A DNA stretch of 63,356 bases, filler included, from Thermodesulfobacteriota bacterium (GTDB lineage Bacteria; DASVDK01), in NCBI GenBank assembly GCA_036381125.1. It is 6 parts of 6 records of this genome, joined end to end, with 100 filler letters (N's around TTAATTAATTAA, not from the genome) between each part and the next. Parts side by side here need not be neighbours in the genome. Positions count along the whole stretch, not along the records: positions 13,915 to 41,488 come from DASVDK010000332.1; 5 more parts are not named here. One strand, 5' to 3'. Of the stretch, positions 1 through 63,356 are shown piece after piece. Position numbers and translations under genes: made by a program. Numbering within the stretch: the first letter of the stretch is position 1; each line of letters opens with the position of its first letter. The notes beneath the pieces were generated by a model. It ran no database searches, was not told where the DNA came from, and was given only the letters and a program-made list of their open reading frames with translations.

Positions 1-91
1 GGTCGAGGAGCTGCTTCGGGCGGCTGCGCCGGCTGAGGGGCCAGAAGCGCGTGCCCGAGCCCCCGGCCATGATGACGGCGTGCAGGGTCAC
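1..91 (-). CDS. manC: mannose-1-phosphate guanylyltransferase, N-terminal fragment (runs off the window start)
   Basis: GTG at 89-91 overlaps the rmlA stop (GTGA); translates [29 protein letters not shown], the ManC N-terminal motif. Confidence 0.85.
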
Positions 92-822
92 AGGTCGGTC
101 CTGTTCGCCCCGGTTTCCTTGACCAGCATGTTCGCGCGGAGCAGCGAGTCGAACGTGCCGGCGTCGGTCCACCAGCCCTCGAGGACGTCCCACTCGAGCG
201 TGCCGCGCTGGATGTAGGCGTTGTTCACGTCGGTGATCTCCAACTCGCCCCGCGCCGACGGCTTGAGCGTCTCGATGATCGAGAACACGTCCGGATCGTA
301 CATGTAGATCCCGGTCACCGCGTAGCGGCTCTTCGGCACCCTCGGCTTCTCCTCGACCGCCACGATCCGGTCGCCCTCGAAGACCGGCACCCCGAAGCGC
401 TCTGGATCCGGCACCTCCTTGAGGAGGATGCGGGCGCCGCGCGGCTGCCGGCGGAAGGCGGCCACGCTGGCCCGGATGTTGCCCTGGATCACGTTGTCGC
501 CGAGCACGACGACGACCCGCTCGCCACCGGCAAAGTAGCGCGCGAGACGCAGTGCGTCAGCGATCCCGCCCTCACCCTCCTGGTAAGTATAGTTGAGATG
601 ATCGAGGCCGAACGCCTTCCCGTTGCCCAGGAGCCGCAAGAAATCGCCCGCACTGCTCCCGCCGGTCACGAGCAGGATGTCCCGCACGCCGGCGTTCACG
701 AGGCACTGGATCGGGTAGTAGATCATCGGTCGGTCGTAGACCGGCAGGAGATGCTTGTTCGTCACGGTGGTGAGCGGCTTCAGCCGGGTGCCGAGCCCGC
801 CCGCGAGGATGACGCCCCGCAT
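88..822 (-). CDS. rmlA: glucose-1-phosphate thymidylyltransferase (RmlA/SpsI short form)
   Basis: [37 protein letters not shown] motifs; AGGAGG RBS before the ATG at 822. Confidence 0.92.
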
Positions 823-832
823 CCGTCCTCCT

Positions 833-1717
833 TCAGCTACAGGTGGTGAGGAACGCCTCGAGCGCCTCGCGCCATGGCCGCAGGGTCCGGCCGGTGAGAT
901 CGCGGTAGCGGCCGCAGTCCAGGACTCCGTACGCGGGCCGGGCCGCCGGGCGAGGAACGGCCCGCGTCGGCACCGGCTCGAGCGCGACACGTCCCTCGAG
1001 CCCCACGATCTCGAGAACCGCCCGCGCGACGCCGAACCAGGTCGTCGCGCCGGCGTTCGCCACGTGCACGATGCCCCGCGCGCCGGCGTCCACGAGGGCG
1101 AGCAGCCCCTCCGCGAGGTCACGTCCGTACGTCGGCGCGCCCCACTGGTCGTCGACGACCCGCAGCGGCTCGCCGGCACGCGCGCGCGCGAGGACGCTCT
1201 TGACGAACGCCGGCCCTGCACGCCCGTAGAGCCACTGCGTTCGCACGATGAGCCAGCTTGCGCCGGGCCGCCCCTCGAACGCGTCGGCCACGGCCCGCTC
1301 GCCGTGCGCCTTCGTGCGGCCGTAGACCGACAGCGGCCCGACCGGATCGGTCTCGACGTACGGGGTCGACTTGCGCCCGTCGAACACGTAGTCGGACGAG
1401 AGATGGACGAGGCCGATCCCCCGTGCCGCGCAGGCGGCCGCGAGGAGGCCCGGCGCCTCCGCGTTGAGGCGCGCGGCCGCCTCGACCTCCCGCTCCGCGT
1501 CGTCCACGCGCGTGTAGGCGGCGCAGTTCACGACGAGGCTCGGCCTGGCGGCGTCGAGTGCGGCCGCGACGGCGGCCGCGTCGGTCACGTCGAGGTCGGC
1601 GCGCGAGAGCGGCACGCCCTCGAGCCGTTCGCGCCACGGGGCATCGGCGAGGCGGTCGACCAGCTCGCGGCCGACGAGCCCGCCGGCCCCGGCGATCAGG
1701 AGCCGGCGCCGAGCCAC
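833..1717 (-). CDS. rmlD: dTDP-4-dehydrorhamnose reductase
   Basis: GAGGLVG Rossmann motif, NCAAYT, SSDYVFDG, YGRTK, VDDQWGAPT; GTG start inferred. Confidence 0.92.
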   Translation of the reverse strand: MARRRLLIAGAGGLVGRELVDRLADAPWRERLEGVPLSRADLDVTDAAAVAAALDAARPSLVVNCAAYTRVDDAEREVEAAARLNAEAPGLLAAACAARGIGLVHLSSDYVFDGRKSTPYVETDPVGPLSVYGRTKAHGERAVADAFEGRPGASWLIVRTQWLYGRAGPAFVKSVLARARAGEPLRVVDDQWGAPTYGRDLAEGLLALVDAGARGIVHVANAGATTWFGVARAVLEIVGLEGRVALEPVPTRAVPRPAARPAYGVLDCGRYRDLTGRTLRPWREALEAFLTTCS

Positions 1718-2730
1718 TTGTCCCGGTACAGGCGCTCGTGATCCCGACGATACGCCCCGCTCTTCACCTTGCGCCACCAGGCGTCGTGCGTCCGGTACCA
1801 CTCGACGGTGGCCGGCAGGCCGGTCGCCAGCGTGTGGCGCGGCGTCCAGCCGAGATCGCGGCGCGCCTTGGCGTAGTCGATCGCGTAGCGCCGGTCGTGG
1901 TTCTTCCGGTCCCGCACGTGCGTGATGAGCCGCTCGTCCCGGCCGACGAGGCGGAGGATCATCCGGGTGATGTCGAGGTTCGTCCGCTCGCCGTCGCCGC
2001 CGAAATTGTAGACCTCGCCCGGACGGCCGCGCGTGAGCGCCGCGTGCACGCCGCGGCAGTGGTCCTCGACGTGGATCCAGTCGCGGACCTGCAGGCCGTC
2101 GCCGTACACCGGGAGCGGGCGGCCGTCGATCGCGTTGGTGACGAAGAGCGGGATGAGCTTCTCGGGGAACTGGTAGGGGCCGTAGTTGTTGGAGCAGCGG
2201 GTCACCACGACGTGCTGGCCGTGCGTCCCGGCGGCGGCCCTGCAGAGCAGATCGGCCCCCGCCTTGCTCGCGGCATAGGGGCTGTTCGGGGCGAGCGGCG
2301 TGGCCTCGGTGAAGGGGGAGTCGTCCGGCGCGAGCGTTCCGTAGACCTCGTCGGTCGACACCTGCAGGAACCGGCCGACGCCGTGGCGCCTCGCCGCGTC
2401 GAGGAGCACCTGGGTGCCGATCACGTTGGTCCGGACGAACGCGGAGGCGTCGTCGATCGAGCGGTCGACGTGCGTCTCGGCGGCGAAGTTGACGACGGCG
2501 TCGAACGGGCCGGCGGCCGCCATCACCCGATCGACCGCGGCGGCGTCCGCGATGTCGCCCCGGACGAAGCGGAACCCCGGCGCCCGCTCGACCTCGGCCA
2601 GGTTCTCGAGGTTGCCGGCGTAGGTCAGGAGGTCGAGGACGACGACCTCGCGGGCCCACCCTTCGCCGAGTGCCAGCCGGACGAAGTTCGACCCGATGAA
2701 GCCGGCGCCGCCGGTGACGAGCAGTCGCAT
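1696..2730 (-). CDS. rmlB: dTDP-glucose 4,6-dehydratase
   Basis: TGGAGFIGSNF, AAETHVDRSI, STDEVYG, YAASK, SNNYGPYQFPEKLIP. Confidence 0.96.
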   Translation of the reverse strand: MRLLVTGGAGFIGSNFVRLALGEGWAREVVVLDLLTYAGNLENLAEVERAPGFRFVRGDIADAAAVDRVMAAAGPFDAVVNFAAETHVDRSIDDASAFVRTNVIGTQVLLDAARRHGVGRFLQVSTDEVYGTLAPDDSPFTEATPLAPNSPYAASKAGADLLCRAAAGTHGQHVVVTRCSNNYGPYQFPEKLIPLFVTNAIDGRPLPVYGDGLQVRDWIHVEDHCRGVHAALTRGRPGEVYNFGGDGERTNLDITRMILRLVGRDERLITHVRDRKNHDRRYAIDYAKARRDLGWTPRHTLATGLPATVEWYRTHDAWWRKVKSGAYRRDHERLYRDKWLGAGS

Positions 2731-2737
2731 CCGCGGC

Positions 2738-3205
2738 TCAGCCGTCCCGCCGGGACCAGTCGTACGGGATGTCCGAGCCGTGCGGGGCGGCGCGGTACTC
2801 GTCCGGATCCGCGTACCGGTAGACCTCCGTCGGGCAGTTGACGATGATGGCCTCGGTCTCGCCGATGCACTTGAAGCCGTGGTACACGCCGGCCGGGATC
2901 TGCACGAGTAGGGGGTTGTGCTCGCCGATGAAGAACTCGTTGATCGCCCCCTTCGTGGGGGAGCCCTCCCTGGCGTCGTAGAGGACGAGCTTGATCATCC
3001 CCCTGACGCACGCGAAGTTGTCGAGCTGGACCTTGTGGTAGTGCCAGCCCTTCACGACGCCGGGGTACGCGGTCGTCATGTAGACCTGGCCGAACTTGAC
3101 GAAGATCTCGTCGTCGGCCCTGAGGATCTCCATGAGCCGCCCGCGCTCGTCCGGGATGACCCGCAGGGCCTTCGTGCGGACGCCGTCGATCCTCTCGACG
3201 CCCAT
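2738..3205 (-). CDS. rmlC: dTDP-4-dehydrorhamnose 3,5-epimerase family protein
   Basis: DERGRLMEI, GVVKGWHYH, IPAGVYHGF; lies inside the rml cluster. Confidence 0.88.
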   Translation of the reverse strand: MGVERIDGVRTKALRVIPDERGRLMEILRADDEIFVKFGQVYMTTAYPGVVKGWHYHKVQLDNFACVRGMIKLVLYDAREGSPTKGAINEFFIGEHNPLLVQIPAGVYHGFKCIGETEAIIVNCPTEVYRYADPDEYRAAPHGSDIPYDWSRRDG

Positions 3206-3549
3206 CAGCGCCCGACCCTCCCGTACCGATCCTCGAGCCGCACCACGTCGTCGAGTTCCGGCGTCGAGACCTCGATCACTTCCGTGTCCTCGACCGCGAT
3301 CATGCGGTGCTTCTGGCCGGGCACGACGTGGTACGTGTCGCCCGGCCTCATCCGGCGGGTCACCATCCGCCCGTCCTCCTCCACCTCGAGGTCCATGAGC
3401 CCCTTCGCGACGAGGATGGACTCGTCCTTGACCCGGTGGTACTGCAAGGACAGCCGCTCGCCGGCCTTGATGGCGAGCACCTTCCCGACGTATCGGGGGG
3501 TCTCGGCCCACACCAGCTCGTGCCCCCACGGCTTGTCGATTTTTCTCAT
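3205..3549 (-). CDS. cupin-domain protein (mannose-6-phosphate isomerase type II-like)
   Basis: KPWG, RLSLQYHRVKDE, STPELDDVVRLEDRYGR. Confidence 0.85.
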   Translation of the reverse strand: MRKIDKPWGHELVWAETPRYVGKVLAIKAGERLSLQYHRVKDESILVAKGLMDLEVEEDGRMVTRRMRPGDTYHVVPGQKHRMIAVEDTEVIEVSTPELDDVVRLEDRYGRVGR

Positions 3550-3602
3550 GTTTTCAAGCCCTTACGGCACCTCGCCGGACCGGCCGGGCGGTTCGGGCGG
3601 TA

Positions 3603-3629
3603 CTTATAGCACAGTTCCGCATCGCTCAA
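3603..3629 (-). promoter_or_regulatory. putative extended -10 promoter for the cupin-rml genes
   Basis: minus strand TTGAGC-N15-TATAAG with TG at -15/-14, in an AT-richer intergenic patch; the spacing is short. Confidence 0.4.
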
Positions 3630-3676
3630 CGCCCTTTCGTGCGCCAAGCAAGAGCCACGCCGGCCGCGCGGGGCTC

Positions 3677-4831
3677 TCACGTCAACGCCTGCCCGACGGC
3701 GCTCACGACCTCCGCCTGCTGGCCCTCCGTCAGCTCGGGGTAGATCGGGAGGGCCAGTACCTCGCGGGCCGCGCGCTCGCTCTGCGGGAAGGCCCCCTCG
3801 GGGTAGCCGAGGTGGGCGAAGCAGGGTTGCCGGTGGAGCGGAACCGGGTAGTAGACCTCGCAGCCGATCCCGGCCTGCCGCAGCCTGGCCATCACCTCGT
3901 CGCGGCGCGGGACGCGAACCACGAACTGGTTGTAGACGTGGCGGTGAGGCTCCCCCTCGACCGGCAGCACCACCGGCCCCTCCGGCGCGGCAAGGCCGGC
4001 CTCGCGGAAGAGGCGACGGTAGCGGGCGGCGTTGCGCCGTCGGGCCTCGTGCCAGCGGTCGAGGTGGCGCAGCTTCACGCGGAGGACCGCCGCCTGGAGG
4101 GCGTCGAGGCGACCGTTGATCCCCACCTCCTCGTGCACGTACCTGACGCGGCTGCCGTGGACGCGCAGCGCCCTGAGCCGCTCCGCGAGCCGCTCGTCGC
4201 CGGTCAGGCAGAGGCCGCCGTCCCCCGCCCCGCCGAGGTTCTTCGACGGGAAGAAGGAGAGGCACCCGACCGCGCCCATCGCCCCCGCCCGCCGCCGCCG
4301 GCCGCCCGGGCCGACGTACTCGGCCCCGATCGCCTGCGCCGCGTCCTCGACGACGGCCAGCCCGTGACGGTCGGCCAGCGCCTCGATCGGCGCCATGTCG
4401 GCCGGCAGGCCGAAGAGGTGGACCGGCATGACGGCCCGCACGCGGCCGCCCCGGCCGAGACGGTCGCGCACCGTCGCCTCGAGGGCGCCCGGGTCGACGT
4501 TGTACGTGGCCGGGTCGATGTCGGCGAAGATGGGCGTGGCGCCGACCCGATGGATCGCGCTCGCGGTGGCGAAGAACGTGAAGGGCGTCGTCACCACCTC
4601 GTCGCCCGGGCCCACGTCGAGCGCCATCAGGGCGAGGAGGATGGCGTCGGTCCCGGACGAGACGGCCACCGCGTGCGCCGCACCGCTGTAGGCGGCCAGC
4701 TCCCCCTCGAGCGCCTCCACCTCGGGGCCGAGGACGAAGCGCTGCGACTCGAACACCGCGTCGACCGCGGCGCGGACCTCGTCGCGGATCGCCGCGTACT
4801 GGGCCCGGAGATCGAGGAGCGGCACGGGCAT
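3677..4831 (-). CDS. DegT/DnrJ/EryC1/StrS PLP-dependent aminotransferase
   Basis: [24 protein letters not shown] (PLP lysine), RLDALQAA. Confidence 0.93.
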
Positions 4832-4891
4832 GGATCGACCTCCTGCGTGTCCGACCAGGGGTAACGCCGAGGGGGCCGCGTCGGCCGGCCG

Positions 4892-7177
4892 CTACTGCCC
4901 GAAGACGCTCTCCCCCGTCGCGGTCCCGAAGCTGCCGAGTCCGACGAGGGTGAAGAGGAGCTCGAAGCGCGTCTCGTCGGGGCGGATCCGGTCGATGGCC
5001 CGGAAGGCGATCGCCCAGCAGTCGCAGGGCGACCGGTAGTTGATGCCGTAGCCGGTCTCGAGCAGCCGGTCCTCCTGCACGAGGTACTTCGCCCCGGCGA
5101 GCAGGTCGAGCGCTCGGCCGAGACGGACCCGGATGTCGCCGTTCAACTGCTCGATGTCCGGCTCGACCAGGCGGTAGTCCAGCCCGAGCCGGACGCCCCG
5201 CTCGTCCTCGAGTTCCGTCCGGATGCCGACCAGGTTCGCGCGGCCCTCCTTCGTATCGTACGACGTCTCGAAGTCGAGCAGGAACCGCTCGAACGGGCGC
5301 ACCTCGAGCCTCGCCGTCAGGTCGGAGAGGTTGTCGCGGTCCGCCCCGACCTGCTCCGTCGGCGCCGGCACGTCGCCCACCCGCAGGCGCTCCTCGCTCG
5401 TCCCCTCGATGCCGCCGAAGTCGTAGGACTGCTGGAGCAGGAGCCTCGCGATCTCCCTGGCCGGACCGGTGGCGCCGACCGCCGGCGGCCGCGCCGTGGG
5501 GGGCACGAGCACGCGGGTGGGCGGCGCGGGAACCTCGAGACCGGTCTCCGGGTCGACCGGCCGCGGCGGGGGCGGCGGCATGGGTCCGACCGGCTCGGCG
5601 AATCGGGCGAAGAGACGCGTCCCGATGGCGTAGGTCACCCGCGACACCCGGGGGATCCGGTCGTTCCGGTCGAAGAACGGGTTGTCCGACTGGTCGGAGG
5701 TCGGGATGAACGCGTAGGAGACCTCCGGCTCGATCGTGTGGTAGAGGCGGCGCGCGTCGCCGATCTCCACCTCGTACGCCCGTCCGAGCACCGACTTGAG
5801 GTCCACGCCGAGGAACGGGAGGAGCCGATTCGCCTCCTCGTCCGGCTCCTGCGTCCGGTAGTACGTCACCCGGTAGCCGGCCTGCCCGGTGAGCGTCGCG
5901 ACCGGCCCCAGCGCGACCGGATAGATCAACCGCGGGAAGAGGTCGAGCCGCTGGCCGCGCACGCCGTCCTCGCGGTAGAAGTTCGTGAGGCTGCCGTCGA
6001 TCGCGCCGAAGATGGGCGAGCCCTCCAGGCGTACGGGGGGGATCCCGAGGCTCACCTGCGGCAGGATCTGCTGCACCTCGCTCGACGGCTTCGACTCGAC
6101 GAGGCTCCGGAAGACGGAGAAGCGCCCGGTGAGGGCCACGTCGTCCCAGGTGCGCTCGACGACGGCGCGGCTCTCGATCTCGCGCTGGGCGGTGACCTCG
6201 ACGCTGTCGCCGAAGTCCACCGGGAACTCGCGATCGCTCACGACGTTGATGTCGGCCCTGAGCGAGAACCGGCCCGGGAGGATCTGGTCGTGCCGGATCC
6301 GGAGGTCGCCGCGGTCGCGGTCCTGGATCCGGTCGGCGATGTAGCTGCCGCGCCAGATCCCGCGCGTCGTCTCGGAGAGGGCGTAGCGGTACTCCGCCGT
6401 TGCGCCGGTACCGCGCTTGCTGAGGTAGGTGAAGCCGAGCGTCGCGTCCTGGCTGCGCCCGAGCGCGATGAAGAGCGGCTGCTCGTACCCCCACCCGTTG
6501 ATGTTCGACTGGGAGAACCGCGGGAAGAGGAGGCCGGTGGTCCGCTCGGTCCGGACCGGGAAGATCCCGTAGGGCAGCGTGAAGACCGGCACCCCCTTGA
6601 TCCGCAAGGTCGGCCACTGGACGAAGGCGTAGCCGCCGACCGAGAGCCGGATGCGCCGGCCCGTGATGCTCCACGACGGCGCGCCCTCCTCGCAGAGGCA
6701 GGAGGTCAATCGGCCGTCCCCCACCGTGTACGTCGTGTCGCCGGTCTTGTCGATCCGCGCGCCGCTGATCGTGACGTGGTCCTGGGCGACGAACAGCTCG
6801 CCGTCGAGGAGGAACCCCGTCTGCTCGCCGAGGTTGATCCGGACGCGATCGGCCGTGAGGCGGTCGGGCCTCGCGTCGATGACGACGCCGCCCGCCGCGT
6901 CGGCGACATCGCCGTCGGGCACGATCTCGACGCGGTCCGCCCGAAGCGTCAGGTCACCGCGCCGGGCCACCACGTTCCCCTCGAGGACGTACCGGCCCGT
7001 CTGCCGGTCGTAGCTGATGCGGTCGGCCTCGACCTCGACCGGCCCCTCGCCGAGCGCCTCCGGACCGACGTGGCGGAACCGCTCGAACGGCGCCGCGGCG
7101 CTGCGGCCCGCGGCCCCCAGCAGCGCCGCGGCGGCGAGGACGGCGGCTACGAGCCGGCGAAGGCGGCGCCGCGTCAC
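4892..7177 (-). CDS. lptD: LPS assembly outer-membrane protein LptD
   Basis: signal peptide, OstA-like N-terminus (EADRISYD..GNVV..LRADRV), TSC..PSWSI, ERTTGLLFP, beta-barrel C-terminus with CDCW; GTGA-coupled to folC. Confidence 0.85.
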   Translation of the reverse strand: MTRRRLRRLVAAVLAAAALLGAAGRSAAAPFERFRHVGPEALGEGPVEVEADRISYDRQTGRYVLEGNVVARRGDLTLRADRVEIVPDGDVADAAGGVVIDARPDRLTADRVRINLGEQTGFLLDGELFVAQDHVTISGARIDKTGDTTYTVGDGRLTSCLCEEGAPSWSITGRRIRLSVGGYAFVQWPTLRIKGVPVFTLPYGIFPVRTERTTGLLFPRFSQSNINGWGYEQPLFIALGRSQDATLGFTYLSKRGTGATAEYRYALSETTRGIWRGSYIADRIQDRDRGDLRIRHDQILPGRFSLRADINVVSDREFPVDFGDSVEVTAQREIESRAVVERTWDDVALTGRFSVFRSLVESKPSSEVQQILPQVSLGIPPVRLEGSPIFGAIDGSLTNFYREDGVRGQRLDLFPRLIYPVALGPVATLTGQAGYRVTYYRTQEPDEEANRLLPFLGVDLKSVLGRAYEVEIGDARRLYHTIEPEVSYAFIPTSDQSDNPFFDRNDRIPRVSRVTYAIGTRLFARFAEPVGPMPPPPPRPVDPETGLEVPAPPTRVLVPPTARPPAVGATGPAREIARLLLQQSYDFGGIEGTSEERLRVGDVPAPTEQVGADRDNLSDLTARLEVRPFERFLLDFETSYDTKEGRANLVGIRTELEDERGVRLGLDYRLVEPDIEQLNGDIRVRLGRALDLLAGAKYLVQEDRLLETGYGINYRSPCDCWAIAFRAIDRIRPDETRFELLFTLVGLGSFGTATGESVFGQ

Positions 7178-8526
7178 CTCGCGGCGCCCGGCGCAGGCGG
7201 GGCGTGGCACGGGGCAAGATGCGCCCGCGCCTCCCCCACCGCGAAGAGCGAGCCGGCGACCAGGACCAGGTCCTCGGGCCCGGCCTCGGCGAGGGCCAGG
7301 TCGAGCGCCCGCGGGAGGTCGGGCGCCATGACCGCGCGCGTGCCGGCCCGCAGCGCCGCCTCGGCGATCCGCGGCGGGGCGGCCGCCCGGGCGATCGCCG
7401 CCCGGGTCGCCACGACGAGCGCCGCCAGCGGCGCGAGGGCGCCCACGATCGCCTCGACCGGCTTGTCCGCCATGACGCTCGCGACGAGGATCAGCCGGCG
7501 ATAGCGGAAGTCCTCGCGCAGGCTCTGCACCAGGCGGGCCACGGCGGCCGGGTTGTGGGCGCCGTCGAGCACGACCCGGGGCGCCTCCCGCACCTGCTCG
7601 AGCCGACCGGGCCAGCGGGTTGCGGCGAGCGCCCGCCGGATGCCCGCCTCGTCCGGCAGGGTTCCGTCGCCCATCGCCTCGAGGGCCAGGAGCGCGAGCC
7701 CGGCGTTGTCCACCTGGTGGGCCCCGAGGAGGCCGAGCTTCACGCCGTCGAGCGCCACCCGCAGGCCGCGGTACGCCATCGTGCCGTCGGTCCGGCGCGC
7801 CACCCAGGGGGACGCCGGCGCGAGCCCGCCCTCGGCGTGCGGGTCCCCGCTCCCCTCGGCCAGCACGTGCAGCGGCGCCTCGAGGGCGGCCGCCCGGGCG
7901 ACGACCCGGGCGAGGAGCGAGCCGCGCCGCTCGGCCGTGACGAGCGGCACCCGCGGCTTCGCGATGCCGAACTTCTCGTCGGCGATCGACTCGAGGCTGT
8001 CCCCGAGCAGGCCCATGTGGTCGTAGTCGACGTTCGTCACGACGCAGACCCGCGGGACGAGGACGTTCGTCGCGTCGAGCCGGCCGCCGAGGCCGACCTC
8101 GACGACCGCCGTGTCGATTCCCGCCCGGGCGAAGGCCGCGAAGGCCATCGCCGTCGTGAACTCGAAGAAGGTCGGGTATCGACCGCCGGCCGACGCCGGC
8201 ACCGGGTTCGCCTCGAGCAGGGCCCGAAGCTCGGTCACGAGCCGCACGACCTCCGCCTCGTCGATCTCGCGCCCGTCGATGCGGATCCGCTCCTCGAAAC
8301 GGACCAGGTGGGGCGACGTGTAGAGGCCGACCCGCCGGCCGGCCTCCCGGAGCAGCGCCTCCGCGAACGCGCACGTCGAGCCCTTGCCGTTGGTCCCGGC
8401 CACGTGGACCGCCGAGAAGCGCCGCTCGGGGTGCCCGAGCAGGTCGAGCAGATGGCGGACGACGCCGAGGTCGAGGACGATCCCGAAGCGCTCGAGTCCG
8501 AGGAGCCAGTCGAGGGGCGCGCTCAC
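7174..8526 (-). CDS. folC: folylpolyglutamate synthase/dihydrofolate synthase
   Basis: [43 protein letters not shown] overlaps the accD stop. Confidence 0.95.
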
Positions 8527-9371
8527 GCGGGGCCGAGGAAGCGGAGCAGGGTCGCCAGCGTCTCCTTGAGCTGCTTCCGCTCGACGATGACGTCGATGAT
8601 CCCGTGCTCGAGGAGGTACTCGGAGCGCTGGAAGCCGGGCGGCAGCGTCTGCCGGATCGTCTGCTCGATGACGCGCGGTCCGGCGAACCCGATGAGGGCG
8701 CGCGGCTCGGCCAGGATCACGTCGCCGAGCATGGCGAACGAGGCGGTGACGCCGCCGGTGGTGGGGTCGGTGAGCACCGAGATGTACGGCAGGCGCGCGG
8801 CCGAGAGTCGGGCCAGCGCGGCGCTGGTCTTGGCCATCTGCATGAGGGAGAAGATCCCCTCCTGCATCCGCGCGCCGCCCGACGAGGAGAACACGATGAC
8901 GCCGCACCGCCGCTCGATCGCCCGCTCGACCGCTCGCGTGATCTTCTCGCCGACGACGGCGCCCATGCTGCCGCCGAGGAAGCCGAACTCGAACACGGCC
9001 AGCACCGCCGGCAGCCCGTCGATCGTGCACTCGCCGGACACGACGGCCTCTCGCGTCTCCGCCTTGCGCTGCGCCTCGGCCACGCGCTCGGGGTAGGGCT
9101 TCGAGTCCTCGAAGCCGAGCGGGTCGCCCGGCACGAGATGTGCGTCGATCTCGACGAACGACCCCTCGTCGGCCACCAGCGCGATCCGATCGGCGGCGGA
9201 GATGCGGAAGTGGTACTGGCACTTCGGGCAGACGGAGAGGTTCCGCTCGAGCTCCTTGTTGTAGATGATCTCGCTGCAGTTCCCGCACTTCGACCAGAGC
9301 CCCTCGGGAACCTTGACCTTCCGCTCCGTGGGCCGCCCCTTGGGCGCCTTGTCCCGCGTGAACCAGGCCAT
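8523..9371 (-). CDS. accD: acetyl-CoA carboxylase carboxyltransferase beta subunit
   Basis: PEGLWSKC C4 zinc finger, [26 protein letters not shown]. Confidence 0.97.
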
Positions 9372-9503
9372 CCCTTCTCCATCCAACGGCTCGCGGCCGG
9401 CGTCCGCTCCGGCCCGGCAGAGCCGGGCCTGCGCTCCTCGGCGGCCCTCCGGGCCGCCAACCGCCGGGGGCCGCTCGCCTCCGGCCGGCGCTGCCGCGCC
9501 GGC

Positions 9504-10274
9504 CTAGATGTCTATCTCCTGCCCCGGCTGGAGCATCCGGATCCGCCCGTCCGCGAGCGCCTCCACCTCGCGCGCCACCTCGTCGAGATGCCAGGGCTTC
9601 ATGTGATAGAGGTAGACGGGGAGGTCGCGGTGGGGCGCCGCGAGCTTCGCCAGCTCGCCCGCCACCAGCCGAGGCGTGAGGTGCCCGCTCTTGTCCGCGA
9701 CCGCGCGCAGCCGCTCGGGGAACGACGCCTCGATGAAGACGGCGCGGAGGCTCCTCCGCCGGTTCGCCGCGGTCCAGATGTCGGCGGTCGGCCCCGTGTC
9801 GCCCGTGAAGAGGAACGCGCGCGCCCCGTCGTCGACGACGAAGCCGACCCCTTCCACCTGGTGGTCCACCGCGATCGCCTCCACGCGCAGTCCCGCCAGC
9901 GGCTCCGGCGCGCCGCGCGCCATCGTGCGGTAGGCCAGGATCGGTCGCGCCGGGTCGGGGATGCGGGTGAAGTCGGGCCAGATCACGTCGTTCAGGAAGT
10001 GGGTGCGGATCGGCCCGAGCACCTCGGGTACGCTCGCCACCAGCGTCGGCCGCGTGGCGCGGTCGGCCACGATGTCGGCGAGGAAGGCGATGTCCTTGAT
10101 GTGGTCGAGGTGCGGGTGCGAGACCGCGATCGCCTCGATGCCGAGCAGCTCGTCGGCCGTCAGGCTCGACACCGCGCCGCCGGCGTCGATGAGGAGCCGC
10201 CCGTCGACGAGCAGGCTGATCGGCTGGAAGTGGAGGTACTCGCCGCCGTGACAGCCGAGGACCCGCACCTTCAT
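9504..10274 (-). CDS. metallo-beta-lactamase-fold 3',5'-cyclic-nucleotide phosphodiesterase-like protein
   Basis: [19 protein letters not shown] (HxHxDH), FLNDVIWPDF, GDTGPT, GHLTP, YHMKP; ATGA overlap with the trpA stop. Confidence 0.8.
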   Translation of the reverse strand: MKVRVLGCHGGEYLHFQPISLLVDGRLLIDAGGAVSSLTADELLGIEAIAVSHPHLDHIKDIAFLADIVADRATRPTLVASVPEVLGPIRTHFLNDVIWPDFTRIPDPARPILAYRTMARGAPEPLAGLRVEAIAVDHQVEGVGFVVDDGARAFLFTGDTGPTADIWTAANRRRSLRAVFIEASFPERLRAVADKSGHLTPRLVAGELAKLAAPHRDLPVYLYHMKPWHLDEVAREVEALADGRIRMLQPGQEIDI

Positions 10275-11104
10275 CGGGACAGCGCCCCCTTCAGCGACGC
10301 GACGAAGTCGCCCGCGGCGCCGACCAGTCGGTCGCGCGGCTGCCCGTCGTGCGACTCCACGAGGCGGACCAGGGCGCTGCCGACGGCGACGCCGTCGGCG
10401 TGCCGGGCCGCCTCGCGGGCCTGCTCGGGCGTCGAGATGCCGAAGCCGACGACGACCGGCAGCCGCGACCGCGCCTTGACCGCCGACACCCGGTCGGCCA
10501 GCTCGGCCGCCACCCGGTCGCGCACGCCGGTCACCCCGGTGACCGAGATGTAGTAGAGGAACCCCCGCCCGAGCCGCGCCGCGGCGTCGAGGCGGGCGGG
10601 CGGAGTCGTGGGGGCGACGAGGACGATGGTGTCGAGGCCGACGGCGTCGCACGCCGGCTGGATCTCCGGCAGCTCCTCGATCGGCAGGTCGACGACGAGG
10701 ACGCCGTCGGCGCCCGCACGCGACAGCGCCGACGCCAGCCGCTCGGGGTGGAAACGACCCGCCGGGCCGCCGTCGCGCGCGAGCGCGAAGAACGGGTTGT
10801 AGTAGCCGAAGAGCACGACCGGCACGTCGCTCTCGCGCCGGATCCGGCCGAGCGCCTCGAGGCAGCCCGCGAGCGTGGTGCCGCGGCGGAGGGCGCGCTC
10901 GGCCGCCCGCTGGATCGTCGGCCCGTCGGCCGTGGGGTCGGAGAAGGGCACCCCCAGCTCGATGAAGTCGGCGCCGCGGCGCGCGGCCTCGAGGACCAGC
11001 GCCACCGTGGTGTCGAGGTCGGGATCGCCCGCCGTCAGGTAGATGCCGAGCGCCTTGCCGCGCTCGCGGGCGAGCCGCTCGAATGTCCGCGCGATCCGGC
11101 TCAG
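10271..11104 (-). CDS. trpA: tryptophan synthase alpha chain (probable CTG start)
   Basis: [45 protein letters not shown]. Confidence 0.96.
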
Positions 11105-11460
11105 AGCGTGACTCCTCGCACCTGCGCCACGGTCTGCATGTCCTTGTCGCCGCGGCCGGAGACGTTGACGACGAGCAGCCGCCCGCGGTCGAGCCGCGGC
11201 GCCAGGTCGGCGGCGACCGCCACGGCGTGCGCGCTCTCGAGCGCCGGGATGATCCCCTCCGTCCGGGCCAGCAGCTCCAGGGCGTCGAGCGCCTGCGCGT
11301 CGGTCACGGCCACGTACTCCGCGCGGCCGGTGGCGGCGAGCCACGCGTGCTCCGGGCCGACCCCGGGGTAGTCGAGGCCGGCCGAGATCGAGTGTGTCTC
11401 GGCGATCTGGCCGTCCCGGTCCTGCAGGACGAACGACTTGCTGCCGTGCAGGACCCCCAC
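11101..11460 (-). CDS. trpB: tryptophan synthase beta chain, C-terminal fragment (contig edge)
   Basis: [42 protein letters not shown]. Confidence 0.97.
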
Positions 11461-11560
11461 NNNNNNNNNNNNNNNNNNNNNNNNNNNNNNNNNNNNNNNN
11501 NNNNTTAATTAATTAANNNNNNNNNNNNNNNNNNNNNNNNNNNNNNNNNNNNNNNNNNNN
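11461..11560. other. artificial contig linker
   Basis: 44 N + TTAATTAATTAA (stop codons in all six frames) + 44 N. Confidence 0.99.
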
Positions 11561-11563
11561 GGT

Positions 11564-12316
11564 GTGGTGGTCACCGCCGAGCACACCCTGCGCCGCGATG
11601 ACGACCTCTCCGTCACCCTCCCCGACGGCTCCACCGTCCCCGCGACCCTCGCCGGCCGCGACCCCGGCGCCGATCTCGCCGCCCTCCGTGTCGACACCGC
11701 ATCCGCGCCCGCGCTCACGACGGCCGAGCCGCCCGCGGCCGGCAGCGTCGTCCTCACTGTCGGCCGCTCCCCCGATTCCGGCCCCAACGCCACCATGGGA
11801 ATCGTCAGCGCCGTCTCCGGCGAATGGCGCACCTGGCGCGGCGGCCGCCTCGACCACTACATTCGTCTCGACCTCACCCTCTATCCGGGCTCCTCGGGCG
11901 GCGTGGTGGTCGATTTCGACGGCCGCGCCGTCGGGATTGCGACCTCCGTCCTCTCCCGCATCGCCGGTCTCGCCATCCCCGCCTCCAACGTCGACCGCAC
12001 GGTGGACGAACTGCTCGCCCGCGGACACGTCGCCCGGGGCTATCTCGGACTCGGCCTGCAACCGGTCGAGCTTCCCGATCATCGAAAAGGTCTGATTGTC
12101 GTTTCGCTCGAATCGGGAGGCCCCGCCGCGAAGGCCGGCGTCATCATCGGGGACGTGCTGCTCTCGATCGGCGGCCGGCCCGCGCACGACACCGACGATC
12201 TCGCGGGCGTCCTCGAAGCGAACCGCGTGGGCAGTCCGGTCGAGGCCGAAGTGCTGCGCGGCGGCGAGTCGCGCAAGCTGGCGATCGTGATCGGGGAGCG
12301 GCCCCGCAGGAGCTGA
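11564..12316 (+). CDS. trypsin-like (HtrA/S1C) serine protease with PDZ domain, 5'-truncated
   Basis: triad motifs VTAEH, DLAAL, PGSSGG; PDZ RGYLGLG..GPAAKAGV..GDV. Confidence 0.85.
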   Translation: MVVTAEHTLRRDDDLSVTLPDGSTVPATLAGRDPGADLAALRVDTASAPALTTAEPPAAGSVVLTVGRSPDSGPNATMGIVSAVSGEWRTWRGGRLDHYIRLDLTLYPGSSGGVVVDFDGRAVGIATSVLSRIAGLAIPASNVDRTVDELLARGHVARGYLGLGLQPVELPDHRKGLIVVSLESGGPAAKAGVIIGDVLLSIGGRPAHDTDDLAGVLEANRVGSPVEAEVLRGGESRKLAIVIGERPRRS

Positions 12317-12318
12317 CC

Positions 12319-13059
12319 ATGCGCGGATTCGGAGAAGTCGCCGAACGGCTGCGGCGCTCCACCGCCCGCGTCTTCACCCGCGGCAGCGGCGGAGGCTCCG
12401 GGATCGTCTGGAGCGCCGACGGCCTCATCCTCACCAACGCCCACGTCGCCCGCGACGCCGCCGCCGAGGTCGAGCTGTGGGATTCGCGCCGCCGCCCCGC
12501 CGCCGTCGTCGCGCGCGATCCCCGGCGCGACCTCGCCACTCTGAGAATCGCCGCCGATGGCCTCGAGCCCGCCATTCCCGGCGACTCCACGTCGCTCCGC
12601 CCGGGCGAGTTGGTGCTGGCGATCGGCAGCCCGTTCGGCTTCGCCGGCGCGCTCTCGAGCGGCGTCGTTCACTCCGTCGGCGAGCGCTGGATTCTCGCCG
12701 CGGTCCGCCTCGCTCCCGGCAATTCGGGCGGGGCGCTTGCCGGCGCGGATGGCCGCGTGGTCGGCATCAACACCGCCGTCGTGAACGGGATGGGCGCCGC
12801 CGTCCCGATGGCCGCCGCTCTCGACTTCCTGGCGCGCGGCCCCCGGCCGTCCCTCGGCGTGACTCTCGCGCCCGCTCCGTCCGGCCTCATCATCCTCGAC
12901 GTCGCGCCGGGAAGCCGGGCCGAGGCCGCGTCGCTCCGTCCCGGAGATGTCCTCCTCTGCACCGTCGACGAGCTGCACCGGGCGCTCGACGCTCCGGGTC
13001 CGCTTCGCGTCCGCTTTCTGCGCGGCGGCCGGCGGCGTTTGTTCGAGACGGCCGCATGA
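12319..13059 (+). CDS. second HtrA-like serine protease with short PDZ-like tail
   Basis: GSGIVW, TNAHV, RDLA, PGNSGG, VGINT; ATG 2 nt after the upstream stop. Confidence 0.87.
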   Translation: MRGFGEVAERLRRSTARVFTRGSGGGSGIVWSADGLILTNAHVARDAAAEVELWDSRRRPAAVVARDPRRDLATLRIAADGLEPAIPGDSTSLRPGELVLAIGSPFGFAGALSSGVVHSVGERWILAAVRLAPGNSGGALAGADGRVVGINTAVVNGMGAAVPMAAALDFLARGPRPSLGVTLAPAPSGLIILDVAPGSRAEAASLRPGDVLLCTVDELHRALDAPGPLRVRFLRGGRRRLFETAA

Positions 13060-13640
13060 TCCGCCTCGCCATCGTGGCGCCGTCGCCCGTCATCCGGGCG
13101 GGGCTGGAGACGCTCGCCGCCTCCAGCCCCGAGATTCAGGTGGTCGGCGCCTTCCCCGATTTCAGCGGCGCCGAGGATCTCCGTCCCGATGTCATCCTCG
13201 CCTCTCTCCCGCCCGAGGCCGGCGCGACTCCCACCGTCCTCCTCTCGGGCGACCCGCAACCCCTGTGGACCCTCGACGCCCTCCGCCGCGGCGTCCGCGC
13301 CCTGCTGCCCCGCGACGCCTCTCCCTCGGAGATCCTCGCCGCCGTGCAGGCCGCCGCCGGCGACTTCGCCGTCGTCGCGGCCGAAGACCTGGCCGCCTGG
13401 CTTTCCGCCTCCGCTCCTCGCGAGGCCGACCTCCCGCGCGATGCCACGCTCACTCCTCGCGAGCTGGAGGTCCTCCGCATCATGGCCGACGGCGGCGCCA
13501 ATAAGACCATCGCCTGGAAACTCGGCGTCTCCGAGCACACCGCCAAGTTCCACGTCGCCTCGATCCTCGCCAAACTCGGCGCCGCCAGCCGCACGGAAGC
13601 CGTGACCATCGGCATCCGCAAGGGACTCGTCCTGCTCTGA
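13056..13640 (+). CDS. NarL/LuxR-family regulator with degenerate receiver domain
   Basis: LTPRELEVL..NKTIAWKLGVSEHTAKFHV LuxR HTH; ATGA overlap. Confidence 0.88.
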   Translation: MIRLAIVAPSPVIRAGLETLAASSPEIQVVGAFPDFSGAEDLRPDVILASLPPEAGATPTVLLSGDPQPLWTLDALRRGVRALLPRDASPSEILAAVQAAAGDFAVVAAEDLAAWLSASAPREADLPRDATLTPRELEVLRIMADGGANKTIAWKLGVSEHTAKFHVASILAKLGAASRTEAVTIGIRKGLVLL

Positions 13641-13814
13641 TCGGGCTAGAGACTGGCGGCCGGCGGGCGTGAGATTTCGTCGACGGGCTGCGTCGGCACT
13701 CCAGCCGCGCGGAAGCCGTGCGCATCGGCGTCGAAAGCGACTTGTCCTGCTCTGATCGGGCTAGAGACTGGCGCCCGGCGGGCGCGAGATTTCTTCGACG
13801 GGCTGCGTCGGCAC
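13585..13814 (+). repeat. imperfect ~115-bp tandem duplication (13585-13699 / 13701-13814) including the LuxR gene 3' end
   Basis: both copies read ccagccgc.cggaagccgtg..catcggc...gact.gtcctgctctgatcgggctagagactggc...cgacgggctgcgtcggcac; the contig ends at the end of copy 2. Confidence 0.9.
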
Positions 13815-13914
13815 NNNNNNNNNNNNNNNNNNNNNNNNNNNNNNNNNNNNNNNNNNNNTTAATTAATTAANNNNNNNNNNNNNNNNNNNNNNNNNNNNNN
13901 NNNNNNNNNNNNNN
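13815..13914. other. artificial contig linker
   Basis: N44-TTAATTAATTAA-N44. Confidence 0.99.
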
Positions 13915-14183
13915 GAGATGACCTGGGGCGCGACCGTCAGGCCGCCGCCGGTCTGCTCCACCCGGATGCCCGGTGCGGCGAGGCACAGGGTGGCGAAGGA
14001 CGTGAGCGGCACCCCGTCCAGGCTGCTGTCGGTGCATCCGACGAGCGTGCCGTCAACCGACCCGCCGGAGGTCGCCCACATCGACACCTCGGGCTGCGGG
14101 CCGCCGCCGCCGCCCCCGCCGCCGCAGCCGGCGACGAGCGTCGTGACGAGGAGTGCGAACGCGAGTCGTACGACGGCTGTCAT
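13915..14183 (-). CDS. putative lipoprotein, 3'-truncated
   Basis: MTAVVRLAFALLVTTLVAGC lipobox followed by a poly-Gly linker. Confidence 0.65.
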
Positions 14184-14389
14184 GGCGGCGTTCTCCAGAA
14201 GCGCTGGCGGCACGCTCCTGGACCATATCCGATACGCCGCTGCCGAGCAAGCCTTTCCTCGGAAGGATGAAAAGTTGTTCTGCGCGCCCGCGCGACTCGC
14301 GCAAGAGGTCGAGCGGGGGCGCTCCCTGCGAGGCCGCGCGCAGGACGACGGCGGAAACGTGCGGGGGCGCACGGGCCGGCTGGCCTCGC

Positions 14390-14418
14390 TTTACAGGAAT
14401 AGACTGGAGTTCTAGGCT
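14390..14418 (+). promoter_or_regulatory. putative sigma70 promoter of oppA
   Basis: TTTACA-N17-TAGGCT upstream of a GGAGG RBS. Confidence 0.5.
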
Positions 14419-14445
14419 GCGGCCGTGTTCTGGAGGAAGCTTCCG

Positions 14446-16020
14446 ATGCGCCGCATCGCGTCCACCCTCGCCGCCGTGCTGGCCGCCGCGTTGCTCGTCC
14501 CGTCTCCTGGCCTCGCGGCGAGCGTCTTCCGCATCAGCAACATGACCGAGCCCGAGACGCTCGACCCGGCGCTGGCCAGCGGCGTGCCCGAACACCGGAT
14601 CATCTCGAGCCTCTTCGAGGGGCTCTACGCGAACGACCCGAAGGACCTCTCGCCGGTGCCGGGCGTCGCGCTCCGGCACACCCTCTCGAAGGACGGCACG
14701 GTCTACACCTTCACCCTCAACCCGCAGGCGAGGTGGACCAACGGCCGCCAGGTGACGGCCGACGACTTCGTCTACGCGTGGGAGCGGGTGCTGAACCCGA
14801 AGACCGGCGCCAAGTACGCGCAGCAGCTCTACTACGTGAAGAACGGCGAGGCGTACAACAGGGGGACGATCACCGACTTCGGGCTGGTCGGGGTGAAGGC
14901 CCTGAACCAGACGACCCTCCAGGTGACGCTCGAGCGGCCGACCGCCTACTTCCTCTACCTCACCACCTTCTACACCCTCTATCCCGTCCCGAAGGAGGCC
15001 GTCGAGCGGCACGGCGCCGACTGGACGAAGCCGGGCCGGATCGTGAGCAACGGCCCCTTCCGGCTCGTCGAGTGGGTGCCGCAGCAGACGCTCGTCCTCG
15101 AGAAGAACCCCGGCTACTGGGACGCCGGGTCGGTCGCTCTCGACCGCGTGGTCTTCGACCCGACGACCGACGTGAACACGGTGGTCAGGCAGTTCCAGGC
15201 GGGGGAGACCGATTGGGTCACGAGCAGCGCCAACCTCCCGGCGGCGCTGGTCGCGGTCTGGAAGGACCGGCCGGAGTACTACGCGGAGCCGTACCTCGGG
15301 ACCTACTACTTCCGGATGAACGTCACGAGGCCCCCCCTGAACGACGTCCGGGTCCGCAAGGCGCTCTCCATGGCCATCGACCGCGAGGCGCTCACGCGCA
15401 GCGTGACGCGGGCGGGCGAGATCGCCTCGTCGGCCTTCGTGCCGCGCAACATGCCGAACTACAGCGGCGTGAAGGGGCTCGACTTCGACCCCGCGGAGGC
15501 GAAGCGGCTCCTCGCCGAGGCGGGCTATCCGGGCGGGAAGGGCTTCCCGCCGGTCGAGCTGATGTACAACACGAACGAGCTGCACCGCATCATCACCCAG
15601 GCGCTCCAGCAGATGTGGAAGCGGCACCTCGGCATCGAGGTGACCCTCACCAACGTCGAGTGGAAGGTCTACCTCGCGCGGATGAAGGCGCTCGACTACC
15701 AGATCGCGCGCGCCGGGTGGATCGGCGACTACGTGGACCCGAACACGTTCCTCGACATGTGGGTCACGGGGGGCGGCAACAACCAGACCGGGTGGGCCAA
15801 CGCCCGGTACGACGCGCTGATCCGCAAGGCCGCCGAGACGGTCGACCCCGAGGCGCGCATGAAGACGCTCCGGGAGGCCGAGACGGTCCTGGTCCGGGAG
15901 GAGCTGCCGATCGCGCCGGTCTTCACCTACGTCAGCAAGGGGCTCATCCGGCGGAGCTTCGACGGCTTCCATCCCAACATCCTCGACCAGCACCCGCTCA
16001 AGGCGATCCGGCCGAGGTAG
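14446..16020 (+). CDS. oppA: oligopeptide ABC transporter substrate-binding protein
   Basis: signal peptide, EPETLDP, VTADDFVYAWER, SNGPF, RAGWIGDYVDP. Confidence 0.92.
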   Translation: MRRIASTLAAVLAAALLVPSPGLAASVFRISNMTEPETLDPALASGVPEHRIISSLFEGLYANDPKDLSPVPGVALRHTLSKDGTVYTFTLNPQARWTNGRQVTADDFVYAWERVLNPKTGAKYAQQLYYVKNGEAYNRGTITDFGLVGVKALNQTTLQVTLERPTAYFLYLTTFYTLYPVPKEAVERHGADWTKPGRIVSNGPFRLVEWVPQQTLVLEKNPGYWDAGSVALDRVVFDPTTDVNTVVRQFQAGETDWVTSSANLPAALVAVWKDRPEYYAEPYLGTYYFRMNVTRPPLNDVRVRKALSMAIDREALTRSVTRAGEIASSAFVPRNMPNYSGVKGLDFDPAEAKRLLAEAGYPGGKGFPPVELMYNTNELHRIITQALQQMWKRHLGIEVTLTNVEWKVYLARMKALDYQIARAGWIGDYVDPNTFLDMWVTGGGNNQTGWANARYDALIRKAAETVDPEARMKTLREAETVLVREELPIAPVFTYVSKGLIRRSFDGFHPNILDQHPLKAIRPR

Positions 16021-16108
16021 GACCGGGCGGCGCCGCGGCGACGACGCTCGAGTAGAATCCCCTCGGAGGCCAGGGGCCCGAGGCCTCCTCGAAGGGGGTC
16101 CAGTTCCG

Positions 16109-17029
16109 ATGCTCCGCTTCGTCGCCCGGCGGCTCGCCTACGCCCTGCCCGTCCTCTTCGCCGTCGCGACGATCACGTTCTTCATGATGCGGGTGGCGCC
16201 GGGCGGCCCGTTCGACGCCGAGCGCCGCCTGCCGGACGCCGTCGAGCGGAGCCTCCGGGCGCGCTACCAGCTCGACCGGCCGCTCCTCGAGCAGTACGCG
16301 CGCTACATGGCGAACGTGCTGCGGGGGGACCTCGGGCCGTCCTTCCGCTACCCGGACCGCACGGTGGGGGAGCTGATCGCCCTCGGGCTGCCGGTGTCGC
16401 TCACGCTCGGCCTGGCGGCGCTGGCCGTGGCGCTCGCCGTCGGGCTGCCGGCCGGGGTGGCGGCGGCGGTGCGGCGCAACCGCGCCGCCGACCACGCGAC
16501 GATGGGCCTGGCGATGCTCGGCGTGTCGGTGCCGAACTTCGTCCTCGGCCCGCTCCTCGTCATCGTCTTCGCCCTCTGGCTCGGCTGGTTGCCGGTGGCG
16601 GGGTGGGGGAGCTGGCGGCACGTGGTGCTGCCGGCCGTGACGCTCGGCCTCTTCTACGCCGCCTTCATCGGCCGGCTCACCCGCGCGGCGATGCTCGAGG
16701 TGATCCGGCACGACTTCGTCCGGACGGCGCGGGCCAAGGGGGCGCCCGAGCGGCGGGTCGTCTGGCGGCACGCGCTGCGGATCGCGCTCCTGCCGGTGGT
16801 CTCCTTCCTCGGGCCGGCCGCGGCGCGCCTCCTCACCGGCTCGGTCGTCGTGGAGACGATCTTCTCCGTCCCCGGGGTGGGGCGCTACTTCGTCACCGCG
16901 GCCCTCAACCGCGACTACACGATGGTGCTCGGGACGGCGCTCGTCTACTCGGCGCTCCTCGTCGCCTTCAACCTCCTGGTCGACCTCGCCTACGGCTGGC
17001 TCGATCCACGGATCCGGGAGGGGGCGTGA
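16109..17029 (+). CDS. oppB: oligopeptide ABC permease
   Basis: APGGPF, GDLGPS, RTARAKG EAA loop, NRDY. Confidence 0.92.
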   Translation: MLRFVARRLAYALPVLFAVATITFFMMRVAPGGPFDAERRLPDAVERSLRARYQLDRPLLEQYARYMANVLRGDLGPSFRYPDRTVGELIALGLPVSLTLGLAALAVALAVGLPAGVAAAVRRNRAADHATMGLAMLGVSVPNFVLGPLLVIVFALWLGWLPVAGWGSWRHVVLPAVTLGLFYAAFIGRLTRAAMLEVIRHDFVRTARAKGAPERRVVWRHALRIALLPVVSFLGPAAARLLTGSVVVETIFSVPGVGRYFVTAALNRDYTMVLGTALVYSALLVAFNLLVDLAYGWLDPRIREGA

Positions 17030-17081
17030 GCCCCCGACAGGGGCGAGCGGCCGCGGGCCGCGAGCCGTTGGAGGCAGGGGC

Positions 17082-17987
17082 GTGACGGTCCGGGTGGAGC
17101 CCCTGCCCGCGGCGGCCGCCGCCGAGTCGCGCCCCGCGCCGTCGGCGCTCGGCCGCCTCGCCGCCAACCGGGCCGCCCTCCTGTCGGCCGCCGGCCTCCT
17201 GCTCCTCGTCGCCGCCGCGCTCCTCGCCCCCTGGATCGCGCCGTACCCGTACGACGCCACCGACCTGGCGCTCGGCGCGTCGCCCCCCTCGGCGGCCCAC
17301 TGGCTCGGCACCGACGAGCTGGGGCGCGACCTCCTCACCCGCCTCCTCTACGGCGCGCGGGTCTCGCTCGCCGTCGGCGCCGCCGCCACCGTCGTGAGCC
17401 TCACCATCGGCGTCGTGTACGGCGCGATTGCCGGCTACGCGGGCGGCCGCGTGGACCAGGTGATGATGCGCGTCGTCGACGTCCTCTACGGCCTGCCGTT
17501 CATCATCTTCGTCATCATCCTCATGGTGCTCGTCGGCCGCAGCGTCGTGAACCTCTTCCTCGCGCTCGGCGCCGTCGAGTGGCTCACGCTCGCCCGCATC
17601 ACGCGCGGGCAGGTCCTCGCGCTCAAGGCGCGGCCGTTCGTCGAGGGCGCGCGCGCCCTCGGCGCCTCGCCATGGCGGCTCCTCTTGCGGCACCTCCTGC
17701 CGAACGGCATCGCCCCGATCGTCGTGTACGCGACCCTCAAGGTGCCGGACGTGATGCTCGACGAGGCCTTCCTCTCCTTCCTCGGCCTCGGCGTCCAGCC
17801 CCCCATGGCCTCCTGGGGGTCGCTCGCCGCCGAGGGAGCGGTGGCGATGGAGGTCTACCCCTGGCTCCTCCTCTTTCCCGGGCTCGCCCTGGCCTCGACG
17901 CTCCTCGCCCTCAACTTCCTCGGCGACGGGCTGCGCGACGCGCTCGACCCCCACCACGACGAGGGCCGGCTCGAGGCGGGAGGGTGA
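17082..17987 (+). CDS. oppC: oligopeptide ABC permease
   Basis: HWLGTDELGRD, EAFLSFLGLG, NFLGDGLRDALDP. Confidence 0.92.
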   Translation: MTVRVEPLPAAAAAESRPAPSALGRLAANRAALLSAAGLLLLVAAALLAPWIAPYPYDATDLALGASPPSAAHWLGTDELGRDLLTRLLYGARVSLAVGAAATVVSLTIGVVYGAIAGYAGGRVDQVMMRVVDVLYGLPFIIFVIILMVLVGRSVVNLFLALGAVEWLTLARITRGQVLALKARPFVEGARALGASPWRLLLRHLLPNGIAPIVVYATLKVPDVMLDEAFLSFLGLGVQPPMASWGSLAAEGAVAMEVYPWLLLFPGLALASTLLALNFLGDGLRDALDPHHDEGRLEAGG

Positions 17988-17992
17988 GACGC
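17920..17992 (+). repeat. direct repeat copy 1 (3' end of oppC)
   Basis: 73 bp, matching 18714-18783 except for one extra CAC triplet. Confidence 0.95.
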
Positions 17993-18065
17993 GGCTCGGT
18001 GTATGGCGGCACGCGGAGCGGCTCCGAGCGCTACCCTTGAACCGACAGGCCAAGGAGGCTCGTAC

Positions 18066-18323
18066 ATGACCCAGGACGCAACACCGGCAATCCCGGCCTG
18101 GCAGGACCGCATCGCCGTCGATCCGGCCGTCCTCGCCGGCAAGCCGGTGATCAAGGGCACGAGGCTTGCCGTCGAGTTCGTCGTCGAGCTGCTTGCGCAG
18201 GGCTGGACGCACGCCGAGGTCATCGAGAACTATCCGGGGGTAACCGAGGAGGACCTCAGGGCCTGTCTCGCCTATGCCAGCGAGCGGCTGCGTTCCGAGA
18301 AGGTGTATCCCCTCCAGGCCTGA
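18066..18323 (+). CDS. DUF433-family antitoxin
   Basis: RIAVDPAVLAGKPVIKGTR..LAQG..YP..LRACLAYA; AGGAGG RBS. Confidence 0.9.
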   Translation: MTQDATPAIPAWQDRIAVDPAVLAGKPVIKGTRLAVEFVVELLAQGWTHAEVIENYPGVTEEDLRACLAYASERLRSEKVYPLQA

Positions 18324-18328
18324 GACCG

Positions 18329-18706
18329 GTGCGGCTCCTGGCGGACGAGAACTTCCCACGGGTAGCCGTTGACGCCCTGGTGGCGCGCGGTCACGACGTG
18401 CTCTGGGCGCGAAGGGCCATGCCCGGCGCCGCCGATTCGGAGGTCCTGGCCCGTGCGACGGCGGAGCAGCGTATCCTGATCACGTTCGACAAGGACTTCG
18501 GGGAGTTGGGCTTCAGATCAGGCCTCCCGAGCTCGTCCGGGATCGTCCTGTTCCGCCTGTCGCCTTCCTCTCCCTCGCGCGTCGCGGACGTCGCCGTGCT
18601 CGTCCTCGAGAGCCGGGACGACTGGGCGGGACACTTCAGTGTCGTCGAGGCCGATCGCGTCCGAATGACCGCTCTGCCGGGCAGTAAGGGCCGCGCAGAA
18701 CGTTAG
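18329..18706 (+). CDS. DUF5615-family PIN-like toxin
   Basis: MRLLADENFP, GHDV, DSEVL, RILITFDKDFGEL; directly downstream of DUF433. Confidence 0.88.
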   Translation: MRLLADENFPRVAVDALVARGHDVLWARRAMPGAADSEVLARATAEQRILITFDKDFGELGFRSGLPSSSGIVLFRLSPSSPSRVADVAVLVLESRDDWAGHFSVVEADRVRMTALPGSKGRAER

Positions 18707-18713
18707 CCGCTCG

Positions 18714-18783
18714 TCGGCGACGGGCTGCGCGACGCGCTCGACCCCCACGACGAGGGCCGGCTCGAGGCGGGAGGGTGAGACGC
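18714..18783 (+). repeat. direct repeat copy 2 (duplicated oppC 3' end)
   Basis: tcggcgacgggctgcgcgacgcgctcgacccccacgacgagggccggctcgaggcgggagggtgagacgc. Confidence 0.95.
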
Positions 18784-18835
18784 AACCTCTCCCGAGGCGC
18801 CTGCGCGTGGTCCTCCGGCCGGTCGACGCCCTTCC

Positions 18836-18864
18836 TTGACCCAAAACGCCTTTCTATTTAGTAT
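18836..18864 (+). promoter_or_regulatory. putative sigma70 promoter of the dpp operon
   Basis: TTGACC-N17-TAGTAT in an AT-rich patch. Confidence 0.6.
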
Positions 18865-19031
18865 TTGGGCAATTTCCCGGGACCTCGATGGACCCTGCCG
18901 GTGGCGGCGAACGGCGCCGCGGCCCGGCCGGCGTCCCCGCGGGCGTGTGCGTGCCGGATGCCGGGCGCGCCGGCCCTGCCCCGGGAAGGTTCACGCACGT
19001 CTCTTTAAGAGTGATAGTGGAGGAGCAGGAG

Positions 19032-20630
19032 ATGTCCACGGGGTTCAGGCGTCTCGCCGCCGGGCTGGCCGCCGTCGCGACGATCGCCCTCGGGTTCACC
19101 GTTGCTCTACCCGCCGACGCGCAGGAGATGCGCCGGGGCGGCACCCTCGTCTACGGCAAGCCGAAGGACGCCGTCAAGCTCGACCCGCAGAACGTCACGG
19201 ACGGCGAGTCGTTCGACGTGACGCGCCACATCTTCGAGAACCTCGTCCAGTTCGTGGACGAGAAGACCGAGGTCCGGCCGGGGCTCGCCGAGTCCTGGAG
19301 CGTGTCGAACGACGGCAAGACCTGGACGTTCAAGCTGCGGCGCGGCGTCAAGTTCCACGACGGGACCCCCTTCAACGCCCAGGCGGTCGTCTTCAACTTC
19401 GAGCGGATGGCGTACGAGAACAACCCGTACCACAAGGGGCCGTTCTCGTACTACGCGTCCTTCTTCAACGGCTACCCCGGCGACCTCGAGAAGGTCTACG
19501 CCGCCGACGAGCACACGGTCGTCTTCCAGCTCAAGAAGCCGATCGCGCCGTTCCTCTCGAACCTCGCGACCTCCTCGTTCGGCATCATGAGCCCCGAGTC
19601 GGTCAAGAAGTACGGCGACGACATCTTCAAGAACCCGGTCGGCACCGGCCCCTTCAAGTTCGTCGAGTGGGTGCCCAACGAGCGCCTGGTCCTGGAGAAG
19701 AACAAGGACTACTGGGACAGGGGCAAGCCGATCCTCGACCGGATCATCTTCCGCACGATCCCGGAGAACTCGGTGCGCGTGCTCGAGCTGGAGAAGGGCT
19801 CGATCCACGTGATGCACGGCTTCGACACCGACCAGGCGCTCCGCATCCGCCAGAACAAGGACCTCAAGCTCTACACCCAGACCGGCATGAACGTCGGCTA
19901 CCTGGCGATGCAGACCGAGAAGAAGCCGTTCGACGACAAGCGGGTCCGCCAGGCGATCAACATGGCGGTCAACAAGCAGGCGCTCGTCAAGGCCCTCTAC
20001 GGCGAGTTCGGCAACGCCGCCAAGAACCCGATGCCGCCGGTGCTCTGGGGCTACAACGACGCCGTGCAGGACTACCCGTACGACCCGGATCGGGCGAAGA
20101 AGCTCCTGGCCGACGCGGGCTACCCGAACGGGTTCAAGTCGGAGCTCTGGGCCATGCCGGTCGCGCGGCCGTACATGCCCGACGCGCGCAAGGCCGCCGA
20201 GGCGCTCCAGGCCGACCTCCGGAAGATCGGCGTCGAGACCGAGATCGTGACCATGGACTGGGGCGTCTACCTCGAGCGGACCAAGAAGGGCGACTACAAC
20301 GGCCTCGCCCTCCTCGGCTGGACCGGCGACAACGGCGACCCGGACAACTTCATCTTCACCCTCCTCGGCGGGCCGTCGCGCGGCGGCAACAACATCGCCC
20401 AGTACCGCAACCCGAAGGTCGACGAGCTGCTCCTCAGGGCGCAGACCCTCACCGACCAGAAGGAGCGGGCGAAGCTGTACGAGCAGGCCCAGGTCCTCAT
20501 CAAGGAGGACGCCCCCTGGGTGCCGCTCGTCCACTCGACCCAGCTCGGCGCCAGCCGCGCGAACGTCGTGAACTACAAGCTCCACCCGGTCGGCGCGCAC
20601 CTGCTGATCAACGTCGGGTTCGCGAAGTAG
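19032..20630 (+). CDS. dppA: dipeptide ABC transporter substrate-binding protein
   Basis: PGLAESW, KFHDG, GTGPF, WAMPVARPYMP, GWTGDNGDPDNF; AGGAG RBS. Confidence 0.92.
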   Translation: MSTGFRRLAAGLAAVATIALGFTVALPADAQEMRRGGTLVYGKPKDAVKLDPQNVTDGESFDVTRHIFENLVQFVDEKTEVRPGLAESWSVSNDGKTWTFKLRRGVKFHDGTPFNAQAVVFNFERMAYENNPYHKGPFSYYASFFNGYPGDLEKVYAADEHTVVFQLKKPIAPFLSNLATSSFGIMSPESVKKYGDDIFKNPVGTGPFKFVEWVPNERLVLEKNKDYWDRGKPILDRIIFRTIPENSVRVLELEKGSIHVMHGFDTDQALRIRQNKDLKLYTQTGMNVGYLAMQTEKKPFDDKRVRQAINMAVNKQALVKALYGEFGNAAKNPMPPVLWGYNDAVQDYPYDPDRAKKLLADAGYPNGFKSELWAMPVARPYMPDARKAAEALQADLRKIGVETEIVTMDWGVYLERTKKGDYNGLALLGWTGDNGDPDNFIFTLLGGPSRGGNNIAQYRNPKVDELLLRAQTLTDQKERAKLYEQAQVLIKEDAPWVPLVHSTQLGASRANVVNYKLHPVGAHLLINVGFAK

Positions 20631-20642
20631 AGACGGGGGCCG

Positions 20643-21647
20643 ATGCTCCAGTTCATAGGACGTCGGCTCCTCGCCCTCGTCCCGGTGCTCCTCGGGGTCA
20701 CGTTCGTCGCGTTCTACGCGATGTACCTGACCCCGGGGGACCCGGCCCTCCTCATCCTCGGCGAGCGGGCGACGCAGGAGCGGGTCGACGCGCTTCGCCG
20801 CGAGCTCGACCTCGACAAGCCGTTCCTCGTGCAGTACGGTACGTTCCTTGCCAGGCTCGCCCAGGGGAACCTGGGCCGCTCGACCCAGACCAACAACCCC
20901 GTGATCGAGGACATCGCCCAGCGCTTCCCGGCCACGATCGAGCTGACCCTCGCGGCCATGGTCGTGGCGTGCGTCGTCGGCATCACGGCCGGCGTCGTCT
21001 CGGCCGTCCGGCAGTACAGCGCCTTCGACTACGCGGCCATGGTCGGGTCGCTGGTCGGGGTCTCCATGCCGATCTTCTGGCTCGGCTTCGTCCTCATGCT
21101 CGTCTTCTCCCTGAGGCTCGACTGGCTGCCGCTGTCGGGCCGCTACGACGTCGCCCTCTACTTCCCCCGCGTGACGAACTTCGTGCTGATCGACAGCCTC
21201 CTCGACGGCAACCGGGAGGCGTTCGTGAGCGGCCTCAAGCACCTGGTGCTGCCGGCCGTGACGCTGTCGACCGTGCCCATGGCGATCATCGCGCGGATGA
21301 CCCGCTCCGCCATGCTCGAGGTCATGCGGCAGGACTTCGTCCGCACCGCCCGCGCCAAGGGGCTGGGGGGCTTCCCGGTGGTCCTGAAGCACGCGCTGCG
21401 CAACGCCTTCATTCCGGTGCTGACGGTCATCGGCCTGCAGTTCGGCCTCCTGCTCGGCGGCGCCATCCTCACCGAGACGGTCTTCGCCTGGCCGGGGGTC
21501 GGGCGCCTGACGCTCGAGGCGATCTACACCCGCGACTACCCGCTGATCCGCGGGTGCGTCCTCGTCGTGGCCACCACCTTCGTCCTCATCAACCTGCTGG
21601 TCGACCTTCTCTACGCGGTGATCGACCCGCGGATCCGGGTCGGCTAG
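20643..21647 (+). CDS. dppB: dipeptide ABC permease
   Basis: PGDPA, RFPATIEL, TARAKGL, GAILTETVFAWPG. Confidence 0.93.
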   Translation: MLQFIGRRLLALVPVLLGVTFVAFYAMYLTPGDPALLILGERATQERVDALRRELDLDKPFLVQYGTFLARLAQGNLGRSTQTNNPVIEDIAQRFPATIELTLAAMVVACVVGITAGVVSAVRQYSAFDYAAMVGSLVGVSMPIFWLGFVLMLVFSLRLDWLPLSGRYDVALYFPRVTNFVLIDSLLDGNREAFVSGLKHLVLPAVTLSTVPMAIIARMTRSAMLEVMRQDFVRTARAKGLGGFPVVLKHALRNAFIPVLTVIGLQFGLLLGGAILTETVFAWPGVGRLTLEAIYTRDYPLIRGCVLVVATTFVLINLLVDLLYAVIDPRIRVG

Positions 21648-21649
21648 GC

Positions 21650-22540
21650 GTGGCGGCCGCCGGGACGACGGTCGTCGAGGTGGGGCGCGTCGAGCGGGAC
21701 CGCAGCCCCTGGCGGGAGGCGAGCCGTCGCTTGCAGAGGAACCGGGCCGCCATCGTCGGGCTGGCGGTCATCGGGCTGCTCCTCGTCATCGGCCTCCTCG
21801 CGCCGGTCGTGGCGCCGTACAGCTACTACGACACGAGCCTCGGCAACCGGATCCAGCCGCCGTCGGCCGCCCACTGGCTCGGCACGGACGACCTCGGCCG
21901 CGACGTCCTCTCGCGCATCGTCTACGGCGCCCGGATCTCCCTCCTGATCGGCGTCCTCTCGGTCGGCATCTCGCTGGCGATCGGGCTGCCGCTCGGGGCC
22001 GTGGCGGGGTACGCCGGCGGGCTCGTCGACAGCGTGATCATGCGGGTCATGGACGTGATGCTCGCCTTCCCGTCCTTCCTGCTGGCCGTCATGATCGCCG
22101 GCATCCTGGGGCCGAGTTTGGCGAACGCGATGATCGCCATCGGCGTCGTCCAGGTCCCCCGGTACGTTCGAATACTCCGGGCCTCGGTCCTGTCGGTGAA
22201 GGCCGAGCCCTTCGTCGAGGCGGCCAGCGCCCTGGGGGCTCCCTCCGGGCGGATCCTGGTCCGGCACGTGGTGCCCAATTGCCTCGCTCCGCTGATCGTG
22301 CAGTCGACTCTGGGCGTGGCAAGCGCCATACTGGAGGCGGCCGGTCTGTCCTTCCTCGGCCTCGGTGCGCAGCCTCCCTCACCGGAGTGGGGGGCCATGC
22401 TCGCCTCGGGGCGCAACCTCTTGCAGGTCGCCCCGTGGGTCGTGACCTACCCGGGGATCGCCATTCTCGTGGCGGTGCTCGGGTTCAACCTCTTCGGGGA
22501 CGGGCTACGTGACGCGCTCGACCCGCGGCTCAAGACGTGA
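21650..22540 (+). CDS. dppC: dipeptide ABC permease
   Basis: HWLGTDDLGRD, LSFLGLGAQPPSPEWG, GDGLRDALDP; GTG start inferred. Confidence 0.92.
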   Translation: MAAAGTTVVEVGRVERDRSPWREASRRLQRNRAAIVGLAVIGLLLVIGLLAPVVAPYSYYDTSLGNRIQPPSAAHWLGTDDLGRDVLSRIVYGARISLLIGVLSVGISLAIGLPLGAVAGYAGGLVDSVIMRVMDVMLAFPSFLLAVMIAGILGPSLANAMIAIGVVQVPRYVRILRASVLSVKAEPFVEAASALGAPSGRILVRHVVPNCLAPLIVQSTLGVASAILEAAGLSFLGLGAQPPSPEWGAMLASGRNLLQVAPWVVTYPGIAILVAVLGFNLFGDGLRDALDPRLKT

Positions 22541-22552
22541 CGGAGTAACGGC

Positions 22553-23577
<1,025 letters not shown>

Positions 23578-23581
<4 letters not shown>

Positions 23582-24666
23582 GCGTCGCGCGCGACATGGG
23601 CGTCCGGACGGCGGCCACGGGAGAGACCCTGCTCGAGGTCAAAGACCTCGTCAAGCACTTCCCCATCACCGGCGGCCTCCTCGGCAAGCAGGTGGCCAGG
23701 GTCCACGCGGTCGACGGGGTGAGCTTCACCCTCAAGCGGGGCGAGACGCTGGGCCTGGTGGGCGAGTCGGGCTGCGGCAAGTCCACCACCGGCCGGGTCA
23801 TCCTGCGGCTCATCGAGCCGACCGGCGGCAAGGTCGTCTTCGACGGGCACGACGTCTTCTCCCTCGACCGCCGCAGCATGCGCGCGCTCCGCCGCCGCAT
23901 GCAGATCATCTTCCAGGACCCCTACGCCTCCTTGAACCCGCGCATGACGGTCGGGTCGATCGTGGAGGAGGGGCTCAAGATCCACAACCTCGGGACGCCG
24001 AAGGAGCGCAAGGAGAAGGTCGCCCACATCCTCGAGAAGGTCGGCCTGCGGCCCGAGCACATGCGCCGCTACCCCCACGAGTTCTCGGGCGGGCAGCGCC
24101 AGCGCATCGGCATCGCCCGCGTCCTGGCGCTCAACCCCGACCTGGTCATCGGCGACGAGCCGGTCTCAGCGCTCGACGTCTCGATCCAGGCGCAGGTGAT
24201 CAACCTGCTCGAGGACCTCCAGGCCGAGTTCGGGCTCTCGTACATCATCATCGCCCACAACCTCTCGGTCGTGGAGCACATCAGCGACCGCGTGGCGGTC
24301 ATGTACCTCGGCAAGATCGTGGAGCTGGCCGACGCGAAGGCGCTCTACTCGAACCCGCTCCACCCCTACACCGAGGCGCTCCTCTCGGCCGTGCCGATCC
24401 CGGACCCCACGGCCAGGAAGCAGCGGATCATCCTCGAGGGGGACGTGCCGTCGCCCATCAGCCCGCCCCCGGCCTGCCGCTTCCACCCGCGCTGCCCGTA
24501 CCGGCGCAAGGTCTGCGCCGAGGTGGAGCCCGAGTGGCGGGAGCTCAAGCCGGGCCACTTCGCGGCGTGCCACTTCCCGCTGGGGATGCCGGAGAAGCAC
24601 GTCAACCCCGAGCCGCCGGCCCCCTCGGCCGGCACCCGCGCCGGCGCGGCGGCGCCGACCGCCTAG
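23578..24666 (+). CDS. dppF: peptide ABC ATPase
   Basis: [39 protein letters not shown] overlap. Confidence 0.93.
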
Positions 24667-24687
24667 CGCTCGGGCCCGAGTCGCGGC

Positions 24688-26127
24688 ATGCCCGCCGACC
24701 TCCGGCTGCTCGCCCTGTCGGCCTCCGAGATGGCGGCCCGCGTGCGCAGCCGGGAGGTCTCGCCGGTCGAGCTGGTCGAGGCGTCGCTTGCCGCCATCGA
24801 GCGGCTCGACCCGACGCTGAACGCCTTCTGCCTCGTCACCGCCGACGAGGCCCGCCGCACCGCCCGGGACCTCGAGCGGGAGGCGGCGTCCGGGCGGCTC
24901 AGGGGGCCGCTGCACGGCGTCCCCTTCGGCGTGAAGGACCTCTTCCTGACGGCCGGCGTGCGCACCGGCCGCGGCTCCCGGGCGTACCGCGACTTCGTGC
25001 CGCAGGAGTCGTCGCCGGCGGTCGAGCGCAGCCTCGCCGCCGGGGCGGTCATGGTCGGCAAGACCACGACGCCGGAGTTCGGGTGGAAGGGGACCGCCGG
25101 CTCCCCGCTCACCGGCGTGACGCGCAACCCGTGGGACCCCGCGCGGCAGGCCGGCGGCTCCTCGGCCGGCTCGGCCGTGGCGGTGTCGGCCCGCATGGTG
25201 CCGGCCGCGCTCGGCACCGACGGCGGCGGCTCGGTGCGGATCCCGGCCGCGTTCTGCGGCGTCTTCGCGCTCAAGGCCTCGCTCGGCCGCGTGCCCTACT
25301 ACCCGGCGAGCGTCACCGACATGCTCTCCCACGGCGGGCCGATGACCCGGACGGTGCGCGACTCGGCGCTCTGGCTCGACGTGCTCAAGGGCCCCGACCC
25401 CCGCGACCACGTGAGCCTGCCCGAGGAGGGGCGCTCCTACGTCGAGGCGCTCGACGAGCCGCTGCCGCCGGTCCGCGCGGCGTTCGCGCCGACCCTCTTC
25501 GGCGTGCCGGTCCACCCGGCGATCGACCGGGCGGTGCGCGCCGCGGTGGCCGCGTTCGCGGTCGGCACCGGCCTCGGCGTGGAGGAGGTGGCGCCGCCGT
25601 TCGAGAGCCCCGCGAGGTGCTTCGAGACGCTCTGGGTGGCCGGGCGCCGCAGCGCCGCGGGCGCCCTCCTCGACGCGCACGAGGAGGACCTCGACCCCGG
25701 CTTCGCGCGCCTCGTGCGCCTGGCCGACCGCTACACGGCGACCGACGTGTTCGACGCCCTGCAGGCGCGCGCCGCCTTCTGCCGGTCGGTGGCCGCCTTC
25801 TTCGAGCGCTACGACGTCCTCCTGCTGCCGACCCTGCCGATCCCGCCCTTCGAGGCCGAGCGGGACGTGCCGCGCGACTGGCCCGAGTCGGCAAGCCCCA
25901 TCGCGTGGGCCGAGTGGACCCCCTTCACGCCCCCCTTCAACCTGACCGGCCAGCCGGCCGCGTCGATCCCCTGCGGCGTCGACGACCGCGGGATGCCGGT
26001 CGGGCTCCAGGTCGTCGGCCGGCGCTTCGCCGACGCGACCGTGCTCCAGGTCTGCCACGCGCTCGAGCGGCTCCTGCCGTGGCGCGACCCCGCGCCGCCG
26101 CTCGCGCGCGCGGCGCTCGGGCTCTGA
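24688..26127 (+). CDS. amidase-signature family amidase
   Basis: GPLHGVPFGVKD, GGSSAGS, GTDGGGSVRIPA. Confidence 0.92.
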   Translation: MPADLRLLALSASEMAARVRSREVSPVELVEASLAAIERLDPTLNAFCLVTADEARRTARDLEREAASGRLRGPLHGVPFGVKDLFLTAGVRTGRGSRAYRDFVPQESSPAVERSLAAGAVMVGKTTTPEFGWKGTAGSPLTGVTRNPWDPARQAGGSSAGSAVAVSARMVPAALGTDGGGSVRIPAAFCGVFALKASLGRVPYYPASVTDMLSHGGPMTRTVRDSALWLDVLKGPDPRDHVSLPEEGRSYVEALDEPLPPVRAAFAPTLFGVPVHPAIDRAVRAAVAAFAVGTGLGVEEVAPPFESPARCFETLWVAGRRSAAGALLDAHEEDLDPGFARLVRLADRYTATDVFDALQARAAFCRSVAAFFERYDVLLLPTLPIPPFEAERDVPRDWPESASPIAWAEWTPFTPPFNLTGQPAASIPCGVDDRGMPVGLQVVGRRFADATVLQVCHALERLLPWRDPAPPLARAALGL

Positions 26128-26140
26128 GCGGTCGAGCGTC

Positions 26141-26998
26141 GTGACCTCCCGTTCGAGCACCGGCGCGCGGCCGCTCATCGGCATCACGACCGGCACCGAG
26201 ATCGGCGGCGCCTGGACCGAGAACAGCCTCCCGCACGAGAAGGACTACACCTGGCGCGACTACTCGGCCGGGGTGGCCGCCGCGGGCGGCCTGCCGGTCC
26301 TGCTCCCGTGCGTGGCGGGCGGCAGCGCGGAGCCGGACGGGGGCGACGCGGCGCTCGTGGCCGAGACGATCGCGCGGCTCGATGGCCTGATCCTCACGGG
26401 CGGCCGGGACGTCGACCCGCGGCACTACGGCGAGCCGCCCCACGCGCGCCTCGGCGCGATCGACCCGGCGAGGGACGCGCTCGAGCTGGCGGCCGTCGCG
26501 GCCGCGCGGGCCCGGCGGCTCCCCATCCTCGGCATCTGCCGCGGCATCCAGGTGCTGGCCGTCGCCTTCGGCGGCTCGCTCGTCCAGGACCTCGGGTCCG
26601 AGGTCGCCGGGGCGATCCGGCACGAGCAGCGGCTCGACAAGCGCAGGCCTTCCCACGAGGTCTCGGTCGAGCCGGGCTCGCGCCTCGCGGCCATCCTGGG
26701 GCGGTCCGGCGCCCTCCGGGTGAACAGCTACCACCACCAGGCGGTCCGCCGCGTTCCCGACGGCTTCCGGGTGTCGGCAACGGCGCCCGACGGCGTGATC
26801 GAGGCCATGGAGGCCGTCGACCCGCGGTACGGGTTCGTCGTCGGCGTGCAGTGGCATCCGGAGGGGCTCTGGCGCGGCGACGACGCCTCGCGCCGCCTCT
26901 TCCGGGCGCTGGTGGCGGAGGCGGCGGCGGATGCCGCCGCGGAGGCGGCCGGTCGGAGCGTCCCGACGCTCCTCTCGAAGCAGGAGGGTCTCCCATGA
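26141..26998 (+). CDS. gamma-glutamyl-gamma-aminobutyrate hydrolase family (peptidase C26, PuuD-like)
   Basis: DGLILTGG, GICRG, VNSYHHQ, GVQWHPE. Confidence 0.9.
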   Translation: MTSRSSTGARPLIGITTGTEIGGAWTENSLPHEKDYTWRDYSAGVAAAGGLPVLLPCVAGGSAEPDGGDAALVAETIARLDGLILTGGRDVDPRHYGEPPHARLGAIDPARDALELAAVAAARARRLPILGICRGIQVLAVAFGGSLVQDLGSEVAGAIRHEQRLDKRRPSHEVSVEPGSRLAAILGRSGALRVNSYHHQAVRRVPDGFRVSATAPDGVIEAMEAVDPRYGFVVGVQWHPEGLWRGDDASRRLFRALVAEAAADAAAEAAGRSVPTLLSKQEGLP

Positions 26999-28068
26999 GA
27001 GCCCGCATCGTCACCCTGGCCGTGGCCGCCTCCGCGGCGGCCCTCTGGACCACCGCCGCCGCGTCGGCGGAGCTCCGGCTCCTCACCTGGAAGGGCTACG
27101 CCCCGAACGAGGTCGTCGAGCAGTTCCAGAAGGAGACCGGCATCACGGTCAACGTCACCTACTCGAACAACGAGGAGATGATCTCGAAGCTGCGGGCCAC
27201 GGGCGGCGCGGGCTTCGACCTGGCGCAGCCCTCCCAGGACCGGATCACCGGCGCGCAGGCGGACTACAGGATCTACCGGCCGCTCGACCTCGCCAGGGTG
27301 GAGACGAGGCTCTTCATCCCCTCCATGCTCGAGGCGACGAGGAAGAACACCACGCTCGACGGGAAGGTGTACGGCCTGCCGCACATCTGGGGGACCGACG
27401 GCCTCATCGTCAACACGAAGGCGGCCGGCGGCGCGAGCGACTACCTCGACCTCTGCGACCCGAAGTACGCCGGCAAGGTGAGCTACCGGACCCGGCGGCC
27501 GACGCTCATCGCCTTCGCCTTCGCGATGGGCGAGAACCCCTTCGGCCTCTACGGCGACCGGGCGAAGTACACGGCGCTCATGGAGAAGGTGGGGGCGAAG
27601 CTCATCGAGTGCAAGAAGTACGTGAAGGACTACTGGACCAACGGCGACGCGCTCCTCGGCCTCGTCCGCAGCGGCGAGGTCGTCCTCGCCATGGGCTGGG
27701 ACTCGGGAGGCTGGAAGCTCACGCAGGAGAACCCGGACATCGTCTTCCGCGCGCCGAAGTCCGGCGCGCTCGGCTGGGTGGACACCTTCGCCATCCCGGC
27801 CAGGGCTCGGAACGTCGACGCCGCCTACCGGTGGATCAACTTCGTCATGCGGCCGGAGATCGCCGCGAAGATCGTCGCCTCGGCGGGCAACTTCACCGCC
27901 TCGCAGGGCGCCGACAGGTTCGTCGACCCGACGCTCTCGAAGCTGTACCAGGCGAGCTTCCCGGCGAAGGACCTCGACAACATCAGGTGGTACCCGGCGG
28001 TGCCGGCCGGCCTCGAGGAGATCGAGGGGAACATCCTCGACAAGGTCCGGGCGGCCCGGTCGCAGTAG
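26995..28068 (+). CDS. polyamine ABC substrate-binding protein (PotD/PotF-like)
   Basis: signal peptide, LLTWKGY, SNNEEM, WGTDG, WVDTFAIP; ATGA overlap. Confidence 0.85.
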   Translation: MRARIVTLAVAASAAALWTTAAASAELRLLTWKGYAPNEVVEQFQKETGITVNVTYSNNEEMISKLRATGGAGFDLAQPSQDRITGAQADYRIYRPLDLARVETRLFIPSMLEATRKNTTLDGKVYGLPHIWGTDGLIVNTKAAGGASDYLDLCDPKYAGKVSYRTRRPTLIAFAFAMGENPFGLYGDRAKYTALMEKVGAKLIECKKYVKDYWTNGDALLGLVRSGEVVLAMGWDSGGWKLTQENPDIVFRAPKSGALGWVDTFAIPARARNVDAAYRWINFVMRPEIAAKIVASAGNFTASQGADRFVDPTLSKLYQASFPAKDLDNIRWYPAVPAGLEEIEGNILDKVRAARSQ

Positions 28069-28072
28069 CCGC

Positions 28073-29206
28073 ATGGCGGCCGAGCGGGGGCGAGGCGGCG
28101 GCCTCGCCCCCGACCTCGAGGTCGCCGACGTGGTGAAGACCTTCCCGGGTCACGTTGCCGTCGACGGCGTCTCGTTCGCCATCCCCAGGGGGTCGTTCTT
28201 CTCGATCCTCGGCCCGTCGGGCTGCGGGAAGACCACGCTCCTCCGGATGATCGCCGGGTTCGGCGAGCCCGACCGGGGGGACATCCGCATCGGCGGCCGA
28301 TCGGTCCTCGGGGTCCCGCCCAACCGCCGGCCGGTCAACCTGATCTTCCAGCACCTCGCGCTCTTCCCGATGATGAACGTGGCCGAGAACGTCGCCTACG
28401 GCCTCAGGCGCCGCCGCGTCCCCTCCGCCGAGATCCGCGCGAAGGTGGAGGCGATGCTCGAGCGGGTGGGGCTCGCCGGCTTCGGCCCGCGCCGCATCGA
28501 CCAGCTCTCGGGCGGCCAGCGGCAGCGGGTGGCGATCGCCCGCGCGCTGGTCCTCGACCCGACCGTTCTCCTCCTCGACGAGCCGCTCGGCGCCCTCGAC
28601 CTCAAGCTCCGGGAGCAGATGAAGGTCGAGCTCAGGCGCCTGCAGGCGGAGATCGGCACGACCTTCGTCTACATCACGCACGACCAGAGCGAGGCGCTCG
28701 TCATGTCGGACCGCGTGGCGGTCATGAAGGACGGCCGCTTCGAGCAGGTCGACACCCCCCAGGGGCTCTACTACCGGCCGCGCACCCCGTTCGTCGCCGG
28801 CTTCGTGGGGGACAGCAACCGGTGGGCCGGCCGGGCGGCGACCGTGCGGGGCGGGCAGGTGCGGGTCGAGACCGAGGCCGGTTTCGTCGTGACCGCGCGG
28901 GCCGGGGGCGGCGTGACCGAGGGGGGCGGGGTCGAGGTCTTCGTCCGCCCCGAGGCGATCGCCCTGGCGGTCGCGGATGCGGGCGCGGCCGGCGACGGCG
29001 GCGCCGGCCGCGTCACGGCCCGCGTGGAGAGCGTCCTCTTCAACGGCGCGGCGAGCCGGGTGATCGTCCGCGAGGCGCTGAGCGGCCAGGAGATCGCCGT
29101 GGCGCTGCCGCAGACGGGCGAGTTCGCCGACCTCGCCCCGGGCGCCGCCGTCGAGCTGCGCCTCGAGCCGGACGCGGCCGTCTGCTTCCCGAGGGGGGGC
29201 GCCTGA
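28073..29206 (+). CDS. potA: polyamine ABC ATPase (PotA-like)
   Basis: GPSGCGKTT, LSGGQRQR, LDEPLGALD, TOBE-like tail. Confidence 0.85.
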   Translation: MAAERGRGGGLAPDLEVADVVKTFPGHVAVDGVSFAIPRGSFFSILGPSGCGKTTLLRMIAGFGEPDRGDIRIGGRSVLGVPPNRRPVNLIFQHLALFPMMNVAENVAYGLRRRRVPSAEIRAKVEAMLERVGLAGFGPRRIDQLSGGQRQRVAIARALVLDPTVLLLDEPLGALDLKLREQMKVELRRLQAEIGTTFVYITHDQSEALVMSDRVAVMKDGRFEQVDTPQGLYYRPRTPFVAGFVGDSNRWAGRAATVRGGQVRVETEAGFVVTARAGGGVTEGGGVEVFVRPEAIALAVADAGAAGDGGAGRVTARVESVLFNGAASRVIVREALSGQEIAVALPQTGEFADLAPGAAVELRLEPDAAVCFPRGGA

Positions 29207-30063
29207 TGGGGAGGGGGAGCCGGCTGGCGCTGGCGCTCTTCCTCGCCCCGGCCGTCCTCTGGCTCCTGCTGCTCGTCGTCCTGCCGCACGTCGACATGCT
29301 GCTCCTCTCGCTGCGGCTCCGCGGCGACGAGACGCGCGCCTTCACGCTCGACAACTACGTCCGCTTCTTCGCCGAGCCGATCTACTGGCGGACGTTCGTC
29401 CGGACAGCGGTCTACTCGCTCGTCGCCACCGCCCTCACCCTCGCGGTCGCCTTCCCGGTGGCGTTCTACGTGGCCAAGGTGGCGCGCGGCCGCCGCAAAG
29501 GGGCGCTCTTCCTCCTCTGCCTCGTCCCCTTCTGGGTGAGCGAGCTGGTCCGGACCTACGGCTGGATGATCCTCCTGCGCGAGACGGGCGTCGTGAGCCG
29601 GCTCCTCGTCTGGTCCGGCCTCGCCGCCGGCCCGGTGGAGCTGCTCTACAACGACGCCGCGATCATGGTCGGCCTGGTCTACACGTCGACGCTCTTCATG
29701 GTGGTCCCGATCGTGACCGTGCTCGACACGCTCGACGACAGCCTGATCGAGGCGGCGTACGACCTCGGCGGGCGAGCGCCTGCCATCCTGCGCGAGATCG
29801 TCGTGCCGCACGCGATGCCCGGGATCGCCGCCGGGTGCATCGTGGCCTTCATGCTGACGCTCGGCAACTACCTCGCGCCGACCCTCCTCGGCGGCAAGAA
29901 CAGCCTCTGGTTCACGCAGCAGGTCTACGACCAGTTCATCGTCCGTTTCAACTGGGAGCAGGGGGCCGCGTTCGGCTTCCTCCTCCTCGCGCTCTCCTCG
30001 GCCATCGTCTGGCTCGGTCTCAGGCTGACCGGCCAGACGCTCGCCGGGTCGGTCGGCCGGTGA
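29206..30063 (+). CDS. potB: polyamine ABC permease (PotB-like)
   Basis: PFWVSELVRTYGW, EAAYDLG, PTLLGG. Confidence 0.85.
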   Translation: MGRGSRLALALFLAPAVLWLLLLVVLPHVDMLLLSLRLRGDETRAFTLDNYVRFFAEPIYWRTFVRTAVYSLVATALTLAVAFPVAFYVAKVARGRRKGALFLLCLVPFWVSELVRTYGWMILLRETGVVSRLLVWSGLAAGPVELLYNDAAIMVGLVYTSTLFMVVPIVTVLDTLDDSLIEAAYDLGGRAPAILREIVVPHAMPGIAAGCIVAFMLTLGNYLAPTLLGGKNSLWFTQQVYDQFIVRFNWEQGAAFGFLLLALSSAIVWLGLRLTGQTLAGSVGR

Positions 30064-30914
30064 TCCCCGGCATCCCCACCCCGCGCGCCGTACGGGTCCT
30101 CCACGGCGCCTACGTGGCGGCCTTCTTCGTCTACCTCTTCGCGCCGCTCGCGGTCGTCGCGGCGCTCGCCTTCAACGACAGCCTCTTCCCCGCCCTGCCG
30201 TGGGAGGGGTTCACGCTCGACTGGTTCCTCGCCTCCGGCCCCCGGCGCGTCGGGCTCCTCCACGACCGCGAGCTCCTGCGCGGCATGGCGACGTCCGTGC
30301 AGGTGGCGCTCTGCGTGTCGCTCTCGTCGGTCGCCGTCGGCACGACCAACGCGTTCCTCTTCGAGCAGGAGGCCTTTCCGTTCAAGGGCGCGCTCTACAC
30401 GCTCGCGCTCACGCCGCTCGTCATCCCCGGGGTGATCCTCGGCATCTCGATCCTCGTCTTCTCGAGCACCATCGCCAACGCCCTCGAGGCGGCGGCCGGC
30501 ATCGAGGTCGAGTCGCTCCGGCCGAGCCTCGTCCTCGTCGTCCTCGGCCAGTTCTCGTTCATCACGACGCTGACGACGCTGGTCCTCACCGCGCGCCTGC
30601 GGAAGTTCGACCGCGGCCTCGAGGAGGCGGCCCGCACGCTCGGCGCGACGCGGCCGGCCGCCATCGTCACGATCACGCTCCGCTTCCTCCGCCCCGCGGC
30701 CGTGGCGGCGGGGGCCCTCGCGTTCCTCATGTCGTTCGAGAACTTCAACACGACGCTCTTCCTGGTCGGCTCCGACGCCACGCTGCCGATCACCATGTTC
30801 GTGAGCCTCAGGGACGGCTCGACCCCGGTGATCAACGCGGTCAGCGTCGTCCTGATGGTGGCGTCGGCAACGACCGGGCTCGCGGGGCTCGCCGCCGGCT
30901 CCCGCCGCCGGTGA
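30060..30914 (+). CDS. potC: polyamine ABC permease (PotC-like)
   Basis: GFTLDWF, LEEAARTLGA, SFENF, TPVINA; GTGA overlap. Confidence 0.85.
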   Translation: MIPGIPTPRAVRVLHGAYVAAFFVYLFAPLAVVAALAFNDSLFPALPWEGFTLDWFLASGPRRVGLLHDRELLRGMATSVQVALCVSLSSVAVGTTNAFLFEQEAFPFKGALYTLALTPLVIPGVILGISILVFSSTIANALEAAAGIEVESLRPSLVLVVLGQFSFITTLTTLVLTARLRKFDRGLEEAARTLGATRPAAIVTITLRFLRPAAVAAGALAFLMSFENFNTTLFLVGSDATLPITMFVSLRDGSTPVINAVSVVLMVASATTGLAGLAAGSRRR

Positions 30915-30927
30915 CGTTTTTTCGACC

Positions 30928-30957
30928 TTGACGGCCGTTTCAGGCGACGGATAGACT
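30928..30957 (+). promoter_or_regulatory. putative sigma70 promoter
   Basis: TTGACG-N18-TAGACT. Confidence 0.5.
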
Positions 30958-30991
30958 CGAAATGCCGTTACGCGGGGAGGAGGATCCTTTC

Positions 30992-31300
30992 ATGGACGGG
31001 AGCGCGCGGCTCGAGGCGCTGGAGGCCCGAATCGAGAAGGTCGAGGCGAACCATCAGCAGCTCTACGAGGTCATGACCTCGGTGGAGAAGGCCCTCCGGA
31101 ACCTCATCGCCGACCGGAAGGCGAAGGCGGAGTTCGACAAGAACATCAGCAACATCCTCAAGATGATCGGCGTGGTCCTCGCCAAGATGCAGACCGACCT
31201 CACCGGCCTCATGGAAGCGCGCGAGAAGGAGCGCGCCCAGGACGAGCGCCGGCAGCGGGCCGAGCGGCTGGAGCCTCGCGGCAAGACCACCCTGCACTAG
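30992..31300 (+). CDS. hypothetical coiled-coil protein
   Basis: GGAGGAGG RBS, high-GC3 codon usage, heptad-like sequence ending KTTLH. Confidence 0.75.
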   Translation: MDGSARLEALEARIEKVEANHQQLYEVMTSVEKALRNLIADRKAKAEFDKNISNILKMIGVVLAKMQTDLTGLMEAREKERAQDERRQRAERLEPRGKTTLH

Positions 31301-31402
31301 CCACCGCGCGCCTCTCGGGGCGTCCGCCGACAGGCTCGGGCCCAGGCCCCCCGAGCGGGCCCGAAGCCCCGCAAGGCGTGTCATCCGCGCTACGATTGCG
31401 CC

Positions 31403-32206
31403 GTGGCGCCTCCGGCACGCACGATCATCACCTTCACGACCGACTTCGGTCTCGTGGACGGCTGGGTGGCGGCCATGAAAGGGGTCGTCCTCTCGCTCGC
31501 ACCCGACGCCCAGCTCGTCGACGTGACACACGCCGTGCCGCCGCAGGACGTGCGGGCCGGCGCCTTCGTCCTCGGCACCACCTGGTCCGCCTTCCCCGCC
31601 GGCACGATCCACGTGGCGGTCGTCGACCCTGGCGTCGGCACCGGGCGACGGGGGCTGGCGCTCGAGATGCAGGGACACCGGTTCGTCGGGCCCGACAACG
31701 GCCTCTTCACCTTCCCGCTCCGGATGGCCGAGGCCGCGGGCGCGCCGGTGCGGGCCGTCTCGCTCGATCGCCCCGAGTTCCACGCCGCCGAGGTCAGCGC
31801 CACGTTCCACGGCCGCGACGTGTTCGCGCCGGTGGCCGGTCACCTGGCCGCCGGGCGGGCGCTCGGCGAGCTGGGCTCGGCGATCGACCCCCGGTCGCTC
31901 GTGCGTCTCGGCGTCCAGGCGGCCGGGGCGCGAGGCGAGGTGCTGCACGTGGACCGCTTCGGCAACCTCATCACGAGCCTCGCCCCGCCTCGGACGCCGG
32001 CGCGCGTGCGGCTGCCGGGGGCCGGCCCCGCGGCGGCGGCGCTCCGCCTGGTGCGCACCTTCGCCGACGTCCCGCCGGGCGAGGCCGCGGCCCTCGTCGG
32101 CAGCTCCGGGCTCGTCGAGATCGTCGTGAACCAGGGGCACGCGGCCCAGCGCTTCGCCGCCCGCCGCGGCGATCCCGTTGAGCTGGTGCCGGAGGCGCCG
32201 GCGTGA
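31403..32206 (+). CDS. SAM hydroxide adenosyltransferase / chlorinase-fluorinase (DUF62) family
   Basis: TTDFG, VVDPGVGT, GPDNG, SATFHGRDVFAP, DRFGN. Confidence 0.92.
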   Translation: MAPPARTIITFTTDFGLVDGWVAAMKGVVLSLAPDAQLVDVTHAVPPQDVRAGAFVLGTTWSAFPAGTIHVAVVDPGVGTGRRGLALEMQGHRFVGPDNGLFTFPLRMAEAAGAPVRAVSLDRPEFHAAEVSATFHGRDVFAPVAGHLAAGRALGELGSAIDPRSLVRLGVQAAGARGEVLHVDRFGNLITSLAPPRTPARVRLPGAGPAAAALRLVRTFADVPPGEAAALVGSSGLVEIVVNQGHAAQRFAARRGDPVELVPEAPA

Positions 32207-32943
32207 GCCCTCGCGCCCTCGCGGTCCTCGTTGCCGAGGTCGCCGTGACGCTGGTGCTCGCGGCCGCGGCGACGCTCCTGCTCCTCGTGCCGGGGACGGT
32301 GCCGCTCGTGGACCGGACGCTCGTGCCGCTCTGGGCGACGCTCGTCCTGCGGCTCGCCGGCGTGCGATTCACCGCGACGCGTGCGGCCGAGCTGCCCGCC
32401 GGTCCGGTGGTCTTCGCCGCCAACCACCGCAGCCACTTCGACATCCCGGTCCTCTGGCTCGCCCTCGGCCGGCCCTTTCGCTTCGTCGCCAAGCGGGAGC
32501 TTGCGCGCATCCCGTTCTTCGGATGGGCGCTGCGCCTGCTCGGCCACGTGATCGTCGACCGGGGCGACAGCGCGGCGGCGCAGGCCACGATGGCGCGCGC
32601 GGTCGACCGGGTGCGCGGCGGCGTCTCGGTGCTCGTCTTCCCGGAGGGGACCCGGGGCGAGCCCTCGCGGTTCGCGCACGAGCCGGTCGCCCCCTTCAAG
32701 AAGGGGGGCATCATCCTCGCCATCCAGGCGGGCGTGCCGATCGTACCGGTGGCGATCGCCGGCACGGAGCGGATCCTGCCGAAGCACGCCATCGCCATCC
32801 GGCCGGGCGAGGTGCGGGTCGCGATCGGGAAGCCCATCCCCACGACCGGCCTCACCGAGGCGGACCGCACCCGGCTCACCGAGGAGGTGCGCGCCGCCAT
32901 CGCCGCCGCCCTCGATCCGGCGTCGGCGGGGGTCGGCGGATGA
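32203..32943 (+). CDS. plsC: 1-acyl-sn-glycerol-3-phosphate acyltransferase
   Basis: NHRSHFD, AKREL, FPEGTR. Confidence 0.88.
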   Translation: MSPRALAVLVAEVAVTLVLAAAATLLLLVPGTVPLVDRTLVPLWATLVLRLAGVRFTATRAAELPAGPVVFAANHRSHFDIPVLWLALGRPFRFVAKRELARIPFFGWALRLLGHVIVDRGDSAAAQATMARAVDRVRGGVSVLVFPEGTRGEPSRFAHEPVAPFKKGGIILAIQAGVPIVPVAIAGTERILPKHAIAIRPGEVRVAIGKPIPTTGLTEADRTRLTEEVRAAIAAALDPASAGVGG

Positions 32944-33245
32944 GCCGACGCGGCTCCCGGGCCGAGCTGCCGGTCGAGGTCGAGATCCTCAAGGAGAAGG
33001 CCAGCGCGCTCGGTCGGGTGGGCGAGCGTCTCGACGGGTCGCTGGCGCGACTGGCCGACCTGGCGGCCCGGATCGCCGAGGCCGGCCCGGACGCCAGGGC
33101 CGCGCTCGTCGACGAGTACCGCGCGGAGCGGGCGCGGGCGCGCGAGTTGCGGTACTACCTCGTGGTCCAGCGCGAGGCGCTCGGCCTGCGGCGCCACGCG
33201 GACGTGGACCGCGCGTACCCGTTGCCGCCCGACATCCCCGAGTGA
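32940..33245 (+). CDS. hypothetical helical protein (DUF6665-like)
   Basis: ATGA overlap; EKASALGRVGERL..YLVVQREALGLR pattern. Confidence 0.7.
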   Translation: MSRRGSRAELPVEVEILKEKASALGRVGERLDGSLARLADLAARIAEAGPDARAALVDEYRAERARARELRYYLVVQREALGLRRHADVDRAYPLPPDIPE

Positions 33246-33258
33246 CCGAGGGCCCGTC

Positions 33259-33996
33259 ATGAGCACCAAGGTGTTGCTGGTCGACGACGTGAAGTTCTTC
33301 CTGGAGCTGGAGCGGTCGTTCCTCGACCGGGAGGGGTTCGAGGTCCTCGTGGCGGACAGCGGGCCGGCCGCGCTCGTGACGGCGCGCCAGGAGCGCCCCG
33401 ACCTCGTGCTCCTCGACCTCAACATGCCGGTGATGAGCGGCGACGAGGTCTGCCGCGCCCTCAAGCGCGACCCGCAGACCGGGCGGATCCCGGTGATCAT
33501 GGTCACGTCGGGGCAGAAGGAGGAGGACCTCGAGCGCTGCCGCGCCGCCGGCTGCGACGGCTTCCTGCGCAAGCCGCTCAACCAGATCGAGCTGCTCGAG
33601 ACGATCGGGCGGTTCCTCAAGGCCCAGGCCCGCGTGGCCCCACGGATCCCGGTTCGCGTTCCGGTGACGCTGGTCGTCCTCGGCAAGGACCGCGCGCCGG
33701 CCGGCGCCCCCGTCGAGGCGACCACGGTCGACGCGAGCACCGGGGGGCTCTACGTGGAGCTGCTCGAGCCGCCGGCGCTCGGGACGCCGGTCTCGGTGAC
33801 CTTCACGTTGCCGGAGTTCACCGCGCCGGTCCGCGCGCAGGCGGTGGTCGTGTGGGTGAACCGGCCCTTCGACAAGCTGAAGGGGACCGTCCCGGCAGGG
33901 ATGGGGCTCAGGTTCGTGGATCTGCCCCCCAGCGTCAAAGGGGTGCTCGAGCTGTTCGTGAGCCGCAGCCTCGCGGCCCGCAGGGGGAAGTCCTGA
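33259..33996 (+). CDS. response regulator with C-terminal PilZ domain
   Basis: receiver LVDD/LLDLNMP/KP; PilZ RxxxR (RVAPR) and DxSxxG (DASTGG). Confidence 0.88.
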   Translation: MSTKVLLVDDVKFFLELERSFLDREGFEVLVADSGPAALVTARQERPDLVLLDLNMPVMSGDEVCRALKRDPQTGRIPVIMVTSGQKEEDLERCRAAGCDGFLRKPLNQIELLETIGRFLKAQARVAPRIPVRVPVTLVVLGKDRAPAGAPVEATTVDASTGGLYVELLEPPALGTPVSVTFTLPEFTAPVRAQAVVVWVNRPFDKLKGTVPAGMGLRFVDLPPSVKGVLELFVSRSLAARRGKS

Positions 33997-34797
33997 ATGC
34001 GCATCCTGGTGAGCAACGACGACGGCATCAACTCCAAGGGCATCCGGCTCCTCGCCGCCGAGCTGCGAAAGCTCGGCGAGGTGACCGTCGTGGCCCCCGA
34101 CGCCGAGCGGAGCGCGGTCGGGCACGCCATCACGCTCTCCGATCCGCTCCGCGTGAAGGAGGTCCGGGAAGACGGGGAGCTCTTCGGGTACGCCGTCAAC
34201 GGCACCCCGGCCGACTGCGTGAAGATTGCCATCAACGCGCTCCTGCCCGAGCCGCCCGAGCTGGTGGTCTCCGGCGTGAACCTCGGCGCGAACGTGGCGA
34301 CCGACATCATCTACTCGGGGACCGTGTCGGCCGCCACCGAGGGGACCATCATGGGCGTGCCGTCCATCGCGGTCTCCCTCAACACCTTCGTGAACCCGGA
34401 CTTCCAGCCGGCCGCCCGCTTCGCCCGCCTCCTCGCCCAGGAGGTCCACACGCGCGGCCTGCCGCAGGGAACGCTCCTCAACGTCAACGTCCCGAACCTC
34501 CCGTGGGATCAGATCGTCGGCGTGGTGGTCGTGCGCCAGGGACGGAGCCGGTTCGTCGAGACCTTCCACAAGCGGATCGACCCCCGGAACAACACCTACT
34601 ACTGGCAGGCCGGCGAGATGGTCGTCATCGAGGAGGGCGAGGACGTCGACGTCGCCGCGCTCCGCGCGGGCAACATCACCGTCACGCCGATCCACTACGA
34701 CCTCACCAACTACGCCGAGCTCGAGAACCTCAAGCGGTGGAACCTCGGGGCCCTCGTCCACGGCGACGAGAAGGTCAAAAAATTGCGCACGCGGTAG
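33997..34797 (+). CDS. surE: 5'/3'-nucleotidase SurE
   Basis: SNDDG, GTPADCV, SGVNLGAN, YSGTVSAA. Confidence 0.96.
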   Translation: MRILVSNDDGINSKGIRLLAAELRKLGEVTVVAPDAERSAVGHAITLSDPLRVKEVREDGELFGYAVNGTPADCVKIAINALLPEPPELVVSGVNLGANVATDIIYSGTVSAATEGTIMGVPSIAVSLNTFVNPDFQPAARFARLLAQEVHTRGLPQGTLLNVNVPNLPWDQIVGVVVVRQGRSRFVETFHKRIDPRNNTYYWQAGEMVVIEEGEDVDVAALRAGNITVTPIHYDLTNYAELENLKRWNLGALVHGDEKVKKLRTR

Positions 34798-34806
34798 CTT
34801 TTTCTC

Positions 34807-34834
34807 TTGCGTCCGCGCGAGACCTCGTGATAAT
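34807..34834 (+). promoter_or_regulatory. putative promoter for the structured RNA/microprotein unit
   Basis: TTGCGT-N16-GATAAT just after the surE stop. Confidence 0.45.
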
Positions 34835-34839
34835 TCGAC

Positions 34840-35080
34840 GGACAGGGTAACGTTCGTGTCCCTCAACGCTCGATGTCGTAACCACACCGAGCATCGGACA
34901 CGGAAGGGACTCCAGAGCTGCTCGCACCCCGCAGCGTCGCCAGGTGAATGCGAAGGCGACCCGGGACAGCGCAACCCGAGGAGAGGCCTCGAGGCGAGCG
35001 GCGCCCAGGGTGACGTGGAGCGACGGGCACCCAGGGTTCGGTAGGCCTCTCGTGATGCAGATGTCGTCGGAGTTGTGGCC
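34840..35080 (+). ncRNA. candidate structured RNA / long 5' leader of unknown class
   Basis: six consecutive stems visible by eye plus loop-loop complementarity (see findings). Confidence 0.5.
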
Positions 35081-35097
35081 GAAAGGAGGTGATCGAC

Positions 35098-35175
35098 ATG
35101 CCGGCGAAGAAGTCCTCGGCCAAGAAGTCGACCGCGAAGAAGTCGACGGCCAAGAAGAGCACGAAGAAGAAGTAA
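35098..35175 (+). CDS. 25-aa Lys-rich histone H1-like microprotein MPAKKSSAKKSTAKKSTAKKSTKKK
   Basis: AAAGGAGGTGATC SD at 35082-35094; ATG..TAA; 15-nt repeats varying mainly at synonymous positions; absent from the ORF track. Confidence 0.8.
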   Translation: MPAKKSSAKKSTAKKSTAKKSTKKK

Positions 35176-35336
35176 TGCTCCTGGGGGCGGGGACCCCCGA
35201 ATCGTCGGCTCCCCCGGCACAGGCCGGCAGACGGGAGCCGCACCGGTCCCCGCCCCGACTTTCCCCCCGGACCCGACTCACTCCTGCGATGCTGCCGGAC
35301 GCCACACCCAGAGGGCCCGAGAGGCCCGAGCCCGAC

Positions 35337-36251
35337 ATGGTTCGCGTGCGTGTCCCTGCCTCGTCCGCCAACCTCGGCCCCGGGTTCGACGCCATCGGCC
35401 TCGCCCTCGGCCTGTTCAACACCATCGTCGCCGAGCGGGCGCCCGTCTGGGAGATCGACGGGGAGCGGGACGAGGCCCGTCTCGCGGCGCATCCGGCCTA
35501 CCGGGGCGCCCGGCGCGCCCTCGAGTGGCTCGAGGCGCGCGGCCTTCGCCCGCGCGGCGGGGGGCCGGCCCTTGCCATCCGCCAGCGCAACGAGATCCCG
35601 GCCGCTCGGGGCGGCCTCGGCAACAGCGCCACGGCCGTCGTCGGCGGCCTCGTCGCCGCCGGCTGCCTCGCCGGCCACCCCCTCTCCGACGCGGAGCTGC
35701 TCGACCTCGCGACCGAGGTCGAGGGCCACCCGGACAACGCCGCGGCCGCGGTCCTCGGCGGCTTCGTCGTGGCGGTGCGGACCGAGCGGGGGGTCGTCGC
35801 GCGGCGGCTGCCGCTCGTGAACCCGCCCCGTGTCGTCCTCGGCATCCCGGCCACGCAGGTCGACACGACGTGGGCGCGAGCCCGCCTGCCGGCGTCCGTC
35901 CCCTTCGCGGATGCCGCGTTCACGGTGAGCCGGGCCGTCCTGCTCGTGGCGGCCCTCGCCTCCGGCGATCACGCCTGTCTCGCGGCCGCCATGGAGGACC
36001 GCCTGCACACCCCCTACCGCTCGTCCCTGGTCCCCGGCCTCGACGCGGCCCTCGCCGCGGCGCGCGAGGCCGGCGCGCTCGGCGCGGCGATCTCCGGCTC
36101 CGGCCCCACGGTCATCGCCTTCGTCCCGCCAGGCTCCCCGGACCTCGAACGATCGATCGGCGGCGCGATGGCCGGTGCCTTCGGCCGCCATGGGCTCCCC
36201 TGCGAGGTCCGGGTCGTCGACATCGAGCCCACGGGCGCGACCGTCATCTGA
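35337..36251 (+). CDS. thrB: homoserine kinase
   Basis: VPASSANLGPGFD, IPAARGGLGNSA (GHMP motif), EGHPDN, ISGSGPT; alternative start at 35289. Confidence 0.93.
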   Translation: MVRVRVPASSANLGPGFDAIGLALGLFNTIVAERAPVWEIDGERDEARLAAHPAYRGARRALEWLEARGLRPRGGGPALAIRQRNEIPAARGGLGNSATAVVGGLVAAGCLAGHPLSDAELLDLATEVEGHPDNAAAAVLGGFVVAVRTERGVVARRLPLVNPPRVVLGIPATQVDTTWARARLPASVPFADAAFTVSRAVLLVAALASGDHACLAAAMEDRLHTPYRSSLVPGLDAALAAAREAGALGAAISGSGPTVIAFVPPGSPDLERSIGGAMAGAFGRHGLPCEVRVVDIEPTGATVI

Positions 36252-36318
36252 CCGCTCCCCTCCGCGGGCGGCTCACGCGGCCCGTGGCGCCCGCGGTGCG
36301 GCACGGCCCGCCGCGCGC

Positions 36319-36347
36319 TTGACTCGGCGCGCGGGGCCTGATAGACG
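36319..36347 (+). promoter_or_regulatory. putative promoter of a leaderless transcript
   Basis: TTGACT-N17-TAGACG, 7 nt before the ATG at 36355. Confidence 0.45.
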
Positions 36348-36354
36348 CCGGGCC

Positions 36355-37407
36355 ATGCGGCAGCGCGGCGAGGCCGTCCACCTCCTCGGCGATCTCATCA
36401 CGTTCACCATCAAGCGGGCCGACGTGCGGACCGCCAACCTCGCGATCGACCGCCTCGGCGATCGCCTGGAGGCGATCGCGCGGGATGACCTCCCACGGGC
36501 GTCCGGCTCGGCGGAGGTCTTCGCCGACGAGGTGGCCTACCACGCCGCGCACCTCGCGCGGGCCTGCCTCGAGGTGCGGGACGAGGAGAACCTCGAGGCG
36601 GTCGTGCGGATGGTGGAGCGGATCGCCGTGGCGCTCCTCGAGACCGGTCACGGGTCGGCGGCCGCACCGCTGGTGAGCCATCTCGTCTCGCTGGGTCGCG
36701 AGCTGGTCCGCCGGGCGGAGGGCGGCAGCCTCCTGGCGGTCGCCGCCGCGCTGGAGCGAGCGGGGCGCACGCTCGGCGACGACCCGGCCGCCCAACTGCT
36801 CGACCCGGTGGCCTCGGGGCTCGGCGTCCTCGGCGTGCTGGCCGCGGACCAGCGCTTCGAGGCCGATTCGCTCGACCCGACGGGCGGCACGGCGGCCGAC
36901 CCGGTGCGCGCGGTCCTCGAGGCGCTCGAGCGGCTCGCGCGCCTCGCGGTCGCACGCGGCCTCGAGGCCGGGGCCGCCGCCGCGCTCGCCGCCGTCTCGG
37001 CCGTGGGGCGCGCGATCGCCGGGAGCGCCGCGTCCGGCTCGGCGGGTCAGGCTGCCGCCGTCCTGCGGGGCGTGGCCGAAACCGCGGCCCTCGCGGGGCG
37101 TGCCGCGCCGGTGGCGGCGGCGCTCCCGGCGCTTGCCGACCTGGCCGAGGCGGGCCGGCGGCTCGACCGACCGGACGTCGTCGAGGCGGCGCTGCGGGCG
37201 CTCGCCGCGCTGGGCGAGACGCTCGAGACCCACGCGGTGACCCTCGGCGATGGGACGGACGGCGCCGCCGCGTGCGCGCGCCGCCTGCGGGAGGCGGGCG
37301 ACGGCTACGAGTACCTGGTCGCGCGCGCGCTGCGCGCGGCCGGGGAGGGGACCTTCCGTCGCCGGTTCCAGGGCGGCACGGCGCCGGCGGGGCCGCACGG
37401 CCGGTAG
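36355..37407 (+). CDS. hypothetical Ala/Leu-rich alpha-helical repeat protein
   Basis: coding-like codon usage; amphipathic helical repeats; no family recognised. Confidence 0.65.
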   Translation: MRQRGEAVHLLGDLITFTIKRADVRTANLAIDRLGDRLEAIARDDLPRASGSAEVFADEVAYHAAHLARACLEVRDEENLEAVVRMVERIAVALLETGHGSAAAPLVSHLVSLGRELVRRAEGGSLLAVAAALERAGRTLGDDPAAQLLDPVASGLGVLGVLAADQRFEADSLDPTGGTAADPVRAVLEALERLARLAVARGLEAGAAAALAAVSAVGRAIAGSAASGSAGQAAAVLRGVAETAALAGRAAPVAAALPALADLAEAGRRLDRPDVVEAALRALAALGETLETHAVTLGDGTDGAAACARRLREAGDGYEYLVARALRAAGEGTFRRRFQGGTAPAGPHGR

Positions 37408-37442
37408 CGCTACACTGACCGGGCGCACCCGGAGGGAGACTC

Positions 37443-37796
37443 ATGACGACCGCGCCCGCCGACTGCATCTTCTGCAAGATCGTCCGGAAGGAGATCCCCG
37501 CGACGGTGGTCCACGAGGACTCGCGGCTCCTCGCCTTCGAGGACATCCGCCCCCAGGCCCCGGTCCACCTCCTCGTCATCCCGAAGCGCCACGTGACGAG
37601 CCTCGACGACCTCACCGACGCCGACGCCGACCTGGTCGGCGCCATCGCCCTCCTCGGGGCCCGCCTCGCGCGCGAGCGCGGCGTGGCCGAGTCGGGCTAC
37701 CGGTTCCTCACCAACGTGAATCGCGACGGGGGCCAGGTGGTCTTCCACCTCCACTTCCACGTGATCGGGGGCCGGCGCCTCGGGCCGATGGCCTAG
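37443..37796 (+). CDS. hinT: histidine triad (HIT) nucleotide-binding protein
   Basis: DCIFCKI, PQAPVHLLVIPK, GQVVFHLHFHVIGG. Confidence 0.93.
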   Translation: MTTAPADCIFCKIVRKEIPATVVHEDSRLLAFEDIRPQAPVHLLVIPKRHVTSLDDLTDADADLVGAIALLGARLARERGVAESGYRFLTNVNRDGGQVVFHLHFHVIGGRRLGPMA

Positions 37797-37811
37797 CACG
37801 CGGAGGCCGCG

Positions 37812-38966
37812 GTGCAGCCGCTGTACGTCTACGCGCCCGAGCTGGCCGACTTCGATTACGGGCCGTGCCATCCGCTCAAGATGCGCCGGCTGCGCCTCAC
37901 GTACGACCTCACGGAGGCCATGGGGCTCCTCGGGCCGGGCGTGCGCCGCGTCGCGCCCCGTCCGGCCAGCCCGTCGCAGCTCGAGGCGGCGCACGACCCG
38001 CGCTACCTGGAGGTGCTGGCCGAGAGCGAGTCGGGGCTCCTGCCGGCCGCGGGCCCGGCGCACGGGCTCGGCCACGGCGACAACCCGGTCTTCCCCGGCC
38101 TCTTCACCGTCGCGCGCCTGACCGCCGGCGCCTCCATCGAGGCCGCCGATCGCCTTGGCGCCGGCGAGGCGCGGGTGGCCATGTCGATCGCCGGGGGGCT
38201 CCACCACGCCATGTACGACCGCGCGTCCGGCTTCTGCTACGTGAACGACCCGGTGCTGGCCATCCGGCGGCTCCTCGACCACGGCATGACGCGCGTGGCG
38301 TACGTCGACATCGACGTGCACCACGGCGACGGCGTGGAGGCCGCCTTCTGGCGGGACGATCGGGTCCTCACCATCTCCCTGCACCAGGACGGGCGCACGC
38401 TCTTCCCCGGCACCGGCGCCGTCACGGACATCGGCGAGGGGCGCGGCCGCGGTTACGCCGTGAACGTGCCGCTCTTGCCGGGGGCCGACGACGCCGTGGT
38501 GGTCCGCGCCTTCGACGCGGTCGTCCCCCGCTTCCTGGAGGCGTTCCGCCCCGAGGCGGTGGTGGCCCAGCTCGGGGTCGACTCGTTCGTGGCGGACCCG
38601 CTCGCCATGCTCGACGTGACGACGAACGGCTTCGAGGCGATGGTGCGTCGCATCACCGAACTCTCGCCCCGGCTCCTCGCGCTCGGCGGCGGGGGCTATC
38701 AGCTCGCCAACGTGGCACGCGGCTGGACGCTCGCGTGGGGGATCGTCTCCGGGCAGCCGGTCGCCGACACGATCCCGGACGCGCTGCGCGAGCCGCTGCG
38801 GCGCGAAGGTCACCGGAGCGACCGGCTGCGGGACCCGGAGCCGCCGGCCGGCGGCTTCCGCCGCTCGGCGCCTCCGTGGCTGCCGGACGCCGCGCAGGTG
38901 GGCGAGGCGGCGAACGCGGTCTGCCGGTACCTCGTCGACGAGGTCCTCCCGCTGGTCCGCCGGTGA
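37812..38966 (+). CDS. acuC: AcuC / histone deacetylase family protein
   Basis: HPLK, GGLHHA, SGFCYVND, DIDVHHGDG, GGGGY. Confidence 0.9.
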   Translation: MQPLYVYAPELADFDYGPCHPLKMRRLRLTYDLTEAMGLLGPGVRRVAPRPASPSQLEAAHDPRYLEVLAESESGLLPAAGPAHGLGHGDNPVFPGLFTVARLTAGASIEAADRLGAGEARVAMSIAGGLHHAMYDRASGFCYVNDPVLAIRRLLDHGMTRVAYVDIDVHHGDGVEAAFWRDDRVLTISLHQDGRTLFPGTGAVTDIGEGRGRGYAVNVPLLPGADDAVVVRAFDAVVPRFLEAFRPEAVVAQLGVDSFVADPLAMLDVTTNGFEAMVRRITELSPRLLALGGGGYQLANVARGWTLAWGIVSGQPVADTIPDALREPLRREGHRSDRLRDPEPPAGGFRRSAPPWLPDAAQVGEAANAVCRYLVDEVLPLVRR

Positions 38967-39172
38967 CGGGGCGCCCCGTGTCGCGCGTTCTGCAGTGTGG
39001 TGACACGCCCCGACACCCGGGCCGCCAGGCAGGGCCCGGAGCGGCGCGGCTCCCGACCGGGGGTCCGACCCCGACCGGTTCCGAAGTGTGCGCCGCGGAA
39101 CCGATTCGTCATCTCGCGGCGGCGATCGCGGCCGGTACCGCGCGGGGCACGTCGCTTGCACTGCTGTGGGGC

Positions 39173-39787
39173 ATGCCCCGGGTCGTCCTTCCGAGCACGT
39201 CCGCACGGGTCGCCGTGGCGCTCCTTGCCGCCGCGGTCGCGGGCGCGTTGCTCGGGGCGGGGATCGGGCACCTCGTCGGCCGCGTCCTGCCGGCGCCGCT
39301 CGTCACCGGCGCCTGCGTCTCCGCCTCGGTCGCGCTCTTCGTCGTCGCCGCGCACGCGTGGCTCGGCGGACCGCGCGTCGACCGCGAGCTCGCCCGGGCG
39401 GTCCTCTGGGGGACGCTGCTGGTCGCCCTCGCGGGGCAGGTGCCGCGGGTGCACCTCGACTACGTCGAGTTCCGGCGCACGGCGGCCGCGGCGCTCGTCG
39501 CGGGCCCCGGCGCCCCGCGCGACCCCGACCTCTACGTGGACCTCGTGCTCCTCGCCGAGACCGGACAGCCGGGCTTCCGCGGCTACCTCCTCGCCAGCCT
39601 GGGGGTCGAGCGTGCGGCCCACTCGCTCGGGCGGCTGCGGCTCCGGGTCCTCGGCCATCTCCTCGGCATCGGCGTCGGCGCCGCCATGGCGGCGCACCTG
39701 ACGCTCGCCGCCGTGCGCGCCCGGCGCTGCGCGCGGTGCGGCCGCCGGGCCGACCGTTGCGCCTGCGGGAGCCCGGGATGCGGCTGA
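39173..39787 (+). CDS. hypothetical membrane protein with Cys-rich C-terminus
   Basis: several hydrophobic segments; ends RRCARCGRRADRCACGSPGCG. Confidence 0.6.
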   Translation: MPRVVLPSTSARVAVALLAAAVAGALLGAGIGHLVGRVLPAPLVTGACVSASVALFVVAAHAWLGGPRVDRELARAVLWGTLLVALAGQVPRVHLDYVEFRRTAAAALVAGPGAPRDPDLYVDLVLLAETGQPGFRGYLLASLGVERAAHSLGRLRLRVLGHLLGIGVGAAMAAHLTLAAVRARRCARCGRRADRCACGSPGCG

Positions 39788-40743
39788 TCGCCGACCGGCT
39801 GCGGGTTGGGCTCGCCCTCGGGGGGGGCGCGGCGCGCGGGCTCGCGCACCTCGGCGTCCTCAAGGTCCTCGAGGAGGAGAGGATCGCCATCGGCGCCATC
39901 GCCGGCACGAGCATGGGCGCCCTCGTCGGCGGCATGTACGCGCTCGAGCCGGACGCCAGGATCGTGCGCGAGAAGATCCTGGCGGTGCTCTTCAGCAAGG
40001 ACTTCCTCCGCGTGAAGGTCGAGTACATGAAGGCGCTCCGCGAGGTGAAGGAGTCCTCGATCTTCCGCACCTTCGCGAACTACGTGCGGCGTACCATCTT
40101 CCACAACGTGGTCCTCAACCGGCAGTCCTTCCTGACGGCCGACCGCTACGCCCGCTACCTCTCCGCCTTCGTCGGCGACCGCCTCATCGAGGAGACGCTC
40201 ATCCCGTACGCCGCCGTCGCCACCGACATCCGCTCGGGCGACGAGGTCGTCATCACGCGCGGCCCCATGAAGACCGCCATCGGCGCCTCGTGCGCGATCC
40301 CCGGGATCCTGCCGCCGGTGGCCGTGGACGGCCTCCTCCTGATCGACGGCGGGTGGGTCGACCAGGTGCCGGTCGGGCCGGTCTCGGCCCTCGGCGCCGA
40401 CCTCGTCATCGCCGTCGAGATCGGCGTCGACAACGAGGACACCGACGGCCTGCTGCGCAACGGCCTCGAGATGGTGATCCGGGCCAACGCGATCACGCGG
40501 GCCGCCCTCTGCCGGCTCCAGCTCTCGCGGGCCGACCTCGTGATCCGGCCGGCCACCGAGTCGATCGTGTGGGCGGACTTCAAGCGGGCGGAGGAGGCGA
40601 TCGCCCTCGGCGAGGCGGCCGCCCGCGCCGCCATGCCGGCGATCCGCGCCGCGCTCGCACGGCGGCTGGTGGGCGGCCCGACGCCGTCGGGCGGCCACGG
40701 GCCGGCGCCGGGCGCCAGCGGGCTGCCGCTGGCCGCGCGCTAG
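39778..40743 (+). CDS. patatin-like phospholipase (RssA-like)
   Basis: GGGAARG, GTSMG, DGG. Confidence 0.92.
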   Translation: MRLIADRLRVGLALGGGAARGLAHLGVLKVLEEERIAIGAIAGTSMGALVGGMYALEPDARIVREKILAVLFSKDFLRVKVEYMKALREVKESSIFRTFANYVRRTIFHNVVLNRQSFLTADRYARYLSAFVGDRLIEETLIPYAAVATDIRSGDEVVITRGPMKTAIGASCAIPGILPPVAVDGLLLIDGGWVDQVPVGPVSALGADLVIAVEIGVDNEDTDGLLRNGLEMVIRANAITRAALCRLQLSRADLVIRPATESIVWADFKRAEEAIALGEAAARAAMPAIRAALARRLVGGPTPSGGHGPAPGASGLPLAAR

Positions 40744-40749
40744 CCGGCG

Positions 40750-41488
40750 TTGCGTCTGCTGCTCGTGGCCGCCGTGACCCTGCCGGCGGCCGTCCTCAGG
40801 CTCTGGGACCTCACCGTCCGGCCGTTCCACCACGACGAGGGGGTGAACGGCTGGTTCTTCGTCCGCCTCTGGGCGCAGGGCGACTACCGCTACGACCCGG
40901 GCAACTACCACGGGCCGACCCTCTACTTCCTCTCGCTCCCCTTCGCCTGGGCGGCAGGCGGCCCCTCGGACGCGATCCTGCGCGGGGTCGCGGTGGCGGC
41001 GAGCCTCGCCACGGTCGCCCTTGCCGCGGCGCTCGCGCCGCGGCTCGGCCGCTCGGGCGCCGGCGCCGCCGCGCTCCTGCTCGCCGTGTCGCCGGCCGCC
41101 GTGTACTTCGGGCGCGACTACATCCACGAGAGCCTGTTCGCCCTCTGCACGCTGGCGCTCGTCGTCGCGGGCGAGCGGGCGGCAGCGACCGGGTCCCGGG
41201 CGGCGTACGTCGTCGGCGGCGCGGCGGCGGGCGTCTTCGTGGCGACCAAGGAGACCGCCTTCCCGCACCTCGCGATCCTCGGCGCGGCCCTCCTGGCCGC
41301 CGACCCGCGGACGCCCCTGGTCCTCCTCGGGAAGTGGCGGCGTCCGGCGCTCGCCCTGGCCGTTGCCCTTGCCGTGGCGGCCGGCTTCTACACGAACGGC
41401 TTCACCGCCCCCTCGGCCATCCTCGACCCGATCCGGGCGCTCCCGGGCTGGGTCTCGCGGGGCACCGGCGGGGTCGAGCACGCGAAGC
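40750..41488 (+). CDS. TIGR03663/Agl23-like GT-C (PMT-like) membrane protein, 3'-truncated
   Basis: RPFHHDEG..YRYDP.NYHGP, multiple TM segments, ATKET. Confidence 0.7.
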
Positions 41489-41588
41489 NNNNNNNNNNNN
41501 NNNNNNNNNNNNNNNNNNNNNNNNNNNNNNNNTTAATTAATTAANNNNNNNNNNNNNNNNNNNNNNNNNNNNNNNNNNNNNNNNNNNN
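41489..41588. other. artificial contig linker
   Basis: N44-TTAATTAATTAA-N44. Confidence 0.99.
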
Positions 41589-42155
41589 CTCGAGCGGCCG
41601 GAACGTGACCACCTGGCACCGGGACGCAACCGTCGGCAGGAGGTGGTGGCGTCCGGGCGCGAGCAGCACCAGATGGCTCTCCGCGGGCGGCTCCTCGAGC
41701 GTCTTGAGGAGCGCGTTGCCCGCCACGGGGCCGAGTCGCTCGGCCCGCTCGAGCACGGCCACCTTCCGGCGCCCCTCGAAGGGCCGGAACGAGAGATCAC
41801 GCGCCAGGCCGCGGATCTGGGCGACCAGGTAGATGCCGCCGCCGCTCTGCCCCTCGGGGGCGAGCGTCTGCACGTCGGGGTGCTGCCCGGCGGCGATCTT
41901 GCGGCAGGCCCGGCAGGCGCCGCAGCCGCCCCGCGCCCGCAGGTCCGACCCGTCGCCGCCGCCGAAGAGCGACGGCCCCTCCGCCTCGGCGGCCGCCTCG
42001 CAGTTGAGCGCCTGCGCGAGGCTCAGCGCGGCCATCCGCCGCCCGACGCCTTCGGGGCCCTCGAAGAGGTACGCGTGCGCGACGCGCCCGCCGCGCAGCG
42101 CGGCGGCCAGCACCGAGACCGCACGCGCCTGACCGAGGAGGGCATCGAAAGGCAT
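41589..42155 (-). CDS. holB: DNA polymerase III delta' subunit, 3'-truncated
   Basis: HAYLFEGPEGVG, CGACRAC, HPD, NALLKTLEEPP, LLPTVASRC. Confidence 0.92.
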
Positions 42156-42317
42156 ACCGGAGCCCTTTAGGATAGGGCAACGCCCGCAGGGTGGCAATGC
42201 GGGCCGCCCGGCGGCGGCGCCCACGCGCCGCGCGCCGGGCCGACGTGCGGAGGACGGAGGGGGTCGTGGTGCGAAAGTTGCTGAACATGCGAGCGGTTTC
42301 CGGTTGGAGTCGGGTCG

Positions 42318-42470
42318 ATGCCGCACGGAACGTTCCGGCACCTGGTGCTGGGCCTGCTGGTCCTGGTGGCGCTGCTCCTGGTCGTCGTCGAGCTCGCGCT
42401 CCTGGGCGGCGGGCCGCCGCGGCGCCTCCTCCGGGAACCGGTTGTGCCGGGTTTCTCCGGCGCGCGCTGA
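42318..42470 (+). CDS. 50-aa single-pass membrane microprotein
   Basis: GGAG RBS at 42306-42309; [50 protein letters not shown]; absent from the ORF track. Confidence 0.55.
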
Positions 42471-42841
42471 CCCACGCGGCCGCCGCCGCCGTGATCGCCG
42501 CGCTCGCGGCCGGGTGCGCATCGGCGCCGGCCCGTCCGGGCGCCGCCACGCGGGCCGAGGAGGGGATCGCGTCCTGGTACGGCGCTGCCCACCACGGCCG
42601 CCGCACCGCGAGCGGCGAGATCTTCGACATGAACGCCATGACGGCCGCCCATCGGACCTATCCCTTCGGGACTCGGGTGCGCGTCACCGATCTCGCCACC
42701 GGCCGGACGGTCGTCGTCCGCATCAACGACCGGGGTCCCTTCGTCCGCGGCCGAGTGATCGACCTCTCCCGCGCCGCCGCGGCGCGGTTGGGCATTGTCC
42801 AGGCGGGCACTGCACGCGTACGCGTCGAGAGAATGGACTGA
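42467..42841 (+). CDS. rlpA: septal ring lytic transglycosylase RlpA family lipoprotein (start uncertain)
   Basis: lipobox [35 protein letters not shown]. Confidence 0.88.
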
Positions 42842-42870
42842 CGCGCAAGCCCTTGTTATCATGGGGGCCC

Positions 42871-43854
42871 ATGAGCATCGTGGCCCGGCTCGAGGCCCCC
42901 AGGCCGCAAAAGATCCTCATCGTCGACGACCATCCCTTCAACCTCGAGTTGCTCGAGCAGTACCTGAGGCCCGAAGGCTACGTCCTCGTCCGCGCCCGCG
43001 ACGGCGTCGAGGCGATCGAGAAGTTCGTGGCCGAGGAGCCCGATCTCATCGTCATGGACGTGATGATGCCGCGGCTCAACGGGTACCAGGTGACCGAGCA
43101 GCTCAAGGCGCTCGAGGAGGCGTCCTGGGTCCCCATCGTCCTCGTGACGGCCATGTCGGATCCGGAGGACCGCATCCGCGCGACCGACGCCGGCGCCGAC
43201 GGCTTCCTCTCGAAGCCGTACCACCAGGGGGAGCTCCTCTCGAAGGTCCGCTCGCTCCTGAAGCTCAAGGCGCGCTTCGACGCGAAGGACACCCAGGAGA
43301 GCGTCATCTTCTCCCTCGCCGCCGCCGTCGAGGCCAAGCACGTGTACACGCGCGGCCACTCGGAGCGGGTCGCGCACTACGCGGTGCGGCTCGCCCGCGC
43401 GCTCGACTTCGGCCAGGCCGACCGGCTCAACCTCCGCTACGCCGGGCTGCTGCACGACATCGGCAAGATCGGCATGGCCGACGCCATCCTCGACAAGCCG
43501 GGCCCCCTGACCGACGTGGAGTACGCCATCGTCCGGTCGCACTCGGTGATCGGCGCGCGCATCTGCACGCCGCTGCGCGCGGCGGCTGCCATCACCCCCA
43601 TGATCCGCCACCACCACGAGCGCTTCGACGGCTGCGGCCACCCGGACAACCTCGCGGGCCGCGACATCCCGGTGGGGGCGCGCATCATCGCCATCTGCGA
43701 CAGCTGGGACGCCATGACCAGCACGCGAGCCTACCGCAAGGCGATGCCGCGCGAGGACGCGGCCGCGGTCATGCGCCGGGAGCGGTCGAGCGGTCAGTGG
43801 GACGAGGAGCTCCTGGCCGTGTTCCTCGAGCTGGTGGATCGGGGGGACATCTAG
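42871..43854 (+). CDS. response regulator with HD-GYP domain (c-di-GMP phosphodiesterase-like)
   Basis: receiver IVDD/MDVMMP/KP; HSERV, LLHDIGK, HHHERFDGCGHP. Confidence 0.9.
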   Translation: MSIVARLEAPRPQKILIVDDHPFNLELLEQYLRPEGYVLVRARDGVEAIEKFVAEEPDLIVMDVMMPRLNGYQVTEQLKALEEASWVPIVLVTAMSDPEDRIRATDAGADGFLSKPYHQGELLSKVRSLLKLKARFDAKDTQESVIFSLAAAVEAKHVYTRGHSERVAHYAVRLARALDFGQADRLNLRYAGLLHDIGKIGMADAILDKPGPLTDVEYAIVRSHSVIGARICTPLRAAAAITPMIRHHHERFDGCGHPDNLAGRDIPVGARIIAICDSWDAMTSTRAYRKAMPREDAAAVMRRERSSGQWDEELLAVFLELVDRGDI

Positions 43855-43931
43855 CGTTCACCGGGGGACCTCCCCGGTGCGTGATCGCTCCGGCCGGGTT
43901 CTCGCGGCCGCGCGCCGGAAGACCCCTCGCC

Positions 43932-43961
43932 TTGACACATCTCCCGTAACCCCGGTAAGAT
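43932..43961 (+). promoter_or_regulatory. sigma70 promoter of the ffh operon
   Basis: TTGACA-N18-TAAGAT. Confidence 0.65.
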
Positions 43962-44060
43962 CGCCAGGTTTCGCCGCACGCGGCCCCGGCCGCAAGCCGC
44001 CGCCGGCGCCAGCCCGGGAGCCGACCGGGCGCTGCCGGACCGAACGAGCCTCGAGGACCC

Positions 44061-45398
44061 ATGTTCGATTCGTTGACCGAGAAGCTGTCCGCCGCCTTCA
44101 AGCGGCTCCGCAGCCACGGGGCGCTCACCCCGGAGGACGTGCAGGTCGCGTTGCGCGACGTCCGGATGGCGCTCCTCGAGGCGGACGTGAACTTCCGGGT
44201 GGTGAAGGACTTCATCGCCCGCGTCACCGAGAAGGCCACCGGCCGCGACGTACTCGAGAGCCTCACGCCGGCGCAGCAGGTCGTGAAGATCGTGCACGAC
44301 GAGATGGCCGAGCTCCTCGGCGGCCAGGCGTCGGGGCTGGCGCTCGCCGGCAAGCCGCCGGTGCCGGTCATGCTCGTCGGGCTGCAGGGCTCGGGCAAGA
44401 CGACGACGGCGGCGAAGCTCGCCAGGTTCCTTCGGGAGAAGCAGGGGCGCCGTCCCTACCTCGCGTCGGTGGACGTCTACCGGCCTGCCGCCATCGAGCA
44501 GCTCAAGACGCTCGCCCGGCAGGTCGAGACCCCCTGCTTCGACACCGACCCGTCGGCGAGCCCGGTCGACGCGGCCCGGCAGGCGCTCAGGGCGGCCGAC
44601 GCGGCGGCCTGCGACACGCTCCTCCTCGACACGGCGGGACGCCTCCACATCGACGAGCGGCTCATGCAGGAGCTGCGCGACCTCAAGGCGGCCGTCCAAC
44701 CGCGCGAGGTGCTCCTCGTGGTGGATGCCATGACGGGGCAGGACGCCGTCACGGTGGCGAAGGCCTTCAACGAGGGGCTCGGCTTCGACGGCGTCGTGAT
44801 GACCAAGCTCGACGGCGACGCGCGCGGCGGCGCGGCGCTGTCCGTCCGGGCGGTCACGGGGCGGCCGCTCAAGCTCGTCGGCGTCGGCGAGAAGGTCGAC
44901 GCGCTCGAGGTCTTCCACCCGGAGCGGATGGCGTCGCGGATCCTCGGGATGGGCGACGTCCTCACGCTCATCGAGAAGGCCCAGCAGGCGGTCGAGGTCG
45001 AGCAGGCGCGCGAGCTCGAGCGCAAGCTCCGCAAGAACCAGTTCACGCTGGAGGACTTCAGGGAGCAGCTCCAGCAGGTGAAGAAGATGGGCCCCATCGA
45101 GTCGCTCCTCGGCATGATCCCCGGCTTCGACAAACTCAAGGGGCAGGGGATCCGCGTGGACGAGCGGGAGCTCGTCCGGGTCGAGGCCATCATCAACTCG
45201 ATGACGCCCCAGGAGCGGCGCAACCACGCCATCCTGAACGGCAGCCGGCGCAAGCGGATCGCGCGCGGCAGCGGTACGTCGGTCGAAGAGGTGAACCGGC
45301 TGGTCAAGCGGTACCTCGAGGCCCGGAAGATGATGATGCGGCTCAGCCGGGGCGGCATGAAGGCGCTCCGGCGCGGCGGCCGCCTCCCATTCGCGTAA
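44061..45398 (+). CDS. ffh: signal recognition particle protein
   Basis: ALLEADV, GLQGSGKTT, DTAGR, TKLDGDARGG, RILGMGD. Confidence 0.98.
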   Translation: MFDSLTEKLSAAFKRLRSHGALTPEDVQVALRDVRMALLEADVNFRVVKDFIARVTEKATGRDVLESLTPAQQVVKIVHDEMAELLGGQASGLALAGKPPVPVMLVGLQGSGKTTTAAKLARFLREKQGRRPYLASVDVYRPAAIEQLKTLARQVETPCFDTDPSASPVDAARQALRAADAAACDTLLLDTAGRLHIDERLMQELRDLKAAVQPREVLLVVDAMTGQDAVTVAKAFNEGLGFDGVVMTKLDGDARGGAALSVRAVTGRPLKLVGVGEKVDALEVFHPERMASRILGMGDVLTLIEKAQQAVEVEQARELERKLRKNQFTLEDFREQLQQVKKMGPIESLLGMIPGFDKLKGQGIRVDERELVRVEAIINSMTPQERRNHAILNGSRRKRIARGSGTSVEEVNRLVKRYLEARKMMMRLSRGGMKALRRGGRLPFA

Positions 45399-45417
45399 CG
45401 GCAAAGGAGTCTCCCGG

Positions 45418-45678
45418 ATGGTCAAGATCAGGCTCGCGCGCTGGGGTGCGCGCAAGCGTCCCTACTACCGCGTCGTGGTCAGCGACAGCGCCAACCCGCG
45501 CGACGGCCGGTTCATCGAGCAGGTCGGCACCTACGACCCCGTGCAGTCGCCCTCGGCCTTCCGGGTCGACGAGGCGAAGGTGATCGAGTGGCTCAGGAAG
45601 GGCGCCCAGCCGACCGAGACCGTCGGCCGCTATCTGAAGAAGGCCGGCGTCCTCAAGAAGCTGGCCGGCGCGGCGTAG
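45418..45678 (+). CDS. rpsP: 30S ribosomal protein S16
   Basis: MVKIRLAR..KRPYYRVVV..PRDGRFIE..GAQPTETV. Confidence 0.98.
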   Translation: MVKIRLARWGARKRPYYRVVVSDSANPRDGRFIEQVGTYDPVQSPSAFRVDEAKVIEWLRKGAQPTETVGRYLKKAGVLKKLAGAA

Positions 45679-45758
45679 GCGCCGTCCGGCCGGTCGCGTC
45701 GCCGGCGGGCCGGGGGGGGCGCGGCGAGCCGCCGGCCGGCCGGTCCGAGCCCGGGCGG

Positions 45759-46256
45759 GTGCGGCTCGGCCGTCTCGTCGGGATCCACGGGTTGCGCGGC
45801 GAGCTGAAGCTGCGCCCCGACAACCCCGACAGCGACGCCGTCCGGCCCGGCGTCCCCCTCGTGCTCGAGGGGCGCGGGGCGGCGCGCGACGCGAGGGTCG
45901 TCAGCGTCCGGCGGCACAAGGGCGCGCTCCTCGTGCGGTTCGAGGGGGTGGCGAGCGTCAACGACGCCGAGCCGCTCGTGGGCTCCCGGGTGCTGATCGC
46001 GCGCGAGGACCTGCCGAGGCTCCCCGAGGGGGAGTTCTACTGGTTCGAGGTGATCGGCCTCGAGGGGGTCACCGAGGACGGCGAGCCGCTCGGGCGGGTG
46101 GCGGAGATCCTGAGCGGGCCGGAGCACGACGTGTACGTGCTGCGCGACGGCAGCCGCGAGCGCCTCGTGCCGGCGGTGGACGACGTGGTCGTCGCCATCG
46201 ATCCGGCGGCGGGCCGGATCGTGATCCGGCCCATCGAGGGGCTCTGGGAGTCGTAG
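45759..46256 (+). CDS. rimM: ribosome maturation factor RimM (start approximate)
   Basis: HGLRGELK, EGEFYWFEVIGL, DVYV; synteny. Confidence 0.92.
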   Translation: MRLGRLVGIHGLRGELKLRPDNPDSDAVRPGVPLVLEGRGAARDARVVSVRRHKGALLVRFEGVASVNDAEPLVGSRVLIAREDLPRLPEGEFYWFEVIGLEGVTEDGEPLGRVAEILSGPEHDVYVLRDGSRERLVPAVDDVVVAIDPAAGRIVIRPIEGLWES

Positions 46257-46280
46257 GGACGGGCGGGTCCGCTGCGGCGC

Positions 46281-46383
46281 GGCCGGGTTCTGCCCGGCCG
46301 GTGCGCGTGACGGCAGGGGGAGGTTGCGCCGCCGCGCGGCGCGACTCGCCGTCGTCGGGAGCCGAGCTGTCGGGAGGGGCGGA
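46281..46383 (+). repeat. dispersed ~100-bp intergenic repeat, copy in the rimM-trmD spacer
   Basis: aligns to the reverse complement of 59079-59182. Confidence 0.75.
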
Positions 46384-46415
46384 CCGTCGATGACGCAGAG
46401 TGCGGAGCCCCCCTC

Positions 46416-47189
46416 TTGACTCGTATCGATGTCCTGACGCTCTTCCCCGAGATGTTCCGGGGGCCGCTCGACCACTCGATCGTCGGGCTGGCGCGGGAGC
46501 GCGGGCTCGTCGACCTGCGGGTCCACAACCTGCGCGACTGGGCGGCCGATCGGCACAAGGTGGCCGACGACACGCCCTACGGCGGCGGCGCGGGGATGGT
46601 CATGAAGGTCGAGCCTGTCGTGGCGGCGCTCGAGGCGCTCGGCGGCGAGGGGCCGGCCCGCTCGCTCCTCATGTCGCCCGCCGGCGCGCGGTTCGAGCAG
46701 GCGGACGCCCGACGGCTCGCGAGGGAGCCGCGGCTCGTCGTGATCTGCGGCCGGTACGAGGGGATCGACGCGCGCGTCCGGCGGTTCGTCGACGAGGAGA
46801 TCTCGATCGGCGACTACGTCCTGACCGGCGGCGAGCTGCCGGCCATGGTGGTGATCGACGCGGTGGTTCGACTCCTGCCGGGCGCGCTCGGGGCGCCGGC
46901 CTCGGCGGTGGAGGAGAGCTTCGCCGGCGGGCTGCTCGAGTACCCGCAGTACACTCGCCCCCGGGAGTTCCGGGGGCTTTCGGTGCCCGAGGTGCTCCTC
47001 TCCGGGCACCACGCGGAGATCGCCCGGTGGCGGCGGCGCGAGGCGCTCAGGCTCACGGCCGAGCGGCGCCCCGACCTGCTCGCCCGGGCGGAGCTGAGCG
47101 ACGAGGATCGCGCGTTCCTCGCGGCCCTGGCGGCCGAGCGGGAAGCCGGGGGCGCGCCCGAAGCTGACGAGGGAGACCAGAGGCCATGA
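46416..47189 (+). CDS. trmD: tRNA (guanine-N1)-methyltransferase
   Basis: [41 protein letters not shown] start. Confidence 0.97.
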
Positions 47190-47551
47190 ACGTCATCGAC
47201 CGTCTCGAGAAGGGGCGGATGCGGCAGGACATCCCGGAGTTCCGGGTGGGCGACACCGTCCGCGTCCACGTGAAGATCCGCGAGGGCGAGAAGGACCGCG
47301 TCCAGGTCTTCGAGGGCGTCGTGATCGCCCGGAAGAACGCCGGGGTCCGCTCCTCGTTCCGCGTGCGGAAGATCTCGTACGGCGTCGGGGTCGAGCGGAC
47401 GTTCCTCCTGCACACCCCGTGGATCGAGAAGATCGAGCGGGTGCAGGAGGGCCGCGTCCGGCGCTCGAAGCTCTACTACCTGCGCGGCCTCGCCGGCAAG
47501 GCGGCGCGGATCAAGGAGAAGCGCGCCGCGGAAGAGACGGCGGCGGGCTAG
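47186..47551 (+). CDS. rplS: 50S ribosomal protein L19
   Basis: [31 protein letters not shown]. Confidence 0.98.
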
Positions 47552-47574
47552 GCGCCGCCGTCCGGGCAGGGCGC

Positions 47575-49500
47575 GTGCGCATCACCGAGTTCGCGCTGCG
47601 CGGTCTTCGCCGCTTCGAAGGGGGGCGCAAGCTCGCCTTCCAGGAGGGGTACAACCTCCTCTCCGGGCCCAACGAGAGCGGCAAGACCACCTGCCTGCTC
47701 GCCCTCCTCGCCACGCTCGAGCCCGAGTGGATCGAGGGGCGCGGCGGCTCGCTCGCCCCGGAAGGGGCGCCGCACGGCCAGGCCCGCACCGGCCTCATCT
47801 TCCTGCACGAGGATCGGACCTACCGCCTCGTTCGCGACCTCGACGACGGCGCCGCCTCCCTGGGCGTCCTCGACCCCGACTCCGGGAAGTATCAGGCGAT
47901 CGGGCGTGACGCCGAGGCGGTCCGTCGCTGGCTCCACGAGTCGGCCGGGCTGCCCGGCCGACGCGCCTTCGAGACGCTCTTCTGCCTCGACCGGGCCGGC
48001 ATGCCGTCGGCCGCCGACCGGCGAGGGCTGGCGGGCGGCTTCGCCGGCCGGGGCGCCGCCGCGAGCGGCGACGGCCTCGGGGCGGTGCGCGTCGCCGCCG
48101 CCCCCGCCGCGCCGCCGAGCGGCGCGGCCAAGGAGGCACGCATCGCCGAGCTCAAGGCCGAGCTCGCCCGCATCGAGGAGATGGGGCAGGTCGAGTTCCG
48201 GCTCGACGGCGTCAAGGCCAAGCTCTTCGAGATCGAGGCCGAGTTCGGCGACATCCGCAAGCTCGACCAGATGGCGGCCGAGCTGGATCGGGCGATCGCC
48301 GAGTTCGAGGCGCTCGGCGTCGACCCCGACCAGCTCGAGGCGCGGGCGCGCGGCTTCAAGGCGCTGGCCGATCGGCGCGAGGCCGACCTCGCGGCCGTCG
48401 AGGCCGAGCGCGAGGCGCTCGAGCTGGCGGCCAACGCCCCCGTCACGCCGGTCCAGAAGGACCCGCTCGTCCTCGCGGGGGGCGGCGTTGCCGTGGCCGG
48501 GCTGGTGGGCGGGGTTTTCCTGCAAGGCCTCGCGGTCCTCGCCCTCCTCGGCCTCGGCACGGCCGTCTACGGCGCCGTCCGGGACATCCAGGCCGCCGGC
48601 AGGCGCAAGGCCGCCTTCGACGCCCTGGCCGGCCTCGACGACCGGATCCAGGCGATCGAGAAGCGCTTCGAGATCGAGACCAAGGCGGTCCGCGCCGCGC
48701 AGGAGACGCTGGCCGTGGCGGGGCCGGGCGGCGTCCTCGAGCGGGTGGAGCAGTACCGCGCCCTCAAGGAGCGCCGCGCGGCGGTTGCCGAGCGCCGGGA
48801 GGCGGTCACGCAGCAGAAGAACGTGGCCGCGCTCGAGGCCGAGCGGGAGCGCCTGACCGCCGAGGTGGCCGCGCTCGAGGAGCAGCTGCGCGGCTTCGGC
48901 GCAACGGCCGCGTTCGACGCCGGGGAGCTCAAGCGGGAGCTGGACGTGCTCGAGGGCCGCGCGGCGCCGGCGCCGGCCGCCCTGGACGACGCCGTCGGCC
49001 TCGGCATCGAGGGCGACCCCTTCGACGGGGGGCGGGGCGGCGGCGGGCCGTCGCCGCTCTCGGCGGCGCTCGATGCCTGGCTCGACGCGGCGGCGCGCAT
49101 CCTGCCCAACTCCCGCGAGGGGATCGCCCGCGAGCTGCTGCTCCGGGTCCAGCCGATGGTCGGGCCGCTCACGGCCAATCTCTACCGGAGCCTCGCGTTC
49201 GACGGGGACGGACGACTCGTCGCGGTCGCCGCCGACGGGCGTGCGCGTCCGGTCGCCGACGCCTCTGCCGGGACCCAGGACGTCCTCTACTTCGCGCTGC
49301 GCCTCGCCGGTCACACGATGGTGGTCCGCGAGCGAGCCTTCCCGCTCCTGCTCGACGACCCGCTCGGCGCGCTCGACGACTCCCGGCTGCCGGTGGCCTG
49401 CCGGGCGCTCAAGGCGGCCGCGCGCAGCGGGCAGATCATCCACACGACCGTCCGCCGTCGCCCTCCCGCGCTCGCCGACGCCGTGCAGAGCCTCGCGTAG
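47575..49500 (+). CDS. SMC/Rad50-like (YhaN/AAA_27) coiled-coil ATPase with internal TM hairpin
   Basis: Walker A GPNESGKTT, long coiled coils, signature ASAGTQD..ALRLA, Walker B LLLDDP. Confidence 0.82.
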   Translation: MRITEFALRGLRRFEGGRKLAFQEGYNLLSGPNESGKTTCLLALLATLEPEWIEGRGGSLAPEGAPHGQARTGLIFLHEDRTYRLVRDLDDGAASLGVLDPDSGKYQAIGRDAEAVRRWLHESAGLPGRRAFETLFCLDRAGMPSAADRRGLAGGFAGRGAAASGDGLGAVRVAAAPAAPPSGAAKEARIAELKAELARIEEMGQVEFRLDGVKAKLFEIEAEFGDIRKLDQMAAELDRAIAEFEALGVDPDQLEARARGFKALADRREADLAAVEAEREALELAANAPVTPVQKDPLVLAGGGVAVAGLVGGVFLQGLAVLALLGLGTAVYGAVRDIQAAGRRKAAFDALAGLDDRIQAIEKRFEIETKAVRAAQETLAVAGPGGVLERVEQYRALKERRAAVAERREAVTQQKNVAALEAERERLTAEVAALEEQLRGFGATAAFDAGELKRELDVLEGRAAPAPAALDDAVGLGIEGDPFDGGRGGGGPSPLSAALDAWLDAAARILPNSREGIARELLLRVQPMVGPLTANLYRSLAFDGDGRLVAVAADGRARPVADASAGTQDVLYFALRLAGHTMVVRERAFPLLLDDPLGALDDSRLPVACRALKAAARSGQIIHTTVRRRPPALADAVQSLA

Positions 49501-49572
49501 GCGAGGCGCGCTGGCCCGCGGCGGCGGCGACGCGGTATACCTCAATGCCGAGAAGAGACGGCGCGGCCGCCG

Positions 49573-50463
49573 TTGCCCGAGGAGCGCGCTGCGGCGCCGG
49601 CAGGCGCCGCCGAGGCGGCCGCGCCACCGGTAGTGGGGGGCGGGGCGGAGCCCCGCGGAGCGGAGGCCGGGTTCATCCCGGCCGGAGCGGACGGCGGCGC
49701 GGCCGCCGTTGATGGAACGGACGGAGGCCGCGAGCCGGTGGTGGAAAGCGGCTGGCTGCCGTGTGCGGGGCGGGTGCGGGGGCGTCTGGCCTTCGAGCGG
49801 GAGGCCTATGCCTCCGGCTGGTTGCGCGTCGCGGGGGTGGACGAGGCCGGCAGGGGGCCGCTCGCCGGCCCCGTCGTGGCGGCGGCCGTCGTGCTGCCGC
49901 CGGGCGCGCGCCTGCCCGGGGTGACCGACTCGAAGCAGCTCGACCCGGCCACGCGCGAGCGCCTCTTCGCCCGCGTCGAGGCGCGGGCGCTCGCGCTCGG
50001 CGTCGGCATCGTCGGCCCCGAGGAGATCGACCGGATCAACATCCTCAGGGCGTCGCTGCGGGCCATGTCGCTCGCGCTGGCCGCGCTCGCCTGCCCGCGG
50101 ACGGGGGCTCCCCTCGAGCCGGACTACGTGCTCGTCGACGGCATCGTCCCGGTCCCCGGGGTGGCGCGCCAGCGGACCATCCCGCAGGGCGACGCGCGGT
50201 CGCTCAGCATCGGGGCCGCGTCGATCGTGGCCAAGGTCACGCGCGACCGGCTCATGGAGGCGCTCGACCGGGAGCACCCGGGCTACGGCTTCGCCCGGCA
50301 CAAGGGCTACCCGACGCCCGAGCACCTCGACGCCATCCGCCGGAAGGGGGTCCTGCCGATTCATCGGCGCACGTTCCGCGGCGTCCGCGAGCACTGCCCG
50401 GAATGGACGGCCCGCCGGGCCGACGAGCCGGTGCAGCCGGCGCTCTGGGGGGGCGAGGATTGA
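49573..50463 (+). CDS. rnhB: ribonuclease HII (the true start may lie downstream, ~49772)
   Basis: GVDEAGRGPLAGPV, DSKQL, AASIVAKVTRD, HKGYPT, HRRTF. Confidence 0.95.
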   Translation: MPEERAAAPAGAAEAAAPPVVGGGAEPRGAEAGFIPAGADGGAAAVDGTDGGREPVVESGWLPCAGRVRGRLAFEREAYASGWLRVAGVDEAGRGPLAGPVVAAAVVLPPGARLPGVTDSKQLDPATRERLFARVEARALALGVGIVGPEEIDRINILRASLRAMSLALAALACPRTGAPLEPDYVLVDGIVPVPGVARQRTIPQGDARSLSIGAASIVAKVTRDRLMEALDREHPGYGFARHKGYPTPEHLDAIRRKGVLPIHRRTFRGVREHCPEWTARRADEPVQPALWGGED

Positions 50464-50855
50464 CGCAGGCGCGCCTGGCGAGGGGCCGGCGGGGCGAGGC
50501 GCTCGCGGCGGCCTACCTGGCGGCCGCGGGCTACCGCATCGTCGACCGGAACCCCCGCAGCGGCGGGGGCGAGATCGACCTCGTGGCCGAGGCGGGGGGC
50601 GTCGTGGTGTTCGTCGAGGTGCGTTGCCGCGCGTCGACGCGGTTCGGTGGGGCCGCGGGCTCGGTCACGCGCGAGAAGCAGGCGCGCCTGACGCGCGCGG
50701 CCGACGGGTATCTCGCGGCGCGAGGTTGGACCGAGCGGCCCGCCCGCTTCGACGTCGTGGCCGTGGAGGGTCCCCTCGGCGCCGAGCGGATCACGCTGAT
50801 CGCCGACGCGTTCGAGGCGGTCCCGCTCGAGTCCGCGCCGAGGCGTTGGCGGTAG
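50460..50855 (+). CDS. yraN: YraN/UPF0102 family endonuclease-like protein
   Basis: GRRGEALA, GEIDLV, FVEVR, RFDVV; TTGA overlap. Confidence 0.9.
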   Translation: MTQARLARGRRGEALAAAYLAAAGYRIVDRNPRSGGGEIDLVAEAGGVVVFVEVRCRASTRFGGAAGSVTREKQARLTRAADGYLAARGWTERPARFDVVAVEGPLGAERITLIADAFEAVPLESAPRRWR

Positions 50856-50865
50856 GGGAGAAGCG

Positions 50866-51189
50866 ATGAGCGACGACCTGGTGATGGTGGAGTGCCCGAC
50901 CTGCGGCCGCCCCGGGGCGCTGCCGGTGAACAACCCGGCCGCCCGGACGCCGACGCGCGCCGATCACACCCGCTTCGTCCTCCTGCCGCCGCGCTACACC
51001 GTCCAGCAGGGAAGCTGCGACGCCTGCCCGCAGATGATCACCCTCAAGGCCACGTGCCACGGGAAGTACTTCTGCCGCAAGTGCAGCGAGGCGCCCTGCG
51101 ACTGCACGCGCACGACGCCCGAGCCCGAGGAGGGGGCGACGGACCGGCCGGCGCCGACGCGTCCGGGCCTCCGGGTGGTCAAGAAGTAG
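50866..51189 (+). CDS. hypothetical Cys-rich, probably metal-binding protein
   Basis: GGGGAG RBS; CPTC, CDAC, TCH, CRKC, CDC. Confidence 0.65.
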   Translation: MSDDLVMVECPTCGRPGALPVNNPAARTPTRADHTRFVLLPPRYTVQQGSCDACPQMITLKATCHGKYFCRKCSEAPCDCTRTTPEPEEGATDRPAPTRPGLRVVKK

Positions 51190-51808
51190 CCGGCCGGGCG
51201 GCGGGCCGCTTCCGCCCGCCGGCGCGCGCGCGCCGGGCGAAGGCCGCCGCCTTCATCCGGTTGCCGCAGACCGCCATGCTGCACCAGCGCCGGCGGCCGG
51301 TGCGCGACGTGTCCAGGAAGTAGAGGACGCAGGCCGGGTGGCCGCAGCGACGCACGCGCGCCCGCTCTCCCGCCTCGATCACCTCCGCGGCCGCCCGGGC
51401 GATCCCCACCAGAGCCGACTCCGGGCCCTCGCGCCGCGGGACCACCCGCCGTCGGAACCCGCGGCCGGACGGCACGAGCGCCTCGCGCCCCTCGCCGACC
51501 GCGAGCGCCCCGTTCACCACCTCGATCCACTCCGGCGCGAGGGCGCGCCCCTCCGCGCGCGCGCCGAAGATCGCGCGCAGCGCCTCCCGCAGCCCCCTGG
51601 CGGCGGCGAGGGCGCCTGCCGCGCCCCTCGGGTCGGCCTCGGCCATCGCCCGAAGCCGCCGCGCCTCCTGCCGCGTCGCGCCGCCGGCGGCGACGAGGAA
51701 CGCGATCAGGTCCTCGTAGCGGCGCAGGGTGTCGCCTGCGCCGTCCGGGGAGACCACGGTGTTCGCGAAGTCGACGGCGAGGTGATTGCCGGACAGGTAG
51801 AAGCGCAT
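51179..51808 (-). CDS. CGNR zinc finger / ABATE domain protein (putative regulator)
   Basis: LAVDFANT, RRCGHPAC..FLDTSR..RRWCSMAVCGNR. Confidence 0.92.
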   Translation of the reverse strand: MRFYLSGNHLAVDFANTVVSPDGAGDTLRRYEDLIAFLVAAGGATRQEARRLRAMAEADPRGAAGALAAARGLREALRAIFGARAEGRALAPEWIEVVNGALAVGEGREALVPSGRGFRRRVVPRREGPESALVGIARAAAEVIEAGERARVRRCGHPACVLYFLDTSRTGRRRWCSMAVCGNRMKAAAFARRARAGGRKRPAARPATS

Positions 51809-51858
51809 GGCGCGGATGGTAGCGCGCGGCCGCTCGCGCGACGGACGCGGCGGCCGAT

Positions 51859-51905
51859 CTAACCTGTATAGTCTATTTGACAGGTTAGTACCGGCGAGCT
51901 AGCGT
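51859..51905 (+). promoter_or_regulatory. palindromic operator overlapping the promoter of the VOC gene
   Basis: CTAACCTGT-N12-ACAGGTTAG (51859-51888); TTGACA(51877)-N17-TAGCGT(51900). Confidence 0.75.
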
Positions 51906-51970
51906 GCTCCGCACGAGCCGGCCGGGTAGCCGGCCGCGAGCGGCCCGAGGGCCGCGCAGGGGGTGTTCAC

Positions 51971-52435
51971 ATGAGCGACAGCGGAGCGCAGCGCCCCGTG
52001 CTTCGGACCGGGCACGTGGGGCTCAACGTCACCAATCTCGAGCGGTCGACCGCGTTCTACAGGACGGTCTTCGGCTTCGAGGTCGTCGACCAGTCGACGG
52101 AAGCGGGCCGCCGGTTCGCGTTCCTGGGCGACGGGCGGACGGTGGTGCTGACCCTCTGGGAGCAGAGCGACGGTCGCTTCGACGCCGCGCGGCCCGGGCT
52201 GCACCACCTGTCGTTCCAGGCCCCGACGGTCGAGGAGGTGCGGGAAGCCGAGGCGCGGTTGCGGGCCCTCGGCGCCCGCTTCCGGTACGACGGCATCGTC
52301 GCGCACCGCGAGGGGGCGTCGTCCGGCGGCATCTTCTTCGAGGACCCCGACGGCACGCGTCTCGAGATCTACGCGCCGGCCGGCGTCGCCGCGGAGGCCC
52401 CCGTGGCGGGAAGCCCGACCTGCGGCTTCTTCTAG
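51971..52435 (+). CDS. VOC/glyoxalase family protein
   Basis: GHVGLNV, GLHHLSF, FFEDPDGTRLE; ends PTCGFF. Confidence 0.9.
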   Translation: MSDSGAQRPVLRTGHVGLNVTNLERSTAFYRTVFGFEVVDQSTEAGRRFAFLGDGRTVVLTLWEQSDGRFDAARPGLHHLSFQAPTVEEVREAEARLRALGARFRYDGIVAHREGASSGGIFFEDPDGTRLEIYAPAGVAAEAPVAGSPTCGFF

Positions 52436-52505
52436 GGCGGATCGCGGTGGAGTAAGGCAGGGCCTGACCCCGCGGACCCCGGGGGCCGCGAGCGAGAGGA
52501 GTCCG

Positions 52506-53462
52506 ATGCCTTCCGCCTACCACGCCGGACAGCTCGAGGTGCAGGCGCGCGCCGGGGTGCGCGCCCGGGCGCGGCAGCTCGCCGGGATCGTCCGGCCCGT
52601 CATCCCGCCGGTCGCGCAGGCGTTCCTGCGCGACCGGCGGGTCGTGTTCCTCGGAAGCGTCGAGCCGAACGGCCGGGTCTGGGCGTCGGCGCTGGCCGGC
52701 CCGCCAGGGTTCGCGCGCGCCGAGGACGAGCGCACGGTCCGGATCGACGCAAGCCCCGCGCCGGGCGACCCGCTCCTCGACGACGTGCGGGCAACCGGCC
52801 GGCTCGGCATGCTCGCGATCGAGTTCGCCGCCAGGCGCCGCATGCGGCTCGGCGGCCCGGCGCGCGTGGACGGCGAGGGAGGGCTCGTGCTCGAGACCGA
52901 GCGGGTCCTCGCGAACTGCCCGAAGTACATCCAGGCGCGCGACCTGGACGCCGAGGCGGCGGCACGCCGGGACTCGACCCCGAGCCCCCGGCGCGCCCCG
53001 GCCCTCTCCGACCGCCAGCGCGCCTGGATCGAAGGAGCCGACACCTTCTTCGTCGCCACGGCGCCGCCCGACGGCGGGGCCGACGTCTCGCACCGCGGCG
53101 GGCGGCCCGGCTTCGTACGGGTCGAGGGGCCGACCCGCGTGGTCTTCCCCGACTACCCGGGCAACAACATGTTCCTCACGCTCGGGAACATCACGGCGAA
53201 TCCCCGGGCGGGGCTCCTGTTCCTCGACTTCGAGGCCGGGGGGACGCTGCAGGTGACGGGACGAGCCCGCGTGAACTGGGACCCGGCGGCGGCTGCGGCG
53301 TTCCCGGGGGCGCAGCGCCTGGTCGAGTTCGACGTCGAGGAGGCGCTGGAGAGCGCGCTCCCCCGGCCGCTGCGGTGGCGGTTCCTCGGGTACTCGCCGT
53401 TCGACCCCGATCCGCCGCACGTCGCCTCGACCGGCGAGTCGGCCGATGGGCCGTCCGGGTGA
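52506..53462 (+). CDS. pyridoxamine 5'-phosphate oxidase-like FMN-binding protein (tandem domains)
   Basis: YHAGQLEVQ, NCPKYIQ, DVSHRGG.PGFV, PDYPGNNMF.TLGN. Confidence 0.88.
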   Translation: MPSAYHAGQLEVQARAGVRARARQLAGIVRPVIPPVAQAFLRDRRVVFLGSVEPNGRVWASALAGPPGFARAEDERTVRIDASPAPGDPLLDDVRATGRLGMLAIEFAARRRMRLGGPARVDGEGGLVLETERVLANCPKYIQARDLDAEAAARRDSTPSPRRAPALSDRQRAWIEGADTFFVATAPPDGGADVSHRGGRPGFVRVEGPTRVVFPDYPGNNMFLTLGNITANPRAGLLFLDFEAGGTLQVTGRARVNWDPAAAAAFPGAQRLVEFDVEEALESALPRPLRWRFLGYSPFDPDPPHVASTGESADGPSG

Positions 53463-53514
53463 GCTCGAGATCGCCGACGCCGGCGGAAAATGGAAAGACC
53501 TGACCCCGCCGGCC

Positions 53515-54549
53515 CTAACCGAAGAACACCTCGGCGATCCGGAAGGTCTCCGGGTCGACGAGCTTGAGCTCGGCGGTCGCCTCGGAGAGCGGGACCGACA
53601 CGATCCGGTTGCCGCGGAGGGCGGCCATCATGCCCCACTCGCCGCGCTGCACCATCTCGACCGCGTGGACCCCGTACCGGGTGGCGAGGATGCGGTCGTA
53701 CGCGGTGGGGGTCCCTCCGCGCTGCACGTGGCCGAGGATGGTCACGCGCGTCTCGTAGCCGGTCCGCTTCTCGATCTCCTCGCCGACGTAGTTGCCGACC
53801 CCGCCGAGCCGTACGTGGCCGAAGGCGTCGGTCTCCTTCGAGGCGGTCGTCGCCTGCCCGGGCGCCTCCTTCGGCGTCGCCCCTTCGGCCACCACGACGA
53901 TGGAGAAGTTCTTGCCTCGCGCGTGGCGCCGCGTGATCAGGGCGCAGACCTCGTCGAGGTCGAACGGCCGCTCGGGGATCAGGATGACGTCGGCGCCGCC
54001 GGCGATGCCCGAGTACGTCGCGATCCAGCCGGCGTGCCGCCCCATGACCTCGACGACCATGACCCGGTTGTGCGCCTCGGCCGTCGTGTGGAGGCGATCG
54101 ATCGCCTCGGTGACGATCGCAACCGCGGTGTCGAAGCCGAAGGTCACGTCGGTCCCGCCGAGGTCGTTGTCGATCGTCTTGGGCACGCCGACCACCCGGT
54201 AGCCCTTCTCGTGAAGCCTGCGCGCCACCCCGAGCGTGTCCTCGCCGCCGATGGCGACGAGCGCGTCGAGCGAGAGCTCCTTCCAGTTCCGGTAGAGGGC
54301 CTCCTCGTGCTCCGGCCGCTTGAAGGGGTTCGTCCGCGAGGTCCCCAGGATCGTGCCGCCCCGGGGGAGGATGCCGCTCACCGCATCGAGGGTGAGCTTC
54401 TCGTGCTTCCGGTCGATCAGCCCCCGCCAGCCGCCCTTGAGGCCCATGACGTCGTAGCCGAGCTGCTCGGCGCGGCGCACGACGGCCCGGATGACCGCGT
54501 TCAACCCCGGGCAGTCCCCGCCACCCGTCAAGACCCCGATCTTCGTCAT
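53515..54549 (-). CDS. pfkA: 6-phosphofructokinase (group III; PPi-type signature)
   Basis: LTGGGDCPGLN, GGEDT, PKTIDND, EVMGR, LGHVQRGG. Confidence 0.93.
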   Translation of the reverse strand: MTKIGVLTGGGDCPGLNAVIRAVVRRAEQLGYDVMGLKGGWRGLIDRKHEKLTLDAVSGILPRGGTILGTSRTNPFKRPEHEEALYRNWKELSLDALVAIGGEDTLGVARRLHEKGYRVVGVPKTIDNDLGGTDVTFGFDTAVAIVTEAIDRLHTTAEAHNRVMVVEVMGRHAGWIATYSGIAGGADVILIPERPFDLDEVCALITRRHARGKNFSIVVVAEGATPKEAPGQATTASKETDAFGHVRLGGVGNYVGEEIEKRTGYETRVTILGHVQRGGTPTAYDRILATRYGVHAVEMVQRGEWGMMAALRGNRIVSVPLSEATAELKLVDPETFRIAEVFFG

Positions 54550-54587
54550 GCGTCTGCTCGCTCCGTGTGCAGGATTGCCCAACGGGC

Positions 54588-54617
54588 AGGCTAGCAACGG
54601 CATTCCGGGGGTGTCAA
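54588..54617 (-). promoter_or_regulatory. putative pfk promoter
   Basis: minus strand TTGACA-N18-TAGCCT. Confidence 0.55.
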
Positions 54618-54627
54618 TCGGGAGCGC

Positions 54628-54657
54628 TTTACATCGGGTCGCTCGGCGTGTTATAAA
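54628..54657 (+). promoter_or_regulatory. divergent promoter for a gene beyond the contig end
   Basis: TTTACA-N18-TATAAA with TG extension. Confidence 0.5.
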
Positions 54658-54670
54658 CTATCGAAATTCA

Positions 54671-54770
54671 NNNNNNNNNNNNNNNNNNNNNNNNNNNNNN
54701 NNNNNNNNNNNNNNTTAATTAATTAANNNNNNNNNNNNNNNNNNNNNNNNNNNNNNNNNNNNNNNNNNNN
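54671..54770. other. artificial contig linker
   Basis: N44-TTAATTAATTAA-N44. Confidence 0.99.
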
Positions 54771-55710
54771 CCGCCCCGGCGGGCTGATAGACGCAGAGCG
54801 TGCCGAGCCGCTCGCCGCCGATGGCCACCGGCAGCTCGAGCGCGAGGGCCGCCGGCGCCGGCCGCGGGAGCACGCCCCGGGCGACTGCCCCCGCCGCGAC
54901 CGGCTCGACCTGCCGGGCCGCGAAGTCGAGCGGCGAGCCGCCCTCGAGGCGCAGCGCGACGCGGGCCACCCCCATCCGATCGGCCGCGCCGCCGAGGAGC
55001 TGGTCGAGGACCCCGTCGAGGCTGAGCGAGGAGAGCACCGCGTCGTCGATCAGGCGCGGCAGCGGCGCCGCGGCGTCGGGGGCCCCGGCCGGCGGCGGGG
55101 GCGTCCGGCCTGTCGGCGGCGTGGGCGCGGCCGGGGCGTCCGATGGTCGAGGGGCGGCCGTGCGGGCCGCCACGCGCGCGGCCGCGGCCACCGCGGCGAG
55201 CGCGGCGGCGAGGACGAGCGTCTGTCCGATCGCGGGCCCGGCGTCGGCGCCGGCCAGTCGGCCGGCGAGCCACGGGACGAGGGCCGTGGCGGCGACCAGG
55301 GCGCCGGGCAAGAGCCCCCCGCCGTACGCGCCGACGAAGGCCGCGACGACGAAGGTGAAGTAGAGCATCGGGCTCGCGGCGCCGCCGGTGAGCGCCGCCG
55401 CCCAGGCGATCAGGGCATCGACCGGCGGGACCACGGCGAGGAACCAGCGCGGGTCGAAGCGGCTCCAGGGGAACGTGAGGACGAAGACGCCGGTCGAGAC
55501 CGCGAGCATCACCACCGCCACGATGCCGCGAGGGTGGCCGCTCGACAGGCCGCCGACGTGGAAGGCGAGCGCCACCGCGAACGCGCCGAGCACGATCGCC
55601 GTGCCGCAGAGCCGCCTGAGCGCCTCGTGCCGCGCATCGGCGGCCGCATCGGTCTCGAACGCCCCCGGGAGCCCCGCCGCAGGCCCATCCTTCCGCGGTG
55701 TCGCGAGCAA
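54771..55710 (-). CDS. multi-TM sensor protein with the start of a GAF-like domain, 3'-truncated; start uncertain
   Basis: about 5 hydrophobic helices with TGGAASP, then SLSLDGVL...LPVAIGGERLGTLCVY. Confidence 0.6.
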
Positions 55711-55925
55711 GAGCGCCTCGTGCCTCCACGGCCCGCACGCCCGGCGCGGACTGCCGGGGCGTCAGGGCCCGATTCCATGCGCTGCGTGACGCCGGGCGGT
55801 GGAGGCGCGATCCTATCCTCGGGCTGCCGAGAGAGCAAGCCATTCTTTCGCGGCGCGCGTGGCGCACGCGAGGCGCACGCGGCGACGGAGCCGGCAGGGC
55901 TGGCGGTCGAGAAGCAGAGGAGAGG

Positions 55926-56002
55926 TGGCGCGCCCGGCAGGACTCGAACCTGCTACCCGCGGCTTAGAAGGCCGCCGCTCTATCCAGATGAGCTACGGGC
56001 GC
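55926..56002 (-). tRNA. tRNA-Arg (anticodon TCT)
   Basis: GCGCCCGTAGCTCATCTGGATAGAGCGGCGGCCTTCTAAGCCGCGGGTAGCAGGTTCGAGTCCTGCCGGGCGCGCCA: cloverleaf, TTCGA T-loop, encoded CCA. Confidence 0.96.
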
Positions 56003-56096
56003 ATGCGCCATTCCTAGCGGTTTCACGGCCTCTGCGTCAAGTCACGCCCCACTCATGTCTTGACATGGGTCTCGTGACATTATTAGCCTAACCATC

Positions 56097-56483
56097 GTGC
56101 CCCGGACCGCCAACGACAGCGACGTCCTCTGCGTCGAGGACGACCCGGACATCGCGCGCATTCTCCAGCTCATGATCGAGGCGACGCCCGGACGGCGCGC
56201 GCTCGTCGCTCGCGACGGCGCCTCCGCGCTGAAGCTGCTCGATCGCGGCGACGTCGGTCTCGCCCTCGTCGACCTGGGCCTTCCCGATCTCGACGGCGTC
56301 GACCTCGTACGCGAGATCCACCGCCGTGCGCCGCAGACGCGCATCGTCGTCATCACCGCCTACCACGAGCGCCGCGGGGAGGCGATCGCCGCGGGCGCCA
56401 GCGCCTTCCTCGGCAAGCCCTTCGACCCCGAGCAGATCGTCGCGCTCGTGGAGCGTCACGAGCGCAACGGCATGGACCACTAG
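56097..56483 (+). CDS. single-domain response regulator (CheY-like)
   Basis: VEDD, VDLGLP, ITAY, KPF. Confidence 0.88.
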   Translation: MPRTANDSDVLCVEDDPDIARILQLMIEATPGRRALVARDGASALKLLDRGDVGLALVDLGLPDLDGVDLVREIHRRAPQTRIVVITAYHERRGEAIAAGASAFLGKPFDPEQIVALVERHERNGMDH

Positions 56484-56776
56484 CCGCCGCCTGCTCGATC
56501 CCGCCCGCCGGTCCGCCGTCCTCGACTGCCGAGCCGCCACGGGGCGGGCGGCCCGGCGCAGTTGCCTGGCTCGATCTCGCTGTGCTGGTGCGCTCGGCGT
56601 CCGAGCCGTCAAGCGGCGGCCGGCCCGGCGCAGGTAGCCGGCGCGATCACGCACGACGGACAGTTCTGCCCGGCTCGGGCCGCGGCCGCTTGACGGCCCC
56701 GTGACCCCTGCCTACGATGGCCGCGACCGGAAGCCGGGGCGCGCGCCGCGCGCCGCGCTGACGAGAGGAAGGCCCT

Positions 56777-57631
56777 GTGAGCATCGCCGTCCGACGCCGC
56801 TTCGCCGCACTGGCGGCGCGTCCCGACGCGGAGATCGATCTCGTCGAGGCGGCGCTCCTGGTCGCCGCCGAAGAGTACACGGACCTCGACGTCCGCCACT
56901 ACCGTCGAGTCCTCGACCGGCTCTGCGACGGCGCCCGCATGCGCGTCGGCGAGGCGGCGATCGGCGCACGCGGCGGGCTCGGGCCCTGCGAGGTCGTCGG
57001 CGCCCTCAACCGGTACCTCTTCGAGGAGTGCGGCTTTCGCGGCAACCGCGAGGCCTACTACGACCCGCGCAACTCCTTCCTGAACGAGGTCCTCGACCGC
57101 CGTCTCGGCATCCCCATCAGCCTCTCGCTGGTCTATATCGAGGTGGGGCGCCGGGCGGGGCTTCCGCTGGTCGGCATCGGCTTCCCGGGACACTTCCTCG
57201 TCGGCTGCGACGCGCCCGAGGGTCGGCTCCTCATCGACCCCTTCGACGGCGGCAAGCTCCTCACCGAGTTCGACTGCATCGCCATCCTCACGCGCCTGCA
57301 CGGCCGGCCGGTCCCGCTCGCCCGCCACTACCTCGCGCCGATCGGGCCGCGCGCCTTCCTCGTCCGGATGCTGGCCAACCTCAAGTCGATCTACCTCGAG
57401 CGCGAGGACTACTGCCGCGCCCTCGCGGCGGCCGAGCGCATCCTCCTGCTCACGCCCGACGCCGCGGAGGAGCGGCGCGACCGCGGTCTCATCCACCTCA
57501 AGCTCCAGGCCTTCTCCCTCGCAGCCTCGGATCTCGAGGCTTATCTCCAGGCTCGCCGCGAGGCGCAGGACCGCGACCAGGTCACCCGATACCTCACGAC
57601 CGTCCGGCAGATCCTGGCCCGCCTGAATTAG
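56777..57631 (+). CDS. SirB1/YchA transglutaminase-like protein with TPR
   Basis: GFRGNREAYYDPRNSFL, GIPISL, FPGHFL, IDPF, ERRDRG. Confidence 0.9.
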   Translation: MSIAVRRRFAALAARPDAEIDLVEAALLVAAEEYTDLDVRHYRRVLDRLCDGARMRVGEAAIGARGGLGPCEVVGALNRYLFEECGFRGNREAYYDPRNSFLNEVLDRRLGIPISLSLVYIEVGRRAGLPLVGIGFPGHFLVGCDAPEGRLLIDPFDGGKLLTEFDCIAILTRLHGRPVPLARHYLAPIGPRAFLVRMLANLKSIYLEREDYCRALAAAERILLLTPDAAEERRDRGLIHLKLQAFSLAASDLEAYLQARREAQDRDQVTRYLTTVRQILARLN

Positions 57632-57836
57632 CGAGCCGCGGCGCGCACCTGCGCCGGCCGGTCCCTCGTCGGAGCGGCAACCGCCTTCTCCTTGTAAATC
57701 GCCCACTTGGCGGTAGCATTTCCCTGCCGGACTGCTCATTCGAGCCCTATGGCGCGAGGCGTCGGTCCGGATTGCGACGAACGAGCTGACCGCCCGGGGA
57801 TCGGGCGGCCGTGTACAGACACGAGAAAGGCACGCG

Positions 57837-58487
57837 ATGGCAGACAAGGCGCAGGCGAACGGGCACGAGGCGAGCGTCAAGCCGGAGTTCGTGGTGAACC
57901 TCCGCGGGAAGGAGTTCGTCCTCTACGCGGGCGTGCTCGACCTGGCACACCAGAAGGGGATTCGCCGGCTGGAGACCGAGGTGGTGCAGCTCCCCTCGGA
58001 CCAGAACGGCCGGGAGTGCGTGGTCAGGGCGACGCTCGAGCTCGAGGGGGGCCGGATCTTCACCGACTACGGCGACGCCAACCCGACGAACGTCAATCGC
58101 CCGATCGCGCAGCACCTCATCCGGATGGCGAGCACCCGCGCGAAGGCGCGCGTGCTGCGCGACGCGACCAACATCGGCCTCACGGCACTCGAGGAACTGG
58201 GCAGCCTCGAGGACGACGAGCCGGCGAGCCCGCCCCTCCCCCGGGCAGCCCAGGCGGAGGGTGCGCGGCCGAGCCGTGAGCCGCGCGGCACGCGCGGCGG
58301 CGCCGACTCGCCGCGGGGGATCGCCGTCACCGACGCGCAGCTCAGGGCCATCCGGTCGATCGCGCGATCGAAGGGCATGACGCCGCAGGCGGTGGAGGAC
58401 TTCGCCCGGCGCCAGTTCAACGCGCCGCTCGAGTCGCTCAACATCGACGAGGCCTCGCACATCATCAAGGAGCTGCAGCGTGTATAG
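57837..58487 (+). CDS. putative Rad52/Sak-like single-strand annealing protein
   Basis: GKEFVLYAG..VVRA..GDA..RMASTRAKARVLR core, Pro/Ala linker, helical TDAQLRAI..EASHII tail; family assignment is an inference. Confidence 0.6.
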   Translation: MADKAQANGHEASVKPEFVVNLRGKEFVLYAGVLDLAHQKGIRRLETEVVQLPSDQNGRECVVRATLELEGGRIFTDYGDANPTNVNRPIAQHLIRMASTRAKARVLRDATNIGLTALEELGSLEDDEPASPPLPRAAQAEGARPSREPRGTRGGADSPRGIAVTDAQLRAIRSIARSKGMTPQAVEDFARRQFNAPLESLNIDEASHIIKELQRV

Positions 58488-58929
58488 TACGGGTCGCGAG
58501 GCGGAGGGGGGCGGCGCCCCCCTCCGGCCGCGCCTCACGAAGCGGGCGCGCGCGCTCGCGGCCTGGGACGCGGGCGAGCGCGACATCGTGCGCATCGCCC
58601 GCGAGGTCGAGAGCCGGCCGTCCTACGTGGCGCGCGTCCTCGCCGACACGGGCCGCCTCACCGGCTACTACGACCTCTACAGCCGCACCGGCACGCCGGT
58701 GAACGTCTACGGCGAGCGGTTCGCCGGCGTCCTCGCCTTCCGCGACGCCGAGGCGGCGCGCGCGTCGGTCGAGCGGATCGACCGGCTCTACCACGAGTAC
58801 GAGGCGGCCGGGGACCGCGCGGGCCAGCACCACGCCCAGGTCGTCGCCCTCGTCGGCCGCAATCGCGCCCGCTGGGCCGACAAGCCGGAGGCCGCGGCCG
58901 TCTTCCACCACTGGCTCATGACGCACTGA
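58480..58929 (+). CDS. hypothetical protein with N-terminal HTH-like segment
   Basis: overlaps the upstream stop by 8 nt; DIVRIAREVESRPSYVARVL. Confidence 0.65.
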   Translation: MYSTGREAEGGGAPLRPRLTKRARALAAWDAGERDIVRIAREVESRPSYVARVLADTGRLTGYYDLYSRTGTPVNVYGERFAGVLAFRDAEAARASVERIDRLYHEYEAAGDRAGQHHAQVVALVGRNRARWADKPEAAAVFHHWLMTH

Positions 58930-58939
58930 CAGCCTTGGA

Positions 58940-59095
58940 GTCAGGAGGGGGACTCCGGGCCGGCATCCGCCGGCCCTCCGCCCCCCTCCTGACCACCTCC
59001 CCGTTACGTCACTCGCTCCGGGCGGAGTGAATCCGCCCTCCGCTCCAGACGGCCCCCCGGTGTCTCCGTCACCGGCCCTCCGCCCCCCTCCTGAC
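58940..59095. repeat. REP-like cluster: two identical 24-bp direct repeats plus a degenerate inverted copy
   Basis: ccggccctccgcccccctcctgac at 58970-58993 and 59072-59095; inverted gtcaggaggggg...gggccgg at 58940-58963. Confidence 0.85.
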
Positions 59096-59182
59096 ACGTC
59101 GCCAGCGGGCACGGCGACTCGCGCCGCGAGAGCGGCGCAACCTCCCCGGCATGTCGATCGCTCCGGCCGGGCGAAGCCGGCC
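59079..59182 (-). repeat. dispersed ~100-bp intergenic repeat, second copy
   Basis: reverse complement aligns with 46281-46383. Confidence 0.75.
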
Positions 59183-59205
59183 TCCGATTCGGAGGGAGCC
59201 GCGTC

Positions 59206-60261
59206 TCAATCGGGATCGGGTATGACGTCGGGCGGGAGGGCGAGGAAGGCGTCGACGACGCGCGGGTCGAACTCGGTGCCGGCGGCCGCGCGCAGGGCGG
59301 CGCGGGCCGTGGCAGGGTCGAGGCGCGTGGCGCCGCGGCGGCCGGCGGTGAGCCGGTCGTAGGCGGCCGCCACGGCGAAGATGCGGGCCCCGAGCGGGAT
59401 CGCCTCCCCCTCGAGCCCTCGGGGATGGCCGCTCCCGTCGTATCGCTCGGCCTGCGAGAAGACGATTGCCGCGGCCGGCCGGAGGAACGCGATCCGCGAG
59501 AGCAGCTCGTAGCCCTTGCGCGGGCTCTCGCGGATGAGCGCCGCCTCCTCCGGCGTGTGGTCCGAGCGGGCGAGGATGCCGTCCGGGATCGCGATGGTGC
59601 CGATGTCGTGCAGCAGGGCGGCCCGCCCGAGCGCGTCGAGCTCCGCCTCGGCGAGTCCCATCTCCCTGCCGATCGCCAGCGCGATGGCCGCCACCCGATC
59701 GGCGTGGTGCGGCGAGGAGCTGTCGCGGTAGGAGAGCGCGGCGCCGAGCGCCTTGAGCGTCGCGTCGTAGGTGGCCCGGATCTCGGCGAGCGCCCTGGCG
59801 TGCGCGCGCGTCTGGGCCTCCACCATCGCCTCCAGGCGCTCCCGGTAGGCGCGGTTCTGCACGACGACCTGCCGCCGGTCGAGCGCCCGACGGACGGCGA
59901 ACGAGACCTGGTCGAGGTTGAACGGCTTGAGGATGTAGTCCGCCGCGCCGGCCTTGAGCGCGTCGACGGCCGTCTGGAGGGTGGCGACCGCCGTGATCAT
60001 GATGACGGCGAGGTCGGGGTCGAACCCGCGCGCCCAGTCGAGCAGCTCGAGCCCCGTCTCGTGCGGCATCTGGATGTCGGCCAGCAGCGCCTCGGCCCCC
60101 CGGCGCTCGAGCAGCGCCCGCGCCTCGGACGCGCTCGACGCGCTCGCCACGTCGTAGCCCTCCCGGGTGAGGCGGCGCTGGAGGATGTCGAGGATGACCG
60201 GCTCGTCGTCCACGACGACGAGCCGGGCGCGTGGCTCGGGGGTCTGCGACGGGCTGGGCAA
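59206..60261 (-). CDS. response regulator with degenerate HD-GYP domain
   Basis: receiver VVDD/ADIQMP/KPF; LLHDIGT, SQAERYDGSGHP. Confidence 0.88.
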   Translation of the reverse strand: MPSPSQTPEPRARLVVVDDEPVILDILQRRLTREGYDVASASSASEARALLERRGAEALLADIQMPHETGLELLDWARGFDPDLAVIMITAVATLQTAVDALKAGAADYILKPFNLDQVSFAVRRALDRRQVVVQNRAYRERLEAMVEAQTRAHARALAEIRATYDATLKALGAALSYRDSSSPHHADRVAAIALAIGREMGLAEAELDALGRAALLHDIGTIAIPDGILARSDHTPEEAALIRESPRKGYELLSRIAFLRPAAAIVFSQAERYDGSGHPRGLEGEAIPLGARIFAVAAAYDRLTAGRRGATRLDPATARAALRAAAGTEFDPRVVDAFLALPPDVIPDPD

Positions 60262-60331
60262 TGCGCGACGAGCCTCCTCACCCGGCCCCTGCTCGGGACG
60301 CGGGAAGAGGAGTTCTACTGCCGGGCCGCGT

Positions 60332-60431
60332 NNNNNNNNNNNNNNNNNNNNNNNNNNNNNNNNNNNNNNNNNNNNTTAATTAATTAANNNNNNNNNNNNN
60401 NNNNNNNNNNNNNNNNNNNNNNNNNNNNNNN
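60332..60431. other. artificial contig linker
   Basis: N44-TTAATTAATTAA-N44. Confidence 0.99.
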
Positions 60432-60468
60432 TCCGCCGCCGACGCTTCCAGCGCCGTAGTGTCAGGTC

Positions 60469-62001
60469 ATGCCCGCGAACCAGCCGCCGTCGCTCCATGG
60501 CCACGACCTCTTCGCCGAGAACCGCCCGCTCGCGGAGGCGCTGGAGCGCGAGGGCGGCGGGCCTGCCGCGGCGCGCTGTTCGGCGTTCGGCCGCGAGCTG
60601 AGCGGCGAGCCGCTCGAGTGGGGAAGGCTCGCGAACGAGCACCCGCCGCAGTTGCGCACCCACGACCGGTTCGGCGAGCGGATCGACGAGGTGGAGTTCC
60701 ATCCGGCGTGGCACGAGCTGATGCGGCTCTCACGCGCGCACGGCGCGCAAGCCGACGACTCCGAGGTGGTGCGCTCCGTCCTCTTCTATCTCGCCTCACA
60801 GGTGGAGGCCGGGCACGGCTGCCCGCTCTCGATGACGCACGCGGCGATCCCCCTGGTGCCGGCGTGGGAGGCGGGCCTGCGCTCCCGCGGCTACGAGCCG
60901 GAGCTGAGGCCGCTCGGCGCGAAGAAGGCGCTCGCGTTCGGGATGTCGATGACCGAGCGGCAGGGCGGGTCGGACGTGCGGCAGAACACGACGACCGCGC
61001 GGCCCGGCGACGGCGGCTGGGTCCTCGACGGGAGCAAGTGGTTCTGCTCGGCGCCCATGTCCGACGGCTTCCTCGTCCTGGCCCAGGCGCCGGCGGGGCT
61101 GTCCTGCTTCCTCGTGCCGCGGGTGCTCGAGGACGGGACACGCAACGGCTTCCGGATCGAGCGGCTGAAGGACAAGCTCGGCGACCGCTCCAACGCCTCC
61201 GCCGAGATCGAGCTCGCCGGCGCCCGCGCCGAGCTCGTCGGCGAGGAGGGCCGGGGCGTCCGGACGATCGTGCGCATGGTCGTCGCGACGCGGCTCGACT
61301 GCGTGCTCGGCGCCGCCGCCGGGATGCGCCAGGCCGTCGAGCAGGCGACCCACCACGCCGTCCACCGCGTCGCCTTCGGGAAGCTGCTCGTCCAGCAGCC
61401 GCTGATGCAGAACGTCCTCGCCGACCTCTGCCTCGAGTCGGAGGCGGCGACCGCGATCGCCCTGCGCCTGGCCGGCGCCGCCGAGCGCGGCGAGACCGCC
61501 TTCGCCCGGATCGCGACGCCGATCGCGAAATACTGGGTCTGCAAGCGCGGCCCCGGCCACGCGGCGGAGGCACTCGAGTGCCTCGGCGGCAACGGCTACG
61601 TCGAGGAGTCCGGGCTGCCGCGGGTCTACCGGCAGCAGCCGCTGCTCTCGATCTGGGAGGGCTCGGGCAACGTCGTCTGCCTCGACGTCCTGCGGGCGCT
61701 CGAGCGGGAGCCCGAGTCGGCCGAGGCGCTTCGGGCCGAGATCGCCCTGGCCCACGACCGGGACCTGGACGCGGCGGCCGAGGCGGCGCTCGCCGAGCGG
61801 GAGGAGCGCGGGGCGCGGCGGCTCGTCGAGCGGCTCGCCGTCTGCCTGCAGGCGTCGCTCCTCCTCCGGCACGCGCCGGCCCCGGTCGCGGACGCCTTCC
61901 TCGCCGCGCGGGTCGACGCAGCCGGGCACGCGTACGGCACACTGCCCCGAGGGACGGATGCCGCCGCGATCGTCGCCCGGCATCATCCGGTTTCCCGCTA
62001 A
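60469..62001 (+). CDS. aidB: AidB-like acyl-CoA dehydrogenase
   Basis: NQPP, EFHPAWH, GHGCPLSMT, MTERQGGSDV, KWFCSAP, SIWEGSGNV. Confidence 0.88.
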   Translation: MPANQPPSLHGHDLFAENRPLAEALEREGGGPAAARCSAFGRELSGEPLEWGRLANEHPPQLRTHDRFGERIDEVEFHPAWHELMRLSRAHGAQADDSEVVRSVLFYLASQVEAGHGCPLSMTHAAIPLVPAWEAGLRSRGYEPELRPLGAKKALAFGMSMTERQGGSDVRQNTTTARPGDGGWVLDGSKWFCSAPMSDGFLVLAQAPAGLSCFLVPRVLEDGTRNGFRIERLKDKLGDRSNASAEIELAGARAELVGEEGRGVRTIVRMVVATRLDCVLGAAAGMRQAVEQATHHAVHRVAFGKLLVQQPLMQNVLADLCLESEAATAIALRLAGAAERGETAFARIATPIAKYWVCKRGPGHAAEALECLGGNGYVEESGLPRVYRQQPLLSIWEGSGNVVCLDVLRALEREPESAEALRAEIALAHDRDLDAAAEAALAEREERGARRLVERLAVCLQASLLLRHAPAPVADAFLAARVDAAGHAYGTLPRGTDAAAIVARHHPVSR

Positions 62002-62035
62002 CGAAACGGGAAGGGTTACGTCTGATTCCGTAACG

Positions 62036-62485
62036 ATGTTGAGGCTCGTTCCATCCGGTGACTGCATGGAGGCCCGCGAGGCGGTCTCGGCGCGCCTGGA
62101 CGGCGAGCTCACGGAGCTCGACGCCGTCCGGCTCGAGGGGCACCTGCGCGCCTGCGCCGATTGCCGTGATTTCGCGGCCGAGGCCGGGTCCGCGGCCCTC
62201 CTCCTGCGGGAGGCGCCGCTGGAGCAGCCGGCCGTCCGGATCTGGGCCGAGCCGGCCCGGCCGCGCCGCCGTCTCGGGCTCGCCGGCGGCATGGCCGCCG
62301 CCGCGGCCGTGATCGTGGCCGCCGCCGCGCCCTCGTTCCTGCTCGGCCGCACGCTCGGCCACCAGCCGGAGGCCCGCACGGCCACCGGCTCGGCCTCCGA
62401 GCCCTCCCGCCCGACCGTCGACCCGGCTCTGCTCGCGCTGCTCCGCGGCCAGCAGAACCAGGGCGGCCGCATCATCCACGTGTAG
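62036..62485 (+). CDS. zf-HC2 (ZAS) anti-sigma factor with TM helix
   Basis: C..AREAVSARLDGEL..HLRACADC (HxxxCxxC), followed by a hydrophobic segment. Confidence 0.82.
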   Translation: MLRLVPSGDCMEAREAVSARLDGELTELDAVRLEGHLRACADCRDFAAEAGSAALLLREAPLEQPAVRIWAEPARPRRRLGLAGGMAAAAAVIVAAAAPSFLLGRTLGHQPEARTATGSASEPSRPTVDPALLALLRGQQNQGGRIIHV

Positions 62486-62627
62486 CGGCCCCTAGCGGGT
62501 TTACGCGTTGCTAACTAAGCTTTCGCGCCGTCGTCCTACACGTACACGGAACGCCCCGGGCGTGGGAGCTGAGCAGGCGCCGCCGTAGGGACGAAATCTC
62601 CCGGCGCACATCAAACGGAGGGAATCG

Positions 62628-63356
62628 ATGCACAGACGGCTATGGCTTGTCGCGGGGGTGGCGGTCGCGCTGCTCGCCGTGGGAGCCACCGCGAGCGCGA
62701 CGACGACGTCGTCCAGCTCGGCCAAGCTTGCGGCTGCGCCCTTTGCGCAGGCCTGGGCAAACGTGCCGCGGACGACCGAGGCCCGCAAGGCCAAGAGCGT
62801 CCTCGTGTTCGGGATGGAGCAGGACGTCTCGGGCTTCAACACCGGCGAGGAGTCGCAGAACGCCTACTGGGCGGCTCTGACCGGGAACACGCCCGTCCTG
62901 CGCGGGAACTACATCATCGACGACAAGGGCAACTACCACCTCGACCTCGCGACGAAGGTGACCGCCACGAAGACGTCGCTGACGATCAACATCCGCCCCG
63001 ACGCGTACTGGAACTGGATCGGGCACAAGAAGGCGCCGGTCACGTACAAGGACTACGTCTACACGTGGAAGGCGATCATCGACCCGAAGCACACGCCGGC
63101 GTCCACGACCGGGTACGACCAGATCACCGGCTTCACCCACAAGGGCCTCAAGCAGGTCACGTTCAAGTGGAAGAAGCCGTTCGCGGACTACCAGGACCTC
63201 TTCGGGCTCATCTATCCGTCGGCGGCCGTGGCCGGTCTCGACTGGAACACGATGTGGTCGGACTGCGTCTGCGGTAACGACGGCAAGCCCGTCTCCGACG
63301 GCCCCTTCTATCTCTCCAACTACACGAAGGGCCAGGGCCTGACCCTGAAGCCGAAC
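62628..63356 (+). CDS. family-5 peptide ABC substrate-binding protein, runs off the window end
   Basis: GGAGG RBS; MHRRLWLVAGVAVALLAVG signal peptide; FGMEQD, VTYKDYVYTW, PVSDGPF; absent from the ORF track because it has no stop. Confidence 0.82.
   Translation, partial: MHRRLWLVAGVAVALLAVGATASATTTSSSSAKLAAAPFAQAWANVPRTTEARKAKSVLVFGMEQDVSGFNTGEESQNAYWAALTGNTPVLRGNYIIDDKGNYHLDLATKVTATKTSLTINIRPDAYWNWIGHKKAPVTYKDYVYTWKAIIDPKHTPASTTGYDQITGFTHKGLKQVTFKWKKPFADYQDLFGLIYPSAAVAGLDWNTMWSDCVCGNDGKPVSDGPFYLSNYTKGQGLTLKPN

Follow-up and report, generated by a model that had tools for sequence, protein, structure and literature searches.

The DNA analysed here (63,356 nt, joined from six parts and hereafter called the window) originates from a Thermodesulfobacteriota bacterium (GCA_036381125.1) and has a GC content of 72.4%, the genome as a whole lying at about 72%. 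In the part derived from DASVDK010000332.1, two genes of the plus strand, surE and thrB, are separated by a gap of 539 nt. The upstream neighbour surE (5'/3'-nucleotidase; 33997-34797, +), which lies outside the unit described below, is identified by NCBIfam NF001492 (E = 3.3e-96) and Pfam PF01975, and the downstream neighbour thrB (homoserine kinase; 35337-36251, +) by TIGR00191 (E = 6.9e-63). The latter gene contains no Lys codon at all, and Lys is otherwise scarce in this genome. At the 5' end of the gap, a sigma-70-like promoter candidate is found (34807-34835, +), consisting of a -35 hexamer TTGCGT (34807-34812) and a -10 hexamer that can be read as GATAAT (34829-34834) or ATAATT (34830-34835), with a spacing of 16-17 nt and a T-rich tract (34798-34806) immediately 5' of it. 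Both hexamers are identical in the sole available relative, genome G001, and the spacer differs at 34817-34819. An earlier reading of this DNA by a model working without databases (the sequence-only reading) had proposed a separate transcription unit with its own promoter. Promoter-like hexamers are indeed present, while a consensus scan of 34500-35500 reported no promoter-like and no terminator-like site. Counted from this candidate, a transcript would begin with a 5' leader of about 240-256 nt (34842-35082, +).

The leader ends at an extended Shine-Dalgarno (SD) sequence, AAGGAGGTGATC (35083-35094, +), which is perfect over 12 nt and is located 3 nt before an ATG at 35098. This start codon opens a 25-codon ORF, MPAKKSSAKKSTAKKSTAKKSTKKK followed by TAA (35098-35175, +; stop codon 35173-35175), which is made up of four AKKS(S/T)-type pentapeptide repeats and contains 12 Lys, 5 Ser, 4 Ala and 3 Thr codons. 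The ribosome binding site and the 25-aa gene that had been proposed at this place are, hence, both there. Every one of the 25 codons of the ORF ends in G or C (the real genes of this genome display GC3 values of 0.95-0.97), and no other Lys-rich small ORF exists within the window. Being too short for gene callers, the gene was missed in annotation. The 11-mer AGGAGGTGATC occurs 18 times in G001, compared with a single occurrence of the reversed control; a start codon within 12 nt is present at three of the other 17 sites, and no Lys-rich ORF begins at any of the 17. In G060 and G327, two genomes of other lineages, the 16S rRNA carries the complement of this 11-mer at its extreme 3' terminus. 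A pattern search for the 16S 3' end gave no match. As G001 yielded no 16S gene in an Rfam SSU search and hence lacks an assembled 16S, we infer the match to the anti-SD for the present organism.

G001 is 95-96% identical to the window over the locus and is the only genome of its phylum in the set compared. In surE-anchored scans of genome and metagenome contigs, the best SurE sequences beyond a 97% sister reached 61% (genomes) and 57% (metagenomes) identity, and a DNA search of 60 genomes otherwise matched Lys-repeat coding sequence only. Covariation was thus readable from the pair of window and G001, supplemented by partial data on variants in sequencing runs. Fourfold-degenerate sites of six genes were used as neutral yardstick, of which 109/1004 (10.9%) differ from G001. 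The leader (34842-35082) carries 12 substitutions and one indel in 241 nt (5.4%) and another intergenic region (32941-33258) 18 differences in 318 nt (5.7%), while SD and ORF together (35083-35175) are free of differences over 93 nt. Since the ORF does not differ at all in the sole relative, it yields no synonymous or non-synonymous signal, and its roughly 12 fourfold sites predict only about 1.3 changes. On this sequence pattern, the ORF looks like the selected part of the unit, and the unannotated microprotein gene appears real. The earlier proposal of a unit between surE and thrB is borne out to this extent, i.e. by a real-looking Lys-rich 25-aa gene and by the RNA contigs over leader and ORF described below. 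The leader itself diverges at half the fourfold rate, which possibly indicates some constraint; the other intergenic region diverges alike.

According to the sequence-only reading, the leader is an undescribed structured cis-regulatory RNA or ncRNA tiled with stems (A to G), two of its loops possibly forming a kissing interaction or pseudoknot. All complementary segments listed there do occur in the sequence, as confirmed by a script check of the pairs. Likewise, its by-eye impression that no known family is involved was corroborated: the whole window yields one tRNA only (55929-56002) in Rfam 15 at gathering score, and a search of 34700-35400 at E ≤ 10 gave three chance-level matches (E 1.3-4.4, 12-17 bits versus cut-offs of 43-50), none of them in the leader. 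The families covered comprise the lysine riboswitch, cobalamin, c-di-GMP, c-di-AMP, tmRNA, RNase P, SRP and 6S as well as the thr, his, leu and trp leaders. The proposed structure, however, did not hold up in folding. The 271 nt of 34830-35100 reach a minimum free energy of -108.3 kcal/mol versus a mean of -106.05 for dinucleotide shuffles (z = -0.42), with 68 of 200 shuffles folding as well, and the minus strand of the leader gives z = -1.02. As the leader folds no better than its shuffles, such tiling with stems corresponds to the chance expectation for a sequence of 65% GC, with two hairpins as possible exceptions. Hence, the stems of the leader are mostly chance.

These two hairpins emerged from sub-windows that were picked after the fact and compared with 200 shuffles each. 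The first is a 5'-proximal stem-loop (34845-34912, +) comprising stems A and B plus a closing helix, for which sub-window 34842-34912 gave z = -2.41 (6/200). It adopts the same fold in the window, in G001 and in the alifold structure, and both changes relative to G001 keep pairing (34854, U.G to C-G; 34884, A-U to G.U). The second one is stem F, a hairpin (34981-35051, +) closed by the 9-bp stem GAGAGGCCT/AGGCCTCTC, with z = -2.84 (1/200) for 34979-35053, which is absent from the whole-transcript minimum free energy structures of both the window and G001. For the three small hairpins in between (34914-34980), z amounts to only -0.43 (61/200), and for the SD region to -1.97 (8/200). An origin of hairpin F from a repeat or mobile element was considered and discarded, the leader being single-copy in the window and in G001. 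The leader was also examined as protein-coding sequence: its only same-strand ORF of at least 60 aa lying wholly inside it, a 62-aa frame at 34856-35044, is broken by a 1-nt deletion at 34967 in G001 and is, therefore, not coding. A role as CsrA sponge was rejected as well, with eight GGA motifs counted by eye versus about six in a rough chance estimate.

Substitutions in the leader do not spare the proposed stems. Between 34842 and 35097, 13 changes relative to G001 were counted, five of them in the 104 nt of proposed pairings (4.8%) and eight in the 152 unpaired nt (5.3%). None of the former is compensatory and all five break a pair, in a comparison whose power is low because it relies on one relative at 95% identity: stem C (34917-34921/34931-34935) loses two of its five pairs, and one pair each is lost from the kissing loop, from stem G of the presumed multi-way junction and from the alternative pairing near the ribosome binding site. 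The complete leader tally against this single relative amounts to zero compensatory, five pair-breaking and two one-sided, pair-keeping changes, and for the central part, different folds are predicted in the two strains. A leader acting as structured cis-regulatory RNA, which would control access to the SD as peptide autoregulation site or as ligand or thermal sensor, could account for the divergence below that of fourfold sites, for the local z of -2.0 to -2.8 of the two sub-hairpins and the SD hairpin, for the 256 nt, which are long for a leader, and for the absence of changes from the 31 pairs of stems A, B, D, E and F, although stems without any change in G001 are uninformative either way. 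It is nevertheless considered unlikely given the overall z, the broken pairs, the shifting central fold and the lack of an Rfam match. In addition, blastn and nhmmer searches with the leader against 206 loci (1.2 Mb, including 160 surE neighbourhoods) retrieved the G001 copies only, the other intergenic region diverges equally, and the sequences of an analogous family described below are conserved only from the SD onwards. The leader is thus not supported as a conserved ligand sensor or multi-helix RNA and would at most stabilise the mRNA or serve to control its translation.

Downstream of the ORF, a second, very stable structure is found. This 3' hairpin, followed by GAC TTT (35184-35262, +; z = -3.77, 1/200), could serve as terminator-like element or as 3' stabiliser. 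Its outer stem is formed by GGGGCGGGGACC (35184-35195) and GGTCCCCGCCCC (35245-35256) and its inner stem by 35206-35213 and 35233-35240. With only GAC TTT behind it, the hairpin is terminator-like rather than canonical, and its T-run falls short of what the terminator scan requires. None of the seven differences from G001 disturbs the fold: C35206T turns a C-G into a U.G pair, four differences lie in the internal loop 35228-35232, and the inner stem loses 1 nt from either arm through two compensatory deletions (35211 and 35233). Along with the 5' stem-loop, this hairpin is one of two structures of the unit that the comparison with G001 supports.

Such a hairpin 9 nt past the stop codon, with thrB another 81 nt further in the same direction and without a clear promoter of its own, also fits an aspartate-family attenuator, in which the ORF (12 of 25 codons being Lys) would act as Lys-codon leader peptide whose translation governs termination at the hairpin and, thus, read-through into thrB. 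Short ORFs rich in one amino acid, e.g. the polycysteine ORFs of mycobacteria, are described as attenuators (10.1101/834739), and the locus shares with these and with the thr, his, leu and trp leader peptides a short ORF rich in one amino acid, a hairpin and a biosynthesis gene downstream. Threonine, however, is the end product of thrB, and the ORF offers merely three Thr codons. Moreover, no antiterminator was found when 35060-35244 and 35098-35232 were folded, as the 5' arm of the hairpin pairs with itself and not with the ORF, and no Rfam leader family matches. Unlike leader-peptide attenuators, the ORF of the window possesses an extreme SD and its own leader of about 250 nt, while its analogues in other lineages are not located beside biosynthetic genes but stand alone, beside uvrA or as tandem pairs ending in a terminator. 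A search of titles and abstract openings for a lysine leader peptide gave no relevant result either. Altogether, attenuation appears distinctly unlikely.

Transcription of the region was assessed in public sequencing data. A 901-nt query is partly present in 20 public runs from 12 studies, comprising 14 DNA runs and, from four studies, six RNA runs, each of the latter with 12-16% of the query words. Contigs were aligned for four runs, i.e. two DNA runs (X3 and X4; plastisphere and mangrove), in which a G001-like strain spans the whole stretch, and two metatranscriptomes from two studies (X15 and X18). The Logan contigs used here carry no strand information, and their depth is low (2.9-4.1). 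In X15, a contig of 342 nt covers 34888-35228 with 15 differences and one insertion; the 224-nt contig of X18 covers 34890-35108 and shows four differences, all of them in loop 34942-34949. In neither metatranscriptome did a contig of at least 90% likeness cover surE or thrB. This speaks against carry-over of DNA and suggests that the transcript is more abundant than those of the flanking genes; beyond this comparison, stretches lacking RNA cover do not indicate absence of transcription. That both contigs begin near 34888 was considered to mark an RNA 5' end. This was rejected, as strain SNPs (34884 and 35228/9) lie right at the contig ends (34885/34888 and 35228), which are, therefore, probably assembly breaks.

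The low RNA depth and the lack of promoter and terminator in the scan, together with the inflation of pairing by high GC, are also what would be expected if the gap were a spacer whose hairpins and ORF arose by chance, its RNA signal representing read-through or DNA carry-over. This is quite improbable in view of the 93 nt of SD and ORF without a single change, the perfect 12-nt SD at the right spacing, G or C at every third-codon position, the compensatory indel in the 3' hairpin and the absence of RNA contigs over both flanking genes.

Further evidence comes from look-alike micro-ORFs in other lineages. A pattern combining SD, ATG and an early AAGA matched 15 of 400 genomes with one site each, and four of these sites, one of them in G001, represent basic ORFs of 16-25 aa. 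Matches were obtained in 40 of 41 genomes from the order of G060 (a tally including the unpublished genome G402), and all 20 loci read encode 21-22-aa peptides of the type MAAKKKAAKKK(A/G)TKKKAAKKKK behind GGAGGTGAT. These loci display frequent synonymous changes of Ala codons, length changes that preserve the frame, a 3' hairpin motif that never varies and a terminator that covaries, with conservation beginning only at the SD; a sigma-54-like promoter (TGGYAY-N5-6-YTGC) is found 115-165 nt upstream at 12 of the 20. In the wider phylum of G060, 73 of 81 genomes show a DNA match (again including G402, and partly due to longer Lys-repeat proteins), an ORF of this kind (15-30 aa, in many cases with an MPAKKK start) is present at 35 of 39 loci examined, and the hairpin motif GGAYYKGGCACGTCC is located within 6-20 nt of the stop codon at 32 of the 39. 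In G060 itself, the ORF has a sigma-54 activator gene on one side and uvrA, at a distance of 500 nt, on the other, and it is followed by a separate terminator, which favours an independent gene over a leader peptide. In the order of G327, finally, all 12 loci (from 10 of 17 genomes) contain two tandem Lys-rich ORFs, the second one starting with MPAKKK or MPVKKK.

The micro-ORFs of the G060 and G327 lineages resemble the one in the window in several respects: they measure 13-30 aa, start with M-(P/A)-A-K-K and contain Lys-rich repeats whose period is mostly five residues; a run of Lys precedes the stop codon, a hairpin follows it, and the SD is the extended GGAGGTGA(TC). The ORF of the window displays the coding and SD features of the G060 class, namely a length of at most 30 aa, an M(P/A)AKK start, Lys-rich repeats and the SD GGAGGTGA. 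Its gene probably belongs to a wider class; homology between low-complexity peptides of about 25 residues is, however, unprovable. Differences exist as well. The GGAYYKGGCACGTCC motif is absent from 35176-35262 of the window, and the unit has a sigma-70-like promoter candidate, no sigma-54-like motif being seen by eye in 34798-35097. Apart from G001, a protein query with the peptide found no match in the other 299 of 300 genomes, and none of the five micro-ORF peptides looked up as exact sequences, that of the window among them, occurs in a collection of 15 billion proteins. Free-standing poly-Lys micro-ORFs were not found to be described in the titles and abstract openings searched.

These families also bear on a further reading, in which the RNA itself is the product and holds or titrates 30S subunits through its 12-nt anti-SD complementarity, the peptide being incidental. 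An SD duplex far longer than initiation needs, the better representation than the flanks in two metatranscriptomes and the very high nucleotide conservation in analogous ORFs would all suit such an RNA. The analogues, on the other hand, keep their frame through whole-codon length changes, use synonymous Ala codons and retain a terminal Lys run plus stop codon, which is the signature of a coding sequence and renders this possibility very improbable.

Lys-rich repeat proteins resembling histone H1 are known from bacteria, examples being the tail of mycobacterial HupB and Rv3852. Chlamydia Hc2 is described as built of lysine-rich pentamers (PMC2848022), and AlgP as a further histone-H1-like Lys-rich repeat protein (PMC9239181). 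The peptide of the window shares with such proteins its tandem Lys/Ala/Ser/Thr pentapeptide repeats, with 12 Lys among 25 residues, and the use of Lys over Arg despite a very GC-rich genome. Histone-H1-like proteins, however, comprise 100-240 aa or form tails on folded domains, whereas the peptide consists of 25 aa alone. In database searches, no match was obtained in Pfam or the PDB and nothing at threshold in NCBIfam, where Rv3852_fam was the sole family match, and a weak one (E = 0.066; 13.7 bits versus a cut-off of 100). Very small basic proteins also occur in ribosomes, such as bTHX, bL37 and bS22, and these agree with the peptide in length (24-33 aa), extreme basicity and the expectation of high expression. 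They are, in contrast, non-repetitive with mixed Arg and Lys and without sequence similarity to it in the PDB search, so that an association of the peptide with the ribosome is pure conjecture. For the 5' end of the transcript, the ompA 5' UTR, whose 5' stem-loop stabilises the mRNA, offers a parallel, as here too the long leader of a presumably abundant mRNA would carry a stable hairpin, roughly 3 nt behind its predicted 5' end.

Taken together, we favour, at slightly better than an even chance, that the unit is an abundant monocistronic mRNA for a polycationic microprotein resembling a histone H1 tail, with hairpins guarding both of its ends. Transcription would start from the sigma-70-like promoter candidate just 3' of surE and give a transcript of about 420 nt, composed of the leader of about 250 nt, the 12-nt SD with full complementarity to the 16S 3' tail, the 25-codon ORF and, at the 3' end, the highly stable hairpin. 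Protection of the mRNA ends would most likely be provided by this hairpin together with the 5' stem-loop, and such protection combined with the extreme SD may lead to a high output of peptide upon translation. Its product would be a polycation of four AKKS(S/T) repeats, similar to the detached Lys-rich tail of a histone-H1-like protein, which presumably binds polyanions such as DNA, rRNA or ribosomes, or polyphosphate.

A broader version of this histone-H1-tail-like reading is possible, if on balance doubtful. Here, the peptide would be a member of a deep unannotated class of free-standing poly-Lys microproteins (M(P/A)AKK..., 13-30 aa, mostly pentapeptide repeats), which are translated from the strongest SD of their genome and occur in at least three unrelated lineages, i.e. 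the phylum of the window, represented by a single genome, most of the sampled phylum of G060 and the order of G327. Such detached H1-like tails would act as abundant binders of polyanions (nucleoid, ribosome or polyphosphate), and in the present case a feedback on the own leader would be conceivable. If these peptides form one functional class, a common and highly expressed bacterial polycation is missing from annotations, with relevance for nucleoid, ribosome or polyphosphate biology in poorly known phyla. What makes the locus noteworthy is the peptide class and less so the RNA, which as a proposed new structure is close to ordinary. Within the class, the repeats are built differently, with KKK plus two residues in the micro-ORFs of the G060 and G327 lineages versus KK plus three in the window.

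Poly-Lys micro-ORFs of 15-30 aa, similar in appearance to the 25-codon Lys-rich micro-ORF found in the window between surE and thrB (35098-35175, + strand), are conserved in the phylum of G060, a genome of another lineage (loci L187-L206 and L230-L245). In these loci, a near-invariant hairpin motif, GGAYYKGGCACGTCC, lies 6-20 nt past the stop codon of the micro-ORF and is followed on its 3' side by a covarying terminator; a C to U change in the hairpin results in a U.G wobble. Rfam gave zero matches here. A sigma-54-like element, TGGYAY-N5-6-YTGC, is present 115-165 nt upstream in 12 of 20 loci, and most loci also carry an upstream gene for a GAFTGA-type activator. In the order of G327, likewise a genome of another lineage, Lys-rich micro-ORFs are arranged as tandem pairs (loci L249-L260). 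Here, the third residue of the first micro-ORF (16-28 aa) is a conserved Cys (MACAKKP... or MPCKKP...), whereas its downstream partner comprises 13-16 aa and begins with MPAKKK or MPVKKK. Both are preceded by strong SDs and share a single terminator.

The lysine content of the window micro-ORF (48%) stands out because thrB (304 codons, 35337-36248) contains no lysine codon at all and surE 9 in 266. Across its Lys-repeat codons (35097-35178), depth increased 4- to 20-fold in all four sequencing runs aligned (two DNA runs and two metatranscriptomes). This increase stems from numerous short contigs that carry AAG-rich coding sequence and belong to other organisms. Such contigs were also present in both metatranscriptomes, and Lys-repeat genes of other taxa appear to be well expressed in these sampled communities. 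In G016, the match to the Lys repeats of the window is a 173-aa ORF (L002, 1102-1620, - strand) with a long Lys/Glu-rich N-terminal extension, the C-terminal ~55 residues of which, as judged by eye, look like ribosomal protein L30.

Upstream, a response-regulator gene encoding a receiver + PilZ protein (33259-33996) abuts surE, as its TGA immediately precedes the surE ATG. Further downstream, positions 36265-37372 (~1.1 kb) are replaced by ~90 nt in the contig of the sister genome G001, while the flanks of this replacement are 93-95% identical. Additionally, four linked changes at 34942-34949 in the 13-nt loop of leader hairpin D (stem 34936-41/34955-60) co-occur in G001, and a root metatranscriptome contig carries the same four changes alone in an otherwise window-like background. 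This pattern suggests a multi-base event or recombination.
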